The position numbers and the translations under genes are program-made. From the NCBI GenBank assembly GCA_963783375.1, contig CAWANH010000029.1, positions 1,568,001 to 1,632,000 of the forward strand: 64,000 nucleotides of DNA, read 5' to 3'. This DNA comes from Candidatus Eiseniibacteriota bacterium (GTDB taxonomy: Bacteria > Eisenbacteria > RBG-16-71-46 > JABDJR01). This document shows positions 1 to 64,000 of the stretch, piece after piece (position 1 is the stretch's first letter; the number at the start of each line of letters is the position of its first letter). The notes under the pieces were generated by a model. It did no database searches, was not told the DNA's origin, and was given only the letters and a program-made list of their open reading frames with translations.

Positions 1-3
1 CGC

Positions 4-576
4 GTGTTGCTCCTGGGCTATTCCATGGGCGGCCACCTCGTGCTGCGTTACGCAGCCGGGCGGGTGGATCCGCGGGTCCTTGCCGCCGCCGCGGTTTCCG
101 CCCCCCTCGATCTCGACCGTTCGGCCCGCTGGTTGGATGAGCGGGTGAGCGGGCTCTACCGGCGCCACGTGCTCCGCGCCCTGTTCGAGATGATCGAGGC
201 GGTGGGCCGGAGACGGCCTCTCCCCGTCCCCTTCGACGAGGTCCGCCTCGTCCGCCGCATCCGGGAGTTCGACCGGCGGACGGTGGTCCCGCGCTTCGGA
301 TTCGCCGACCCCGAGGACTACTACGTCTCGCAGAGCGCAGCCCGCGGTCTGGCGGATCTGCGGGTGCCGTCGCTCTACGTGGGAAGCCGAGCCGACCCCA
401 TGGTCCCGCCCGAATCGGTGACCCCGGCGCTCACCGATCCGCCGGAGGCGCTGGAAGTGCGCTGGCTCTCCGCCGGGGGGCACATGGGATTTCCCGGGGG
501 GACGGACCTGGGGCTCAATGCCCCGCGGGGTCTGGAGTCCCAGGTCCTGGCCTGGCTCGCTCGCGCGTCGGGGTGA
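4..576 (+). CDS. Alpha/beta hydrolase, YheT-like esterase (5' end probably upstream of the window)
   Basis: GYSMGG nucleophile elbow, DPMVP acid motif and GGHMGF histidine motif; ORF begins at the window edge. Confidence 0.8.
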   Translation: MLLLGYSMGGHLVLRYAAGRVDPRVLAAAAVSAPLDLDRSARWLDERVSGLYRRHVLRALFEMIEAVGRRRPLPVPFDEVRLVRRIREFDRRTVVPRFGFADPEDYYVSQSAARGLADLRVPSLYVGSRADPMVPPESVTPALTDPPEALEVRWLSAGGHMGFPGGTDLGLNAPRGLESQVLAWLARASG

Positions 577-727
577 GGGGGGCCGGGGTCCCGGGAGCCG
601 ATCGGCCGTCGAAGCGGGGCCCCCGTGAACGGTCCGGTGCTAGGATGGGGGAAGAACGGTCCGATCACGCGACCGGCGTCGCGGCGGTCCGGCGACCGCA
701 CGCCGATCGCGTTCGGGGAGGAATACC

Positions 728-1141
728 ATGGCCCTGAACATTCGTCGTGTGGAGTACTTCTATACCAGCGTTCACGATCGCCTCGGCGAGGCCTACCGGC
801 TGCTCTCCAAGCTCGCCAGCGAGGAGGTGAACCTCCTCGTCTTCAGCGCCGTACCCATGGGGACCGCCAACACCCAGCTCGTGCTCTTCCCGGAGAACGT
901 CGAGCGCATGATCCGGGCGGCGGACAAGGCGGGCCTGACCCTGATCGGCCCCCAGCACGCCCTGCTCGTTCAGGGCGACGACGAGCTGGGCGCCCTGGCC
1001 GACGTCCACGGCCGCCTCTACGACGCGAAGACCAACGTCTACGCGTCTCACGGGGTCACCGACGGCAAGGGATGCTTCGGCTACGTCCTCTACGTCGCCG
1101 AGGAGGACTTCGAGCGGGCGGCCACCGCGCTGGGGGTCTGA
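728..1141 (+). CDS. Small ACT-domain-like protein
   Basis: 137 aa with two ACT-like repeats (VHDRLGEAYRLL; GDDELGALADV); GGAGG RBS upstream. Confidence 0.65.
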   Translation: MALNIRRVEYFYTSVHDRLGEAYRLLSKLASEEVNLLVFSAVPMGTANTQLVLFPENVERMIRAADKAGLTLIGPQHALLVQGDDELGALADVHGRLYDAKTNVYASHGVTDGKGCFGYVLYVAEEDFERAATALGV

Positions 1142-1142
1142 G

Positions 1143-1242
1143 CCGGCGGGTTCGGGACTCCGGTTCGGCCGCGCCGGGGCCGGTCGTGCTACGCGTCCGC
1201 TCGCTCTCCCGCGGGACCGGCCCGGCGGGTTCGGGACTCCGG
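1143..1242. repeat. 21-bp direct repeat CCGGCGGGTTCGGGACTCCGG, two copies (1143-1163, 1222-1242)
   Basis: Read directly, at the junction of two convergent genes. Confidence 0.6.
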
Positions 1243-2121
1243 CCGGCCCGCGGGCGTCGGTCCGCTGTCCCGGGCATCCGGTATCCGCCGTGACCGCTTG
1301 AACACCCCGTGCGGATCGAGCTCGAAGTGATAGAGCTTGGCCACTTCGAACTCCAGCTTGCGGAGCGGGGTGGCGCGCTGGATGGCCACGGCCAGGAGCG
1401 CCCCCACCAGGGGACCCGCCGCGTATACCCACGCGTCCCGCCAGACACCGGACACCACCGCCGGCCCGAGGCTTCGCGCCGGGTTCGTGCTGGTGCCGGA
1501 AATCGGGGCCTCGAGGTAGACGAGCACCGCGTAGAGGATGGGAAAGAGCAGCGGGGTGTAGGCGCGAACCCGGCGGTGTCCCAGAAACACGAAAAGAAGG
1601 GCCACCAGAGCAAAGGTGGCTCCGGCTTCTCCGGCCAGGGCGGTGACGGAGCCGATGCCGGGACCAGGGAGGGTGGCGGCGAAATCGACGCCCTGTCCGA
1701 TCCGCCCCCAGAGGAGGAGCGGCGCCGCCCCGGCGAGCCCACCCGCGAGCTGGGCCAGGATATAGCCCAGGGCGTGGCCGCCGCCCATCTTGCCGCGGAG
1801 CCGGAACGCCAGGGTGACCGCGGGATTGATGTGGGCCCCGCTCTCCTTCCCCACCCAGGATACGGCGATCAGCGCGCCGGTGGTGCCGAACAGGAATCCG
1901 GTCACGAGCCGGCGGAGGCCGGGGTCGGGGATCCAGTTCGGGACCGGGCTTCCGGCGCCGAAGTCCGCGATCACCACCGAACAGCCGATCGCCACCAGGA
2001 GTGCGGTGCCGACGAACTCCGAGATGAAGAGGACAGGCGGCAGTTTCACGGGGCCGGGTCCAACCCTCCGGTGGCTTCCGATCCCGCTGTAGGGACGAGG
2101 CTCCGGCGACCGGACGGTCAT
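1189..2121 (-). CDS. Aquaporin / MIP family channel (start uncertain)
   Basis: SGAHINPAVT and STNPARSLGP NPA boxes, hydrophobic helices, EFVGT N-terminal motif. Confidence 0.9.
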   Translation of the reverse strand: MTVRSPEPRPYSGIGSHRRVGPGPVKLPPVLFISEFVGTALLVAIGCSVVIADFGAGSPVPNWIPDPGLRRLVTGFLFGTTGALIAVSWVGKESGAHINPAVTLAFRLRGKMGGGHALGYILAQLAGGLAGAAPLLLWGRIGQGVDFAATLPGPGIGSVTALAGEAGATFALVALLFVFLGHRRVRAYTPLLFPILYAVLVYLEAPISGTSTNPARSLGPAVVSGVWRDAWVYAAGPLVGALLAVAIQRATPLRKLEFEVAKLYHFELDPHGVFKRSRRIPDARDSGPTPAGRPESRTRRAGPAGERADA

Positions 2122-2535
2122 TCGGCCGCCGAACTCACTCGCTCCTACCGCGATTCACCACACCACCGACCAGGAAAACGACTGAGAAGACGATGCTCAG
2201 CACACCCTCCACGATTCTGGAACCGGTGATCTGGTAAACCGCGATCGCGAGAGAAGCCACGCTGCATGTGAGCAGCGCGATCGACAGCGTCCTCTTGTTC
2301 ATGATCCCCCTCCCAGGGACTGCCGGGATCCCCTCCTGTCATGCCGAACCCAGGCTTCCGACATCCGAGGGAACACCACACCCGGCCGCCGGCACGATGC
2401 CCGAAGTGTACTCCGGATCGGAGCCATCACGGAAGGTTTGCATTGGCGAATCCGAGCTGAACGCGACGCGAACCGGCCTCGACGGACGTTTCGCCATCGG
2501 GCGGCGGACCGGCCCGGTTCATGCCCACCTGCTGG

Positions 2536-2700
2536 CGGAATTGCATCCGGGTGTAACTCGTTCGCAAGAAAACTTCGCCCGCGTTCCCCCGGGGAAGCAC
2601 GGTTGGCAACGAAGAACTCCCGGGACGGTACACGTCCCCGGGCGGCCTCCGGATCGTTCACGGGCGGGCCCCCCCCGCGGGTACACCCAGGTGAACGGCC
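2536..2700. repeat. Cluster of CCCGGG-centred palindromes related to the 37.7-38.1 kb array
   Basis: TTGCATCCGGGTGTAA, TTCCCCCGGGGAAGCACGGTT and GTACACCCAGGTGAAC; shares CCCCGGGGAAGCACGGTT and GTTCGCAAGAAA with the second array. Confidence 0.6.
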
Positions 2701-2839
2701 TGCCCGGCGAACGTGCGCGCCTCTCACCGGATCCGCCCGGGCTCCGGGGTCGGCTGCCCCCCATTTCCCCGGCCCCGAGCGCCCGCCCCGCGCTACACTC
2801 GTGATCCTGGCCCGTAACCTGGAACCCGGGGGACTCGTC

Positions 2840-3613
2840 ATGAAAACAATTCGGGTGGCGGCGCTCATGCTGTGCTCCGTGCTCCTCACGTCCTGCTCCG
2901 AGGCCTCGGCGCCGCGAACGCAACCGGTGCTGGTGGAGCTCTTCACCTCCCAGGGCTGCTCGAGCTGTCCCCCCGCCGACAGCCTCCTGGAGCGGTTGGC
3001 CGCGAGCCCGGAGTACCGCGACCGGATCATCCCCCTCGCCCTTCACGTGGATTACTGGGACCGGCTCGGCTGGACCGACCCTCTGGGTCGGGCGGACTTC
3101 GCCGACCGCCAGCGCGCGTACGCGAAGCGCCTCTCCCCCACCAAGCTCTATACCCCCGAGCTGGTGGTGAACGGAGCCGGGGAGTGCATCGGGGACGATG
3201 AGTCGGCGGCGCGCGAACTCATCGACGGGGCGCTGGCCGTCGAGTCCCCGGGCCGGGTAACGCTGACCCGGCTCCCCGCGAAGCACGATTCGCTCCGGGT
3301 GCGGGTCGAGGCGGAGACGCACGCTGCGCCGGGAGACACCCTGGACGTCCTGGTGGCGATCTACGAGTCCGGGCTCGTGACCGCGATCACCGAAGGGGAG
3401 AACGCGGGGAAGACGCTTTCCGACGCGTTCGCGGTCCGGACGCTGGTGCCGGCGTTCACGCTCCCGGCGGCGGCGCCCCGGCGGGGCTCGGCCGTGCTCG
3501 CGGTGCCGCTGGGCCCCGCCTGGAATCCGGCGCGTCTCGGGGCGGCGGCGTTCATCCAGGACCGGAAGACCCTGGCGATCACCGGGGCCGCGCTCTCGCC
3601 CGCCGCCGACTGA
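2840..3613 (+). CDS. DUF1223 thioredoxin-like exported protein
   Basis: VELFTSQGCSSCPPAD, HVDYWD.LGW.D and YTPELVVNG motifs; signal/lipoprotein peptide from ATG 2840. Confidence 0.9.
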   Translation: MKTIRVAALMLCSVLLTSCSEASAPRTQPVLVELFTSQGCSSCPPADSLLERLAASPEYRDRIIPLALHVDYWDRLGWTDPLGRADFADRQRAYAKRLSPTKLYTPELVVNGAGECIGDDESAARELIDGALAVESPGRVTLTRLPAKHDSLRVRVEAETHAAPGDTLDVLVAIYESGLVTAITEGENAGKTLSDAFAVRTLVPAFTLPAAAPRRGSAVLAVPLGPAWNPARLGAAAFIQDRKTLAITGAALSPAAD

Positions 3614-3828
3614 CCCGGTCCGCCCGCGCTCCCGCCGAGCAACGGCGCCGGGACCCCAACGGACCGGGTTCCCCCCGAACAGGCCTTTTCCCCTTCTGCC
3701 CCCGACGGCGAGACTCTATAGTGGTTCCCCGGCCGTCGGTACCGGTCGCCGGGGCGGTTCTCCACCGGTACCGGTCGCCGGCCGCGCGCCGTGCCGTCCC
3801 GGCGCGAAAACCCTAGGAAACCAAGCGC

Positions 3829-5895
3829 ATGAAGTCCCAGGACCCCGCCAATTCCCCCGGCCTGCTCCCCCCACCGGACGTGAACCCGCGGCGGGACCCG
3901 CCCCTGGACTTTCCCGACCGGGACCTGGGGAAGATGACCGCCGACGACTACCGCTCGCTGGGGTTCATGTCCGGCCTGGAGGTGCACCAGCAGCTCCGGA
4001 CCCGGACCAAGCTCTTCTGCCGTTGTCCCTCCGGCCGCTACGTGGACCACTACGACGCCGAAGTGCTCCGCCACATGCGCCCCACCCTGAGCGAGCTGGG
4101 CGAGTACGACGGCACCGCGCTCATGGAGTTCAAGACCCGCAAGGAAATCGTCTACCAGCTCGAGCGCAGCACGGTCTGCACCTATGAGATCGACGATACC
4201 CCCCCCTTCGTGATCGACGAGGAATCGATCCGGGTGGCGCTGGAGATTTCCCTCCTCTTCAACCTGAACCTGGTGAGCGAGATCCACGTCATGCGGAAGC
4301 AATACCTGGACGGGTCCATCCCCACCGGGTTCCAGCGGACGGCGATGATGGGCCTGGCCGGAACCGTCCCCTTCCGGGTCCCCGAGCTCGGGGTGGACCG
4401 GGAGCTCCGCATCCGGCAGCTCTCGTTGGAGGAGGACGCCTGCCGCGAGATCTCGGATGTCGGACACCGCGTCACCTTCCGCACCGATCGGTTGGGGATG
4501 CCGCTCACCGAGGTGGTCACCGAGCCGGAGATGCTCACCCCCTGGGAGCTCCAGGCGGGGGCGCGGCTCATCGCCCGGACCACCCGGGTGTCGGGAAAGG
4601 TCCGGCGGGGTCCCGGCGCCGCCCGCCAGGACGTGAACGTCTCGGTGGCCGGAGGTCGCCGGATCGAGATCAAGGGGGTGGACAGCCATCGCCGGCTCCC
4701 CCTCCTGGTCCACGTCGAGGCGTTCCGGCAGCTGAACCTGCTCCGGGTCCGGGCCGAGCTGCTCCGGCGCGGGGTGGACGGGACCGGCCTCGCCGTCCCC
4801 GACGGCGGCCGGGCGTGGGAAACCTCTCCCCTGGCGCTCGGCGCCGGTTCGATCCTGAAGCGCTCCGACTACGCGCCCCTCCGCGACGCCCTGGACCGCG
4901 GCGAGACCGCGGGGGCCATCCGCCTTCCCGGCTTCGCCGGGCTGCTCCTTCATCGCACCCAGCCCGGGGTGACCTTCGCCAACGAGCTGGCCGACCGTGT
5001 GCGGGTGGTCGCGTGCCTCACCTCGCGGCCCTTCATGATCCACTCCGACCTCGAAGGGTACGGGATCTCCCACGCGGAGTGGCGCCAGATCAGGACCGCC
5101 CTCAAGGCCGGCCCCGAAGACTCCATGGTGGTGGTGTGGGGACCGGAACGCGACGTGGACACCGCGCTCCGCGAGGTGGCGATCCGGGCCCGCGAGGCCG
5201 TGGACGGCATCCCTGCCGAGACCCGGCAGTCCTACCCCGACGGCACCACCGGCTTCGAGCGGATCCTCCCCGGGGCCGACCGGATGTACCCCGACACCGA
5301 CACCCCGCCCGTCCCCATCCCCGATCCCTGGGTGGAGGCGATCCGGCTCGCCGAGCGCCCCTGGGAACGGGAGGCCCGGTACCGGGCCCTGGGGCTCGCC
5401 GACGCGGCCGCGCGCCGGCTGGCCGGCGCGTCCTGGGCGGATCTCTTCGACGCCCTGGCCCCGTCGGAAGGGGCGATGGCGAGGCGGCTGGCGTCGGCGC
5501 TGGAGACGCGCCTTCCTCATCTCCGCCGCCGCGGTGCGCGCCTCCCCGACGCCGCGCGCCTGGCTCCCTTGATCGAAGCCCTCGCCGCCGGCACGGTCCG
5601 GATGGAAGCGGCGGAACGCGCGCTCGACCGGCTGGTCACCGAACCCGAGGTTCCCTCCGGGAGCGTGCTCGCCGCCTTCACCCCCGGGCCCGGGGACGCC
5701 GCGGAACTCGACGGCCTGGTGCGGCGGGCGGTGGAACGGTCCGCTCCGCTCCGCGGCAAGCCGCACGACGTCGTGCTTCGATGGGCGATGGGCGAGGTCA
5801 TGCCGTCGGTGATCGGCCGCGCCGACCCGGCCGCGGTGCGCGCCCGCCTCGAGGCCGCCCTGGCCCCGGTCATGGAGGATGCGAATCGTGGATGA
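3829..5895 (+). CDS. gatE: Glu-tRNA(Gln) amidotransferase subunit E (archaeal type)
   Basis: GLEVHQQL..KLFCRCP, RPTLSELGEYD, MRKQYLDGS.PTGFQRT, LEEDACR, DRLGMPL.E, RQDVNVS, AspRS-like insertion, LPGADRMYPDTD, YqeY-like tail. Confidence 0.92.
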   Translation: MKSQDPANSPGLLPPPDVNPRRDPPLDFPDRDLGKMTADDYRSLGFMSGLEVHQQLRTRTKLFCRCPSGRYVDHYDAEVLRHMRPTLSELGEYDGTALMEFKTRKEIVYQLERSTVCTYEIDDTPPFVIDEESIRVALEISLLFNLNLVSEIHVMRKQYLDGSIPTGFQRTAMMGLAGTVPFRVPELGVDRELRIRQLSLEEDACREISDVGHRVTFRTDRLGMPLTEVVTEPEMLTPWELQAGARLIARTTRVSGKVRRGPGAARQDVNVSVAGGRRIEIKGVDSHRRLPLLVHVEAFRQLNLLRVRAELLRRGVDGTGLAVPDGGRAWETSPLALGAGSILKRSDYAPLRDALDRGETAGAIRLPGFAGLLLHRTQPGVTFANELADRVRVVACLTSRPFMIHSDLEGYGISHAEWRQIRTALKAGPEDSMVVVWGPERDVDTALREVAIRAREAVDGIPAETRQSYPDGTTGFERILPGADRMYPDTDTPPVPIPDPWVEAIRLAERPWEREARYRALGLADAAARRLAGASWADLFDALAPSEGAMARRLASALETRLPHLRRRGARLPDAARLAPLIEALAAGTVRMEAAERALDRLVTEPEVPSGSVLAAFTPGPGDAAELDGLVRRAVERSAPLRGKPHDVVLRWAMGEVMPSVIGRADPAAVRARLEAALAPVMEDANRG

Positions 5896-7276
5896 CGACC
5901 GCTACAAGGGCTACCGCGAACCCACCCGGGGGGTCATGAAGCGACACGACGTGACGGTGTGGTCGATCGTGACCGCCCATACCACCCGCGGAGACTTCCG
6001 CGGGCTCGTGCTGCCCCGCTCCGAGACCTCGGACGCCGATCACCTGGTCCTCAAGTTGAACACCGGCTACAACGTGGGTCTCCGTCACGACACCATCACC
6101 GGATTCGAGATCGAGGGGTTCAAGGAAGCCCACTACAAGATCCCCGAGCAGGAGTTCCCGGTGAGCCCGGACAAGCCGTCGGTGAAGCTGTTCGGGACCG
6201 GGGGCACCATCGCCTCCCGGCTCGACTACCGGACCGGCGCGGTCATCCCCGCCTTCAGCCCCGGCGAACTCTACGGCTCGGTGCCGGAGCTGGCCGACAT
6301 CTGCAACCTGGAGACCGAGAAGCTGTTCGGGGTGTTCTCGGAGAACATGGGACCCGAGCAGTACCTGGTCCTGGCCGAGCGGGTCGGCGAGGCGATCCGC
6401 GAGGGCTTCGCGGGGGTGGTGGTCGGCCACGGCACCGACACCATGCACCACACCGCCGCCGCCCTGAGCTTCATGGTCCAGAACCCGCCGGTTCCGGTGG
6501 TCATGGTGGGAAGCCAGCGGTCCTCGGACCGGCCCTCGTCCGACGCGGCCCAGAACCTCATCAACGCCACCTGGGCCGCGGCCCGGGGAACGATCGCCGA
6601 GGTCATGGTCTGCATGTTCGGCCCCACCTCCGACCGCTACAACCTGCTCCACCGCGGCACCCGGGTCCGGAAGATGCACAGCTCCTACCGGAGCACCTTC
6701 CGCACCGTCGGAGACATCCCGCTGGCCATGGTGGAGGAAGGCCGGATCACCCCTCTCAAGACCGACTACGCACTCCGCCGCGACGACCGCGAGGCCCGGG
6801 TGCAGGCGGTGTTCGAGGAGCGGGTGACCCTCCTCTACTACTACCCCAACATGCAGCCCGACGTGATCGACGCCCTCATCGACAAGGGGTACAAGGGGAT
6901 CATCATCGCGGGCACCGGCCTCGGCCACGTGAACCGCAAGGTCTACCCGGCGCTGGAACGGGCGCGGGCGGCCGGAGTCCTGGTGTTCATGACCCTTCAG
7001 ACCCTGTGGGGTTTCGTGCAGATGCACGTCTACGAGACCGGGCGGGAGATCCTGGGGTTGGGGGTGGTGCCCCTGGCCAACATGCTCCCCGAGACCGCCT
7101 ACATCAAGCTGGGCTGGGCCCTGGGGATGCACCCGGACGATCCCGAGGCGGCGGCGCGGCTCATGACCACCCCCATCGCCTCGGACATGACCGAGCGCGA
7201 GCCCCACGACGGGTATCTCATCTTCCAGGGCGGGGTGCCGGAGATCCAGGAGTTCCTGGGAAAGATCTGGAAGTAG
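5888..7276 (+). CDS. gatD: Glu-tRNA(Gln) amidotransferase subunit D (asparaginase-like glutaminase)
   Basis: GatD N-domain LVLKLNTGYNVG, then GTGGTIASRLDYRTGAV, HGTDTM, SQRSSDRPSSDA, RKMHSSYRSTF, GTGLGH; GTG 5888 follows GGAGG and overlaps the gatE stop. Confidence 0.92.
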   Translation: MDDDRYKGYREPTRGVMKRHDVTVWSIVTAHTTRGDFRGLVLPRSETSDADHLVLKLNTGYNVGLRHDTITGFEIEGFKEAHYKIPEQEFPVSPDKPSVKLFGTGGTIASRLDYRTGAVIPAFSPGELYGSVPELADICNLETEKLFGVFSENMGPEQYLVLAERVGEAIREGFAGVVVGHGTDTMHHTAAALSFMVQNPPVPVVMVGSQRSSDRPSSDAAQNLINATWAAARGTIAEVMVCMFGPTSDRYNLLHRGTRVRKMHSSYRSTFRTVGDIPLAMVEEGRITPLKTDYALRRDDREARVQAVFEERVTLLYYYPNMQPDVIDALIDKGYKGIIIAGTGLGHVNRKVYPALERARAAGVLVFMTLQTLWGFVQMHVYETGREILGLGVVPLANMLPETAYIKLGWALGMHPDDPEAAARLMTTPIASDMTEREPHDGYLIFQGGVPEIQEFLGKIWK

Positions 7277-7297
7277 GAACCGCGGCGGGAGCGGATC

Positions 7298-7972
7298 ATG
7301 CGCATTCTCCTGATCGAAGACGACGAGCCCACCCGATCGCTGATCCGGCGTTCCCTCACCGCCCGCGGGCACTCGGTCCAGGAGGCGGATCGCGCGGCGA
7401 CCGGCGACGACCTGGCCCGAAGCGAGGAGTTCGACGTTCTCATCATCGACATCCAGCTTCCGGACGGAGACGGCCTGGACATCTGCCGCCGGCTTCGCCG
7501 TGACGGGGTGAGCGTTCCCATCCTGTTCCTGACCGCCCGGGGGGAAGTGGGCGACCGGGTGGCCGGGCTGGACGCCGGGGCGGACGATTACCTCAGGAAG
7601 CCCTTCGCGCTCGCCGAACTCGACGCGCGGGTGCGCGCCCTGGGGCGCCGGCGGGGAGCCGCCCCCCCCGCGCGCATGGAAGCGGCCGGGCTGGAGATCG
7701 ACTTCACCGCTCGCGTCCTCCGCCGGGACGGCTCGGAAATCCCGATGACCGCCCGGGAGTGGCGGGTCCTGGAGATCCTCGCGTCCCGATCCGGGCGCGT
7801 GGTGCGCCGCGACGACCTGTTGTCCCTGGCCTGGGGGGACGCCGGTCCCTCGGCCTCGGAGAGCCTGGACGTGATCATGAGCCGGATCCGCCGGAAGCTG
7901 GGCCGGAAGGGCGCCGCGAGCCTCATTCGAACGGTCCGCGGCGAAGGGTACGTCCTGGAGGCCCGGGAATGA
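7298..7972 (+). CDS. OmpR-family response regulator
   Basis: RILLIEDD, DIQLPDGDG, LTAR, GADDYLRKPF, winged helix IRTVRGEGY. Confidence 0.95.
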   Translation: MRILLIEDDEPTRSLIRRSLTARGHSVQEADRAATGDDLARSEEFDVLIIDIQLPDGDGLDICRRLRRDGVSVPILFLTARGEVGDRVAGLDAGADDYLRKPFALAELDARVRALGRRRGAAPPARMEAAGLEIDFTARVLRRDGSEIPMTAREWRVLEILASRSGRVVRRDDLLSLAWGDAGPSASESLDVIMSRIRRKLGRKGAASLIRTVRGEGYVLEARE

Positions 7973-9390
7973 GAGGACGTTCCCTGCGCGGCCGGCTGAC
8001 CTTCCTGCACGGATCGGCGATCGGGCTCTCGATGCTCATCTTTGCCGCGTCCGCGGTGTGGGTGACCGGCCACGTGCTGGAGCTGGAGGAGACGCGCGAG
8101 CTGGAGCAGACCTCCCGGAGGATCGGCGCCGACGTCGAGGAGGATCTTTCCCGAGGCGGCGAGCTTCCGGAAGTGGTCCGCGACGCATTGCAGGAGGAGC
8201 CCGTCACCGAAATCCGGATCGACGTCCACGATTCCCGTGGGATCCTCCTCGGTACGACGGGTTCCATGCGCCCGCGCCCGACCCCCTCGGCGAATTCCCC
8301 GGAAACCGGCGCTTCCACGACCACCGCGACCCGCGGGACCGAGGAAAGCCCCCGGCACCACGAACGTTTCGTCTCGACCCGGGGTTTCACGGTGGACGCT
8401 TCGATTCCCGTCGCCAGTCGCCGGCGGAGCATGACCGCGTTGATCCGTGCCCTGGCGCTCACCGGCGTCCCGCTCCTCGTCCTGGTGATTCTGGCCGAGC
8501 GGGTCATCACCACCCGGGCCCTGCGGCCGCTGGAGGACGTGACCCGGCGCGCGGACTCGGCGTCGGCGGAAGCCGGAGTGCGCTCGCTCGGTGAGCCGGT
8601 CGGAATCGACGAGGTGGACCGCCTCACCGCGGCGTTCAACCGGCTCCTGACCGGTCTGGATGACGCCCGCATGCTGGAGCGCCGCTTCGCCGCGGACGCT
8701 TCCCACGAGCTGCGCACCCCCCTGACCGTCCTCCTGGGAGAGTTGGAGCTGGCGGGCTCCGCCGTCCCTCCGGGGACCGCGGCGGCGGAGAGCATCGCCT
8801 CCGCGGGCGCACAGGCCCGGCGCATGAACAACCTGGTGGATGCCCTGCTTCTCCTGCGGCGCCTGAACGAGGAGGGGACCCGGCCCGCCGGAGAGTTCGA
8901 GACCGTGAACCTGGCCGACGTGGCCCGCGACGTGTGCCGCGCGGAGCTCGCCGCGCGACCGGATCGCGCCGGCGATCTGCGGCTCTCCGCGCCGGACGAG
9001 ATCCACGTCCTCGGACACCCGAGCCTTCTCGCCTCCGCCATGACCAACCTGGTGGACAACGCCCTCAAGTTCACCCAAGGCGGCGATGCGGTCGACGTGA
9101 CCCTGGAAGCCGTGGACGGCGAGGTCAGGGCGGTGGTGACCGACCATGGGCGCGGCGTGCCGCCCGCGGAGGTGGGCCGGCTCTTCGATCCGTTCTTCCG
9201 GGGCTCCGAGGCCCGGGCCAAGACCCAGGGCTTCGGACTGGGCCTTCCCCTCCTCCGCCAGGTGGCGCGAGCCCACGGCGGCGACGTGACCTACCGGCCC
9301 GCCCCCTCCGGCGGCGCCCGCTTCATCCTCCGGCTTCCATCGTGGGCGAACCCGCCGCGGACGGCTCCCCTACCCGAAGTCCGCCGGTAA
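7969..9390 (+). CDS. HAMP-domain sensor histidine kinase
   Basis: Two TM segments, H-box ASHELRTPL, N-box NLVDNALKF, G boxes DHGRG and GFGLGL; ATGA overlap with the regulator. Confidence 0.93.
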   Translation: MRGRSLRGRLTFLHGSAIGLSMLIFAASAVWVTGHVLELEETRELEQTSRRIGADVEEDLSRGGELPEVVRDALQEEPVTEIRIDVHDSRGILLGTTGSMRPRPTPSANSPETGASTTTATRGTEESPRHHERFVSTRGFTVDASIPVASRRRSMTALIRALALTGVPLLVLVILAERVITTRALRPLEDVTRRADSASAEAGVRSLGEPVGIDEVDRLTAAFNRLLTGLDDARMLERRFAADASHELRTPLTVLLGELELAGSAVPPGTAAAESIASAGAQARRMNNLVDALLLLRRLNEEGTRPAGEFETVNLADVARDVCRAELAARPDRAGDLRLSAPDEIHVLGHPSLLASAMTNLVDNALKFTQGGDAVDVTLEAVDGEVRAVVTDHGRGVPPAEVGRLFDPFFRGSEARAKTQGFGLGLPLLRQVARAHGGDVTYRPAPSGGARFILRLPSWANPPRTAPLPEVRR

Positions 9391-9540
9391 GCTCAATTCC
9401 TCCCGTTAAGCTGCGGTTCGGACTGGGTTGCTAGGCTGCCCTCATGTGGACCAACGGCGCCGACCGCTCGGAACAAGTCCTCTTCGTTCCGCGTGCTCGA
9501 ATCGCAGGACCCTCACTCATCGTGTATTGAGCTTCCCATC

Positions 9541-10824
9541 ATGATCCATTTTCACCGGATGCATTCATCGGGCGCGGCGGCCGCCGCCGCGCTCCTTCTC
9601 GTCGGGCTAGCCGCTCCTCCCGGAGCTTCGGCCCAGACCCGCCTCACCCTGGACGAGGCCCTCCAGGAGGCGCGCCGCGCCAACGCCCGGCTCCCGATGG
9701 CGGCCATCGATACCCTCATCGCCGGGGCTTCGGTGGAGGAAGCCCGCGGGGCCCTGGGGCCCGGCCTGGGACTCGACGGCGATCTCCACGGCGGGGCGCC
9801 CTCGAAATACGCCTCCGGCGACGCCCGGCTCCAGGCCGTGGTCGACCTCCCGATCTATGACGGAGGCCGCCTGCGCGCCGATCTCCACACCGCCCGCGCC
9901 GGGCTCGGCCTGAGCACGGCCCGGTACCGGACGGCGGTGGCCGATCTGGACCTGGAGGTGCGCCTCCGGTTCGCCGGGATCCTGGGGCTCGATCGGGAGG
10001 CGGAGCTGACGCGGCGGGGCCTGGACCGGCTCGAGCGCTACGTGGACATGATCACCGCGCGCAAGAGCTCGGGAGAGCCGGTGGCCGCGGACCTCCTCAA
10101 GGCCCGGGTCCGTCTCGACTCCGAGACGGCGGATCTCCACGACGTCGAGCGCCGGCGAGCCGACGCGCGCCTGGAGCTGAACGATCTCCTGGGGCGCGAC
10201 CCCGCCGACAGCCTGGCTCTGGTCCCGCTCCCCCCGCCGGCGCCGCCGGGACCCACGGGACAGGACCCCTGGGAGGCCGCGCCCGACCTCGCCGCCTCGA
10301 ATCTCGCCCACCAGATGGAGCTCACCCGGATCGACGCGGTGCGCGCGGAGCGACGGCCCCACCTGGACCTTTCCGCCAACGCCGGGGCCGAGCCCATCCT
10401 GGGGTCGAGCGACCTGGCGCCTCTCAACACCGGGCGGGGGATCGGCGCCGAGGTCACCCTCAACTTCTCCTGGCCGCTCTGGGACCGGGGCGCCTACCGG
10501 GGGCGGCTCCGGCAGGCGAAGCTGGGAGCGCGTCAAGCCGAGATGGAGACCGAGGCGACCCGTCGCGCGGTGCGTCTGGGCTGGAACGAGGCCCGGACCG
10601 ACATGGACCATCTCTACCGCCAGATCCAGACCTGGGAGCATGCGGTTCCCCTTGCCGAGGAGGCGTACTTGCAAGCCGAGAGTTCCTACCGCGGGGGCGG
10701 GGCCTCCGCCCTGGACGTCCTGGACGCATTCGATCAGTGGATCCAGGCCGGGCGAAGCGCCGCCCGGGCCGCCGCCGACTACCGGGAAGCCGAGGCACGC
10801 GCCCTTCGCTGGGGGAGGCCATGA
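9541..10824 (+). CDS. TolC-family outer membrane efflux protein
   Basis: Signal peptide, LTLDEAL, LPIYDGG and WPLWDRG repeats, SY.GG.AS.LDVLDA. Confidence 0.85.
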   Translation: MIHFHRMHSSGAAAAAALLLVGLAAPPGASAQTRLTLDEALQEARRANARLPMAAIDTLIAGASVEEARGALGPGLGLDGDLHGGAPSKYASGDARLQAVVDLPIYDGGRLRADLHTARAGLGLSTARYRTAVADLDLEVRLRFAGILGLDREAELTRRGLDRLERYVDMITARKSSGEPVAADLLKARVRLDSETADLHDVERRRADARLELNDLLGRDPADSLALVPLPPPAPPGPTGQDPWEAAPDLAASNLAHQMELTRIDAVRAERRPHLDLSANAGAEPILGSSDLAPLNTGRGIGAEVTLNFSWPLWDRGAYRGRLRQAKLGARQAEMETEATRRAVRLGWNEARTDMDHLYRQIQTWEHAVPLAEEAYLQAESSYRGGGASALDVLDAFDQWIQAGRSAARAAADYREAEARALRWGRP

Positions 10825-11873
10825 CCGGAGCGCCGCTCCGCCGGGACGCGCGCTCTCGCGCCGGGGGGGCGGGGAACGGAACCGCGCGGGCGCGGGGAAT
10901 CCTGGCCCTGGCGGCGATGGTGACCCTGGTCGGCTGCTCGGGGGGCGCCGGGCGGGCGGACTCCGAGACCTCCGGCGCGTCGAGCGGCCCGGCCGCCGCC
11001 ACCCCGGTCCGGGTGGGTGCGATCCGGCGCGACACCCTCCGGGTCACGGTGACCGCCCCCGGCCGGACCGTGGTCCTCCGGGAGGAGACGGTGCGGGCTC
11101 CCTTCGCCGGCACCCTCACCCGGCTCGCGGTGACCGACGGGGATCGGGTCTCCGCGGGTGAGGAGCTGGGGCGGCTGGTCTCCCGGAGTTCCGAGGCGGC
11201 CCTCGAGGGCGCCCGGGCCATGCTGGCCTCGGCGCGGACCGCCCAGGACTCCGCCGATGCCCGCGACGCCCTGGACCTGGCCCGGCGGGATTGGGTGGAG
11301 CGGACCCTCGAGGCTCCCGAAGCGGGGGTCGTCCTCTCCCACGCCGCGAGCCTTGGGGACCGGCTGGGCGAGGGGGACGAGATACTGCGGATCGCCGCCG
11401 ACGGCTCGGCGGTGTTCCGGGCCGACGTGTCCCAGAACGATCTGGCCCTGATCGCGCCCGACCAACCCGCCCGGGTGCGCCTGGCCGCCCGCTCCGACAC
11501 CCTCGGCGGGACCGTCCACGGCGTCCTCCCCGCCGCGAGCAGCTCCACCTTCAGCGCGCCGGTGCGGATCGACTTCCGCCGGGGACTGCCCGTTCCCGCG
11601 GAAGGGCTTTTCGGCACCGCGACCATCGTGGTCGGGGAGCGCGCCGGGGTTCTCTCCGTCCCGGTGGACGCGGTCCTGACCGACGACGTCACCGGCGTGT
11701 CCCGGATCGCCGTGGTGGACGGCGGAACCGCGCACTGGATTCCCGTCCGAACCGGGGTCCGGGATCGCGGCCGGGTCGAGATCACCGGCCGGGGCATCTC
11801 CGACGGCGCCCGGGTGATCGTGTCCGGACAGGTGGGTCTTCCCGACAGCTCCGCGGTCCGGATCGCCTCATGA
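10821..11873 (+). CDS. RND efflux periplasmic adaptor (MFP)
   Basis: Lipobox LVGC, APFAG/APEAG lipoyl halves, VPVDAV; located between TolC and RND genes. Confidence 0.88.
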   Translation: MTGAPLRRDARSRAGGAGNGTARARGILALAAMVTLVGCSGGAGRADSETSGASSGPAAATPVRVGAIRRDTLRVTVTAPGRTVVLREETVRAPFAGTLTRLAVTDGDRVSAGEELGRLVSRSSEAALEGARAMLASARTAQDSADARDALDLARRDWVERTLEAPEAGVVLSHAASLGDRLGEGDEILRIAADGSAVFRADVSQNDLALIAPDQPARVRLAARSDTLGGTVHGVLPAASSSTFSAPVRIDFRRGLPVPAEGLFGTATIVVGERAGVLSVPVDAVLTDDVTGVSRIAVVDGGTAHWIPVRTGVRDRGRVEITGRGISDGARVIVSGQVGLPDSSAVRIAS

Positions 11874-14800
11874 CCGCTCTCCAGTCGATCCGGCGACGGT
11901 GGGTCGCCATCTTCGCCCTGGTGATCGTCCTGGCCGGCGCGGGGGCCTACGTGATCCGCGGGCTCCCCTCGGCGATCTTTCCCTCGGTCACCTTCCCCAT
12001 CGTCAAGGTGATCGTCGACGTGGGCGAGGAGCCGGCGGCCCGCATGATGCCCACGGTGACCCGCCCCCTGGAGGAGGCGGTCCACCGCGTGCCGGGCATC
12101 CAGGTGGTGCGCTCCACCACCTCCCGGGGCTCCTCGGAGCTCAGCACCCAGTTCGCCTGGGGCACCGACATGAAGGTGGCGCTCCAGCGCGTGCAGTCGG
12201 AGACCCAGCGCATCCTCCCCGACCTCCCCCCCGACACCCGGATCGACGTGGAGTGGATGAACCCGGCCTCGTTCCCCATCCAGGGGTACGCGCTGACCTC
12301 GAAGACCCGGAGCCAGGCCGAACTCCTCCGCCTGGCCGAGTTCACCCTGAAGCCGGAGCTGATCCGCATTCCCGGGGTGTCCCGGGTCGAGATCCAGGGG
12401 GGGCGGAAACGCGAGTTCCAGGTGCGTCTCGATCCGGCCGCGGTGGAGGGGCGCGGTCTCTCGGTGGGGGACGTGGTGTCGGCGATCCAGGAGAACAACG
12501 ACGTTCTCTCGGCCGGGTTGACCGAGGAGAACCACGAACTCTACCTGACCCTGGTGGACGGCCGTTCCCACGGACTGGACGACCTCTCCCGGCTCGCGGT
12601 GCCGGTTCCCGGCGCCTCTCCGGCCACCCTGGCCGAGCTGGGTACCCTGGAGGTGGCGGACGAGGTTTCCTACATCCGGACCACCGCCGACGGCGACTCG
12701 GCGGTGCTGGTCAACCTCATCCGCCAGCCCTCGGCCAACACCGTGGCCATCGCCGACGGGGTGCGCCGGCTGTTCCGGGAGAGCCCGGATCTCCTCCCCC
12801 ACGATGTCCGCTGGACCACCTTCTACGACCAGGCCCGGTTCGTGGCGGCCTCGGTGAACGGAACCCGTGACGCCATCCTGATCGGGGTGGTCCTGGCCGC
12901 GCTGGTGCTCCTGGCGTTCCTCGGCAAGGTGCGGCTCACCCTGATCGCCGTCCTCACCATCCCCTTCACCGCGGCCATCGTGGGCCTGGCCCTGGGCGCC
13001 CTGGACCAGACCGTGAACCTCATGACCCTGGCCGGGGTGGCGGCGGCGATCGGGCTGATCGCCGACGACGCGATCGTGGTGGTGGAGATGATCGAGCACG
13101 AGGCCTCGGAGAACCCCCACGGGGACCCGGCCGAGCGGGGCCTGGACAAGATCCTCCCCGCCCTCATCGGCTCCAGCCTTTCCACCACCCTGATCCTCCT
13201 CCCCTTCGCGCTCCTGACCGGGGTGGTCGGCGCGTTCTTCCGGCCGCTGGCCCTGACCATGGCGGTGGCCCTCACGGTGTCGTTCTTCCTGGCCTGGCTC
13301 TGGGTTCCGGCGGCGGTGGGCCGCTTCGGCATCCGGCGGCGGCACCCGTCCGAGGCCCCGCCGGACGAACCGGCCGGCGGCGAGTCGGCGCCGGAGGCGC
13401 GGAAGCAGGCGCCGGAGGCCGGGTCCTTGCGCGCCCGGTGGCGGGCGATCACCGCGACCCTGTCCCGAGGCTACGACGGGGTGGCGGCCTTCCTGGTGGA
13501 CTATCCGCTGGTGGCCGCGCTGGTGATCCTGGGGCTGATCGCGGGCACCGCGTACACCTACCGCCACATCGGCACGGACTTTCTGCCGAGCATGGACGAG
13601 GGGTCGATCATTCTCGACTACTGGACCCCGCCCGGGACCTCCCTCACCGAGACCGACCGCATGCTCCGCGAAGCGGAAAAAGTCATCCAGGAGGTCCCCG
13701 ACGTCCAGAGTTACTCGCGTCGCACCGGGACCCAGCTCGGCTTCTTCATCACCGAGCCCAACTCGGGCGACTACGTGATCAACCTGAAGCCGCGGGGAAC
13801 CCGCCGCCCGGTGGACGAGGTGATCGACGATCTCCGGACCCGGATCGCCGCGGTGGAACCGGCCATCAGCACCGACTTCGGACAGCTCCTGGAGGACAAC
13901 ATCGGGGACCTCACCGGGGGCACCCCCCAGCCGATCGACGTGAAGATCTTCGGGAGCGATCTCCAGGTGCTCGAGGACAAGGCCCGCCGGGCCGCGGACA
14001 TCATTTCCGGGGTACCGGGGGTCGAGGACGTGTTCGACGGCATCACCATCGCCGGTCCCGCCCTGAACATCCGGGTCGACACCCAGGCCGCTGGCGCGCT
14101 ACGGGCTCACCACCCAGGACGTCTTCCGGGCCCTGGAGCCGGCGGTCAACGGAACGGTGGTGGACCGGGTCCGGGTGGGCGACCGGGTCTACGATCTTCG
14201 CGTCCTGGCGCGGGGGGACCACCCCCTTTCCGATCTCCGCATCCGGGCCAACGACCCGCCGTCGACCCTGGTGCCGCTCTCCGAGCTGGCCAAGATCACC
14301 ACCGGGCCGCCCGAGGCCGAGATCGACCGGGAGAACCTCCGCACCTACTTCGGCGTGACCGCCCGCCTCTCCGGCCGGAGCCTGGGGGCGGGGATCGCGG
14401 ACATCCGGCGCGAGCTGGCCCGAAAGCTCCAGCTCCCCGCCGGCATGTCCATCCAGTTCGGGGGTCTCTACCAGCAGCAGCAGGAGTCGTTCCGACTCCT
14501 GCTCTACGTGCTCCTGGCCGGGCTGGCCCTGGTGGCGGTGGTGCTGCTCTTCGAGTTCGGGGACTGGCGGGCGCCGCTGGTGACCGCGTTCTGCGCGGCG
14601 GCGGTCCTGGCCGGGGTGCTGGTGGCGCTCCTGGTGACCGGCACCACCCTCAACATCTCGAGCTACGTGGGGGCGATCATGATGGTGGGGATCGTGGGTG
14701 AGAACGCGATCTTCGTGATCCACGAGGCGCGGTTGCAGCTGGAATCGGGGCGGACGGTCCGCGAGGCCTGGCTCAACGCGTCCCATCGCCGGCTCCGCCC

Positions 14801-14996
14801 GGTGGCCATGACGGTGCTGGCCACCTCGCTGGCCCTCGCGCCGCTGGCGGTGGCCCTCGGCCAGGGCTCCCAGCTCATGCAGCCCCTGGCCATCGCGGTG
14901 ATCGGCGGGTTCGTGCTCTCGGGGCCGATCGTGCTCCTCCTCCTCCCCGCGCTCTACCGCTGGCTGGACCCCACCGGGAAGCTCGGGTCGGCGTAG
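11870..14996 (+). CDS. RND efflux permease (AcrB/CusA family), frameshifted near 14090
   Basis: FPSVTFP, IGLIADDAIVVVE, FLPSMDEG in the first frame; RRLRPVAMT and PLAIAVIGG in the second; removing one base near 14090 restores ALARYGLTTQDV. Confidence 0.88.
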
Positions 14997-15042
14997 GCGC
15001 CGGACCGGGGATCGAAGGAGCGCCGGAATCGCGCCGGCGGGG

Positions 15043-15390
15043 TCAGCCGATTCCCAGCCCGCAGTCGGGGCACTCCCGGGGGCCGGTGGCGAAGGTGGTT
15101 CCGCAGGCCGGACAGGTGATCTCGGGAGCGTCGAGGTCGATCACGCACTCCGCCGCCGCGCGCTCGTCCTCGCCGGCGCTCCGGTACCAGTCCGCGCGCA
15201 GGGCGGCCAGGGCGTTCTCCGCGTCTTGGCTTGCGACCGCAAGCTGCACCTTGGGGCTTCAGGTGTTCCGCATCGCCGCCGGGCGGATGATGTGGGCCTC
15301 GATCCCGGCCTCGGTCAGGACGCTCCGATACTCCCTGATCTGGCGGATGCCCGCCTCGGCCAGGATGCTCAGTCCGGGCGCTTCGTTCAC
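15043..15390 (-). CDS. Putative selenoprotein, 115 aa with UGA(15259-15261) read as Sec: small N-domain plus C-terminal zinc ribbon
   Basis: GGAG RBS before GTG 15390; frame continues through a single TGA (IIRPAAMRNT-U-SPKVQLAV) to CPACG...CPDCG; SECIS-like hairpin follows the TGA. Confidence 0.7.
15225..15258 (-). promoter_or_regulatory. Putative bacterial SECIS element
   Basis: Minus-strand hairpin GCUUGC-GGUC-GCAAGC (15244-15229); loop G lies 21 nt after the UGA; resembles the E. coli fdhF apical element GUUGCAGGUCUGCAC. Confidence 0.65.
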
Positions 15391-15663
15391 GTCTTTCTCC
15401 ATTCGCCCTGGCCCGGCCCGTCCACGAGCCGGCTGCATTGGGGCCTGCCTGAAGTCTAGCAGAGGCCGCGGACGCGGCCTCGGGGGATAGGACGCAGAAG
15501 CCCGGCCGGAGGTCACGATCCGGCCGGCGTTCGCCGACCGCGGTCCCCCCGGCACCCCGGGTGGGGTATGCTGGAGACCCCATGGCGTTCTGGTCCTTCG
15601 AGGTCCCGGTCCCGGATTCGGATCGGGGCTCGGCGGATCGCCGGTTGAGCGAGGCGGCGGACC

Positions 15664-16650
15664 ATGCCCACCAACGTACCTCCCCAGTACCGCGAAGCCG
15701 AGGCCCGCTACCGCGCGGCCCGCACCCCCGAGGACAAGCTGGCCGCCCTGGAGGAGATGCTTCGCATCATGCCGAAGCACAAGGGCACGGACAAGCTCCA
15801 GGCCGACGTCAAGGCGCGGATCGCCAAGCTCCACCAGCAGCAGGAGGGCTCGAGGCGGGGGGGCGGCGGCCGGAGTCACGTGATCGCCCGGGAGGGGGCG
15901 GGCCAGGTGGCCCTGGCGGGCCCCCCCAACGGCGGGAAGTCGTCCCTGGTGGCCGCGCTCACCGGGGCCGAGCCCAAGGTGGCCGACTACCCCTACACCA
16001 CCCTCGAGCCGGTACCGGGGATGATGCCCCACGAGGACGTCTTCCTGCAGCTCATCGACCTCCCGGCCATCTCCACCGAACACGTCGAGCCCTGGGTCTA
16101 CGACCTGGTCCGCCACGCGGACCTGCTCTGGATCGTGGTGGAGAGCGGCGGCGCGCTGGACGGGCTGGAAGCCACCCTCTCGCTCCTCGCGGCCAAGCAC
16201 ATCGAGACGTACCCGCTGGGGACGCCGGCCGGGGAGGGGGATCCCACCTGGGTCCGCAAGGCGGGCATCCTGGTGGTGACCGGCATGGACAAGCCAGGCT
16301 CCGCCGACAACCTGGAGATCCTTCGCGCGCTCATCGAGGCCCCATGGCCGATCCTCGCGGTGTCCCCGGTGAACGGTCACGGTCTGGAGGAACTCGGCCG
16401 GCGCACCTACGAGGCCCTCGACGTGATCCGGATCTACACCAAGGAGCCGGGGAAGCCTCCGGACCGGGTCCGCCCCTTCACCCTTCCCCGGGGCGCCACC
16501 GTGGCCGATCTCGCCGAGACCATCCATCGCGAGCTGGCCCAGGGGTTCAAGTTCGCCCGCCTCTGGGGGGAGGGGGTGTTCGACGGGCAGCAGGTCCAGC
16601 GGGACCACGTCCTCCAGGAGGGGAACGTGGTGGAGCTTCACCTGATGTAG
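15664..16650 (+). CDS. OBG/DRG-like GTPase with C-terminal TGS domain
   Basis: PKHKGTDKL N-terminus, G1 GPPNGGKSS, G2 YPYTT, G3 DLPA, TGS region IRIYTK...IHREL. Confidence 0.9.
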   Translation: MPTNVPPQYREAEARYRAARTPEDKLAALEEMLRIMPKHKGTDKLQADVKARIAKLHQQQEGSRRGGGGRSHVIAREGAGQVALAGPPNGGKSSLVAALTGAEPKVADYPYTTLEPVPGMMPHEDVFLQLIDLPAISTEHVEPWVYDLVRHADLLWIVVESGGALDGLEATLSLLAAKHIETYPLGTPAGEGDPTWVRKAGILVVTGMDKPGSADNLEILRALIEAPWPILAVSPVNGHGLEELGRRTYEALDVIRIYTKEPGKPPDRVRPFTLPRGATVADLAETIHRELAQGFKFARLWGEGVFDGQQVQRDHVLQEGNVVELHLM

Positions 16651-18422
16651 GGCACCGCCTTCGCACCCGGAACCGCGAGGTAGAAGCGTCTCGTCTTCCG
16701 GTCGATGAGCGCGGAACGATCCCCCCCCACCATGATCCCCCAGATCTCCCCGGCGCGGATCTTGTGGAAGGCGTGGCCGGCCCGGGTGACCTCGTACCCG
16801 CCGAGTTGCAGGCTGTCCCGGGCCGCCTGGCCAAGAAGGAGCACCGGCCGTCCCCGTATCGCTTCGGGATCGCCGTTTCGGTTCACCGGCCAGACGCGGC
16901 CTCCGGTGAGGACCCGGATCTGGCTCAGGACCTGGTCGTTCAGTCCCACCGACGCCACGTCTTCGCCCGGGGGTACCGAACGCAGACCGAGGGCGAGGGC
17001 GGGCGCGGGGGAAACCGCGAACACCGGCCGGATGAGGACGTCGTACCCCCCGTAGAGAACGAGCATGTAGAGACCGATGGCCCCCAGACGAACGGGGTCC
17101 GAACGCTTCGAGACCAGGGCGTAGAAGACCAGGGCGGCGGCGATCCAGACCAGGCCGGCAACCAGGATCCGGGGGTCGAGGAAGAGCCCGATCGCCGAGG
17201 CGAGCAGTCCCGCGGCCACCCCGGCGGCCGGAAACCACGCCTTGAGCCGTCCCAGGAAACGGCGCACCGGGATCTCGGCCAGCGACTCGACCAGGAACGC
17301 GCCCAGAACCGCGGCCACCAGCGGATACGCGGGGAGGAAATACCGCGGCCGGAAAAGGTTGGCCGACGCGAAGATCACGAAGAGGACCAGGTACCAGGTG
17401 AAGGTGAACAGGATCGGCCCGCGATGGTCGCTCCAGAACCGCCCGAAGCTCCGCCGGGAAGCGAGGAGCACCGGAAGGACGAGGAGCGACCAGGGGAGGA
17501 AGTCCTTCACCAGGACCACGATGTACATCCAGGCGTTCACCAGGATCCGCACCGCCGAGGCGCCGAGCCGCACCCCGACCTGATCCCCCAGGAACACCCT
17601 GAGCGCCTCGGAACCGTGGAGCGCGACCATGGCCGCGAACCACGAAGCCCCCAGGATCGCCCCCGCCACCAGGCTCTTCGCGTCGAGGAGCCTTTGCAGA
17701 TCGCCGGGCCGGCGACGGCGGAAGTAGGTGAAGGCCCAGACGAAGAGCACGAACACCACCGGGAGGAGTCCCTTGGTTGCCACCGCCAGCCCGGCCCCGA
17801 CGTAGGCCATCCACGGATCGCGGGTCCGGCGCTCCCCCCCGAAGAGGAGGTGCACGAAGCCCAGGGTGCTCACGGCGAGGAAGAGAGTGAGGAGGACGTC
17901 GGGGTTGGCCCGGAGCGCGGCCCCGTAAAGCTCGTTGTTGGAGAAGGCGACCACCGCCGCGGCAAAGGCCGCGGCCTCGGAGCGGAAGAGAGCGCGCGCG
18001 ATCAACCAGGTGAGCCAGATGACCGCCCCGCCGGCCAGGAGGAAGAGGATTCGCGAGGCGAAGAAGCTCACCCCGAAGAGCTTGAACCCGGCCAGAACCG
18101 TCCAGTGGGTGAGGGCGGGCTTCTCGTAGAACGGGGTTCCGTCCGGGTAGGTGGGGGTGAGGACGTCCCCCGAGCGCATCATGTGGAGAGCGGCGTCGGT
18201 GTAGTACTGCTCGTCCGCGTGATAGCGGCTGGTCATGGGAAGAACCGGGAGGTGGAGGCCCACGAAGACGAGGATGAGAAGGAGAACGGCCGCTCCGGGG
18301 CGGCGCGGCCCGGACGCAGGCCGGGCGGCCTTGCGGCGGGCCGGGTTCGAACCGATGTCCAACACGTTCCTCCGTGGGGTTCGCCGTCCCCGCGCTGCGG
18401 CTTCCTGGCGCCCGGCGCGCAC
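16638..18422 (-). CDS. ArnT/PMT-like GT-C membrane glycosyltransferase (start probably about 18365)
   Basis: DEQYY, M..SGD.LTP, EKPALTHW, ATKG motifs and many TM helices. Confidence 0.85.
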   Translation of the reverse strand: MRAGRQEAAARGRRTPRRNVLDIGSNPARRKAARPASGPRRPGAAVLLLILVFVGLHLPVLPMTSRYHADEQYYTDAALHMMRSGDVLTPTYPDGTPFYEKPALTHWTVLAGFKLFGVSFFASRILFLLAGGAVIWLTWLIARALFRSEAAAFAAAVVAFSNNELYGAALRANPDVLLTLFLAVSTLGFVHLLFGGERRTRDPWMAYVGAGLAVATKGLLPVVFVLFVWAFTYFRRRRPGDLQRLLDAKSLVAGAILGASWFAAMVALHGSEALRVFLGDQVGVRLGASAVRILVNAWMYIVVLVKDFLPWSLLVLPVLLASRRSFGRFWSDHRGPILFTFTWYLVLFVIFASANLFRPRYFLPAYPLVAAVLGAFLVESLAEIPVRRFLGRLKAWFPAAGVAAGLLASAIGLFLDPRILVAGLVWIAAALVFYALVSKRSDPVRLGAIGLYMLVLYGGYDVLIRPVFAVSPAPALALGLRSVPPGEDVASVGLNDQVLSQIRVLTGGRVWPVNRNGDPEAIRGRPVLLLGQAARDSLQLGGYEVTRAGHAFHKIRAGEIWGIMVGGDRSALIDRKTRRFYLAVPGAKAVPYIR

Positions 18423-18575
18423 TTTCCCGCCGCAAATCGTACCGAATCGATCAGGTTATGTCCGCAGTTTCGACGGCCGGGGAGGGAGATCTTGTTGATC
18501 CGCCCCCCCGGCCTGCCTATTCTCTGCCGAATGCCTTGCCAATGGTAGAGCGGGGTGCGGGAAGGAGCGAGGGAG

Positions 18576-19937
18576 ATGATGATGCGGACGCGGCGGGTGA
18601 CCGGGTGGATGCTCGGGGTCGCCTCACTAATTCTCGTGGGCGCGGGTTGTGTGGGGAGCGACAGCGGCACCGTCAACAACCCCGTGACCCCGGTCACCGG
18701 CGACTTCGTGGTGGTGGCCTGGAACGATCTCGGCATGCACTGCCTGAACCCCACCTACGACCAGGCGGTGATCCTTCCCCCCTACAACACGGTCTGGGCC
18801 CAGGTGATCCGGCGCGGAAGTCCGCCCCGGGTCGCCGTCGAGGGGCTGACCGTCGAGTACCGGATCCTCGACAACACCACCTCGTCGGGGAAGACCGACG
18901 CCTACGGGGGCGCGTTCGCGCAGTTCTGGGCCAACGCCAGGAAGCTCTTCGGGGTGGATCTCCCGGTGAACCAGGGGCTGAACCTCGAGACCCCGGGCCT
19001 TCACAACGGCCTCTCCGGGACCATGGTGGCCGCCTCGGACCACTTCATGGTGAACGGCATCCCCCTCACGCCGGTGAACGACGCCGGGGTCTGGAGTCCC
19101 TACCAGGTGGCCGAGATCACGGTGAAGAACTCGACCGGTGACGTGCTGGCCCGGACCCGGACCACCGTCCCCACCTCGGACGAGATCAACTGCGCCAAGT
19201 GCCACGCCCAGGGGGGAACCGGAACGGTTTCGATCGGGGGTGGGACCGCCGACCCGTTCAAGAACATCCTGGCCTCCCATGACGCCCTTCACGGAACCGC
19301 GCTCGCCGCCTCGGCGCCCGTGCTCTGCGCGAGCTGCCACGCCAGCCCCGTCCTGGGCACGCCGCCCCCGGCCACGACCTCCATGTACCTGTCCGCCGCG
19401 GTGCACGGCGCCCACGTCGGCCGGAACGCCGCCTGCTACGACTGCCATCCCGGCGGGGCGACCCGGTGCAACCGGAGCATCGCCCACACCGCCACCGACG
19501 GGAACTGCACCACCTGCCACGGCGACCTGGCCCAGGTGTCCCAGTCGATCCGCACCGGCGGGCGGGTGCCCTGGAACTCGGAGCCCACGTGCGCGACCTG
19601 CCACACCGCCACCGCCGGCGTGGACACCGGGACCGATCTCTACCGGAACGCCCGGGGCCACGGCGGGGTCTACTGCGCCGGGTGCCACGGGAGCCCCCAC
19701 GCCATGGTGCCCAGCAACCAGGACTCGGACAACTACCAGGCGAACCAGTACCAGGGGCGGGCGGTCACCCTGGGGAGCTGCGCCGCCTGTCATCGGAGCT
19801 CCCACGGGGGCGGGGCGGGCGAGTTCGCCGAAGAGCACGGGCCGGGCCGCCGGGCCTCGGCCTGCAACGTCTGCCACACCGCGGTATCCGGGAACACCTC
19901 GAACTGGCCCCACGCGTTCACCTGGAAGAACCACTGA
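18576..19937 (+). CDS. Octaheme c-type cytochrome lipoprotein
   Basis: Eight CxxCH motifs (CAKCH, CASCH, CYDCH, CTTCH, CATCH, CAGCH, CAACH, CNVCH); lipobox-like VGAGC; N-terminal WNDLGMHC. Confidence 0.9.
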   Translation: MMMRTRRVTGWMLGVASLILVGAGCVGSDSGTVNNPVTPVTGDFVVVAWNDLGMHCLNPTYDQAVILPPYNTVWAQVIRRGSPPRVAVEGLTVEYRILDNTTSSGKTDAYGGAFAQFWANARKLFGVDLPVNQGLNLETPGLHNGLSGTMVAASDHFMVNGIPLTPVNDAGVWSPYQVAEITVKNSTGDVLARTRTTVPTSDEINCAKCHAQGGTGTVSIGGGTADPFKNILASHDALHGTALAASAPVLCASCHASPVLGTPPPATTSMYLSAAVHGAHVGRNAACYDCHPGGATRCNRSIAHTATDGNCTTCHGDLAQVSQSIRTGGRVPWNSEPTCATCHTATAGVDTGTDLYRNARGHGGVYCAGCHGSPHAMVPSNQDSDNYQANQYQGRAVTLGSCAACHRSSHGGGAGEFAEEHGPGRRASACNVCHTAVSGNTSNWPHAFTWKNH

Positions 19938-20111
19938 GCCGGGCCGGCGGGGGGGCCGGTCGGCTGAGCGATCGACCGCGAGGATTCCCCGCGGAAACTC
20001 CCGCACGGCGACGCGCGGCCCGCGCAGGTTCACCACCGGTTGCCCGATCGGTCCCGGACGTGCATCATGCCGACGATCCCGCGGCATTGGGCATGACCCG
20101 GAGGACGCGAC

Positions 20112-21605
20112 ATGACCGAGCGCGATCCGAACCTGGATAGCCAGGAGCAACCGATCCGGAAGAAGCTGGGCCTCTTCGGTGGGGCGATGCTCTTCGGGCT
20201 GTTGCTCTTCCTGCCGCCTGCCGGCGGGCTTTCGATTCCGGGATGGCGAACCGCGGCCATCGCGCTTCTCATGGCCGTATGGTGGATGACCGAGGCCATC
20301 CCGATCCCGGCCACCGCGCTCCTCCCCCTGGTTCTCTTCCCGGCGCTGGGCATCCTGAAGATGCCCGACGCCGCCTCGCCCTATGCCAACCACCTGATCT
20401 TCCTCTTCATGGGCGGTTTCTTCATCGCCATGGCCATGCAACGGTGGAACCTCCACCGGCGGATCGCCCTCTCCATCATCGCCCGGGTGGGAACCGGTCC
20501 CCGGCGGCTCGTCCTGGGGTTCATGCTGGCCACCGCGTTCCTCTCCATGTGGATCTCCAACACCGCCACCGCGGCCATGATGCTCCCGATCGCGCTGGCG
20601 GTGGGCGAGATGTTCCGCCCTCCGGGGATCGGATCCGGACGCTATCACTTCGGCATCGCCCTGATGCTGGGCATCGCCTACGGGTCCTCGATCGGCGGGG
20701 TGGCCACCCTGATCGGCACCCCGCCCAACGCGGTCTTCGCCGCCGCCGCCGGCGAACTCCTGGGCCGCCCGGTGGGGTTCCTGGAGTGGATGGCGGTCGG
20801 CCTCCCGGTGGCCGCGGTCTTCCTCCCGGTGGCCTGGCTCCTGTTGGTCGGGGTGCTCCACCGGCCGGGGGTGCTGTCCGGTGAAGCCGGCGCGGTCATC
20901 GCCGGGGAGCGCGCCCGCCTGGGCCCCATGAGCCGGGGCGAGCGCGGGGTGGCCACGGTGTTCGTCCTGACCGCGGCGGCCTGGATCCTCCGCGAGCCGA
21001 AGACCTTCGGCGGGATCACGATCCCCGGTATCCAGTCCCTGGCTCCGGGGGTCGAGGACTCGACCATCGCCATCGCCGCCTCGGTCGCGCTCTTCCTCCT
21101 CCCGGTCGACTGGCGGCGCGGGGTGTTCGCCCTGGACTGGCCCACCGCCCGGAAGATCCCCTGGGGGGTGCTGGTGCTGTTCGGCGGCGGCCTCTCCCTG
21201 GCCCGGGCCATGGACAAGAGCGGGCTGGCGGCGTGGATCGGGAGCCGGGTGGCGGGGATGAGCGGCCTCCCGGTGGTGCTGATCGTGGCCGCGGTGGCCG
21301 TGCTGTTCGTCTTCCTGACCGAGATCACCTCGAACACCGCCACCGCCACCATGGCCATGCCGGTCATGGCGGGGGCCGCGGCCGGCCTGGGGCTGGCCCC
21401 CATCACCCTCATGGCCACCGCCGCCCTGGCCTCCTCCATGGCCTTCATGCTCCCGGTGGCCACCCCGCCCAACGCCATCGTCTTCGCCTCCGAGTACCTG
21501 ACCATCCCCGAGATGTCCCGGGCCGGCTTCTGGATGAACATGGTGGCCGTGGCGCTCACCGCCCTGGCGGGGGCGTTCCTCGTCCCCTACTTCCTGGTCC
21601 GCTGA
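20112..21605 (+). CDS. SLC13/DASS family di/tricarboxylate or sulfate symporter
   Basis: WWMTEAIP, SMWISNTAT, IGTPPN, TEITSNTAT, MLPVATPPNAIVF. Confidence 0.93.
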   Translation: MTERDPNLDSQEQPIRKKLGLFGGAMLFGLLLFLPPAGGLSIPGWRTAAIALLMAVWWMTEAIPIPATALLPLVLFPALGILKMPDAASPYANHLIFLFMGGFFIAMAMQRWNLHRRIALSIIARVGTGPRRLVLGFMLATAFLSMWISNTATAAMMLPIALAVGEMFRPPGIGSGRYHFGIALMLGIAYGSSIGGVATLIGTPPNAVFAAAAGELLGRPVGFLEWMAVGLPVAAVFLPVAWLLLVGVLHRPGVLSGEAGAVIAGERARLGPMSRGERGVATVFVLTAAAWILREPKTFGGITIPGIQSLAPGVEDSTIAIAASVALFLLPVDWRRGVFALDWPTARKIPWGVLVLFGGGLSLARAMDKSGLAAWIGSRVAGMSGLPVVLIVAAVAVLFVFLTEITSNTATATMAMPVMAGAAAGLGLAPITLMATAALASSMAFMLPVATPPNAIVFASEYLTIPEMSRAGFWMNMVAVALTALAGAFLVPYFLVR

Positions 21606-21829
21606 TCCGAGACCCCGAAGGGGCGCTCACCGGTCGGAGGGGCCGCCGGGAGGGCGGTCGGCCCCGCCGGGGCCGATGTATCGCGCCGGGGCCGATCCCG
21701 CCGGAGCCGGTCTCGAAACACGATTTCTCTTATAGCTTTTCTCTTGGTCCCCCCCGGGGGTGGTTCATCTATAGTCGGCCGCGGTTGAGCGCAACCAACC
21801 AATGACCTTCACCGGCACGGAGAACCCCC

Positions 21830-22591
21830 ATGAACACCAAGCACGCACGGATCCTGGTTACCGCGGCCGCGCTCCTCGCGGCGGTCGGATGTCAGAACAC
21901 AACATCCCAGAACGCCAACGGGGAGATGAACGCCTCCGCGGATTCCTCGGAAGCCCCGGGGGCCATGAGCTCGGCCAAGGCCGGCAAGGTCCTGGAGACC
22001 ATGAGCACCGCGGGCTATACCTACGTGCAGGTTGACACGGGCCGTGAAACCTTCTGGGCCGCCGCCCCCGAGTTCGACGTCGAAGTCGGCGACAAGGTGT
22101 CGGTTCCGGCGGGCATGGCGATGGAGAACTACCATAGTCAGACCCTGAACCGGGATTTCAACGTGGTCTACTTCGCTCCGGCCATCACGGTGGCCGGAAA
22201 AGAAGGGGTGGCCCAGGCGCTACCCGAGGGACACCCCTCCATGGGAGCGAAGACCCGGCCCGCAGACCTGGACCTTTCCGGGATCCAGAAGGCCGAGGGT
22301 GGGGACACCGTGGCCGGCTGGTTCGGCAAGAAGGCCGGGTTGGCCGGGAAGGAAGTCCGGGTGCAGGGGAAGGTGGTGAAGGTCAACAACGGCATCATGG
22401 GACGCAACTGGATTCACGTCCAGGACGGTTCCGGCGAGGCCGGGTCCAACGATCTCACCGTGACCACCGACGCGGTGGTGAAGGTGGGAGACGTCGTGCT
22501 GGTCAAGGGCACGGCGGCGATCGACAAGGACTTCGGGGCCGGGTACAAGTACGACCTCATCGTGGAGAACGCCGAGGTCACCGTCCAGTAG
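21830..22591 (+). CDS. Lipoprotein with OB-fold domains
   Basis: Lipobox AVGC; GKVLETM..AGYTYV; LPEGHP; GKVVK...IMGRNWIHVQDG; DKDFGAGY. Confidence 0.75.
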   Translation: MNTKHARILVTAAALLAAVGCQNTTSQNANGEMNASADSSEAPGAMSSAKAGKVLETMSTAGYTYVQVDTGRETFWAAAPEFDVEVGDKVSVPAGMAMENYHSQTLNRDFNVVYFAPAITVAGKEGVAQALPEGHPSMGAKTRPADLDLSGIQKAEGGDTVAGWFGKKAGLAGKEVRVQGKVVKVNNGIMGRNWIHVQDGSGEAGSNDLTVTTDAVVKVGDVVLVKGTAAIDKDFGAGYKYDLIVENAEVTVQ

Positions 22592-22671
22592 CTTTGCATC
22601 TGCCATTTCACGCCCGGGGGCCATCCGGGCCGCGAAGTCGCCCTCCGGCCGCGAGGCCGGGGGGCGTACCT

Positions 22672-23271
22672 CTATACGAGCACCAGCTTCCGGTCCTTCC
22701 AGAGATCCCGCCACGCGCCCGGCGGCCCGAAGAACTCCTCCATGAAGCCATCGATCTCTCCCCGGGTTTGTTTCGAGAGCAGGGCGGCCAGCTCCTCCAT
22801 GGCCGTTCCACCGATGCCGAAGGGGAGCCCGGTGAAGAGCATGTCCCCCCCGTCGCACTGGGCGCAGACCTGGAACTCGGTCTCCCGGTCGAGCGGCGTG
22901 CCCTTCACCACGCAGGCGGAAAACCAGGGCTCCGGCTCCATCCCCGACTCGATCATCAACCGGTCTCGGCGCGCTTCCAGGTCCACGTTCCGCCCGAAGT
23001 AGGCGTTGATCCGCGCGGCGGACTCCTCCGAGAAGCTGGCCTGGACCTCCCCCATGCAGGGGACGCACATCGCGTACTCGAAGATCGTGGTGCGAAGGCC
23101 CGAGGCGGGATGGTTCCGGAACGCCTTTTCGATCACGTACTGCTCGCCGTCGATGAGCAGGTACCCTCCGCACTTGAGGCAGCGGTCGAAGGGGGCGTCC
23201 GTCTCCTCGGAATGGAGGAGCTTCGGGACCGGGATGTACTCGTAGACGGGGCGGACTTCGCGTTCGTTCAT
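22672..23271 (-). CDS. Hypothetical Cys-motif protein
   Basis: 199-aa ORF with coding-like composition; CLKC, CVPC and CAQC motifs. Confidence 0.65.
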   Translation of the reverse strand: MNEREVRPVYEYIPVPKLLHSEETDAPFDRCLKCGGYLLIDGEQYVIEKAFRNHPASGLRTTIFEYAMCVPCMGEVQASFSEESAARINAYFGRNVDLEARRDRLMIESGMEPEPWFSACVVKGTPLDRETEFQVCAQCDGGDMLFTGLPFGIGGTAMEELAALLSKQTRGEIDGFMEEFFGPPGAWRDLWKDRKLVLV

Positions 23272-23360
23272 GGTCGGGATTCCCTCAGGAACCGATCATA
23301 ACATCCGGCCACGGCCGACGTTTCGAGCCCGCGCGTGGCCCGCCCCGCCAGGGCTCCCGG

Positions 23361-23750
23361 CTAGCGCATCCCCGAGAGCGCGGCAAGCATGGTCCCGCCG
23401 CTCACGATCAAGGCGATCACCATGAAGGCCAGGCTCAACAGGACCAACACTCCCTGGACGGTGAAGAAGGTCTTGAGCCGGTTGAGGGAACCGACGAGCT
23501 GGGCCTTGTCCCCGCCGAGCTGGGCCGCCTCGGCGCCGTCGGCGGCCTTGAACAGGAGCACCCCCATCCAGATGGGGAGCCAGCACACGACAAGGCCGAC
23601 CAGGGTGATGGCGTACAGCACGCCGGTCACGATGAGGAGCACCCCCAGGAGCTTCATCCACCCCTTGGCCTGGAAGAGCGGGATGCTGATCTCCTTCACG
23701 GTCTGGGTGGGATCGGGCGAGGCGACGGCACGCGATTCGTAGTCGGTCAT
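23361..23750 (-). CDS. DUF5362-like membrane protein
   Basis: KGWMKLLGV, WLPIWMGVLLF, L..FF..QGV; GGAGG before ATG 23750. Confidence 0.75.
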   Translation of the reverse strand: MTDYESRAVASPDPTQTVKEISIPLFQAKGWMKLLGVLLIVTGVLYAITLVGLVVCWLPIWMGVLLFKAADGAEAAQLGGDKAQLVGSLNRLKTFFTVQGVLVLLSLAFMVIALIVSGGTMLAALSGMR

Positions 23751-23854
23751 GGATCGGACCTCCCGACGGTTCGATGGTGATCGGCCATTTTCAGCACTCG
23801 TGCCGGAAACTACACCGGGGCCGCGGAACTGCCAAGGGGGCGAGGAGAGCGGGA

Positions 23855-26521
23855 TTATCGCCGGGCGAGCCCAGCCGTCCAGTTCACCACGATCGAGGTC
23901 GGGGACACCAGGCCATGCCGGCTGTTGTCGATCGCCAGGAAACGGTCTCCGTTCCCGTGCACGGCGTAATGATTGCGGTATCCGTCGGCCCCGGAGGCGA
24001 AGGGAGCGGTGAAGAGGGGCTTGGGAAGCCCCGGCCGGAAACCATCCCGGGTGTCCACCTCCACCACGGTCACGACGTTGGGGAGCGTCACGTAGAAGAG
24101 CTCGGTGCCGTCCGCGCTCCACTGGGGCTCGTTGGCGCCCTGGGTGGAAATCTGCCACTTGCCGGTCCCCTGGGGGAACGGCCGGACGTAGACCTGGCGA
24201 GTGCCGCTCTCGGTACTCACATAGGCGATCCACCGTCCGTCCGGAGAGACCGTGCCGTGTCCCTGGTCGAACTTCTCCCGGATCACCGGGAACGGCTTGG
24301 CGTCTCCGGTGAGCGGCACCGCCCACACGTCCCGCCCGGTCTCCCGGGAGTTGCGCCTCACGATCAGGTACTTTCCATCCCGGGTCACGCCGGTGAGGGA
24401 TTTTCCTACGCTGTCCTCCCAGACCGGGCTCGTATCTCCGGTTCCCGAAGCCTCACGGGAATAGATGTTGCCGACCCCGGCGCGCTCGGAGACGAAATAT
24501 ACCCGCGCCCCGTCCGCGGACCATATCGGCTCGTAGTCCCACTTGGGATCGAAGGTGAGGCGCGACTCGGTCCCCCGCTGGGTGTCGTAGACCCACACGT
24601 CGCCCGCGCCGCCCTCGTTCGATCGGTCCGCGGCCACCCGGGTGCCGTCCGGAGAGAGCGCCGGATCCCCCCAATCCGACTCCGTCGCCATGGTCTTCAG
24701 CGTGCGCCCCTCCCGGTCTACCCATGCCAGACGCGACACCCGCCCCCCCTGCTCGCGATAGGCGAGGATGCCGGCGTCGGACAGGGAGAAGTCCGCGAGG
24801 CCCTGGCCGTTCCCACCCACCTGTTCGGTGACCGGGAAGGACTCCCCGGTGAAGCGAAGCTCGTCCGGGTCGAACTGCCGGCCCAGAAGCGTGCCTTCCT
24901 GGGCCCAGAGGAGATAGCCCGAGGGCGTGTATTCCATACGAGTTCCCGCCGGACCCAGGGTCCGGGTCTCGAAGGAGCCGACCTCGGCCAGCTTGAGGCT
25001 GTCGGCGGTCCCACCCCCGTGCAAGGCCAGGTAGAGGAAGTGCTTGCCGTCGGGAAGGAAGTGCGGCCACGCGCTCCCGGTCTCCCCCGCCGCGTGGTCG
25101 ATCCGGGTCATCGGCTTGGGCATGCCGCCCGAGGCGGGCACCGCCCGGATCGAGTCGGTGCTGCTCCCATCGAAGATGATGAGGCCGCCCTCACCCCAGC
25201 TGTCGTCTGAACCCTGGACGCCGTCCAGGAGGGTCTGGGTCGCCCCTCCGCCCACGTCGATGCGCTTGAGCCGCGTCCCGGTGAAGAAGGCCAGCGACTT
25301 GGAATCCGGCGACCAGCAGGGGCGGGTCGCGCCCTCGGTGCCGGCCAGCGGGTGCGCGTCGAAGCTGTCCAGGGGCTGGATCCAGATTCGCGCGGTGCCG
25401 GTGGAGTCGGTGGCGTTGTAGGCCAGGTACTTCCCGTCCGGTGAGAGCTTGGGGGAGTCGATCGACACGACGCCGTGGGGGGCGGGGATCTGGTAGCGAA
25501 GCACCCGTGGCGCCGGGGGTTTGGGGCGCATGAGGTCGCGCGCTCCCAGGGCGATCACCCCCAGCCCGAGAACCGCGGCGGCGATCCAGGCGACCCGTTC
25601 CCGGCTCCGCCGCCGGTGGGCCACCGGCTTCGGCACCCCCGCCGCCGATCCACCCTCGGCGATCCACTGAAGCTGCAACGCGACGTCGTGCGCGGTCTGC
25701 CACCGCTTCTCCGGGTCCTTGTCCAGGCACACCCGCACCACCCGGTCGAGCGCCGGCGGCGCCATGGCCTGGAAGGTGGAGATCGGGGCCGGCTGATCCT
25801 TGAGAATCGAGGCGATCAGGGACGCCTGGCTGTTCCCCTGAAACGCCGGCTTCCCCGTGGCCATCTCGTAGAGCACGGCTCCCAGGGCGAAGATGTCGGT
25901 CCGGTTGTCCGCCTCCTTCCCCTCCAGCTGCTCCGGGGCCATGTACTGGAAGGTCCCCAGGATCGTCCCCTCCGCGGTGAGCGGCGTCCTCGGATTCCGC
26001 GACTCCGCCTTCATGGTCAGGGACGACGTGGGGGTTGCCGCCTCCACCCCCATCTTGGCCAGCCCGAAGTCCAGGAGCTTGGCCCCGCTCCGGGTAAGCA
26101 TGATGTTCCCCGGCTTCAGGTCCCGGTGCACCACCCCGCTCCGGTGGGCGGCGGACAGGGCCTCGGCGATCTGGACCCCGAGCCGGAGAACCTCGTCGGA
26201 CGAGAGGGGCTCCCCACCGAGCCGGTCCGCCAGGCTCTGCCCCTCCAGGAACTCCATCACCAGGAAGTCCACCCCGTCCTGGTGCCCCACGTCGTAGAGG
26301 GAGCAGATATGGGGGTGCGAGAGCGAGGAGATCGCCCGGGCCTCGCGCTCGAAGCGCTCCCGGAGCTCCGGGTTGGCCGAGAGGTGGCCGGGCAGCACCT
26401 TGATCGCCACCAGGCGGTCGAGACGCGTGTCCTTGGCGCGATACACCTCGCCCATGCCGCCGGCGCCGAGGGGTTCCAGGATCTCGTAGGGGCCCAATCG
26501 CAGGCCGGGGTTCAAGGGCAT
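23855..26521 (-). CDS. Ser/Thr kinase - TM - TolB/PD40 beta-propeller, copy 1
   Basis: GAGGMGEV, VAIK, HRDLKPGN, DFG, GTFQYMAPE; TM helix after RRSRER; many SPDG repeats. Confidence 0.93.
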   Translation of the reverse strand: MPLNPGLRLGPYEILEPLGAGGMGEVYRAKDTRLDRLVAIKVLPGHLSANPELRERFEREARAISSLSHPHICSLYDVGHQDGVDFLVMEFLEGQSLADRLGGEPLSSDEVLRLGVQIAEALSAAHRSGVVHRDLKPGNIMLTRSGAKLLDFGLAKMGVEAATPTSSLTMKAESRNPRTPLTAEGTILGTFQYMAPEQLEGKEADNRTDIFALGAVLYEMATGKPAFQGNSQASLIASILKDQPAPISTFQAMAPPALDRVVRVCLDKDPEKRWQTAHDVALQLQWIAEGGSAAGVPKPVAHRRRSRERVAWIAAAVLGLGVIALGARDLMRPKPPAPRVLRYQIPAPHGVVSIDSPKLSPDGKYLAYNATDSTGTARIWIQPLDSFDAHPLAGTEGATRPCWSPDSKSLAFFTGTRLKRIDVGGGATQTLLDGVQGSDDSWGEGGLIIFDGSSTDSIRAVPASGGMPKPMTRIDHAAGETGSAWPHFLPDGKHFLYLALHGGGTADSLKLAEVGSFETRTLGPAGTRMEYTPSGYLLWAQEGTLLGRQFDPDELRFTGESFPVTEQVGGNGQGLADFSLSDAGILAYREQGGRVSRLAWVDREGRTLKTMATESDWGDPALSPDGTRVAADRSNEGGAGDVWVYDTQRGTESRLTFDPKWDYEPIWSADGARVYFVSERAGVGNIYSREASGTGDTSPVWEDSVGKSLTGVTRDGKYLIVRRNSRETGRDVWAVPLTGDAKPFPVIREKFDQGHGTVSPDGRWIAYVSTESGTRQVYVRPFPQGTGKWQISTQGANEPQWSADGTELFYVTLPNVVTVVEVDTRDGFRPGLPKPLFTAPFASGADGYRNHYAVHGNGDRFLAIDNSRHGLVSPTSIVVNWTAGLARR

Positions 26522-26543
26522 CGGGGTCTCCTGTCGGATCGGG

Positions 26544-29212
26544 TCACCGCCGGGCGATCTCGGCCGCCCAGTTCACGATCAGCGTGGTGGGCTCGAGCGT
26601 CTCGGCGGAGTTGGGCGAGAGGAGAAGGAACCGGCTGCCGTCACCGAACACGGCGTAGCGATTCCTTCCGTTCGTGGATTGGGTCACGTTGGCGGGAAAG
26701 AGGCGCCGGGGTGTCCCGGCCTGGAATCCCGCTTCGGTCCGGACGGCCACGGCCATGAGGTTCCGGTTGGGATCCATGTAGTAGATCGTCTCTCCGTCGT
26801 TGCTCCACTGGGGTTCGTCCCCGCCGTCGGTCGAGACCTGCCACTTGCCCCCAGGTCCCGGGAAGGGCTGCACGTAGACCTGGTTGATCTGGCTCTCCCC
26901 GCTGACGTAGGCGACCCACTTCCCGTCCGGGGAGAACATCCCCCGGCCTTCGTAGAGGGGGGTCTGGACGAACGGGTACGGTTTCGCATCCCCCTCGACC
27001 GGAACCACCCAGAGGTCGTTGCCGGACTTCGGGTCCGAACGCTGAGCCAGGATGAACTTGCCGTCCGGCGACCACGAACTGGGATACTTGGACATGTCGT
27101 CATGCCAGAGCGAGACGGCATCGCCGGTTCCGCTCGCATCCTTCACGAAGAGGTCCCTCGGGCCGTCACGGTCCGAGGTGAAGACGATCCGTCGGCCGTC
27201 CGGCGACCACACCGGGAAGAAATCCTGCTTGGGGCTGAAGGTGAGCCGGGACGCCGTACCCCGGGTGGTCTCCAGGACCCAGGTATCGAAGGACGCGAGT
27301 TTGTCGTCCAGGATCGAGACCGCGATCCGGGTGCCGGTAGGATCGATCACCGGGGCCATGTAGGCGGCGGGCTTTCCCACGCTCCCCTGGGGTTTGCCCG
27401 CCGGATCCACCCAGACCAGGCGCTGGTTCTGCACCTCCCCTCGCCGGTAGGCCAGGATGCCGTTCCGGGAGAGCGAGAAGTCCGCCAGCCCGTAGGAGGT
27501 CGTGGTCACCGCCTCGGTCACCGGAAAGGGATCGCCCTTGAACGTCGCGGCCCCCGGGTCGAACCGGCGCGCCAGCAGCGTTCCGTCCTGGACGTAGAGC
27601 AGGTACCCCGGATCCGCAAACTCGATCCGGGAGTTTCCCGGCCCGATCACCTTGGTCTCGAAATTTCCCAACTCACCGACCTTGAGCGATCCCACCTTGG
27701 CGTCGGCGTAGTCCACCTGGAACACGAAGTGCTTGCCGTCGGGGAGGAAGTACGGCCAGCCGTCGGTTACCTCCTTCTGCGAGCGGTCGAGCCGGGTGGC
27801 GGGAGCGGGCACGCCACCGCCGGCGGGAACGCGCCGCAGGGAGTCGCCGGCCTGGGCGTCGAACAGGATCACCCCTTCCGAGCTCCAGGAACCGTCCGAT
27901 CCGTTCACGACGTCGGTCAGGGTCTGCACCGGCCCGCCGCCCACATCCACCCGTTTCAGGCGCCCCTCGGCGAAGAAGGCCAGGGATCGGGAATCCGGCG
28001 ACCAGAAGGGCCGGCGGGCGCCGTCGGTGCCGTCCAGGGGATGGGCGGTGAAGGCGTCCAGGGGTTGGACCCAGATCCGCGTCGTTCCGGTGGAGTCGGT
28101 ACCGTTGTAGGCCAGGTAGCGCCCGTTCGGCGAGAGCTTGGGCGAGTCCATGAAGGTGAGCTCGGGAGGCGTGCCGAGCTTGTATCGCAGGGTCTGGACG
28201 TCGGGGCGGCTTCGATGAGTGACCATGTACCCCAGCGCCCCCGACGCCACCACCGCGAACACCGCGGCCGCGATCCAGGCCGTCCGCTCCCGGCTCCGTC
28301 GCCGCTGCGCCACCGGCTTCGGCACCCCCGCCGCCGATCCCCCCTCCGCGATCCACTCCAGCTGCAGCGCCACGTCGTGCGCGGTCTGCCACCGCTCCTC
28401 CGGATCCTTCTTCAGGCACGTCCGACCACCCGGTCCAGCGCCGGCGGCGCCAGCGGCATCACCTGCGAGATCGGCGCCGGGCTCGCCGACATGATCGACG
28501 CGATCAGCGACGCCTGGCTCTTCCCCTCGAACGCCCGCCTCCCCGTCACCATCTCGTACAGCACCGCCCCCAGCGCGAAGATGTCCGTCCGCGCGTCCGC
28601 CTCCACCCCCTCCAGCTGCTCCGGCGCCATGTACTGGAACGTCCCCAGGATCGTCCCCTCCGCGGTCAGCGGCGTCCGCGGGTCCTGCGTCGGCGCCTTC
28701 ATGGTCAAGGACGACGACGACGGCGCCTCCGCCTCCACCCCCATCCGCGCCAGACCGAAGTCCAAGAGCTTCACCCCGCTCCGGGTCAGCATCACGTTCC
28801 CCGGCTTCAAGTCCCGGTGCACCACCCCGCTCCGGTGCGCCGCGGCCAGCGCCTCCGCCATCTGACGGCCGATCCGGAGCACGTCCTCCAGCGGCATGGG
28901 ACCCCCGGCCACCTTGTCGGCCAGGGTCTGCCCCTCCAGGTACTCCATCACCAGGAAGTCCGTGCCGTCCTCGTGACCCACGTCGTAGAGCGCGCAGATG
29001 TGGGGGTGGGTCAGGGACGAGATCGCCCGCGCCTCCCGGTCGAACCGCTGCCGGAGCTCCGGGTTGGCGGAAAGATGGGTGGGCAGGATCTTGATCGCCA
29101 CCGAGCGGTCCAGACGCGTGTCCTTGGCCCGGTAGACCTCACCCATCCCTCCCGCGCCGAGGGGTTCGAGGATCTCGTACGGGCCCAGGCGATGGCCGGG
29201 GTTCAACGGCAT
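26544..29212 (-). CDS. Ser/Thr kinase - TM - TolB/PD40 beta-propeller, copy 2 (1-bp deletion near 28423)
   Basis: ORFs 28412-29212 and 26544-28373 join if the T present in copy 4 (CACGTCCTGACC versus CACGTCCGACC) is restored. Confidence 0.88.
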
Positions 29213-29234
29213 GGCGGTTCCCTTCGGAGGACGG

Positions 29235-31898
29235 TCACTGACTCTCCACCTCGGCGGTCCAGTTGAGGACGACGGTGATGGGCGGCAGCTGGGTCATCCG
29301 GGTGGAGATCAAGAGGAATCGCTGCCCGTCCTCCGAAGCGCAGAAGCGGTTCCGGGTGATGAAGTTGCCGGGAACGTCGGCGTGGAAGAGCACCTGGGGA
29401 GTGCCGGTGTGAAACCCCGAGGTCGCATCGACCGGAACCGCCATCACGGCTCTGTCCGTGGACAGGTAGTAGAGCTCCTTACCGTCTCCCCGCCACTGGG
29501 GCTCGCTTCCGCCGGCGTTCGAGACCTGCCACTTCCCCCCCGGTCCCGGGAACGGCTGGACATAGATCTGGACTTGGCCGCTCTCGTTGCTGGTGTACGC
29601 GATCCAGCGTCCGTCCGGGGAGAGCCGGCCCTGGACCTCGGCGAACTCGCCGGCCAGGACGGGGAACGGCTTCGTGTCTTCACCCACCGGGAGCGCCCAC
29701 GTGTCCCACTGTGAACTTCCCCCCAGCCGCTGCACCAGGATCGTGCGGCCGTCCCGCGACCAGTCGGTGGGCATCTTTCGGGTGCTGTCCTGCCAGACCG
29801 CCGTCGCCCCTCCCATGCCCCGGGAGTCCTTCACGTAGATGTCCCACTGTCCCCCGCGGCCGGAGGTGAACGCGATCCGGTCTCCCTGCGGAGACCACAG
29901 GCCGGCGAAGTCCTCCTTGGGGTCGTAGGTGAAGCGGGAGCTGACTCCACGCGCGTCGTCCACGATCCAGAGATCCTGGTTGGAGCTCGTTCCGTCCGTC
30001 ACTTCCACGACCACCCGGTGTCCGGCCGGATCGAGCGCGGGCTCCCCGTAGGCGCCGAGCGGCCCAACGTTTCCCATCAGCTTTCCGGAGCGGTCCACCC
30101 AGGTGAGGCGGCGCAGGCCGGAGTCGCCGGCCCGGCAGACCAGGACTCCGTTCCGGGACACCGAGAAGTTGGCCAGACCGTTGGAGCTGCTCGAGATCTG
30201 GGTGGTCACCGGGAAGGGCTCTCCCCGGAACGACATGGAGCCGACGTCGAACCGGCGGGCCCGGAGTGCCCCATCCTGGACCCAGAGGATGTACCCCGGC
30301 TCGGAATAGTCCATGAGCGAGCTGGCCGGGCCCAGGGTCCTGGTCTCGTACGAGCCCAGCTCGCCCACCATGAGGCTGTCGCCCGCACTTCCGCCGTACT
30401 GAGCCTGGAACAGGAAGTGCTTCCCGTCGGGAAGGAAGTGCGGCCAGGCACATTCGCTCTGGCCTCGCGCCCGGTCGATCCGGGTGGCGGGGCTGGCCAC
30501 GCCGCCGGTGGCGGGGACGCTCCGGATGGAATCTCCAGAGGACCCGTCGAAGAGGATGACGCCCTCGGGGCTCCAGCTGCAGTCCGAGCCCCGCACCCCG
30601 TCGAGCAGCACCCGGACCGCCCCTCCCGCCGCATCCACCCGCTTGAGCTGGGTGCCCGAGAAGAACGCCAACGTCCTGGAGTCGGGCGACCAGGTGGGGC
30701 GGGTGGTCCCCTCGGTGCCGTCCAGGGGATGCGCGGAGAGGGCGTCGAGCGGCTGGACCCAGATCCGGGAGGTCCCGGTGGAATCGGAGGCGTCGAAGGC
30801 GATGATCCGTCCGTCCGGCGAGACCTTGGGCATCCCCACCGAGGTGAGCCCCGCCGGCGCGGCGATCTGGAAGCGTATGGTCCGAGGCGTCGGCGGGGGT
30901 TCGCGAAGGAGTTCGCGGGCCCCAAGGCCGGCAGCCACGAGCGCGAAGACTGCGGCGGCGACCCAGGCCGCCCGCTCCCGGCTCCGCCGCCGGTGGGTGA
31001 CCGGCCGCGGCACCCCCGCCGCCGACCCTCCCTCGGCGATCCACTGCAACTGGAGACCCACGTCATGGGCGGTCTGCCACCGCGCGTCGGGGTCCTTCTC
31101 CAGGCACACCCGCACCACGCGATCCAGGGACGGCGGCGTCATGGCCTGAACCGAGGAGATCGGGGTCGGCTGGTCCTTGAGGATCGACGCGATCAACGAC
31201 GCCTGGCTCTTCCCCTGGAAGGCGCGGGTCCCGGTGGCCATCTCGTAGAGGATCGCGCCCAGGGCGAAGATGTCGGTCCGCGCGTCCGCCTCCTTGCCCT
31301 CCAGCTGCTCCGGCGCCATGTACTGGAACGTCCCCAGGATCGTCCCTTCCGCGGTCAGCGGCGTCCTCGGGTCCTGGGTCGGCGCCTTCATGGTGAGCGA
31401 CGAGTCCGAAACCACCGCCTCCACCCCCGTCCGGGCCAAACCGAAGTCCAGGAGCTTCACCCCGCTCCGGGTCAGCATCACGTTCCCCGGCTTCAAGTCC
31501 CGGTGCACCACCCCGCTCCGGTGCGCCGCGGCCAGCGCCTCCGCCATCTGCCGACCGATCCGGAGCACGTCCTCCAGCGGCAACGGTCCCCCGGCCACCT
31601 TGTCGGCCAGGGTCATCCCCTCCAGGTACTCCATCACCAGGAAGTCCGTGCCGTCCTCGTGACCCACGTCGTACAGCGCGCAGATGTGCGGGTGGGTCAG
31701 GGACGAGATCGCCCGCGCCTCCCGGTCGAACCGCTGGCGGAGCTCCGGGTTGGCGGAAAGATGGGTGGGCAGGATCTTGATCGCCACCGAGCGGTCCAGA
31801 CGCGTGTCCGTGGCTCGGTAAACCTCCCCCATCCCTCCCGCGCCGATGGGTTCGATGATCTCGTACGGGCCGAGGCGATGGCCGGGGTTCAACGGCAT
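29235..31898 (-). CDS. Ser/Thr kinase - TM - TolB/PD40 beta-propeller, copy 3
   Basis: Intact 887-aa ORF with the same motifs as copy 1. Confidence 0.93.
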   Translation of the reverse strand: MPLNPGHRLGPYEIIEPIGAGGMGEVYRATDTRLDRSVAIKILPTHLSANPELRQRFDREARAISSLTHPHICALYDVGHEDGTDFLVMEYLEGMTLADKVAGGPLPLEDVLRIGRQMAEALAAAHRSGVVHRDLKPGNVMLTRSGVKLLDFGLARTGVEAVVSDSSLTMKAPTQDPRTPLTAEGTILGTFQYMAPEQLEGKEADARTDIFALGAILYEMATGTRAFQGKSQASLIASILKDQPTPISSVQAMTPPSLDRVVRVCLEKDPDARWQTAHDVGLQLQWIAEGGSAAGVPRPVTHRRRSRERAAWVAAAVFALVAAGLGARELLREPPPTPRTIRFQIAAPAGLTSVGMPKVSPDGRIIAFDASDSTGTSRIWVQPLDALSAHPLDGTEGTTRPTWSPDSRTLAFFSGTQLKRVDAAGGAVRVLLDGVRGSDCSWSPEGVILFDGSSGDSIRSVPATGGVASPATRIDRARGQSECAWPHFLPDGKHFLFQAQYGGSAGDSLMVGELGSYETRTLGPASSLMDYSEPGYILWVQDGALRARRFDVGSMSFRGEPFPVTTQISSSSNGLANFSVSRNGVLVCRAGDSGLRRLTWVDRSGKLMGNVGPLGAYGEPALDPAGHRVVVEVTDGTSSNQDLWIVDDARGVSSRFTYDPKEDFAGLWSPQGDRIAFTSGRGGQWDIYVKDSRGMGGATAVWQDSTRKMPTDWSRDGRTILVQRLGGSSQWDTWALPVGEDTKPFPVLAGEFAEVQGRLSPDGRWIAYTSNESGQVQIYVQPFPGPGGKWQVSNAGGSEPQWRGDGKELYYLSTDRAVMAVPVDATSGFHTGTPQVLFHADVPGNFITRNRFCASEDGQRFLLISTRMTQLPPITVVLNWTAEVESQ

Positions 31899-31920
31899 GC
31901 TCGCGTGTCCTCCAGTCGAC

Positions 31921-34594
31921 TCAACGGCGGATCAGATCGCTGACCCAGTCCACCATGATGGTGGTGGGTGGGAGCGTGGCGGCGCCCCGGGGGGAGACGG
32001 CCAGGAAGCGATCCCCGGCGGCGTCGGGGCACCAGCGGTTCCGGGTTGCATTGCCGGCGCTCACCGGAAGCCGGAAACGGCGCAGAGGCGTCCCGGTCCG
32101 GATGCCGCCACCGTCCCCCAGGGTCACATCCACCGTCATCAGGTCCCGGTCGGGGTTCGAGTAGCAGATTTCGTGACCGTTCCGGCTCCAGAACGGTTCG
32201 ATGCCCCCGTCGATCGAGACCTGCCACTTTCCCGAAGGTTCGGGGAAGGCCTGAACGTAGACTTCGTTCCGCCCCGTCTCGCCGGTTTGATAGGTCACCC
32301 AGTGCCCGTCCGGGGATATCGCGGGCTTGCCCTCGGCGAAAGGCCCGGTGGCGACCGCGATCGAATCGCCGCCGGCGACGGGAACCGCCAGATTGTCCCA
32401 TCTCGAGTTCGGGCTCAGGGTGTGGATGAGGATGTACGCCCCGTCCGGAGACCAGGAGTACGGTTCCTTGTAGCTGCCGCTCCGGTAGACCGCGGTAGCG
32501 CTTCCGGTCCCGTCCGCCGCCTTCACGAAGATGTCGTACTGCCCGTTCCGGTCGGAAGCGAACGCCACGCGCCGCCCGTCGGGAGACCAGGTGCCGCAAA
32601 TGTCGTCCGCGGGGTCCAGGGTGAGCCGCGTCCGGGTGCCCCGGTCGAGATCCAGGACCCAGAGGTCATCCGTGCCGCTGACGGCGTCGGTGATCTCCAC
32701 CACCACCCGGCGTCCATCGGGGGAGATCGCGGGGTTTCCGTATCGGGCCTCGCCGAACGGAAGCTCCGAGGCCCGGCCATCCCGGTCCAGGAGGACCAGC
32801 TTGTTGGTGGGTTGACCCTGTTCCCGGTAGGCCAGGATCCCGTCGTCCGAGGTCGAGAACTGGGCGAGGCCCAGGCCGCTCGCTCCGATCGACTCGAGGA
32901 CCGGAAACGGCTCGCCGGTGAACTTCAGGGATCCGGCGTCGAACTTCCGGGCGAGGAGGGTGCGGTCCTGGACCCAGAGGATGTAGCCGGGAGGAACGTA
33001 TTCCATGCGGCTGTCGGTCTTCTCCAGCGTCCGTGTCTTGAACGATCCCAGCTCACCCACCCGGATCACGCTGGGACGGTTGTCGGAGTACTGCACCTGG
33101 AAGAGGAAGTGCTTGCCGTCGGGGAGGAAGTACGGCCAGGCGTGAACCTGCTCGAGATCGGCGTGGTTCAGGACCGAGGCCGGCCCGGGGATCCCCCCGG
33201 TGTCCGGAACCTGCCGAAGCGAATCGCTCGAGTTACCGTCGAAGACGATGAACCCCTCCGGGCTCCAGGAACCGTCCGCCCCGGTCGGGGCCTCGCACAG
33301 GATCTGCGCGGGGCCGCCGGCAATGTCCACCCGCCGGAGTTTCCCCTTGGTGAAGAACGCCACCGACCGGCTGTCGGGCGACCAGATGGCCCGCCGGGCA
33401 CCCTCGGTTCCGGGCAAGGGGTGCGCCTCGAGAGCGTTGAGGGGCTGAATCCAGAGCATCGCGGTCCCGGTGGTGTCGGTGGCGTTGAACGCCATGTAGC
33501 GCCCATCCGGGGAGAGCTTGGGGGAGTCCATGACCGAGACCCCGGCCGGAGCCGGCACCTGATAGCGAAGCGTGTGGTGAACCGCCTCCGCGGGCCGGTT
33601 GAGGGCGTACCAGCCCACCGCGGCGATCAGGGCCGCGCCGAGAACCCCGGCCAGGCCCCACGCCATCCGCTCCCGGCTCCGCCGCCGGTGGGCCACCGGC
33701 TTCGGCACCCCCGCCGCCGATCCCCCCTCCGCGATCCACTCCAGCTGCAGCGCCACGTCGTGCGCGGTCTGCCACCGCTCCTCCGGATCCTTCTTCAGGC
33801 ACGTCCTGACCACCCGGTCCAGCGCCGGCGGCGCCAAGCGGCATCACCTGCGAGATCGGCGCCGGGCTCGCCGACATGATCGACGCGATCAGCGACGCCT
33901 GGCTCTTCCCCTCGAACGCCCGCCGCCCCGTCACCATCTCGTACAGCACCGCCCCCAGCGCGAAGATGTCCGTCCGCGCGTCCGCCTCCACCCCCTCCAG
34001 CTGCTCCGGCGCCATGTACTGGAACGTCCCCAGGATCGTCCCCTCCGCGGTCAGCGGCGTCCGCGGATCCTGCGTCGGCGCCTTCATCGTCAACGACGAC
34101 GACGGCGCCTCCGCCTCCACCCCCATCCGCGCCAGGCCGAAGTCCAAGAGCTTCACCCCGCTCCGGGTCAGCATCACGTTCCCCGGCTTCAGGTCCCGGT
34201 GCACCACCCCGCTCCGGTGCGCCGCGGCCAGCGCCTCCGCCATCTGACGACCGATCCGCAGCACGTCCTCCAGCGGCAACGGTCCCCCGGCCACCTTGTC
34301 GGCCAGGGTCTGCCCCTCCAGGTACTCCATCACCAGGAAGTCCGTGCCGTCCTCGTGACCCACGTCGTAGAGCGCGCAGATGTGGGGATGGGTCAGGGAC
34401 GAGATCGCCCGCGCCTCCCGGTCGAACCGCTGCCGGAGCTCCGGGTTGGCCGAGAGGTGCGTCGGCAGGATCTTGATCGCCACCGAGCGGTCCAGACGCG
34501 TGTCCTTGGCCCGGTAGACCTCACCCATCCCTCCCGCGCCGAGGGGTTCGAGGATCTCGTACGGGCCCAGGCGATGGCCGGGGTCGAGGGGCAT
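31921..34594 (-). CDS. Ser/Thr kinase - TM - TolB/PD40 beta-propeller, copy 4 (1-bp insertion at 33836-33837)
   Basis: ORFs 33233-34594 and 31921-33837 join if the extra A (GCGCCAAGCGG versus GCGCCAGCGG in copy 2) is removed. Confidence 0.88.
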
Positions 34595-34713
34595 GAGGGG
34601 GTGCCTTTCCGGGATGGTCTGCGGTCGTGGGGGTCGGCAACGAATACTATACTGGCAGTTGAAGGAACTCCAGAACCGATTCAGTCACCTTTCAGCCTGG
34701 AGCCAGGGACAGC

Positions 34714-35388
34714 TTGCCAAACCATCATGACCTGCACACGCCGGAGACGGTCGTCGACCGCCCGACCCTCGACACCGAGCGCACCACCGCGGCCACCGAT
34801 GCGCTTCTGGCCGTGGTGGCCGGTCTCGGCGCCGTCGCGGTGGCGGCGACCCAGGTGGACCCCTGGCGGGCGGGGCTCTGGTCCTGGGCGATGGCGCTCC
34901 TCGCCGGGGCCGCCGCCGCGGGGGCGATCATCCACGGTTTTCGGCCTCCCCGCTTCTGGTCGAGCGTCCTCTGGGGAACGGTCTTCGCGGCCATCGGGCT
35001 CGACATCCCGGTCATCCTGCTGGCCGCCCTCTACGATCTCCTCGGCCGGGAGCCGATCATCTGGATCGCCGCGATCGGCGGACCGCTCTTCCTGGTGTTC
35101 TACGCGGTCGCCCTTCGCCGCCGCCCCCGGTTCTCGGAGATCGTCCCCTTCGAGGCCGCCTCCGCCACCGCCGCCCTGGTCATCTACATCGTGCTGGCCG
35201 CACGCGGCGGTCTCCCCGGCGCGGTATGGATCGCCGCCGGGCTCGGCGCGAGCATCGTCGCCGGCGGGGTGCAGGCCCTCTACCGGGGCCGGGTCCGCCT
35301 CCTCTGGACCTTCGACCACAACGGGCTCTTCCACCTGATCCAGATCGCGGGAGTCGTCCTGATGGTGCTCGGCCTCATTCGGGCTTGA
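34714..35388 (+). CDS. Multi-pass membrane protein, DUF6962-like (start uncertain)
   Basis: TE.TTAATD, GAIIHG, FDHNGLFHLIQ motifs; about seven TM helices. Confidence 0.65.
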   Translation: MPNHHDLHTPETVVDRPTLDTERTTAATDALLAVVAGLGAVAVAATQVDPWRAGLWSWAMALLAGAAAAGAIIHGFRPPRFWSSVLWGTVFAAIGLDIPVILLAALYDLLGREPIIWIAAIGGPLFLVFYAVALRRRPRFSEIVPFEAASATAALVIYIVLAARGGLPGAVWIAAGLGASIVAGGVQALYRGRVRLLWTFDHNGLFHLIQIAGVVLMVLGLIRA

Positions 35389-35442
35389 GGCTCCGAGGAA
35401 GCGCCGCCCCGAGGCGCACGCGGGGCGCCCGCCGGACCCCGG

Positions 35443-36271
35443 TCAACGTTCCAGGAACTCGAGCACGGTCCGGTTCACGAGATCCGGCTTCTCCTGGATC
35501 ACGCTGTGGGAGGCCCCCGGCACGATCCAGAGCTCGGCCCCGGGAATCGCGCCGGCCAGCTTTCGGGTGTGCTCCTCCCGCACCACGTCGTGCTCCCCCG
35601 CCGCGATCAGGGTCTTGGCCCGGATCCGGCCCAGTTCCTCGACGGTGTAGTTCGGCTGATCCCGCCAGAGCGCGATGACCTTGTTCATGGCCGCCTCGTA
35701 ATGGGAGGTGTCCGGAGCCACCGAATCGTAGAACCGCTTCATGTCCGGCCCGAAATCCGCCGCGGTGGCGGTGTCGCTCCAGGCCGCGTCGTCCGGGTTC
35801 ATCCCGTCCGGCCGGAAGTTGGCCCCGAAGGCCACCAGGTGGTCGATCCGATCGGGGTGGTTCATGGCCAGGTCGAGGCCCACGATCCCCCCATCGCTCC
35901 ACCCCATCACGTCGGCGCGCCGGACCCCCAGCGAATCCATGAGCGCGATCACGTCCTCGGCCATGGCGTGGTAGGAGAGCGGGCCGTCGCGGTCGGTGGT
36001 CCGGCCCTGGCCGCAGGCGTCGGGCACGATCACCCGGTAACGCGCGGCGAAAAACGGGACCTGGGCGGCGAACTGCGCGCCGCTTCCCGCGCCGCCGTGG
36101 AGCAGCAGCAAGGCGGGCCCGGCCCCGGTCTCCTCGTAGTACATCCGGATGCCGTTCAGGCGCACGATGCGGCCCGCGGGCGGTGCCGGCGCCGAGGCCT
36201 CGGAAACGAACGAACCGATGAGCGCGAGCGCCAGCACCAGGGTCCAGGCCGAACCGCCGACCGTTCGTCAT
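35443..36271 (-). CDS. Exported alpha/beta hydrolase (probable 1-bp frameshift in the signal peptide near 36250)
   Basis: LLHGG, GWSDGG, GEHD, PGASH; the AAGGAG RBS precedes ATG 36271, which is one base out of frame with ORF 35443-36237. Confidence 0.85.
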
Positions 36272-36352
36272 CCGCAACTCCTTTCCGGCCGGCGGCCCGG
36301 GGATCCCGGGTTTCCGGCTCGGCCGATCGCGAGACCGCCTTTCCACGGCGCC

Positions 36353-37630
36353 TCAGTTCGCCGCCGTCTTCCGCCGCCCTTCGGGATCCAGCTCGTCCTC
36401 GCGGCGGTAGCGGACCAGGGACGGGGTCTTGGCCGCCACCCATCCGGTCATGAGGAGGCAGGCCAGCCCCCCGCTCACCACCGAGAACGGAGCGCCGAGG
36501 AAGTTGGCCACCGTCCCCGCCTCCATCTCCCCGAGCTGGGGGCCGCCCATGAAGAAGATCATGTTGACGCTGGTCATCCGCCCGCGGAGGCGGTCGGGGG
36601 TGGCGAGCTGGCGGATGATGTTCCGGAGCACGGTGGAAACCGTGTCCGCGCCGCCCACCACGGCCAGGCAGGCGAAGGTGAGCCAGAAGCTCCGGGAAAA
36701 CCCGAAGGCCACGGTGGCCAGGCCGAAAGCCGCGATCGACCAGAGAAGGACCTTGCCCCGGCGGTCGATGCGATCGACCACGGACACCATGATGAGGCTC
36801 ATGACCACCGCTCCCACCGCCGGCGCCGCGTAGAGGAGTCCGTAGCCATGGGCGCCGACCTTGAGGATGTCCTGGGCGAAGATGGGGAGGAGCGCGGTGG
36901 CCGAAGCGAAGAACGTGGCCAGAAAGTCGAGGAGCATGCTGGAGCGGATGACCGGGGCCGAGAACACGAACCGGAGTCCTTCGAGCGCGGCCTTGTAGTT
37001 GATGCGACTTGCCTCCTCGAGCTTCCGCCGCGGAATGTCCCGCATGAGGAGAAGTCCCACGATCACCGCCAGGAACGACACCGCGTTCAGGGCGTAGGCC
37101 CACCCCACCCCCAGACCGGCGATCACCGCCCCCGCGACCGCCGGGCCGAGGACCGAGGCGGTCTGGAACATGATGGTGTTGAGGCTGATCGCGTTGGGGA
37201 AGTCCTTCACCGGCACCAGGTTCGGGATCAGGGACTGGCGGGCGGGGCTGTCGAAGGGGGCGGCGGCGGCGCTGATCCCGGCCAGGAGATAGATCGGCCA
37301 GAGGACGGTGAGCCCCCGGAAAGTGAGGACGGCCAGCACCACGGCCACCCCCATCATGAAGCTCTGGGTGACCAGGAGAAGCTTCCGGCGGTCCAGGGCG
37401 TCGGCCACCACGCCGCCGACCAGGGAGAAGACGATGATCGGCACCACCTTGACCAGGCCCACCAGTCCCAGGGCCAGGCCCTTGTGGGACGGGGAGACCA
37501 GGAGCGAGACGTGCCAGAGGATGGCCACGTTTTGCATGAGGGTGCCCGAGGCGGAAACGAGCTGGCCCCCCCACAGGAGCCGGAAGTTCCGGTGCCGGAG
37601 GGCGATGAAGGGCGAGGTGAGGCGGTTCAA
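36353..37630 (-). CDS. MFS transporter (EntS/H+ antiporter-like)
   Basis: ALRHRNFRLLW.GQ, GGVVADALDRRKLL, TPDRLRGR; GGAG before TTG 37630. Confidence 0.9.
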   Translation of the reverse strand: MNRLTSPFIALRHRNFRLLWGGQLVSASGTLMQNVAILWHVSLLVSPSHKGLALGLVGLVKVVPIIVFSLVGGVVADALDRRKLLLVTQSFMMGVAVVLAVLTFRGLTVLWPIYLLAGISAAAAPFDSPARQSLIPNLVPVKDFPNAISLNTIMFQTASVLGPAVAGAVIAGLGVGWAYALNAVSFLAVIVGLLLMRDIPRRKLEEASRINYKAALEGLRFVFSAPVIRSSMLLDFLATFFASATALLPIFAQDILKVGAHGYGLLYAAPAVGAVVMSLIMVSVVDRIDRRGKVLLWSIAAFGLATVAFGFSRSFWLTFACLAVVGGADTVSTVLRNIIRQLATPDRLRGRMTSVNMIFFMGGPQLGEMEAGTVANFLGAPFSVVSGGLACLLMTGWVAAKTPSLVRYRREDELDPEGRRKTAAN

Positions 37631-37721
37631 GGATCTCCCTGTTGGCGGGTCCCGCGGTTCGGCCCGCCGGCCCGGACCCGTCTTCTGTTCCGGCGGCCGA
37701 TGCAAACCGGGGATTCTAGCC

Positions 37722-38120
37722 TACTTCTCGCCGGGGGAACGCGCCGCCGAGCCCGAGGGCGGAAGTTCACCCGGGGGAACGCGCCCCCTCGTCCGTCGGC
37801 GCGGGCACGAAAGTGCACCCGGGTACTCGACCCTCGCCATGAGTGCTTCCCCGGGGAAGCACGGTTCGCAAGAAAGGGTTCGCATCAAAGCTGGCTCACC
37901 CTGGAGAGTGCGCCACCTCGCGCGATGGCCGAGATTCACCCGGGGGAACGCGCCGCCGAGCCCGAGGGCGGAAGTTCACCCGGGGGAACACCCCGCCGAG
38001 CCCGAGGGCGGAAGTTCACCCGGGGGAACGCGCCCCCTCGTCCGTCGGCGCGGGCACGAAAGTGCACCCGGGTACTCGACCCTCGCCATGAGTGCTTCCC
38101 CGGGGAAGCACGGTTCGCAA
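37722..38120. repeat. Array of about ten CCCGGG-centred palindromes including a perfect 128-bp direct repeat (37744-37871 = 37993-38120)
   Basis: Palindrome centres near 37732, 37772, 37820, 37852, 37901, 37941, 37981, 38021, 38069, 38101 (spacing 32-49 bp, often 40); TGCTTCCCCGGGGAAGCA is a perfect palindrome. Confidence 0.85.
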
Positions 38121-38269
38121 TATTGGAACCGCGCCAACGCGCCCCAAGCGTCCGAAGCGCCCCAGCGCGCCCAAATCGCTTCCCCGCTCCCCACCTCACC
38201 CACCCCAACGCCCCTTCCCGCCCCACCCGGCCTACCTCCCCGCCCCCCTCCCACGCCCTCAAGAAAACT

Positions 38270-38315
38270 GCTTGCATATTAATGCGCATACTAAGATGAT
38301 ATTGCGCATCTTTTT
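38270..38315 (+). promoter_or_regulatory. ARG-box-like operator / promoter of the arg operon
   Basis: AT-rich island with TGCATATTAATGCG and AAGATGATATTGCGCATCTT, just upstream of argR. Confidence 0.65.
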
Positions 38316-38375
38316 TGTCGGGGGGACTGGCAGCCGCGAGGGCGCCCCTCCGGACACACCCCGAGGAGGTTGGAC

Positions 38376-38849
38376 GTGCCCGAACACCGGGAAAACTGGG
38401 AAGAGCGCTGGAAGGCGATCAACGAGATCCTCGAAACCGAAGTCGTCCGGAACCAGTCCCAGCTCGTCAAGCTGTTGAAACAGAAAAACTTCCGGGTGAC
38501 GCAGTCCAGCGTCTCCCGGGACCTGGCCGAGATGGGGGTGGCCAAGGCCGAGGGCCGCTATCTCTCCCCCCAGACCCTGGCCGCCGGGGACATCACTCCC
38601 CCGGGGCTGGCCGATCTGGGCGGGTTCGTGGTCCAGACCGCCGCCGCGGGCCCCCACCTGCTGGTGGTGAAGACCACCCCGGGGGTGGCCTCATCGGTGG
38701 CCCTGGCCCTCGACCGGTCCGGCTGGCCGGAGGTGGTGGGCACCATCGCCGGCGACGACGCGATCTTCGTGGCCGTGGCCGGGCGTGCCGGCCAGCTCCG
38801 GGTCGAAGCCCGGCTGAACGTCCTCGTGGAGGAGTCCCAACGTGTCTGA
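38376..38849 (+). CDS. argR: Arginine repressor
   Basis: VTQSSVSRDL, VVKTTPG.A, GTIAGDD; GGAGG before GTG 38376. Confidence 0.95.
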   Translation: MPEHRENWEERWKAINEILETEVVRNQSQLVKLLKQKNFRVTQSSVSRDLAEMGVAKAEGRYLSPQTLAAGDITPPGLADLGGFVVQTAAAGPHLLVVKTTPGVASSVALALDRSGWPEVVGTIAGDDAIFVAVAGRAGQLRVEARLNVLVEESQRV

Positions 38850-40119
38850 AACGAAACTCGCCCTCACGCCGACCACCGGCCCCACCACCCGGCGCCGGAT
38901 CGTCCTCGCGTTCAGCGGCGGGCTCGACACCTCGTTCCTGGTTCCCTGGCTGGCGGAGCGTCACCAGGCCGAGATCGTCACCATCACCGTGGACACCGGC
39001 GGGCTGGACCAGGACGCGCGCGACGACCTCGGGCGGCGCGCCGAAGCACTGGGGGCGACCGAGCACGTCCTGATCGAAGCGCGCGACGTCTTCTTCCACG
39101 AAACCCTGCGGTTCCTGATCATGGGCAACGTGCTCCGCGGCCATCTCTACCCCCTCTGCGTGGGCGCGGAGCGGGGGCTCCAGGCGCGCATGATCGCCGA
39201 GACCACCCGCGGCCTGGGGGCGACCACGGTGGCCCACGGCTCCACCGCGGCCGGAAATGACCAGGTCCGTTTCGAGGTGGCGCTCCGGACCCTGGCCCCC
39301 GACCTGGAGATCCTCGCCCCGGTCCGCGACGAGGGGTTCTCCCGCGCCGCCGAGGCCGAGTTCCTGGCCCGGCAAGGCATCGACTGGCCGGCCGAGCGCG
39401 CGGCCTACTCCGTGAACAGCGGTCTCTGGGGGACCACGATCGGCGGGCGGGAAACCCACGGCACCGCCGAGTCGCTCCCGGAAAGCGCGTGGGTCCTCAC
39501 CCGGGGCGCCTTCGACCGGCCCCGTGTCCCCGAGCGCCACCGCATCGCCTTCGAGCGCGGTATCCCCGCCGCGCTGGACGGCGAGCCCCTGACCCCGGTC
39601 GCCCTCATCGAGCGGCTGAACGCCGAAGCCGGTGCCTTCGGGATCGGCCGGGGGATCCACCTCGGGGACACGATCTTCGGGCTCAAGGGCCGGGTGGCCT
39701 TCGAGGCCCCCGCCGCACAGGTCCTCATCGCCGCGCACCGGGAGCTGGAGAAGCTCACCCTCACCGCCCGCCAGCAGCGGGTGAAGGACCAGCTCGCCGC
39801 GGTCTACGGCGATCTCGTTCACGAGGGGCAGTCCCTGGAGCCGGCCTGCCGGGACATCGAAGCGCACTTCCTCCGCTCCCAGGAGCGGGTGACCGGCGAG
39901 GTGAACCTCCTGTTCCGGCCGGGAAGCCTCTTCGTGGAGGGAGTCTCCTCCCCGTTCTCGCTCAAGGAGGCGTCCCGCGGGGTCTACGGTGAGGCGGCGG
40001 GCGAGTGGAGCGCGGCCGACGCCCGCGGGTTCTCCCGGCTGGCCGCGCTTCCGGCCATGCTCCACGCCCGGGCCTCCGAGGCCCCAACGCCGGTCCCGGC
40101 GGACGGGGACGCGGCGTGA
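38842..40119 (+). CDS. argG: Argininosuccinate synthase
   Basis: LAFSGGLDTS, HGST..GNDQVRF, GLKGRVAFEAPA. Confidence 0.95.
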   Translation: MSETKLALTPTTGPTTRRRIVLAFSGGLDTSFLVPWLAERHQAEIVTITVDTGGLDQDARDDLGRRAEALGATEHVLIEARDVFFHETLRFLIMGNVLRGHLYPLCVGAERGLQARMIAETTRGLGATTVAHGSTAAGNDQVRFEVALRTLAPDLEILAPVRDEGFSRAAEAEFLARQGIDWPAERAAYSVNSGLWGTTIGGRETHGTAESLPESAWVLTRGAFDRPRVPERHRIAFERGIPAALDGEPLTPVALIERLNAEAGAFGIGRGIHLGDTIFGLKGRVAFEAPAAQVLIAAHRELEKLTLTARQQRVKDQLAAVYGDLVHEGQSLEPACRDIEAHFLRSQERVTGEVNLLFRPGSLFVEGVSSPFSLKEASRGVYGEAAGEWSAADARGFSRLAALPAMLHARASEAPTPVPADGDAA

Positions 40120-41192
40120 AGCGCGTGCTGCTGGACAAGATCGGTTCGGTCACCCTCAACTGCCGGCTCTCCCGCGAGGTGCGCCTGGGGAGCGACATCC
40201 CCGCGGTGGAAGGGGGGGTGATCGCGGTGCGGGTGCTCACCTCGAAGAGCACCTACGACCAGATCGAGCTTCCTTCCGGGCGCTTCTCCAAGCTGAAGCC
40301 CGGCGACGTGGTGGCGGGCGCGCTCGGCCATCGGAAGGCCCTCTTCGGGTACTCCGGGCACCTCCCGGAGTCGGTGAGCCCGGGCGACCGCGTGCACATC
40401 CTGAACATGGGCGGGGTGATCGGGATCTGTGACGGGGTGAACCCCGATCTCGGCCGCCCCTTCGAGGCCGAAGTGCTGGGACAGGTCCTGGCCTTCCCCT
40501 ACCTCGGTGAGCGGGTGGGCCTCCCCGCCCACATCACCCAGGGCGCGCTCCCGGTGGACGGCGCGCTCGACACCGGAAACGTCCCCATCGTGGCCGTGGT
40601 GGGCACCTGCATGAACGCGGGAAAGACCCAGGCCGCGTGCGCGCTGATCCAGGCCTTCGCCCATCGCGAGCTGACCGTGGCCGCGGGCAAGGCCACCGGG
40701 GTCTCGCTCCGCCGGGACATCCTGGCCATGGAGGACGCGGGGGCGCGGCGGACCCTGGTGTTCACCGACATGGGGGTGGTGACCACCACCTCGGACAACG
40801 CCCCCGGAGTGGCCCGGGCCATCCTCACCCACCTCGCGGCGGGAACCCCCGACGTGATCGTGCTGGAGCTGGGCGACGGCCTCCTGGGTCTCTACGGGGT
40901 GGACGCGATCCTGAACGACCCCGCGATCCGCGAGTCGCTCCACGCGGTGGTCCTGGCCGCCAACGACCCGGTGGCGGCCTGGGGCGGGGTGAGGCTGCTG
41001 CGCGAACGGCACGCACTCGACGCCCATGTGGTGACCGGTCCCGCCACCGACAACGCGGCGGGAACCAGGCTGGTGGAGCGCGAGACCGCGGTCCCCGGGG
41101 TAAACGCCCGAACCGATCCCGCCCGGCTGGCCGAAACCGTGCTCGCGCGGCTCCCGCTTCCCGCCGCCACCGGGGAGGCGACCGGTGTCTGA
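40116..41192 (+). CDS. DUF1611/DgcN-like P-loop protein within the arg operon
   Basis: VVGTCMNAGKT P-loop, GKATG, DVIVLELGDGL; overlaps the argG stop and the argC start. Confidence 0.7.
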   Translation: MKRVLLDKIGSVTLNCRLSREVRLGSDIPAVEGGVIAVRVLTSKSTYDQIELPSGRFSKLKPGDVVAGALGHRKALFGYSGHLPESVSPGDRVHILNMGGVIGICDGVNPDLGRPFEAEVLGQVLAFPYLGERVGLPAHITQGALPVDGALDTGNVPIVAVVGTCMNAGKTQAACALIQAFAHRELTVAAGKATGVSLRRDILAMEDAGARRTLVFTDMGVVTTTSDNAPGVARAILTHLAAGTPDVIVLELGDGLLGLYGVDAILNDPAIRESLHAVVLAANDPVAAWGGVRLLRERHALDAHVVTGPATDNAAGTRLVERETAVPGVNARTDPARLAETVLARLPLPAATGEATGV

Positions 41193-42297
41193 AACCACCA
41201 CCCCGGCCCGGGCCGCGCACCACCCGTCCCCCCCCGCCTCGCGCACCGTCCCCGCGGTGATTCTGGGGGGAACCGGGTACGTTTCGGGGGAGCTGCTCCG
41301 CATCCTCTCCGGCCACCCGGTGCTCCGTCCCCAGGCCGTGATATCCACCAGCCGGGCCGGGGAACCGGTGGTGGAGGCATTCCCGCATCTGGCGGGAACC
41401 GGGATCGAGGCGCTCTCCTTCCGGTCGATCGGGTCGGTCCGGTTCCGGCGCGACGAGCCGGCGGCGATCTTCGCCGCCACCCCCCACGGGGGAACCGCCG
41501 CCGTGCTGGACGCCCTCCTCGCGCGGGCGGAGGCCCTGGGGGCGCCGGTTCACGCCGTGGACCTCTCCGCCGATTTCCGCTTCGGCGACCCCGCGGGGTT
41601 CGAGACGGTCTACGGAACGCCCCATGGCGCCCCGGGACGGATTCGCGACTTCGTATGCGCGGTGCCCGAGCACGCCCCGGCCATACCGGTGCGGCATGCC
41701 GCCCAGCCCGGATGCTTCACCACCGCCGCGGTCCTCGCCGCCTACCCGTTCTTCGCGCTCGATCTTGTCGAGGGCCCGGTGTTCGTCTCGGCGGTGACCG
41801 GAAGCTCGGGGAGCGGGAGGACACCGGGGGCGGGGACCCACCACCCCGAGCGGCGGAGCGCGCTCTACGCCTACGCCCCTCTCGCCCACCGGCACGAAGC
41901 GGAGATGCGGGCGCTCCTCGGCGCGGCGCGCGGGGGCTTCGAACCGGAGGTCGAGTTCGTTCCCCACTCCGGACCGTTCGTCCGGGGAATCCACGCCACC
42001 GTCCGCCTGGGTCTCAAGTCCCCCGCGGAAACCGGGGACCTGGCGGCCGCGGTCGCCGCCTTCTACGCCGCGAGCCCCTTCGTCCGGGTCGAGGCCCGGC
42101 CGCCGCGACTGAACGAGGTGGTCGGGACCAACCTCTGCCGCCTGGGCGTCACCGCCCGGGGCCGCACCGTGGTGGTGACCTCGGTGATCGACAACCTGGT
42201 GAAGGGGGCGGCGGGCGGGGCCGTGCAGTGGATGAACCGGCTCCTGGATCTCCCGGAAACCGCGGGACTCCAGCTCCCCGGACTGGGGGTATTCTGA
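41185..42297 (+). CDS. argC: N-acyl-gamma-glutamyl-phosphate reductase
   Basis: GGTGYVSGEL, ATPHG, DLSADFR, PGCF, TGSSGSG, HRH..E, IDNLVKGAAG. Confidence 0.95.
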   Translation: MSETTTPARAAHHPSPPASRTVPAVILGGTGYVSGELLRILSGHPVLRPQAVISTSRAGEPVVEAFPHLAGTGIEALSFRSIGSVRFRRDEPAAIFAATPHGGTAAVLDALLARAEALGAPVHAVDLSADFRFGDPAGFETVYGTPHGAPGRIRDFVCAVPEHAPAIPVRHAAQPGCFTTAAVLAAYPFFALDLVEGPVFVSAVTGSSGSGRTPGAGTHHPERRSALYAYAPLAHRHEAEMRALLGAARGGFEPEVEFVPHSGPFVRGIHATVRLGLKSPAETGDLAAAVAAFYAASPFVRVEARPPRLNEVVGTNLCRLGVTARGRTVVVTSVIDNLVKGAAGGAVQWMNRLLDLPETAGLQLPGLGVF

Positions 42298-42299
42298 TC

Positions 42300-43454
42300 G
42301 TGAACCCTATCGCCGCCGGGGCCTCGGCCCTCCTCGACGTCTTCCCTCATATCGACCTGGAGCCGGTCCGGGGGGAGGGCCCCTATCTCTTCACCTCAGA
42401 CGGGCGCCGCTACCTCGACTTCTACGGCGGCCATGCGGTGGCGCTTTTCGGGTACGGGCATCCGGACCTTCTGGCCGCGCTCGAAACCCAGGCCCGCGAC
42501 CTGATCTTCCAGAGCAATGCCGTGCCGCTCGCCGTACGGGAACGGGCGGCGGCGGCGCTCCTCGCTTTCGGTCCCGCCGGTCTCGACCGGGTGTTCTTCG
42601 TCAACTCCGGGGCCGAGGCCAACGAGAACGCGCTCCGGATCGCCTTCCGCGCCACCGGCCGGAGCCGGGTGGCCGCGGTGGCCGGGGGCTTCCACGGGCG
42701 CACCGCGGCGGCGGGGGCGGTCACCGCCGGCCACGAGCGCTGGTTCGGGTTCCCGCGAACCCCCTTCGAGGTGGACACGGTTCCCTTCGACGACGAAGAC
42801 GCCCTCGAAACTGCCGTCACCGGAGACACCGCCGCGGTGATCCTGGAGCCGGTCCAGGGCATGGCCGGGGCACGGTCCATGTCCCCCGGGTTTCTGGCCC
42901 GGGCCCGCCAGCTCACCCACGAACGGGGCGCGGTGCTGGTCTTCGACGAGGTCCAGTGCGGAATGGGCCGGACCGGCCGGCCGTTCGCCGCCCAGGCCTT
43001 CGGGGTCGTCCCCGACGTCCTCACCACCGCCAAGGGCCTGGCCGGAGGCTTTCCGGCGGGGGCGGTCCTGGTGTCGGACGCGGTGGCCTCGGGACTCGGC
43101 CACGGCGACCTGGGAACGACCTTCGGCGGGGGGCCTTTGGCCGCCGCGCTCATCGAAACGGTGATCCGGATCCTCGAGCGCGAAGCCCTCCTCCCCCGGG
43201 TCCGACGACTCTCGGCGCGGCTCACAAGGGAATGCCTCGGGGGTCCGATCACCGCCGTTCAGGGGATGGGCTATCTCCTGGGCCTACGCACCGAGCCCCC
43301 GGCGAAGGAGATCCTCGGCGCCCTTCGGTCCCGGGGCATCCTGGCCGGGGGGAGCGCCGACCCGCACGTGGTCCGGCTCCTCCCTCCCCTCATCATCGGG
43401 GACGAGCAGGTGAACGAGTTCACCACCGCCCTCGCGGAGATCCGACATGCGTAA
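42300..43454 (+). CDS. argD: N-acylornithine aminotransferase
   Basis: YLDFYGGHAV, NSGAEANE, FHGRT, EPVQG, DEVQCGMGRTG, TAKGLAGG, GTTFGG. Confidence 0.93.
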   Translation: MNPIAAGASALLDVFPHIDLEPVRGEGPYLFTSDGRRYLDFYGGHAVALFGYGHPDLLAALETQARDLIFQSNAVPLAVRERAAAALLAFGPAGLDRVFFVNSGAEANENALRIAFRATGRSRVAAVAGGFHGRTAAAGAVTAGHERWFGFPRTPFEVDTVPFDDEDALETAVTGDTAAVILEPVQGMAGARSMSPGFLARARQLTHERGAVLVFDEVQCGMGRTGRPFAAQAFGVVPDVLTTAKGLAGGFPAGAVLVSDAVASGLGHGDLGTTFGGGPLAAALIETVIRILEREALLPRVRRLSARLTRECLGGPITAVQGMGYLLGLRTEPPAKEILGALRSRGILAGGSADPHVVRLLPPLIIGDEQVNEFTTALAEIRHA

Positions 43455-44457
43455 GTTTCTCGATCTCTCCGATCTATCCGACGACCGACTGGAGGCGGTC
43501 CTCACCCGCGCGCGCGAGCTGGAGTCCCGTCCCAACGGGCACGCTCTTCGCGGGCAGACGGTGGGACTCCTGTTCATGAACCCGTCGCTGCGCACCCTGG
43601 CCTCGATGGAGGCGGGGGTGAGCCAGCTCGGGGGGCGAAGCTTCGTCATCACCCCCGGCCAGAGCTCCTGGCAGCTCGAGACCCGGGACGGAACGGTGAT
43701 GGACGGAGTCGCGGTCGAACACGTACGCGAGGCCATCCCGGTGCTGGCCCAGTACGCCACCGCGCTCGGGGTCCGTTGCTTCGCCAAGGGGCAGGACCTC
43801 GGCGAGGATCTGGCCGACGGGGTGATCCGGAAGATGGCCGAGCTGTCGCCGGTCCCCTTCATCAACCTGGAGTCGGCAATCTCCCACCCCTGCCAGGCCC
43901 TGGCCGACTGGAAGACCCTGGAGGATCTGAACGTGCCGCGGAGCGGCGGGAAGTTCGTGCTCTCCTGGGCCTATCACCCCAAGCCGCTCCCCTACGCGGT
44001 GCCCGCCTCCGCCCTCCAGATGGCGGCCCGCCGGGGAATGGACGTGGCGGTCCTCCGCCCGGAGGGATTCTCCCTCCCCGAGCCGATCATGACGCGGGCG
44101 CGCGTGCTCGCCGAGGCCTCGGGGGGGACGATCACCGAAACCGCGAACCGGAAGGAGGCCATGGAGGGGGCGCACGTCCTCTACGCCAAATCCTGGGCGG
44201 CGCCGGAGTTCTACGGCCGTCCCGAGGAGGAGAAGCCACTGCGGGAGGAGTACCGGGACTGGTGCGTGGGCGCGGACTGGTTCTCCGGGGCGCGACCCGA
44301 TGCACGCTTCATGCACTGCCTCCCGGTGCGACGGAACGTGAAGGTGACCGACGAGGTGCTGGACGGGCCGCGAAGCGTGGTGGTGAAGCAGGCCGGGAAC
44401 CGCCTCCACGCCCAGAAGGCGTTGTTGGTGGAGATGCTCGGCGAGGAGGCGGCGTGA
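43447..44457 (+). CDS. argF: N-acylornithine carbamoyltransferase (ArgF'), probably N-succinylornithine-specific
   Basis: FMNPSLRT, HPCQ, WAYHPKPLP and HCLPVRRN mark the AOTCase/SOTCase family; specificity loop MDGVAVEH. Confidence 0.9.
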   Translation: MRKFLDLSDLSDDRLEAVLTRARELESRPNGHALRGQTVGLLFMNPSLRTLASMEAGVSQLGGRSFVITPGQSSWQLETRDGTVMDGVAVEHVREAIPVLAQYATALGVRCFAKGQDLGEDLADGVIRKMAELSPVPFINLESAISHPCQALADWKTLEDLNVPRSGGKFVLSWAYHPKPLPYAVPASALQMAARRGMDVAVLRPEGFSLPEPIMTRARVLAEASGGTITETANRKEAMEGAHVLYAKSWAAPEFYGRPEEEKPLREEYRDWCVGADWFSGARPDARFMHCLPVRRNVKVTDEVLDGPRSVVVKQAGNRLHAQKALLVEMLGEEAA

Positions 44458-45413
44458 CCGGCGCCGGCGATCGCGAGTCGACCCTGGCCGCCCTCAGCCG
44501 GGCCATGCCCTACGTGCGGCTCTACAAGGGGCGGGTCTTCGTATTGAAGCTGGGGGGGGCGCTCACCGCCGAGACCCCGGTGCTCCGCCACCTGGCCGAG
44601 GAGATGGCGATCCTGGCCGAGTTCGGGATCCGGCTGGTGGTGGTCCACGGCGGCGGCCCCCAGGCCACCCGGCTCGCCGGGCGTCTGGGGGTGCCGACCC
44701 GGATGGTCGGCGGGCGCCGGGTGACCGATGCCGCCGCGCTGGAGGCGGTGGTGATGGCCCTGAACGGCACGGTGAACACCGCGGTCCTGGCCGCCTGTCG
44801 GGCCGCGTCGTTGGGCGCGGTGGGGATCTCCGGGGTGGACGGCGGGATCGTCCGGGCCCGGGTGCGGGGTCCGGTCCGGGTCGAGGGGGACGCCGAGCCG
44901 GTGGACTTCGGCGAGGTGGGCGAGGTGCTCTCGGTGGACGGCGAGGCGCTCCGGCGGCTCCTGGACGCCGGGTTCGTCCCGATTCTCAGCCCGGTGGCCG
45001 CCGACGACTCCGGCCGGGTGCTCAACATCAACGCGGACACCGTGGCCGCCGAGACCGCGGCGGCCCTGGGGGCGGAGAAGCTCATCTTCCTCACCGAGAC
45101 CCCGGGGATCCTGGAGGACAAGTCCGATTCCCGCTCGCTCATCAGCTACCTGGATCTCGATCGGCTGGCGGAGATGGAGGCGAGCGGCGCGGTGGACGGA
45201 GGCATGCTCCCCAAGGTGAACGCGACCCGCGCGGCGCTGGCCGCCGGCGTTTCCCGGGTGCACATGGTGGGGGCGCGCGAAAAAGGGAGCCTGTTGGTCG
45301 AGGTGTTCACCAACGAGGGGGCGGGGACCATGGTGGTGCGGAACCTGGCCGAGCTGGAGTCGGCGGTCCGGATGAACGGGACCGCCCCGGTGGAGCTCGG
45401 AGCCGGAGCATGA
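44454..45413 (+). CDS. argB: N-acylglutamate kinase
   Basis: VLKLGG, VHGGGPQ, GRRVTD, NINAD, GGMLPK; no fused GNAT domain. Confidence 0.95.
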   Translation: MTGAGDRESTLAALSRAMPYVRLYKGRVFVLKLGGALTAETPVLRHLAEEMAILAEFGIRLVVVHGGGPQATRLAGRLGVPTRMVGGRRVTDAAALEAVVMALNGTVNTAVLAACRAASLGAVGISGVDGGIVRARVRGPVRVEGDAEPVDFGEVGEVLSVDGEALRRLLDAGFVPILSPVAADDSGRVLNINADTVAAETAAALGAEKLIFLTETPGILEDKSDSRSLISYLDLDRLAEMEASGAVDGGMLPKVNATRAALAAGVSRVHMVGAREKGSLLVEVFTNEGAGTMVVRNLAELESAVRMNGTAPVELGAGA

Positions 45414-46504
45414 GCCACGCGGAGCTTCTGGCGCTTCATCGTTCCCTGGTGGAGATTCCCTCGGTCTCGGGCGGCGAGGGGGCGATCGCCTCGTTCCTGG
45501 CCGACGTGCTCGAAGCCCGAGGCGTCGCGGTCGAGCGGGTCGGATCGAGCCTCCTCGCGCTCCTCGGCCGGGGCCCGGTGGTGTGCCTGAACACCCACCT
45601 CGACACCGTCCCCCCGTCCGGGGCGTGGACCCGTGACCCGTATCGCGCGTCGGTGGAGGACGGGCGCGTCTACGGCCTGGGCTCGAACGACGCGAAGGCC
45701 TCGGTGGCGGCGATGGTGGCCGCGTTCCTCCGCTTCGCGGAGTACGGCGAGGACCTCGGGCTGACCCTGGCCCTCACCCTGGCCGCCGAGGAGGAGACCG
45801 CCAACCGTGGGAGCGCGGCCCTGGTGGAGGCGCTCCGGGTCCGGGGGTTCACCCCGGAGGCGGTGGTGGTGGGCGAGCCCACCGGCCTTGACGTGGCGGT
45901 GGCCCAGAAGGGGCTCCTGCTCCTGGAACTGGTGGCGCGCGGTGAAACCCACCACGCCGCCCATGCCCGGGCCCTGGGAGCGGTCAACCCGATCGCCGTC
46001 CTGGCCGCGGACCTGGTCGCCTTGGAGGGGATGGATCTGGGGGGAGACGATCCCGACCTGGGTCCGGTCACCGCGGTTCCCACCGTGCTCCGCGCCGGCG
46101 AGGCGCGGAACATGGTCCCCGCCGAGGCCTCGTGCGTGATCGATGTCCGCACCAACCCGTCGCCGGAGCCGTCCCGTATCGTCGAGAGGCTGCGGGAGGC
46201 GCTCCGCTCCGAGGTTCGCGTCCGGAGCGGCCGGCTCCGCCCGGTGGCCCTCGACCCCGGGCATCCCCTGGTCCGGGCCGCCCTGCGCGCCCGCCCGGAG
46301 GCGAGCCTCTTCGGCTCCCGGGGGCTCTCGGACCTGGTGTGCTTCCCCGGGGTGCCGGGGATCAAGGCCGGCCCGGGCCGGAGCGAGCGGTCCCATACCC
46401 CGGACGAGTTCGTCTTGGAGGAGGAGATCTTGGAGGGCGCCCGGTTCTACGAGGCGCTGGTGCGGGAGTGCCGTTCCTTCCTCGCCGAGGGGGTGCGGTC
46501 GTGA
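45410..46504 (+). CDS. argE: M20 deacylase (N-acylcitrulline/ornithine deacylase)
   Basis: HLDTV, GLGSNDAK, EEE, GEPT, SHTPDE. Confidence 0.85.
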   Translation: MSHAELLALHRSLVEIPSVSGGEGAIASFLADVLEARGVAVERVGSSLLALLGRGPVVCLNTHLDTVPPSGAWTRDPYRASVEDGRVYGLGSNDAKASVAAMVAAFLRFAEYGEDLGLTLALTLAAEEETANRGSAALVEALRVRGFTPEAVVVGEPTGLDVAVAQKGLLLLELVARGETHHAAHARALGAVNPIAVLAADLVALEGMDLGGDDPDLGPVTAVPTVLRAGEARNMVPAEASCVIDVRTNPSPEPSRIVERLREALRSEVRVRSGRLRPVALDPGHPLVRAALRARPEASLFGSRGLSDLVCFPGVPGIKAGPGRSERSHTPDEFVLEEEILEGARFYEALVRECRSFLAEGVRS

Positions 46505-47754
46505 CCGGGCCGGAGGACGGAGGCATGCCGGTGGACGCGCCCGCCGGGGCCCGGCTCTGGGACCGGGGCGAGCCCCTGGACCTTGCGGTGCTCCTCTACA
46601 CCGCCGGGGAGGATCACGCCCTCGACGACCGGCTGGTCCCCCACGATGTCCGGGCTTCGATCGCCCACGCGGCCATGCTTCGCGAGGCTGGGTACCTGAC
46701 CGCGGCGGACTTCAGCGCGATCGAGACGGGACTCACGTCGCTGGCCGACACTCATGCTCGCTGGGAGTGGCGCGTGGCCCTGGAGGAGGAGGACGTTCAC
46801 ACCGCCCTCGAGAACCGGCTGGTGGGGATGATCGGCGAGGCGGGGCGGCGCGTCCACCTGGGGCGGTCCCGGAACGACCAGGTGGTGGCCGCGGTGCGTC
46901 TCTGGCTTCGCGACGCCCTGGAATCGCTCGCCTCGGACGCCGAGGCCTCGGCCGACGCGCTCGACGCTTTGGGAGGGCGCCAGGGCGCCCTCCCCATGCC
47001 GGGCTACACCCATCTCCAGCGGGCCATGCCGTCCACCGTGGGGCTCTGGGCCGGGGCGTTTGCCGAAGAACTCCGCGACGACGCCGAGGGGCTCCGCGCC
47101 GCCCGCCGGCGCGCGAACCGGAATCCGTTGGGGTCGGCGGCGGGGTACGGGGCGCCGGCGCTCGGTCTGGATCGCGAGCGCACCACCGAGCTTCTGGAGT
47201 TCGACCGAACCCAGGAACCGGTGACCGCGGTCCAGCTCTCGCGCGGCAAGGCCGAAGCGTCGGCTCTCTTCGAGGCGTCGCTCCTGGCTCAGGACCTGGG
47301 GCGCCTCGCCGCCGATCTTTGTCTGTTCGCCACCCGGGAGTTCGGGTTCGTGGAGCTCCCAGCCGCGTTCACCACCGGGTCCTCGATGATGCCCCAGAAG
47401 CGGAACCCGGACCTCTTCGAGCTGGCGCGCGGGCGGAGCGGCGAGGCGGTCGCGGCCCTGGTCGAACTGCTGGGGATCACCGCCAAAATGCCGTCCGGCT
47501 ATCACCGCGACCTGCAGTTGCTGAAGAAGCCGCTCTTCCGGGGGTTCGATTCGGTGGAGGCCACGGCGCGATTGCTCGCCCACGCGATCGGCGGCGTGCG
47601 GTTCCGTGAGGATCGGTTGCGGGCGGCCATGGATCCGTCGCTCCGCGCCGCGGAGGAGGCCTACCGCCTGGTCCGCGAGGAGGGCATCCCCTTCCGCGAG
47701 GCCTACCGGCAGGTGGCGACGGGGTTTCGGGCCGAGGCGCCGGTCGAGGAGTAG
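46501..47754 (+). CDS. argH: Argininosuccinate lyase
   Basis: EDVH, GRSRNDQV, PGYTHLQRA, GSSMMPQKRNPD. Confidence 0.95.
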   Translation: MTGPEDGGMPVDAPAGARLWDRGEPLDLAVLLYTAGEDHALDDRLVPHDVRASIAHAAMLREAGYLTAADFSAIETGLTSLADTHARWEWRVALEEEDVHTALENRLVGMIGEAGRRVHLGRSRNDQVVAAVRLWLRDALESLASDAEASADALDALGGRQGALPMPGYTHLQRAMPSTVGLWAGAFAEELRDDAEGLRAARRRANRNPLGSAAGYGAPALGLDRERTTELLEFDRTQEPVTAVQLSRGKAEASALFEASLLAQDLGRLAADLCLFATREFGFVELPAAFTTGSSMMPQKRNPDLFELARGRSGEAVAALVELLGITAKMPSGYHRDLQLLKKPLFRGFDSVEATARLLAHAIGGVRFREDRLRAAMDPSLRAAEEAYRLVREEGIPFREAYRQVATGFRAEAPVEE

Positions 47755-47789
47755 CGCGGCCTCGTCAGGCGGGTTCGGGGGCGGGCCGC

Positions 47790-49034
47790 TTACGGCAGCC
47801 GCACGATCCGCGCCGAGCGGCTCCCTCCCCCACCGGTCACGCGCACGAAGTAGATTCCGGCGGGGGCGGGACGGTCCTCCGCGTCGCGACCGTTCCAGGT
47901 CACGGTGATCGGGGCCTCGGGGAGCGCGGTCACCGCGCCTTCCCAGACCCGGCGGCCCTCCACGTCCACCACCCGGACCCGGGCCGCCCCTCCCGCGGGA
48001 AGGGAGAAGCTCACCGCCACCGGGCCGCGGCTGGGATTGGGAAACGGCGCGGCGAGGACGGGGCCGGGAAGGAAACCGGCCGGGACCCCGCTCACCGCGG
48101 GGGCGGTGCGCGTGGCCCACATGGTTCCGTTCATGGCCAGAAGGCTGTCGCGTCCCGAGGCCTCGGCCCAGCCGTCGTAGATGCTGCTGTTCCCGGGGGC
48201 CGCGCTCCCGTCGTCGATCGGAGAGCTGTCCCCGATGAACACGATCCGGCCGTTTCCGTAGGCGGCATGGGCGGCCATGACCCCGGCATTCCCGTGGGAG
48301 AGCCCGTTCATCCATACGTCACCGGTCACGCTCGGGTTGGTCGCGGGGTGGAGGGTCATGGTGGTGCCGTTGTGGAAGGAGAGTATGTCGGCCAGGCCGT
48401 TCACCCCGTTCACCACCGGGTTCTGGGGGTCGGTGTCCACGTTGTCGCTGTCCTGGGTGATGTTGTTGTTGGCTTCGCCGGTGCTGTCGAAGTGGGCCCC
48501 CCAGAGGTGCTGGCGGTCCAGGCGCCCCCAGATCTTCGGGGAGTCCGCCCCGTCATTGTTCCTGTCCGAGCCCGAGTGATCGCAGACCGCCACCAGTCCG
48601 CCCCCGTCCCGCACGTAATCGAAGATCGCGGTGGACTCCGCGGCGGTGAAGACGGTGTTGGGCTCGGGAACGATGAAAACGTCGTAGTTGGAGAGGTCGT
48701 AGGGATTCTGCGCGTCTCCGTAGCTGATCCCGTAGGCCGGGGTCAGGGTGGCCACCTCGTACCCCCGCTTCACCAGGTCGATGGCCCAGGAGGACACCGC
48801 GCCCAGCCAGTAGGTCCGGGGCGTGGACCAGGTCACCGTGCTCTGATCGGGGCTCGGAAGGGGCTGATCGGTGTCGATCTGCCAGTCGGCGTTCCCCGCG
48901 GTCTCGGCGTGGGTGTTGTCGAACAGGGCCCGGGGCGGGTCGGCGGACGCCGGGGCGGTCCGGCCGAGAGAGAACGCGGCGAGGGAGAGGGCGAGAATCG
49001 GGAGCAGGCGGTGCGGACGCATGGATGACCTCAT
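47790..49034 (-). CDS. Secreted protein with GATase-like N-domain and FlgD/T9SS-like C-terminal tail
   Basis: Signal peptide, ALFDNTHAETAGNADW, EPN, DHSGSDRN; tail PNPSRG...WNGRD...GIYFVR. Confidence 0.75.
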   Translation of the reverse strand: MRSSMRPHRLLPILALSLAAFSLGRTAPASADPPRALFDNTHAETAGNADWQIDTDQPLPSPDQSTVTWSTPRTYWLGAVSSWAIDLVKRGYEVATLTPAYGISYGDAQNPYDLSNYDVFIVPEPNTVFTAAESTAIFDYVRDGGGLVAVCDHSGSDRNNDGADSPKIWGRLDRQHLWGAHFDSTGEANNNITQDSDNVDTDPQNPVVNGVNGLADILSFHNGTTMTLHPATNPSVTGDVWMNGLSHGNAGVMAAHAAYGNGRIVFIGDSSPIDDGSAAPGNSSIYDGWAEASGRDSLLAMNGTMWATRTAPAVSGVPAGFLPGPVLAAPFPNPSRGPVAVSFSLPAGGAARVRVVDVEGRRVWEGAVTALPEAPITVTWNGRDAEDRPAPAGIYFVRVTGGGGSRSARIVRLP

Positions 49035-49228
49035 CGGGGTTGGGGGAGCAAAGCGGGGATAATTCTAGCAGACGGGAGGGCGATATCGCCCCGGGGCCGG
49101 CGGCCGCCGCGCCGCGGCCACGGGGGTGCGGGCCGGGCGGCCCGGAGATGCGCCGGGCCAGCGCCCCGCCCCGGGCGTTGGTTGACTCGGGCCGGCGGAA
49201 AAGGCGACGAGATTCCCGGAACGGGACA

Positions 49229-49654
49229 CTAGTCGCGCTTCATCTCGGTCCCGATCCCCACGCCCTTGAACCCCGCGTCACGGATGATGTCCACCAGCCG
49301 CACCACGTCCCCGTGCTCCACCTTCGCCTCCGCCTTGATGGTCACCTGGGTCGCGGGATCCTTGGCCAGAAGCGCTTCCAGGCGCCCCTTGAGGTCGGAG
49401 AGGTCCACGCTCTTCCCGTCCAGGGAGAGGGAACCGCTCTCCCGGAGGACCAGGTCCGCCTGGTGAGGCGGGGTGGCGCTCTCCGGGGTGGAGGTTGTGG
49501 AGGGTGGGAGGCGGAGCTCCAGCTCCCCGACCCGCTTGAAGGTCCCGGTCAGCATGAAGAAGATGAGGAGGAGGAACAGCACGTCGACCAGGGAGGTGAC
49601 GTTCAGGAGCACCTCCTTCCGGGCCCGGCGCTCGCGGAAGACCATCCGGCTCAC
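49229..49654 (-). CDS. exbD: Biopolymer transporter ExbD/TolR
   Basis: NVTSLVDVLFLLLIFFM TM segment with conserved Asp; KAE..V.HG.VV. Confidence 0.92.
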   Translation of the reverse strand: MSRMVFRERRARKEVLLNVTSLVDVLFLLLIFFMLTGTFKRVGELELRLPPSTTSTPESATPPHQADLVLRESGSLSLDGKSVDLSDLKGRLEALLAKDPATQVTIKAEAKVEHGDVVRLVDIIRDAGFKGVGIGTEMKRD

Positions 49655-50274
49655 TCGGTCCCCCCTTCCAGCGGCTCCCGGCGGAGCCGGGTCACCAGGC
49701 GGCTGGCGTGGGCCTCGATGGAGGTGACCAGCCCCTCGGACTTGGCCGAAAGCAGGTTATAGGCGATGAGGGTCGGGATCCCGATTCCCAAGCCGACCGC
49801 GGTGGTGATCATGGCCTCGCTGATCCCCTCCGATAGGGCCTGCGGATTTCCAAGACCGGACACGGATATGGCGTTGAAGACCTTCATCATCCCCAGCACC
49901 GTGCCCAGGAGCCCCACCAGCGGAGCGGCCTGGGCCACGGTCTGGAGCCACACCAGGTGGCGCTCCAGCACGCTGGTCTCCTCGCGGCCCACGTCCAGGG
50001 TGGCGTCGCGCATCACCTCCCATGGCTCCTCGGCGTTCTCGAGCCCCGCCCGCATGATGTTGGCCAGCACGCCGGGGTTCTTGCGCATCACCTCGAGGGC
50101 CAGGCTCAGGTCGCGGGAGGGGCGGACCGCCTCCACCACCTCGATGATCTCGCGCGGCAGGATGCGGCCCCGGCGCAGCGCAATCATCCGCTCGATGGTG
50201 ATGGTGCAGGCCACGAGGCTCAGGAGGCCCAGCGGATAGATGAGCGGGCCGGCCTTGACGAGAAACTCGGTCAT
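49651..50274 (-). CDS. exbB: ExbB/TolQ/MotA proton channel
   Basis: APLVGLLGTVLGM, GISEAMITTAVGL. Confidence 0.92.
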   Translation of the reverse strand: MTEFLVKAGPLIYPLGLLSLVACTITIERMIALRRGRILPREIIEVVEAVRPSRDLSLALEVMRKNPGVLANIMRAGLENAEEPWEVMRDATLDVGREETSVLERHLVWLQTVAQAAPLVGLLGTVLGMMKVFNAISVSGLGNPQALSEGISEAMITTAVGLGIGIPTLIAYNLLSAKSEGLVTSIEAHASRLVTRLRREPLEGGTE

Positions 50275-50358
50275 TCGGGGTCCTCCGTGCCGGCGGCGGG
50301 AAACCGCCCCGGCGAATCGGTTCGTCGCCGGGGCACGGGGCCGCTCCGGCGTATCGGT

Positions 50359-51435
50359 TCAATGGCGCCGGCGCCCCCGCCGCTCCGGGGGCGGCTCCGC
50401 CGGGCGCGGCGCGCGCACGAGCTGGGGATAGACGAGCTTGATCCGGAGTATCAGATCCTTCTCCGGAAAGTCCGGGGGCAGGGGCTCGAAGGGAGCCAGG
50501 GCCCGGAAGGTCAGCGTGCTGGTGTCGACCAGAACGCTGTCCCCCTCCACCTGAAGAACGTTCATCCGCGTGAGCGAGCCGTCCCTGGCGATCTGGAGCT
50601 CGAGCACCTGCGACCCGTGGATCATGCCGATGTAGTAGGCGTACGGAGCCGTCCACTGACGATAGAGGTCCCGGCCGAAGCGCTCCAGCCAGGGAGCGTA
50701 CGCCCAGGCCATGGTGTTGAGGCTGATCCCCCCCGCGGCCAGGGCTCCCCCGTCGGGGTTCCGCATGGCCTCCTGGAGATAGTCGAGATTGGCGATGGGA
50801 CTCAGGAGCTTCAGCCGGTCCGCGACCGCCGGGGACATCGGGGCGGGATCCGAACGCTTGCCGGCATCGGTGGGTTCGAGCGCCGCCTCGAGCGGGGTGT
50901 CCCCCCCGGGCTTTCGGATGACCGGCGAGTCCGCGGGCTCCGACCGGGAGACGGGAAGGGGTTTCGAAGCCGGGGGCCCGGCCGCGGGCGCGTCGGGGGA
51001 AGCCTTGGGATCCGGCCGATCCGCGGGAGGCGCGGCCGCCCGGCCGGCGGCCGGCTCCATCTGCAGCTGGGGAACCTCGGCGTCCCCCTTGAGGCGCGGG
51101 AGATCGCCGTCCGAGGCCCCGGCGCGGACGTCCCGCGCCCGGCTGGTCACGTTGCTGAGGAGTTCCGCATGGTCGGGAGGCTTGTCCGCCCGGTCGGGGG
51201 GAAGTTCGGTGAACTGCCGGGGCTGGTCCGGCTCGGGGGTGGGGGCGAAGACGAACTCGATCGGCTCGGGCGCCGCCGGCTCAACGACCCGGGGGGTGCC
51301 GGGCTTGGCCGCCCAGAGGCCCACCACGACCCCCGCATGGACCACGAGGGTCAGGAGGACGGCGATGAGCCAGGTTCGGGCCCCGGTCCGGTCTCCACGC
51401 TTCCGAGTCGGCAACTGCTTCGCCCTTCGCTCCAA
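50359..51435 (-). CDS. TonB/TolA-like energy transducer
   Basis: TM with His (LVVHAG), Pro-rich linker, C-terminal I.RDG.L...APFEPLP domain; upstream of exbBD. Confidence 0.8.
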   Translation of the reverse strand: MERRAKQLPTRKRGDRTGARTWLIAVLLTLVVHAGVVVGLWAAKPGTPRVVEPAAPEPIEFVFAPTPEPDQPRQFTELPPDRADKPPDHAELLSNVTSRARDVRAGASDGDLPRLKGDAEVPQLQMEPAAGRAAAPPADRPDPKASPDAPAAGPPASKPLPVSRSEPADSPVIRKPGGDTPLEAALEPTDAGKRSDPAPMSPAVADRLKLLSPIANLDYLQEAMRNPDGGALAAGGISLNTMAWAYAPWLERFGRDLYRQWTAPYAYYIGMIHGSQVLELQIARDGSLTRMNVLQVEGDSVLVDTSTLTFRALAPFEPLPPDFPEKDLILRIKLVYPQLVRAPRPAEPPPERRGRRRH

Positions 51436-52036
51436 ACCCCAGGAAAATAAACGGACCGGCCGGCCATCGCCATCCGGAGCCCCCCAGGCGGCCGGCGGGG
51501 GACGGCGTCGACCCAGGGCGCCGGATCCACACCCTTTCTCCTGGGGCCGGGTTCACGCCGAACTCCGGCCCCTCGCTTGGGTCCGCAGCCGGCTGGAGGT
51601 GATACCCCGGGACCGGCCATCCCCTTCCGGACGGCGGGCCTTCGGATTCCACCCGTCCACGAGCCCGCCCCGGAGCCCTCAGCCTACCTAACTGGTTGGG
51701 AGGGTAGATAGTACCGGCTTCCCTCCCCTCTTACCCCCGGAATATGCCAGAGAGGCGGCACGAGTTGGACAAGTGCGACCGGTAGCAGGCGGCCCCGGGC
51801 CGCCGACGGGGGCCGGGGAGGACACATGATAAATTTGATCATTTGTACTCCAACGATGCATCAATTTTTGTCGTATTTCGGGTTCGGTCCTCTGGACGAT
51901 GGATTCGGCCGCGCCTATAGTCGCAGCAAGACCTTTCGTTGGTCGGCACACAGACGGCTAGCGAGCCACGCCGCAAGAGCCCGCCGCCATCCCGAGCCCC
52001 CATCGAGTGATTTGTCTCTCGGGAATCGAGGTAATC

Positions 52037-53662
52037 ATGATGCGCCCCGCTCAGCCCAAGGTGCTCCTTGTATATCCCCGCTTCGCTCCCCATTCGTTCT
52101 GGAACTACCAGGCCACCTGCGAGCTGGTGGGGGCCCGCTACTCCGCTACCCCCCTCGGCCTCATCACCGTGGCCGCTCTCCTCCCCCCCGAGTGGCCCGT
52201 CCGCCTGCTCAACCGCAACACGGAGCTGCTCACCGACGAGGACATCGCGTGGGCCGACCTCGTCATGACCGGTGGGATGCTCCCGCAGCAAAGGGATACC
52301 GAGCGCGTGATCGCGCTCGCCCAGGCCCAGGGCAAGCCCGTGGTCGTCGGCGGCCCCGACGTCACCTCGAGCCCCCACATGTACGCGGAGGCGGAGTTCA
52401 AGGTTCTCGGCGAGGCCGAAGACGTGATGGATGAGTTTCTGGCCGCCTGGCGGTCCGGGGCATCGAACGGCGTGTTCACCGCCGACGGCTTTCCCGACAT
52501 CACCCGATCTCCCGTCCCCCGTTTCGATCTCCTGAAGTTCCAGCACTACATGCACGTCGGCGTCCAGGTCTCACGAGGGTGCCCGTTCAGCTGCGAGTTC
52601 TGCAACGTGATCGAGCTGAACGGCCGGGTGCCCCGGGTGAAGGAGCCCGCCCAGGTACTCCGGGAGCTGGACGCCCTCTACGCCCTGGGCTACCGGGGCC
52701 ACGTCGATTTCGTGGACGACAACCTGATCGGGAACCGGCGGGCGGTGAAGCCCTTCCTCCGCGCCCTGGCGGGCTGGCTCGAGGAACACCGCCATCCCTT
52801 CGAGTTCTCGACCGAAACGAGCATCAACGTGTCCGATGACGAGGAGCTGCTCGGCCTCATGAAGCGCGCGAACTTCTTTGCGGTGTTCGTGGGGATCGAG
52901 ACGCCGGACGCCGATTCGCTCCAGGAGGCGGGGAAACTCCAGAACACGCGCCGGGACATCCCGGCCAGCATCCGGCGGATCTACGGGGCCGGCATGTTCG
53001 TGAACGCGGGATTCATCATCGGGTTCGACGCGGAGAAGAAGAGCATGGCCGAGGCCATGATCGCCTGCATCGAGGAAGCCGCCATCCCGGTCTGCATGGT
53101 GGGCCTGCTCTACGCCCTGCCCAACACCCGCCTCTCGCGACGGCTGGCCGGCGAGGGCCGGCTTCACGCGCTCTCCGACCGGCACAAGGCGGAGGGGGAC
53201 GCGGACCAGTGCACATCGGGGCTCAACTTCGACACCGCCCGGCCTCGGGCCGAGATGATCGAGGACTACCGGACGGTGCTCCGCCGCATCTACGAACCCC
53301 GGGCTTATTTCGCCCGCGTCGGCCGGCTCGCGCGGGCCCTGGACGTGCGGGGCCACCGCTTGCGGCAGCCGCCGAAGAGGATCCTGCGGGATCTCCGCGC
53401 CGTTCGCCGGATCGCGCTCCAGGTCGGGCTGAAGGACCGGGCGGCACGAGGCCCGTTCTGGAGAGCGGTCTTCGACTGCCTGTTTCACAACCCCAGGGCC
53501 CTTCGCGCCGTGTTCTCCCACGGCGCCCTCTACGTTCACCTTGGTCCCTACTCGGGGTTCCTCGACGCCCGCATGGCGGAGCGTCTCATTCCGGCCGGCA
53601 CGTGCGAGGAGCGCCTCGCCGCCCTCACCCCCGAATTGACCGCCGCATCCGGGAGACCGTAG
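52037..53662 (+). CDS. B12-binding radical SAM protein with DUF4070-like C-terminus
   Basis: PLGLITVAALLP, VVVGGPD, SRGCPFSCEFC, DDNLIGN, GIETP, GFIIGFD. Confidence 0.92.
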   Translation: MMRPAQPKVLLVYPRFAPHSFWNYQATCELVGARYSATPLGLITVAALLPPEWPVRLLNRNTELLTDEDIAWADLVMTGGMLPQQRDTERVIALAQAQGKPVVVGGPDVTSSPHMYAEAEFKVLGEAEDVMDEFLAAWRSGASNGVFTADGFPDITRSPVPRFDLLKFQHYMHVGVQVSRGCPFSCEFCNVIELNGRVPRVKEPAQVLRELDALYALGYRGHVDFVDDNLIGNRRAVKPFLRALAGWLEEHRHPFEFSTETSINVSDDEELLGLMKRANFFAVFVGIETPDADSLQEAGKLQNTRRDIPASIRRIYGAGMFVNAGFIIGFDAEKKSMAEAMIACIEEAAIPVCMVGLLYALPNTRLSRRLAGEGRLHALSDRHKAEGDADQCTSGLNFDTARPRAEMIEDYRTVLRRIYEPRAYFARVGRLARALDVRGHRLRQPPKRILRDLRAVRRIALQVGLKDRAARGPFWRAVFDCLFHNPRALRAVFSHGALYVHLGPYSGFLDARMAERLIPAGTCEERLAALTPELTAASGRP

Positions 53663-53720
53663 CCGGCCGGTGGAAGGCGGGGACCCGGTGGGCTCACCGG
53701 GATGTTCCGAGCTCCCGGCG

Positions 53721-55055
53721 CTACGGCACCAGATCCCGGGTGAGGTTCTCGCGGCCCTTGCCGGTGACCAGCACGTCGTCTTCCACCCGGATGCCGCCGA
53801 GCTTGGTCAGGGTGTCGATCAGCCTCCACGAAAACGCCTTCGCGTGCTTTCCTTCCCGCCACGGCCGGAGCAGCATGGGGATGAAGTAGAGCCCGGGCTC
53901 GATGGTGACCACGTGCCCGGTGTCGAGATCCCGCGTGGTGCGAAGGTAGGGGTGCTCGGGCGGGGCCGGGACCTCGCCCCCGGTGACCGCCGCCTGACGG
54001 CCTCCCACGTCGTGCACCTGGATGCCGAGGTGGTGACCCAGCCCATGGGGCAGGAACGGGCGAGTCATGCCCGCATCGTAGGCCTCGTCGGCGCTCACCT
54101 TGAACACCCCGGCCTCCTCGAGGATCGCCGCCACGCCGCGGTGCGCCGCGGCGTGGAGCTCCACGAAGGGTTTCCCCGGTGCGACCCGGCTCACCAGGTC
54201 GAGCTGCATACGGTCCATGCCCTTCAGGATCTCACGGAAGACGGGGTGCGCGTCCTTGGCGGCGTAGGTGCGCGTGATGTCGCTGGCGTAACCCCAGAAG
54301 GCACCGCCGGCATCGATCAGTAGAACGTGGCCCGGTTTGGGGTCCCCGGTGCGCTTGCTCTGATAGTGCAACGTGGATGCCGCCGCGTCCCAGGCGATGA
54401 TGTTGCCGTAGGGAAGCTCATGCTCCAGGAGCCCGCTCGCCGCCAGGTAGCGCGCGTGAAGCTCCCGCTCGCTTTGGCCCTTCTTCATTCCCTTCCGAAC
54501 CGCGGCGTGGCCGCGCGCGGCGATCTCCGCCGCGGCCCGGATGCAGAACACCTCATAGGGCGTCTTGTAGGCGCGCTCCCAGTCCAGCGGGGCGAGCAGG
54601 GCCGGCGGTTCCACGCCCTCCACCGGCACGCCGAGCGCAGCCGCCATCTTCGCCGAGGGTCCGACGTAGGCCATGCGGGCACAGTCACCCGCCGTCTTGA
54701 CCGCCGCCTCCGTCGAACCGACGGTCACGACGTCCAGGGTCTTCAGGAAGGGATGTTTGGGGTCCGCCGGAGCCTCGTACCAGTAGTCTTCGGGAACGAC
54801 CCGGATGAGCTTGGGTCGTCGGCCGGGGCGGAAGACCAGCAGATGATCGGGGCCGGGCACCGGAGCCCATCGCGCGAAGTGCGGGGTGGGCTTGAAGGCG
54901 ATGTCGTGATCGTCGGCATGGTAGTAGGCCGTCTCTCCGGCGTGAAAGACGATTCCGTCGAAGGGGTGTCCCGCTTCGGCGGAGAGCGCGAGGGCATTCG
55001 CGGCCGACCCGGAGATCGCGTCGAGGTGTTCGGTGTAGAGCGGCTTCCAGTTCAC
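53721..55055 (-). CDS. pepQ: Xaa-Pro dipeptidase (prolidase)
   Basis: PYGNII, LHY, IDAG, YASDITRT, PHGLGHHLG.QVHDVGG, TIEPGLYF, GGIRVED. Confidence 0.92.
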   Translation of the reverse strand: MNWKPLYTEHLDAISGSAANALALSAEAGHPFDGIVFHAGETAYYHADDHDIAFKPTPHFARWAPVPGPDHLLVFRPGRRPKLIRVVPEDYWYEAPADPKHPFLKTLDVVTVGSTEAAVKTAGDCARMAYVGPSAKMAAALGVPVEGVEPPALLAPLDWERAYKTPYEVFCIRAAAEIAARGHAAVRKGMKKGQSERELHARYLAASGLLEHELPYGNIIAWDAAASTLHYQSKRTGDPKPGHVLLIDAGGAFWGYASDITRTYAAKDAHPVFREILKGMDRMQLDLVSRVAPGKPFVELHAAAHRGVAAILEEAGVFKVSADEAYDAGMTRPFLPHGLGHHLGIQVHDVGGRQAAVTGGEVPAPPEHPYLRTTRDLDTGHVVTIEPGLYFIPMLLRPWREGKHAKAFSWRLIDTLTKLGGIRVEDDVLVTGKGRENLTRDLVP

Positions 55056-55183
55056 GGTCCGATACCTCCGGAGCTTGAGGGAACGGCGAGGATACCACGG
55101 CGAGGCGAATGAAGGTGTCCCCGCACGCCCCCCGAGCCTTAGACTTCCGGCCTGGATCCGTTTCGACGCAGAGGAGGTGAGGC

Positions 55184-56140
55184 TTGTCCGACAAGTTTCC
55201 GGCGATCGAGCCGTACGAGAGCGGCATGCTCGACGTGGGCGACGGGCATCGCGTCTATTGGGAGTGTTGCGGCAACCCGGCCGGAAGGCCCGCGGTCTAC
55301 CTCCACGGCGGGCCCGGGGCCGGCTTCACCCCGGGGGCGCGACGGTACTTCGATCCCGCTGCATACCGTGTCGTGCTGTTCGATCAGCGCGGATCCGGGC
55401 GAAGCCGTCCCCTGGCCGATGAGCCCGGCGCGGACCTGGCCACCAACACCACTCCCCACCTCATCGCCGACATGGAGGCTCTCCGCCGCAGTCATGGAAT
55501 CGAGCGGTGGACCGTTCTGGGCGTCTCCTGGGGCACCACCCTGGGCCTGGCCTACGCCCAGAAGCACCCGGAGCGGGTCGAGGCGCTGGTGCTGGCGCTG
55601 GTGACCACCACGTCCCGCCGCGAGGTTGAATGGCTGACCCGAGACGTCGGGCGCCTCTTCCCGGAGGAATGGAACCGGTTTGCCGCCGCCGTTCCCGACG
55701 GGATGCGCCACCTGCCCCTGGTCGACGCCTACGCGGAGCTGCTGTTCGACGCCGACCCCGCGGTGCGCGACCGGGCGGCGCGGGAGTGGTGCGCCTGGGA
55801 GGACGCCCACGTCTCCCTCTCCCCCGGCCACGTCCCCTATCCGCGTTTCGAGGACCCGGAATTCCGCCTGCGGTTCGCGCGCCTGGTGACCCACTACTGG
55901 CGGCACGCCGCGTTCCTGGAGGACGACCAGCTGATTCGCGACGCGGCGGTCCTGAACGGCATACCCGGCGTGCTCATCCACGGCCGGTTCGACGTCAGCA
56001 GCCCGATCGAGACCCCCTGGCGGCTCTCCCGGCGCTGGACCACCAGCCGGCTCCAGGTCCTGGCCGACACCGGCCACGGCGGCGAGGGGAGCTTCCCGGC
56101 CGCCATCGTGGACGCCCTGAACCGGTTCGCGGCAACGTAG
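55184..56140 (+). CDS. pip: Proline iminopeptidase
   Basis: GNPAG.P.VYLHGGPG, FDQRGSGRSRP, G.SWG.TL.LAYAQ.HP, IHGRFD; GAGGAGG before TTG. Confidence 0.92.
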   Translation: MSDKFPAIEPYESGMLDVGDGHRVYWECCGNPAGRPAVYLHGGPGAGFTPGARRYFDPAAYRVVLFDQRGSGRSRPLADEPGADLATNTTPHLIADMEALRRSHGIERWTVLGVSWGTTLGLAYAQKHPERVEALVLALVTTTSRREVEWLTRDVGRLFPEEWNRFAAAVPDGMRHLPLVDAYAELLFDADPAVRDRAAREWCAWEDAHVSLSPGHVPYPRFEDPEFRLRFARLVTHYWRHAAFLEDDQLIRDAAVLNGIPGVLIHGRFDVSSPIETPWRLSRRWTTSRLQVLADTGHGGEGSFPAAIVDALNRFAAT

Positions 56141-56221
56141 CCGTCGGGTCCGGGCAAGCCCCCGCACCGGCCGACGGGGAAACCGGGGCGGTCCGACCCG
56201 AAGCGCGGAGGGAGTTCGGCG

Positions 56222-56806
56222 TCAGGGAGCGCCGTGGGTCGTGGTCTCGAAGTCCCTGGGATCGAACCCCTGCCGGACGAGGATGGCGAAGGCCCGGTTC
56301 AGGACCTCGGGATCGGGGGCCGGGTTCCGGGCGAGCACCCACCCGTACTTCCGGTCGGGAGACCCCACCACCGCGAACTCGTAGTTCTCCCCCAGGCCCA
56401 GAATCCAGTAGTCGCCCCAGAAGGGCCGGATACCCAGGAAGCTGAAGAAGCTCACCTTCAGACGGGAGCGGGTCTCGGGGTCCACCACCCGGGCGATCCC
56501 CCGGGCCTCGTCGATCTCTCCGTTCCCCTTGCCGCAGCGGTTGACCACGTCCAGCCGGCCGTCGTCCCGGAGCGAGTACGTGGCGGTGGTCCCGCCCACG
56601 CACTGCTTCTGGAATCGATTGGGGATCTTGGCCAGCTCGTACCAGGTGCCGGTGTACCGATCGAGATCCACCCGGGCCACGGGGACCGGCTCGCCCCGGC
56701 CAGACGCAGACGGGCTCGAACCCGCCACCGGGCTCCCGAGCCCGGCCAGGCAGAAGGTCGTCGCCACGATACACGAGACGCGCACATGGAAGGCGGGAAC
56801 TCTCAT
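56222..56806 (-). CDS. blc: Bacterial lipocalin
   Basis: VDLDRYTGTWYELA, LKVSFF, GDYWIL, WVLAR; GAGGTG before ATG 56806. Confidence 0.9.
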   Translation of the reverse strand: MRVPAFHVRVSCIVATTFCLAGLGSPVAGSSPSASGRGEPVPVARVDLDRYTGTWYELAKIPNRFQKQCVGGTTATYSLRDDGRLDVVNRCGKGNGEIDEARGIARVVDPETRSRLKVSFFSFLGIRPFWGDYWILGLGENYEFAVVGSPDRKYGWVLARNPAPDPEVLNRAFAILVRQGFDPRDFETTTHGAP

Positions 56807-56936
56807 ATCGTCACCTCGATTGCCGGTTCGCGCGCCGGTCGGAAGGGAAGGCATCGGGGGACCCGGCGTCCCCCGATGTTCCCGGTGAATCCGGTAACCG
56901 GAACCGGTTTGCCGGAACGGCATGAAGCGATTACTC

Positions 56937-57662
56937 CTACGACTCCGGAGTCAGGGACACCACGGTGCTCCCGTCCCCGGGACTGTCCACGGAAACGATG
57001 GCGCCCAGGCTCCCGTTCCCCACGAACCCGGTGGCGAAGACCGAGTAGTTGATGCCGCCGTCCAGGCCCACGCCGGGGAAGCTCAGCACCACGGTGTCGG
57101 TGCCGGCCAGGCGGACCTGGAGATCATACGACCCCGCGGGGACCTCCAGATACTGGCCGGCCTTGGAGAAGGCAACGTTTCCGAAGAGTACCGTGCCGTC
57201 GGCCAGGGTGATGTCCACGGAGGGCGCGTCGGGCGAGGTGTGGACGAAGCGGACCTGGGCCTTCCCGGCCATGGTCGAGAGATCGTCCACGAGGACGACG
57301 GGAGCGATGGCGGCGAGCCGGCCGGTCGCCGCCACGGTGTAGGCGGTCCCCGCGGCGAGGGTGACTTCGGCATCGATCACCACCGGCTGGGTGGCGCCGG
57401 CCGGGGTCACCTGGACGCGATAATCGCCGGCGGGAAGATCGAGATAGTTGCCGAACAGGCCGTAGGGAACGCCGCTCAGCACCACCGAGCCGTTCACCCA
57501 AACGTCCACCGCGGGGGCGTCGGGGGAGAGGTGGGCCACGCGCAGGGAGGCGGTCGCCACCGGGGCCATGACGTTGTCGTCGTCGCTGGAACACCCCGCC
57601 GCGCCCAGGGCCACCGCGAGAATCATGCTCAATCTGGTCATCATCAGGAACGTGCGACTCAT
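56937..57662 (-). CDS. DUF4397 lipoprotein
   Basis: Lipobox AAGC; two RVAHLSPDAPAVD / RFVHTSPDAPSVD repeats. Confidence 0.88.
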   Translation of the reverse strand: MSRTFLMMTRLSMILAVALGAAGCSSDDDNVMAPVATASLRVAHLSPDAPAVDVWVNGSVVLSGVPYGLFGNYLDLPAGDYRVQVTPAGATQPVVIDAEVTLAAGTAYTVAATGRLAAIAPVVLVDDLSTMAGKAQVRFVHTSPDAPSVDITLADGTVLFGNVAFSKAGQYLEVPAGSYDLQVRLAGTDTVVLSFPGVGLDGGINYSVFATGFVGNGSLGAIVSVDSPGDGSTVVSLTPES

Positions 57663-57731
57663 TGTTTTCTCCTCATCGAGTTGCTTGGGGTAGAGATAAG
57701 GGGGCCGGCCCCCCACTCGGATCCGCACGGC

Positions 57732-57950
57732 TCAGGCCGCGGGGGCCGTCCGCCAGCGCCGCTGAATGAACTTCCAGGTCGAGGCCTGGTACAGGGCGCC
57801 GAGGCCGACCAGCACGTAGACCAGCCGGCTCACCGCCGTGGCGTCGCCGAACAGCGTGGTCACGAGGTTGAAGTCGAACAGGCCGACCAGGCCCCAGTTG
57901 AGGCCGCCCACGACCAGCAGAACGGCGAAGAGGACATCCATGGACTTCAT
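57732..57950 (-). CDS. DUF378 small membrane protein
   Basis: GGLNWGLVGLF.FNLV..LFG, YVLVGL. Confidence 0.9.
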   Translation of the reverse strand: MKSMDVLFAVLLVVGGLNWGLVGLFDFNLVTTLFGDATAVSRLVYVLVGLGALYQASTWKFIQRRWRTAPAA

Positions 57951-57973
57951 GACTTGATTTCCTTTCCGGGAAA

Positions 57974-58080
57974 GATGAACAAGGTTTGTTCGCTTTGTGT
58001 TTGGTCATTGTACAGTACAAATCATCCGAGTCAAGCTTTTTGTTCAAGATTTGTTCGGGTACTTGACCAAACATGTGGTA
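57974..58080. promoter_or_regulatory. CarH/LitR-type operator with 11-bp-period repeats in a divergent promoter
   Basis: TGAAC 57976, TGTTC 57987, TGTTT 57998, TGTAC 58009; second set TGTTC 58041, TGTTC 58052, TGTGG 58074; AT-rich. Confidence 0.65.
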
Positions 58081-58124
58081 AAGTTCGGTCAGGGGAGCCG
58101 ATCAACATCGAGGTGAGTCCATAG

Positions 58125-59087
58125 ATGGCTAAAACGAAAGAAGTTAACGGCGACGAGCCCCGCCACCCCATCCAGGTGGTAGCCCGGCGGACCGGCATAT
58201 CCGCGGACCTCATCCGGATGTGGGAAAAGCGCTACCGGGTGGTCCGGCCCGGCCGGACCTCCGGGGGACGACGCGCCTACACCGATGCGGACGTGGAGAA
58301 GCTCCGTCTTCTCCGCGAGGCCACCCTGGGCGGGCGGCGGATCAGCGACGTGGCCGGCCTCTCCACCCCGGAACTCAGAGCAATGATCCTCGAGGACGTG
58401 ACCACAACCGCCGTCCGTCCTCCGTCCCCCGCCGGGCCCGGTTCCCTGGAGCCGGCGGCGCTCATCCAGGACTGCCTCACCGCGGTTCGCTCCATGGATG
58501 CCGAGCGCCTGCAGGTCCTGGTGATGCGCACCTTGAGCTCGTTCTCGCTCGACGCGCTGGTGGAGGATCTCCTCGCCCCTCTCTTTCGCCGCATCGGGGA
58601 GGAGTGGGAGGCGGGCAGGCTCGAGGTCTTCCAGGAGCACCTCGCCACCTCGGTCACCCGGACGGTGCTCATGCACATCCTTTCGACGCAACGATCGGGG
58701 GGCCACGCCATCGTTCTCTCCACCCCCAGCGGGCAATCCCACGAGATCGGGCTGATGTTCGCGGCCATGGTCGCCGCCAGTGCGGGCTGGCGCGTGGTCT
58801 ACCTGGGGCCGGACCTCCCGGCGGAGGAGATCGCCAAGGCCGCCCGTCTTGGGAGGGCGCGGGTGGTGGCGATCAGCCTGGTCGCTTCCGACGAATCCCC
58901 GGAACTCGAGACCGAGCTTCTCCGCCTGGGAGATCTCCTGCCCGCGGAGTCGATCCTCGTGGTGGGGGGAGCGGGCCGGGAAGCCCAACGGGAGGCGCTG
59001 ACCAGGATCGGGGCGGTCACCGTGTCCGACGTCCGCGAGTTCCGAGAGGTCCTCGACCGGACGGCGGCCCAGACGAACCGTTCCTGA
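58125..59087 (+). CDS. MerR-family B12-binding regulator (CarH/LitR-like)
   Basis: HTH with IRMWEKRY and R.Y; W-x9-EH (WEAGRLEVFQEH); HEIG; YLGPDLP. Confidence 0.88.
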   Translation: MAKTKEVNGDEPRHPIQVVARRTGISADLIRMWEKRYRVVRPGRTSGGRRAYTDADVEKLRLLREATLGGRRISDVAGLSTPELRAMILEDVTTTAVRPPSPAGPGSLEPAALIQDCLTAVRSMDAERLQVLVMRTLSSFSLDALVEDLLAPLFRRIGEEWEAGRLEVFQEHLATSVTRTVLMHILSTQRSGGHAIVLSTPSGQSHEIGLMFAAMVAASAGWRVVYLGPDLPAEEIAKAARLGRARVVAISLVASDESPELETELLRLGDLLPAESILVVGGAGREAQREALTRIGAVTVSDVREFREVLDRTAAQTNRS

Positions 59088-59150
59088 ATCCTCGCGCATC
59101 TGCACCACCCCATCGGGGGCCAGAAACGTGGCCGGCGGAGGATCCCGGAG

Positions 59151-59711
59151 TCAGGCGAATTCGTGGAGAGGACGCGCTATTCCCGCCGGAACCACCGCCC
59201 CGGTTTCATCCCGGAGTTCCAGATCGACGTTGTTCTCACGGTCGCCGCGGAGCAGGTAGGACGAATAGGTTCCGGACTCGGGACCCCGGGGGGACGACGC
59301 GCTGTGATACGGAGCGAGCCGGGTCCGGCCGTACTCCTAGACCGGAACGCCGTCGACGCAGAGGATCTCCGGACCGGGCCGGAGCCCCTGCACCCCGAGC
59401 GCGTCGTCCAGGATGCGCATCACGTAGACCCGGCCATCAATCCGGCGGGTGTCGACCACCGGGCGAGAATACATCCGGCGAAAGACCTCGTTCGGGACGT
59501 TGACGATGGTGTGTCCGTCCTCCAGCTTCGCCCACACGTTCATCAGCACCCGGTAGTAGTCCGCGGTTGACCGGGTGGCCCGCACTTCCGGCAGGGCATC
59601 GAAGCACACCCGGTCCCAATCCAGACGCGGCACCCGGTCGAAATGGACGAAGCCGTACTTCCCCTCGGCCCAGACCCGCGCGAGCCCCGCGGTCTCCTCG
59701 CGGTCCGTCAC
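59151..59711 (-). pseudogene. N-terminal fragment of an S41-type peptidase with an in-frame TAG at 59337-59339
   Basis: LDWD, YYRVL, L.DGHT, EIL.VDG.PV, then after TAG EYGRTRLAPY.SAS...YLLRG; no signal peptide or catalytic domain. Confidence 0.55.
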
Positions 59712-59714
59712 GGA

Positions 59715-62099
59715 TCAACGTATGACGGTGACCCGTCCCCGGCCGATGCGCTCCGTGGTTCCGATCCGGATGTAGTAGGTGCCCGCCGCCACCGGCCGAC
59801 CGCTCCCGTCCCGGCCGTCCCACTGCAGGCGGTGCGGCCCCGCGGCCAGGCTCCCCAGGCTCCGGCGAAACACGGTGCGTCCCTGGACGTCAAGGATCCG
59901 GAGGTCCACCTTGCCCGGCGCCTCCAGGTCGAACGCGATCGTGCTTGCGGCGCGGAAGGGGTTGGGGAAAGCCCGGACGCGAGCGGGGGAGGGTGGGATT
60001 CCGGAACCGGGCCCCACCGCGGTCTGGCTCATGGCCCAGCTCGAGAGGCCCTCGGCCGCGGCCCCGCCGGCGTGATGGAAGTCGCCGCCCGCAAAGAGCG
60101 ATCCGCCGTGGGTCCCCAGCGCCCAGCCGTCATCGTCGAGCCCGCTCCCCATCGGTTGCCAGCTCGTTCCGTCCCACCGGGCGATGTGTTCGAGCGGCCC
60201 GGACCCACCGGCGGTGAACTCGCCGGTGATGAAGAGCTCGCCGTTGTAGGCCGCCATGGCGAACACGCGCGCGTTGACCCCGTCGCCGACCGCCGCCCAG
60301 CTCGATCCGTCCCAGACGGCCACCCGATTGGCCGGGCTTCCGGCCACCGAGGTGAAGGTTCCCGCGATGTAGAGCTTGCCGTTCAGGACGACCAGGCCGT
60401 ACACGGTGCCGTTCAGCGCGCTTCCGCCGATCTCGCTCCACGCGGAGCCGTCCCACGCCGCCAGGCCGGTTACCGACGTCCCGCCGATCGAGACGAAGTT
60501 CCCGCCGACCACCACCTTGCCGTCGTACCCGGCCAGGGCGGTGAGGAAGCTGTTGGAGTTGCCGCCGACCTTCTGCCAGGCAGAGCCGTCCCACCGCGCC
60601 ACCGCGTACCCGGCGTCGTAGATGCCGGCGTAGAGGCCTCCGCCGATCACCGCCATCGTGTGCACGATGCCCCCGGAGGGGAGGGCCATGGCGCTCCAGG
60701 CCGACCCGTCCCACCGCGCCACCTGGTAGGCCGGTGATCCCCCGGCGGCGGTGAAGTTGCCGCCGACGATCAGGTCGCCCTGGTAGTCCGCCATCGCCTC
60801 CACCGATCCGATGTAGCTCCCGGTGATCCCGGAGCCGAGCGCGTTCCACTGGGTTCCGTCCCAGGAGGCGAGGAGGCTCCCCGACACGTCTCCGAACCGG
60901 GTGCGCGTGCCTCCCACCACGAGTTGGCCGTCGTACTCCTGGAAGGCCCGGATCCCGGCGCTGGCGCCGTCTCCCTCGGCCAGGGGGGTCCAGGTCGAGC
61001 CGTCGTAGCCGATGAGGTTGGCGGCGTTCACGTAGTTCATGGAGTTGAAGATGCCGCCGACGACCAGGTTCCCGCCCCAGGTGCAGTAGGTGAACGCGGC
61101 GCCTCCCCAGATGGTCCCCGCCCAGTACGACCCGTTCCAGACTTGGGTGATGTAGGAGCCGTCGGAGACCAGCAGCTCGCCGGCGTAGTCCCCGATCGCG
61201 TACGCGCCGCCCGAGAAGTCCGCGCCGGTTCCAATCGTGCCCCAGGAGCCGTCGTAGGCGGCGAAGTTGACCAGTGTTTGGCCTCCGGCCTGGGCGAACT
61301 CTCCGGTGACGATGAGCTTGTTGTCGTACACGTGAAGATGTTCGCCGTATGCGTTGAAGGCGTCGCCGGTCTCGTCGGTCAGGCCGCCGATGCTGCTCCA
61401 GGCGGTGCCGTTCCAGCGGGCAATGTTCGAGGCGCCGATGTAACCGGCCACGTCGAACTCCCCGGTGACGTAGAGGTCCCCGCCGTAGGACGCCACGGCC
61501 GAGCCGTATCCGCTGTCGATCCCGCCCTGAAAGGTGTCCCAGGAGGACCCGTCCCAACCGGCCACGCTCCCGGCCGGGGTTCCTCCGCCGACCTCGCTGA
61601 AGTACCCCACCACGACCAGCTCACCGTCGTAGACCGCCATGTCGTTCACGCCGTAGTCGGCGCCGCCCCCCACTGCCACCCAGTCCGACCCCGTCCAGCG
61701 GGCGAGCCCGGCCAGCGGGGTCCCGTCGGGATGGTCGAAGTAACCGCCGGCGTAGAGCTCGCCGTTGTAGATGCACAACGTGTAAACCTCGCCGTCGAGG
61801 CCCTCGCCCAGGGGGGTCCAGGCGCTCCCGTCGTAGACGGCCACGCCGGCGGCGGCCACGCTGCCCACGAACCGGAACTCCCCGCCGATCACGAGCTGGC
61901 CGTTGTAGACCACCGAGGCGTCGACCGCGCCGTCGGTCCCCGGAACGCTCCAATGCGACTCCCAGAACTCATCGCCTGGCGCCGCCGACGCGGGGGCGGC
62001 GAGGCAGGCGAGCAGGACGAGCAGGATGAGCCCCCACCACCCCCGGGTCCGGGGCGGCATACGATAGGGGGGGCAGGCGGGTGATGACTTGGGATGCAT
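59715..62099 (-). CDS. Secreted beta-propeller repeat protein with FlgD/T9SS-like tail
   Basis: Signal peptide; repeated L.VGG.F...A.WDG..W units; tail FPNPF...WDGRD..G..VAAG.Y. Confidence 0.85.
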   Translation of the reverse strand: MHPKSSPACPPYRMPPRTRGWWGLILLVLLACLAAPASAAPGDEFWESHWSVPGTDGAVDASVVYNGQLVIGGEFRFVGSVAAAGVAVYDGSAWTPLGEGLDGEVYTLCIYNGELYAGGYFDHPDGTPLAGLARWTGSDWVAVGGGADYGVNDMAVYDGELVVVGYFSEVGGGTPAGSVAGWDGSSWDTFQGGIDSGYGSAVASYGGDLYVTGEFDVAGYIGASNIARWNGTAWSSIGGLTDETGDAFNAYGEHLHVYDNKLIVTGEFAQAGGQTLVNFAAYDGSWGTIGTGADFSGGAYAIGDYAGELLVSDGSYITQVWNGSYWAGTIWGGAAFTYCTWGGNLVVGGIFNSMNYVNAANLIGYDGSTWTPLAEGDGASAGIRAFQEYDGQLVVGGTRTRFGDVSGSLLASWDGTQWNALGSGITGSYIGSVEAMADYQGDLIVGGNFTAAGGSPAYQVARWDGSAWSAMALPSGGIVHTMAVIGGGLYAGIYDAGYAVARWDGSAWQKVGGNSNSFLTALAGYDGKVVVGGNFVSIGGTSVTGLAAWDGSAWSEIGGSALNGTVYGLVVLNGKLYIAGTFTSVAGSPANRVAVWDGSSWAAVGDGVNARVFAMAAYNGELFITGEFTAGGSGPLEHIARWDGTSWQPMGSGLDDDGWALGTHGGSLFAGGDFHHAGGAAAEGLSSWAMSQTAVGPGSGIPPSPARVRAFPNPFRAASTIAFDLEAPGKVDLRILDVQGRTVFRRSLGSLAAGPHRLQWDGRDGSGRPVAAGTYYIRIGTTERIGRGRVTVIR

Positions 62100-62187
62100 G
62101 GTATTCTCCTCTCACGCCGTATGCTCCGCGGAAGGCGCGGCCTTCCACCTCATAGACCGCAATCCCGAGCCGAAAGGGCTCACGCTC

Positions 62188-62760
62188 ATGAGCAACGACG
62201 ACTCCGCTCGCGTCACCCACCTCCTGGCCGAGGTGGCATCAGGCCGGCCAGAGGCCATGGACGACCTCCTCCCCCTGATCTACACCGAGCTCCGTAACAT
62301 CGCGCGGCGGCAGCGCTTTCGGCATCGACCCTACGAGACGCTTCACACCACCGCGCTGGTCAACGAGGCATTCCTGCGCCTGGCCGGGAAGTCCGGAGCG
62401 ACCTGGGAGGACCGGACGCATTTCCTGAGCGCGGCCGCGCTGGCCATGCGAAGCGTCCTCGTGGACTACGCCCGGCGGCAGCGGGCGGCCAAGCGAGGCG
62501 GCGGCGCCGTCCACCACCCCATCGAGGAGTTCCGCGATCTCCCGGAGATCAACGACGACGAGGTCCTGGAGGTCCACACCGCCCTCGATCGGCTGGCGGC
62601 CCAGGACCCGCGCCAGGCCCAGGTGGTCGAGCTCCGGTACTTCGTGGGCTTAAGCGTCCGGGAGACCGCCGAAGCGCTGGAGATCTCCCCGGCCTCCGTC
62701 AAGCGGGAGTGGGCCATGGCCCGCGCATGGCTGAAACGCGACCTCGAGGCGGGATCGTGA
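62188..62760 (+). CDS. ECF sigma factor, kinase-associated type (TIGR02999/ECF43-like)
   Basis: LLPLIYTELR, TLHTTALVNEA, MR.VLVDYAR...AAKRGG, VELRYFVGL, VKREW..ARAWL. Confidence 0.92.
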   Translation: MSNDDSARVTHLLAEVASGRPEAMDDLLPLIYTELRNIARRQRFRHRPYETLHTTALVNEAFLRLAGKSGATWEDRTHFLSAAALAMRSVLVDYARRQRAAKRGGGAVHHPIEEFRDLPEINDDEVLEVHTALDRLAAQDPRQAQVVELRYFVGLSVRETAEALEISPASVKREWAMARAWLKRDLEAGS

Positions 62761-62827
62761 GCCCCGGGGAGGGGGTTTTCCGGTTTCTGAGACGACGGGG
62801 GACGACCGGGAACGGCACGGAGCGACC

Positions 62828-64000
62828 ATGACCCTACTCGACGTGGACACCTGGAACCGGGTCAAGCGGATCTTCTCCGGGGCGGCGGAGCGTTCCGCCG
62901 CGGACCGCACGGCCTACCTGGACCGGGCCTGCGCGGACGACCCGCGGCTCCGCGCCGAGGTCGAGTCCCTGCTCACGGCCCACGACCGGGCGGTCCTGGA
63001 CGGCGACCTGGACTCCCCGTTCCTGGAGCCGGGGCCGGATCCGAACCTGGGACGCCGCCTCGGTCCCTGGCGGCTCACGCGCCACCTGGGAAGCGGGGGC
63101 ATGGGGACCGTATACCTCGGCATCCGCGACGAGGGTGACTTCGAACAGCGGGTCGCGGTCAAGTTCGTTCGCGGGGTAGACCCGGGGGCCATCCGCCGGT
63201 TCCGTACCGAACGACGGATCCTGGCCCGCCTGGCCCATCCCCACATCGCCCGCCTGCTCGACGGGGGGCGCACCGAGGATGGTCTCCCCTACCTGGTCAT
63301 GGAGTACGTGTCGGGGGAGCCCATCACTACCTACTGCCGCGAGCGCAATCTATCGCTGGAGGAGCGACTCCGCCTCTTCGCACCGGTGTGCGAGGCGGTC
63401 GAGTTCGCCCACCACCACCTGGTGGTCCACCGTGACATCAAGCCGTCCAACATTCTGGTCACCGGGGACGGCGTGGTGAAGCTGCTCGACTTCGGGATCG
63501 CCAAGCTGATGGAATCCGAGGAGGAAACCCGGGACGGACTCACCCACACCCTGAACCGGGCGATGACCCCCGACTACGCCAGTCCCGAACAGATCCTGGG
63601 CGAACCGGTGACCACCCTGTCCGACGTCTACGCCCTCGGGGTCCTGCTATTCGAGCTGCTCGCGGACCGGGCCCCCTACCGGACCGCCGAACTCACCCCT
63701 CGCGAGCTGGAGCGGCTGGTCTGCGACACCCCGCCTCCGCGCGTCTCGGAAGCGGCGCCGCCGGGGAGGAAACGGCGGCTCAAGGGGGATCTCGACACGA
63801 TCGTGGCCTCGGCCATGCATCGCGATCCGGCCCGGCGGCCCGCGTCGGCCCGGGAATTCCTGGCCGACCTTGGCCGGTACCGCTCGGGCCGGCCGATCAG
63901 CGCCCGGGCGGACAGCGCGACCTATAGCCTGCGGAAATTCGTGTCCCGGAACCGGGCGGGGGTCGGGATCGCGTTCGCGCTCCTGGTCGTCCTCGCCGGC
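62828..64000 (+). CDS. Ser/Thr protein kinase, runs off the 3' end (absent from the ORF track)
   Basis: My translation from ATG 62828: GSGGMGTVY, VAVK, HRDIKPSN, DFGIAK, MTPDYASPEQ, GDLDTIV; TM helix starts at the window end. Confidence 0.9.
   Translation, partial: MTLLDVDTWNRVKRIFSGAAERSAADRTAYLDRACADDPRLRAEVESLLTAHDRAVLDGDLDSPFLEPGPDPNLGRRLGPWRLTRHLGSGGMGTVYLGIRDEGDFEQRVAVKFVRGVDPGAIRRFRTERRILARLAHPHIARLLDGGRTEDGLPYLVMEYVSGEPITTYCRERNLSLEERLRLFAPVCEAVEFAHHHLVVHRDIKPSNILVTGDGVVKLLDFGIAKLMESEEETRDGLTHTLNRAMTPDYASPEQILGEPVTTLSDVYALGVLLFELLADRAPYRTAELTPRELERLVCDTPPPRVSEAAPPGRKRRLKGDLDTIVASAMHRDPARRPASAREFLADLGRYRSGRPISARADSATYSLRKFVSRNRAGVGIAFALLVVLAG

Follow-up and report, generated by a model that had tools for sequence, protein, structure and literature searches.

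Predicted role of a conserved P-loop protein, encoded between argG and argC, in the first step of bacterial arginine biosynthesis

The arginine operon

The window analyzed here is a 64,000-nucleotide stretch of a Candidatus Eiseniibacteriota bacterium genome (contig CAWANH010000029.1, positions 1,568,001 to 1,632,000), and all coordinates below are counted from its first base. It carries an arginine operon in the order argR-argG-X-argC-argD-argF'-argB-argE-argH (Table 1), in which all steps of arginine biosynthesis are represented but the first. Models of ArgA match the argB product in its kinase part only, and the ArgE and DapE models of NCBIfam all score below their cut-offs against the product of the argE-like gene.

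Table 1. Genes of the arginine operon and features of gene X (window coordinates)
Feature	Coordinates	Strand	Evidence and remarks
argR, arginine repressor	38370..38849	+	Pfam Arg_repressor 1.5e-15, Arg_repressor_C 1.6e-17; adjoins argG on its upstream side
argG, argininosuccinate synthase	38842..40119	+	Pfam PF00764, PF20979
X, candidate first-step enzyme, 358 aa	40116..41192	+	ORF, homologues, model
X, N-terminal all-beta domain, residues 1-135	40116..40520	+	Model and invariant residues
X, P-loop domain of BioD / CTP-synthase / DUF1611 type, residues ~153-345	40572..41150	+	VIA-align, hhalign
X, extended Walker A GTCMNAGKT, G163-T171	40602..40628	+	
X, invariant Lys192, aligned with the Lys of the BioD "KP" motif	40689..40691	+	
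X, ELGDG, E251-G255, Walker-B-like, aligned with BioD EGAGG and DUF1611 EGQG	40866..40880	+	
argC	41185..42297	+	Pfam PF01118, PF22698
argD, class-III aminotransferase	42294..43454	+	Pfam PF00202 4e-89
argF', N-acylornithine carbamoyltransferase	43447..44457	+	NCBIfam NF003384, 397 bits
argB, N-acylglutamate kinase, without GNAT domain	44454..45413	+	TIGR00761, 217.9 bits
argE-like M20 deacylase	45410..46504	+	Pfam PF01546, PF07687
argH, argininosuccinate lyase, start approximate	46501..47754	+	Pfam Lyase_1 3e-49

Gene X is a real, conserved gene that is tightly packed between its neighbors: its GTG start overlaps the argG stop codon (TGA, 40117-40119) in a GTGA sequence, and its own stop codon (TGA, 41190-41192) lies past the GTG start of argC at 41185, an overlap of 8 nt. 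Position 40116 was taken as the start rather than the upstream GTG at 40005 because homologues align from residue 1. The reading frame, its translational coupling to argG and argC and the GTCMNAGKT and ELGDG motifs had been described in an earlier reading of the DNA alone (the original prediction), and are confirmed here. That reading had also singled out X as the only gene of the operon without a family assignment, and Pfam and NCBIfam scans of the operon genes agree: X is the sole one matched by no family model.

The acyl group carried by the pathway intermediates can be approached through ArgF'. In an alignment to PDB sequences, Val90 of ArgF' (43714-43716) falls where the acetylornithine enzyme of Xanthomonas has Glu92, and the top-scoring PDB entry is that of its E92V mutant (3L06). 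Among the 68 ArgF' proteins encoded near X homologues that cover this site, the residue is Ala in 56, Val in 7, Ser in 3 and Pro in 2, and Glu in none. These substitutions of Glu92 switch specificity to succinylornithine, according to Shi et al. (2007) as cited by Price et al. The residue at this position points to an ArgF' of the succinyl type, as originally proposed, and thus to intermediates that would be succinylated.

Fold and family relations of X

The AlphaFold2 model of X (mean pLDDT 96.4) consists of an N-terminal domain that is all-beta over residues 1-126, followed by the P-loop domain. The N-terminal domain, which gave a pLDDT of 89.3 when modeled separately, had no counterpart at E ≤ 0.001 in a Foldseek search of the PDB (best E 0.06), and none at Z ≥ 5 when compared by VIA-align to 48,161 chains. 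The best VIA-align score was Z 3.7, shared by small barrels of the Tudor, LexA and EF-Tu-like kinds and below any meaningful level, and a feature search of the ESM Atlas returned one cluster without a name at 0.82, under the lead threshold. Five residues of this domain (D7, E51, R56, D64 and R73) are invariant in the family.

Placement of X in DUF1611, the family that the original prediction saw in its motifs, was ruled out by the family scores and the N-terminal domain. The Pfam DUF1611 model (PF07755, cut-off 25 bits) reaches only 14.2 bits (E 0.03) over 39 residues at the P-loop (151-189), versus 214.7 bits for the true DUF1611 gene of the same genome in a whole-genome scan. The model of the DUF1611 N-terminal domain (PF17396) does not match X up to E 10, whereas it matches the true DUF1611 protein at 81.2 bits, and the DgcN model (NF041892, equivalog cut-off 480 bits) is absent from the NCBIfam matches of X up to E 1. 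For dethiobiotin synthetase, BioD (TIGR00347 / PF13500), the PF13500 model is likewise absent from the Pfam matches of X up to E 10, and no GNAT or ArgJ (Ntn-type) domain was matched in X by Pfam or NCBIfam. DUF1611 proteins, DgcN included, have a Rossmann-like N domain where that of X is all-beta; their P-loop reads GKRT where X has GKT; and by hhalign alignment they lack the second lysine that is invariant in X. What is common to the two is a C-terminal extended P-loop domain with GTxxxxGK and hhhE-G-x-G motifs. A true DUF1611 gene is present elsewhere in the same genome as X; its product matches both NF041892 ("N-acetyltransferase DgcN") and PDB entry 7XRJ, in agreement with the original statement that DgcN is a DUF1611 protein. 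By its name and citation, DgcN acylates the amino group of glutamate.

Profile comparisons place X nearer to BioD. The hhalign comparison of the X family with BioD gave a probability of 94.7% (E 6e-8) and paired GTCMNAGKT with GTDTGVGKT, K192 with the Lys of "KP", D201 with the Asp of "DA", and E251 with the Glu of EGAGG. The corresponding comparison with DUF1611 gave 56.8% (E 1.1e-4) over 197 columns of the P-loop half only, the P-loop and E-G-x-G motif included, a score lowered by the shallow DUF1611 alignment (20 sequences, 65-78% identical to the first). BioD was also the best match of the X-family profile to PDB sequences (E 1.2e-4, confined to the P-loop region and including the second Lys) and the top Foldseek match of the whole model (5.5e-7), in which 7XRJ, 2G0T and 2OBN were not among the best 50 (to E 3e-5). 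X and BioD thus have in common a GTxTxxGKT-type P-loop with its Lys and Thr, a second Lys, an Asp and the Glu of EGxGG, residues which we take to be catalytic in BioD. The two differ in architecture, BioD being a single domain of ~220-240 aa, whereas the 358 aa of X include 135 additional residues that form the N-terminal domain; in context, X is found in arg operons and not in bio operons. Some X-carrying genomes encode a separate BioD.

When structural matches to the P-loop domain were re-ranked by VIA-align, this order was leveled: 2G0T and 2OBN each scored Z 17.1, CTP synthase 16.8, BioD 16.1 and DgcN 7XRJ 15.9, with HypB at 15.1-15.3. The DUF1611-type structures superimposed at an rmsd of 2.7-3.1 (2G0T, 3.0 over 181 residues; 7XRJ, 3.1 over 186). 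Because DUF1611, CTP synthase, BioD and DgcN are nearly tied, the fold by itself picks no acyl donor. The DUF1611 likeness originally claimed therefore holds for the P-loop fold (Z 15.9-17.1) and fails at the family thresholds and in the N-terminal domain; for DgcN, the comparison proposed at the time yields a shared fold, the profile score being that of DUF1611 and well below that of BioD.

Homologues, gene neighborhoods and the missing first step

Relatives of X at E ≤ 0.001 comprise 6,845 protein clusters among 8,000 candidates scored, the closest 120 listed being 69-98% identical to it. Eighty loci were drawn from the Planctomycetota, Myxococcota, Acidobacteriota, Gammaproteobacteria, Armatimonadota, Gemmatimonadota, Elusimicrobiota and Bdellovibrionales, with identities of 48-78%. 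In 78 of these argC follows X, the available DNA ending in the other two, and in 76 argG precedes it. Where both argB and argH could be seen (63 clusters), argE was present in 39 and missing from 24. Across 51 diverse homologues, four residues (G169, K170, K192, E251) never vary, and at least 90% keep T171 and D201. Distant paralogues, 30-34% identical to X, sit outside arg clusters beside ABC exporters; ArgJ was also found in 9 of 11 genomes with such paralogues.

In the genome of X itself, which is 97% complete, no ArgJ was found, and nothing scored above the cut-off for ArgA. A hidden GNAT synthase was looked for in this genome and rejected, as the GNAT portion of ArgA weakly matched a single RimI-like/DUF3335 protein and nothing else; small or unrecognized GNAT synthases may still be encoded elsewhere in the genome. 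Within the phylum, ArgJ was found in 44 of 125 genomes and in none of the eight with an X ortholog, and ArgA exceeded its cut-off in none of the 125. The same holds for 50 carriers from other phyla, genomes of unstated completeness, where neither ArgJ nor ArgA above cut-off was found (0/50 for each), so that ArgJ or classical ArgA was found in none of the 58 X-carrying genomes in total. The anticorrelation with argA and argJ that the original prediction proposed to look for is thus present (0/8 and 0/50), and its orthologues neither co-occur with these genes nor lack arg linkage, the pattern named at the time as speaking against the idea. ArgJ, ArgA and an X ortholog are all missing from 73 of the 125 phylum genomes, so that a lack of both ArgA and ArgJ is not by itself diagnostic. 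Five phylum genomes without X were sampled for ArgF': in four the only matches were carbamoyltransferases of the ordinary OTC-like kind, with 35-37% identity to ArgF', and one gave no match.

A first-step role for this family is not new and is known as a prediction. GapMind 2026 (bioRxiv; PLoS Genet, Nov 2026) predicted on the same grounds that Steroidobacter ACG33_RS14135 forms N-succinyl-L-glutamate; as with X, the gene lies inside an arginine cluster, ArgA is absent, and position 92 of ArgF' is occupied by A, P, S or V. Orthologues from Steroidobacter and Steroidobacteraceae MAGs, used as a proxy for ACG33_RS14135, share 58-61% identity with X and occupy the argG-argC interval in the gene order of GapMind 2026; by every test run through this proxy, X and ACG33_RS14135 probably belong to the same family. 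Both are also remotely similar to DgcN 7XRJ, for which Price et al. report a Foldseek E of 1.4e-7 with the Steroidobacter protein. The clusters differ in that the one described here includes argE and argR, while those of Steroidobacter type are without argE, on which GapMind 2026 agrees. What had been put forward originally as an undescribed variant of arginine biosynthesis was therefore already in print as a prediction for ACG33_RS14135. GapMind 2026 offers a prediction only and names neither acyl donor nor mechanism.

Predicted function of X

X is likely the missing first enzyme of the operon, with N-succinyl-L-glutamate as its predicted product. The original proposal to this effect gains from the arg linkage in 78 of 80 loci, the absence of ArgA and ArgJ in carriers and the succinyl-type ArgF', and loses its assignment to the DUF1611/DgcN family. 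A first-step role for X, whichever donor it uses, is considered quite probable, and the first step combined with ATP-dependent chemistry somewhat short of an even chance. ArgA (kinase-like plus GNAT), ArgJ, the short GNATs and the Bacteroidetes GNAT N-succinylglutamate synthase stand at the same pathway head with the same predicted class of product; since X has neither a GNAT nor an ArgJ fold, it would be a non-homologous replacement of these classical enzymes.

As to the donor, which is predicted less firmly than the product, an ATP-dependent ligase is slightly favored over a succinyl-CoA transferase, because the X profile lies nearer to BioD, the Lys/Asp/Glu set is kept and the DUF1611 family models failed. 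X would then be an amidoligase of the BioD/CTP-synthase type, converting succinate, ATP and L-glutamate to N-succinyl-L-glutamate, ADP and phosphate. Its P-loop would bind Mg-ATP; Lys170, Lys192, Asp201 and Glu251 would transfer the gamma-phosphate to the succinate carboxylate; and the Arg-rich N-terminal beta domain (R56, R73) would hold glutamate, whose alpha-amine would attack the acyl phosphate. ArgB, ArgC, ArgD, ArgF' and ArgE would carry the succinylated intermediates onward, with ArgE freeing succinate for reuse. BioD, CobB/CobQ and CTP synthase phosphorylate a carboxylate, carbamate or carbonyl oxygen, which a nitrogen nucleophile then attacks, and the ATP-activated carboxylate and amine attack proposed for X are the chemistry of this group.

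The reading implied by the printed prediction is that X is an acyl-CoA-dependent N-succinyltransferase akin to DgcN, a D-glutamate N-acetyltransferase, forming N-succinyl-L-glutamate and CoA from succinyl-CoA and L-glutamate, which we regard as a serious possibility, though less than an even one. The matches of the P-loop domain to the DUF1611 structures and to DgcN (2G0T, Z 17.1; 7XRJ, Z 15.9) are on a par with any other, the hhalign alignment with DUF1611 runs through both motifs over its 197 columns, the published Foldseek value links the Steroidobacter protein to 7XRJ, and the group acylated would be the alpha-amine of glutamate for DgcN and X alike. DgcN, the only characterized relative acylating the glutamate amino group, goes by the name of N-acetyltransferase in NCBIfam, in the PDB title and in Price et al., which counts against a ligase; so does the prospect that the intact P-loop of X could bind the 3'-phospho-ADP part of CoA. 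In all ArgA- and ArgJ-type enzymes known to us the acyl donor is a thioester or an amide, and not a free acid with ATP, and the first-step enzymes known for arginine synthesis all use an acyl-CoA. Against a transferase, X fails the DUF1611 and DgcN models and is without the Rossmann-like N domain, its GKT and second Lys are of the BioD type and lacking in DUF1611, in addition to its nearer BioD profile, and 7XRJ, 2G0T and 2OBN fall outside its best 50 Foldseek matches (to E 3e-5).

Two further readings depart from the first step. X might serve arginine synthesis otherwise, by recycling the acyl group in an ArgJ-like transfer to glutamate from N-acylcitrulline or N-acylornithine, as a replacement for ArgE, or as a P-loop regulator or metal chaperone of another enzyme in the operon; we consider this unlikely. 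A second step is indeed unassigned in the 24 of 63 clusters that lack argE, ArgE-type M20 enzymes need metal, and some SIMIBI P-loop proteins, HypB (Z 15.1-15.3) among them, are metallochaperones. However, X is kept in clusters with argE (39) as well as without it (24), its own operon has argE, and the first step would then be unfilled in every carrier genome examined. The conserved N-terminal domain with its invariant Arg, Asp and Glu residues and the BioD-like catalytic set fit an enzyme of small anionic substrates better than a chaperone, and we know of no P-loop transacylase. It is most improbable that X has no arginine role and is merely carried in the operon. The distant paralogues beside ABC exporters, with ArgJ in 9 of 11 genomes, are what favors this reading, but the argG-X-argC position recurs with start/stop overlaps in eight bacterial groups, identity is 48-78% over the 80 loci and at least 69% over the 120 closest clusters, and X is strictly anticorrelated with ArgJ and ArgA; chance would not maintain such linkage.

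If X does perform the first step, the committed step of arginine synthesis would be carried out by a protein unrelated to ArgA and ArgJ in thousands of genomes (Myxococcota, Acidobacteriota, Planctomycetota, Steroidobacteraceae and others), and a gap often met when the metabolism of uncultured bacteria is reconstructed would be closed. An ATP-driven ligase would further be the first CoA-independent way into the arginine pathway and would extend BioD/CTP-synthase chemistry to the N-acylation of amino acids. In its fullest form the ligase proposal, which is tentative, makes X the founder of a new class of enzyme, in which succinate and L-glutamate are ligated at the expense of ATP by a protein built from a BioD/CTP-synthase-type domain and a beta domain without a solved-structure neighbor; it would give many phyla a CoA-independent entry to arginine with succinate recycled as the free acid, and the paralogues of ~30% identity that neighbor ABC exporters would act as amide ligases in making other products.

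Fusions were considered as a clue to function and set aside. Eleven long forms of X, each a single sequence, are joined to the neighboring ArgG, ArgC or ArgD-type aminotransferase, probably through read-through in gene calling, and a form with an amino-acid kinase (P0167), also a single sequence, was given no weight.

Gene X and its operon

X lies in a single, tightly packed plus-strand operon of nine genes, argR to argH, which spans 38370–47754 of the window. As the original prediction had it, X is translationally coupled to both neighbors: the GTG start of X and the stop codon of argG share the sequence GTGA, and argC starts, also with GTG, 8 nt ahead of the stop codon of X. The start of X was placed at 40116 because homologs align from residue 1. 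The motifs GTCMNAGKT and ELGDG are present at residues 163–171 and 251–255, and X is the sole gene of the operon to which Pfam and NCBIfam searches assign no family, all of which agrees with what had been observed earlier. X has no Pfam match at E ≤ 0.001 and no meaningful match to NCBIfam models; at E ≤ 10, Pfam returns P-loop fragments only, namely MobB (0.0036), DUF1611 (0.03, over 39 residues), CbiA and DprA. The flanks are unrelated to arginine; of the minus-strand genes at 47790–49034 and 31921–33837, one is ThuA-like with a C-terminal FlgD_ig domain and the other is PD40/beta-propeller peptidase-like.

Features of the arginine operon and related loci (positions in the window unless a contig or locus label is given)
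Feature	Position	Strand	Remark
alpha/beta hydrolase	35443-36237	-	upstream of argR
MFS_3 transporter	36353-37705	-	upstream of argR
argR	38370-38849	+	
argG	38842-40119	+	
X	40116-41192	+	no family assigned
X N-terminal beta domain	40116-40520		residues 1-135; confidently modelled
argC	41185-42297	+	
argD	42294-43454	+	
argF'	43447-44457	+	
argB	44454-45413	+	
argE	45410-46504	+	
argH	about 46501-47754	+	approximate start
True DUF1611 gene	G000 C28:418872-419462; L084:1045-2142	+	window's genome, other contig
X paralogue	L092:7210-8385	-	genome G059
X paralogue	L093:7618-8838	+	genome G084
X paralogue	L095:7110-8252	-	genome G047

Distribution and gene order

A word-indexed search scored 8,000 candidates and found 6,845 relatives of X at E ≤ 0.001; among the 120 matches listed, identity to X was 69–98% and nearly all were unnamed or "hypothetical". 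An exhaustive search of 50%-identity representatives yielded 1,438 proteins at E ≤ 0.001, 879 at ≤ 1e-10 and 180 at ≤ 1e-30. When species-representative genomes were scanned, at least 600 stretches matched and at least 588 encoded a relative. The analysis went on with the 80 best loci, which are the closest relatives (48–78% identical to X) rather than a random sample. They span Planctomycetota, Myxococcota (including Corallococcus and Archangium), Acidobacteriota (including Holophaga), Gammaproteobacteria (Steroidobacteraceae, Chromatiales), Armatimonadota, Gemmatimonadota, Elusimicrobiota and Bdellovibrionales. Gene order was read by tblastn, the queries being the arg proteins encoded in the window. 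By this measure, argC follows X in 78 of the 80 best loci, with the sequence ending at the other two, and argG precedes X in 76, with no upstream arg match in three and argH there in one. The commonest order is argG-X-argC-argD-argF'-argB-argE-argH (28/80), followed by the same order without argE (21/80). Among the 63 clusters showing both argB and argH, argE is missing from 24, mostly gammaproteobacterial, so that in those organisms the N-acylcitrulline deacylase, too, lacks an assigned gene; the missing deacylase of Steroidobacter was likewise remarked upon by Price et al. (10.1101/2024.10.14.618325). Long forms of X (proteins P0167, P0132 and P0392-P0401) are each represented by one sequence only. 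P0167 is X fused to an amino-acid-kinase domain; the others are mostly X joined to an adjoining operon gene (ArgG, ArgC or an ArgD-type aminotransferase), with one lacking any Pfam domain, and for the most part the long forms look like read-through gene calls.

The missing first step and the acyl group

The genome of the window, 97% complete, contains no ArgJ and no ArgA above cut-off. Its ArgB lacks a GNAT domain, and the GNAT portion of ArgA has only one weak counterpart in this genome, a RimI-like GNAT that is joined to DUF3335. In a survey of 125 genomes of the phylum, each at least 90% complete, an X ortholog (52–100% identity) was found in eight. ArgJ passes its threshold in 44 of these 125 genomes and is found in none of the eight, and ArgA exceeds its cut-off in none of the 125. 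Fifty of the 80 loci, chosen mainly for long flanks (most with both 9-kb flanks full), were taken to whole-genome search: ArgJ was found in 0/50 of these X-carrying genomes, of unreported completeness, versus 10/14 control genomes, and ArgA above cut-off likewise in 0/50, again at unreported completeness. Sub-threshold ArgA matches occur in 37 of the 50, and those listed are confined to roughly the first 290 positions of the model, which correspond to ArgB. The expected anticorrelation of arg-linked X with ArgA and ArgJ is thus borne out, with the caution that 73 of the 125 phylum genomes have neither ArgJ, ArgA nor an X ortholog. Five of these 73 were sampled; four have only ordinary OTC-like carbamoyltransferases, 35–37% identical to ArgF', and one has no match.

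ArgF', the neighboring carbamoyltransferase, scores 397 bits on the N-acetylornithine carbamoyltransferase model, above the cut-off of 288. Its best single hit in the PDB is 3L06, the E92V mutant; next come wild-type 3KZC and the other variants at position 92, 3L02 and 3L05, which the alignment shows with Ala and Ser, and 3L04. Val90 of ArgF' aligns with Glu92 of the wild-type Xanthomonas enzyme. According to Price et al. (10.1101/2024.10.14.618325), who cite Shi et al. 2007, replacing E92 by A, P, S or V shifts the specificity of the enzyme to N-succinylornithine. Position 92 was covered in 68 of the 80 loci and is A in 56, V in seven, S in three, P in two and E in none. On these residues ArgF' is of the succinyl type, as had been proposed.

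Arginine context, anticorrelation with ArgJ and ArgA and the type of ArgF' together support well the prediction that X supplies the missing first step, and X probably makes N-succinyl-L-glutamate. This variant of the pathway had been called undescribed; the same functional reading is already in print as a prediction for a Steroidobacter member of the family (ACG33_RS14135), in section 11 and Appendix 2 of the bioRxiv version of 2026-07-02 (10.1101/2024.10.14.618325) and in the PLoS Genetics version of 12 Nov 2026 (PMC13759103). The grounds given there are that homologs are virtually always within arg operons, that they never co-occur with ArgA homologs, a weak Foldseek similarity to DgcN 7XRJ (rmsd 5.6 Å, E 1.4e-7), and A, P, S or V at position 92 in 90% of 70 neighboring ArgF' proteins; these sections offer a prediction without experiment or mechanism (10.1101/2024.10.14.618325; PMC13759103). 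Among the papers listed by literature searches on DUF1611, DgcN with D-glutamate and succinylglutamate synthase, only this GapMind 2026 work treats the X family. The points of interest in X are its acyl donor and an N-terminal domain without a neighbor among solved structures.

Structure and relatives of X

An AlphaFold2 model built from 51 diverse homologs (pLDDT 96.4, pTM 0.93) comprises an all-beta domain (residues 1–126), a linker, and an alpha/beta P-loop domain (158–345). Foldseek against the PDB matched the P-loop half alone, with dethiobiotin synthetase (BioD) 3OF5 best (5.5e-7), then SRP GTPases. Re-ranking by VIA-align gave DUF1611 2G0T (Z 17.1, rmsd 3.0, 181 aligned) and 2OBN (Z 17.1, rmsd 2.7, 185 aligned), CTP synthase 7MIP (Z 16.8, rmsd 2.9, 188 aligned), BioD 3OF5 (Z 16.1, rmsd 3.2, 182 aligned) and DgcN 7XRJ (Z 15.9, rmsd 3.1, 186 aligned). 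Given this tie, the published similarity to DgcN is real yet not specific. Modelled alone (pLDDT 89.3), the N-terminal domain has no Foldseek match in the PDB at E ≤ 0.001 (best 0.06) and none at Z ≥ 5 among 48,161 PDB representative chains; its best Z of 3.7 (rmsd 4.3, 62 aligned) is well below the 7–8 that the tool states as the typical best for unmatched models. The modelled domain may be a fold new to solved structures.

The DUF1611 label given to X stands as a remote likeness of the P-loop domain and, taken strictly, is wrong. The genome encodes a separate, true DUF1611 protein (PF07755, 214.7 bits; PF17396, 81.2 bits), which matches 2G0T at 1.8e-39 and 7XRJ at 4.8e-28 and scores 146.5 bits against NF041892, "N-acetyltransferase DgcN" (cut-off 480); these matches confirm DgcN as a DUF1611 protein and set X apart from that family. 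The ORF just upstream of the true DUF1611 gene resembles a PLP-dependent enzyme, by eye and on its motifs. In hhalign comparisons, the X family (51 sequences) matched 20 DUF1611 proteins over the P-loop domain only (probability 56.8%, E 1.1e-4, 197 columns), a score lowered by the shallow DUF1611 alignment (65–78% identity to its first sequence), and seven BioD sequences from X-carrying genomes at 94.7% (E 6e-8, 112 columns); DUF1611 matched BioD at 90.9%.

Acyl donor

In the ATP-dependent amidoligases BioD, CobQ and CTP synthase, a carboxylate, carbamate or carbonyl oxygen is phosphorylated and then attacked by a nitrogen nucleophile. This chemistry, together with the roles assigned to the BioD residues, is the background to the ligase reading given below. 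X GTCMNAGKT pairs with BioD GTDTGVGKT, and in the hhalign alignment Lys192, Asp201 and Glu251 of X correspond to the "KP" Lys, the "DA" Asp and the Glu of EGAGG. G169, K170, K192 and E251 are invariant among the 51 homologs, and T171 and D201 are kept in at least 90%. DUF1611 proteins differ in having GKRT, and in the hhalign alignment they show a gap where X has its second Lys. Because X keeps the amidoligase residue set, and because it lacks the Rossmann-like domain and P-loop variant of DgcN-type proteins, we lean slightly and tentatively toward a reading of the sequence in which X would ligate free succinate to glutamate at the expense of ATP, giving N-succinyl-L-glutamate. A succinyl-CoA-dependent transferase would give the same product and is only slightly less likely. 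The counter-argument to a ligase is strong: the sole characterized relative that works on the glutamate amine bears the name of an acetyltransferase, and to our knowledge every known first-step enzyme of arginine synthesis uses an activated acyl donor.

Distant paralogues

A paralogue 30–34% identical to X is present in eleven genomes of the phylum, nine of which have ArgJ; routine co-occurrence with ArgA or ArgJ, which would speak against the proposed role, is thus seen in distant paralogues only and not in the arg-linked orthologs. No arg genes lie beside the paralogue at the three annotated loci, two of which adjoin an ABC exporter (ABC_membrane and ABC_tran) and one CarboxypepD_reg and PGA_cap genes. 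The invariant residues of both X domains are kept, and the paralogue may catalyze amide formation in the making of a product that is exported.
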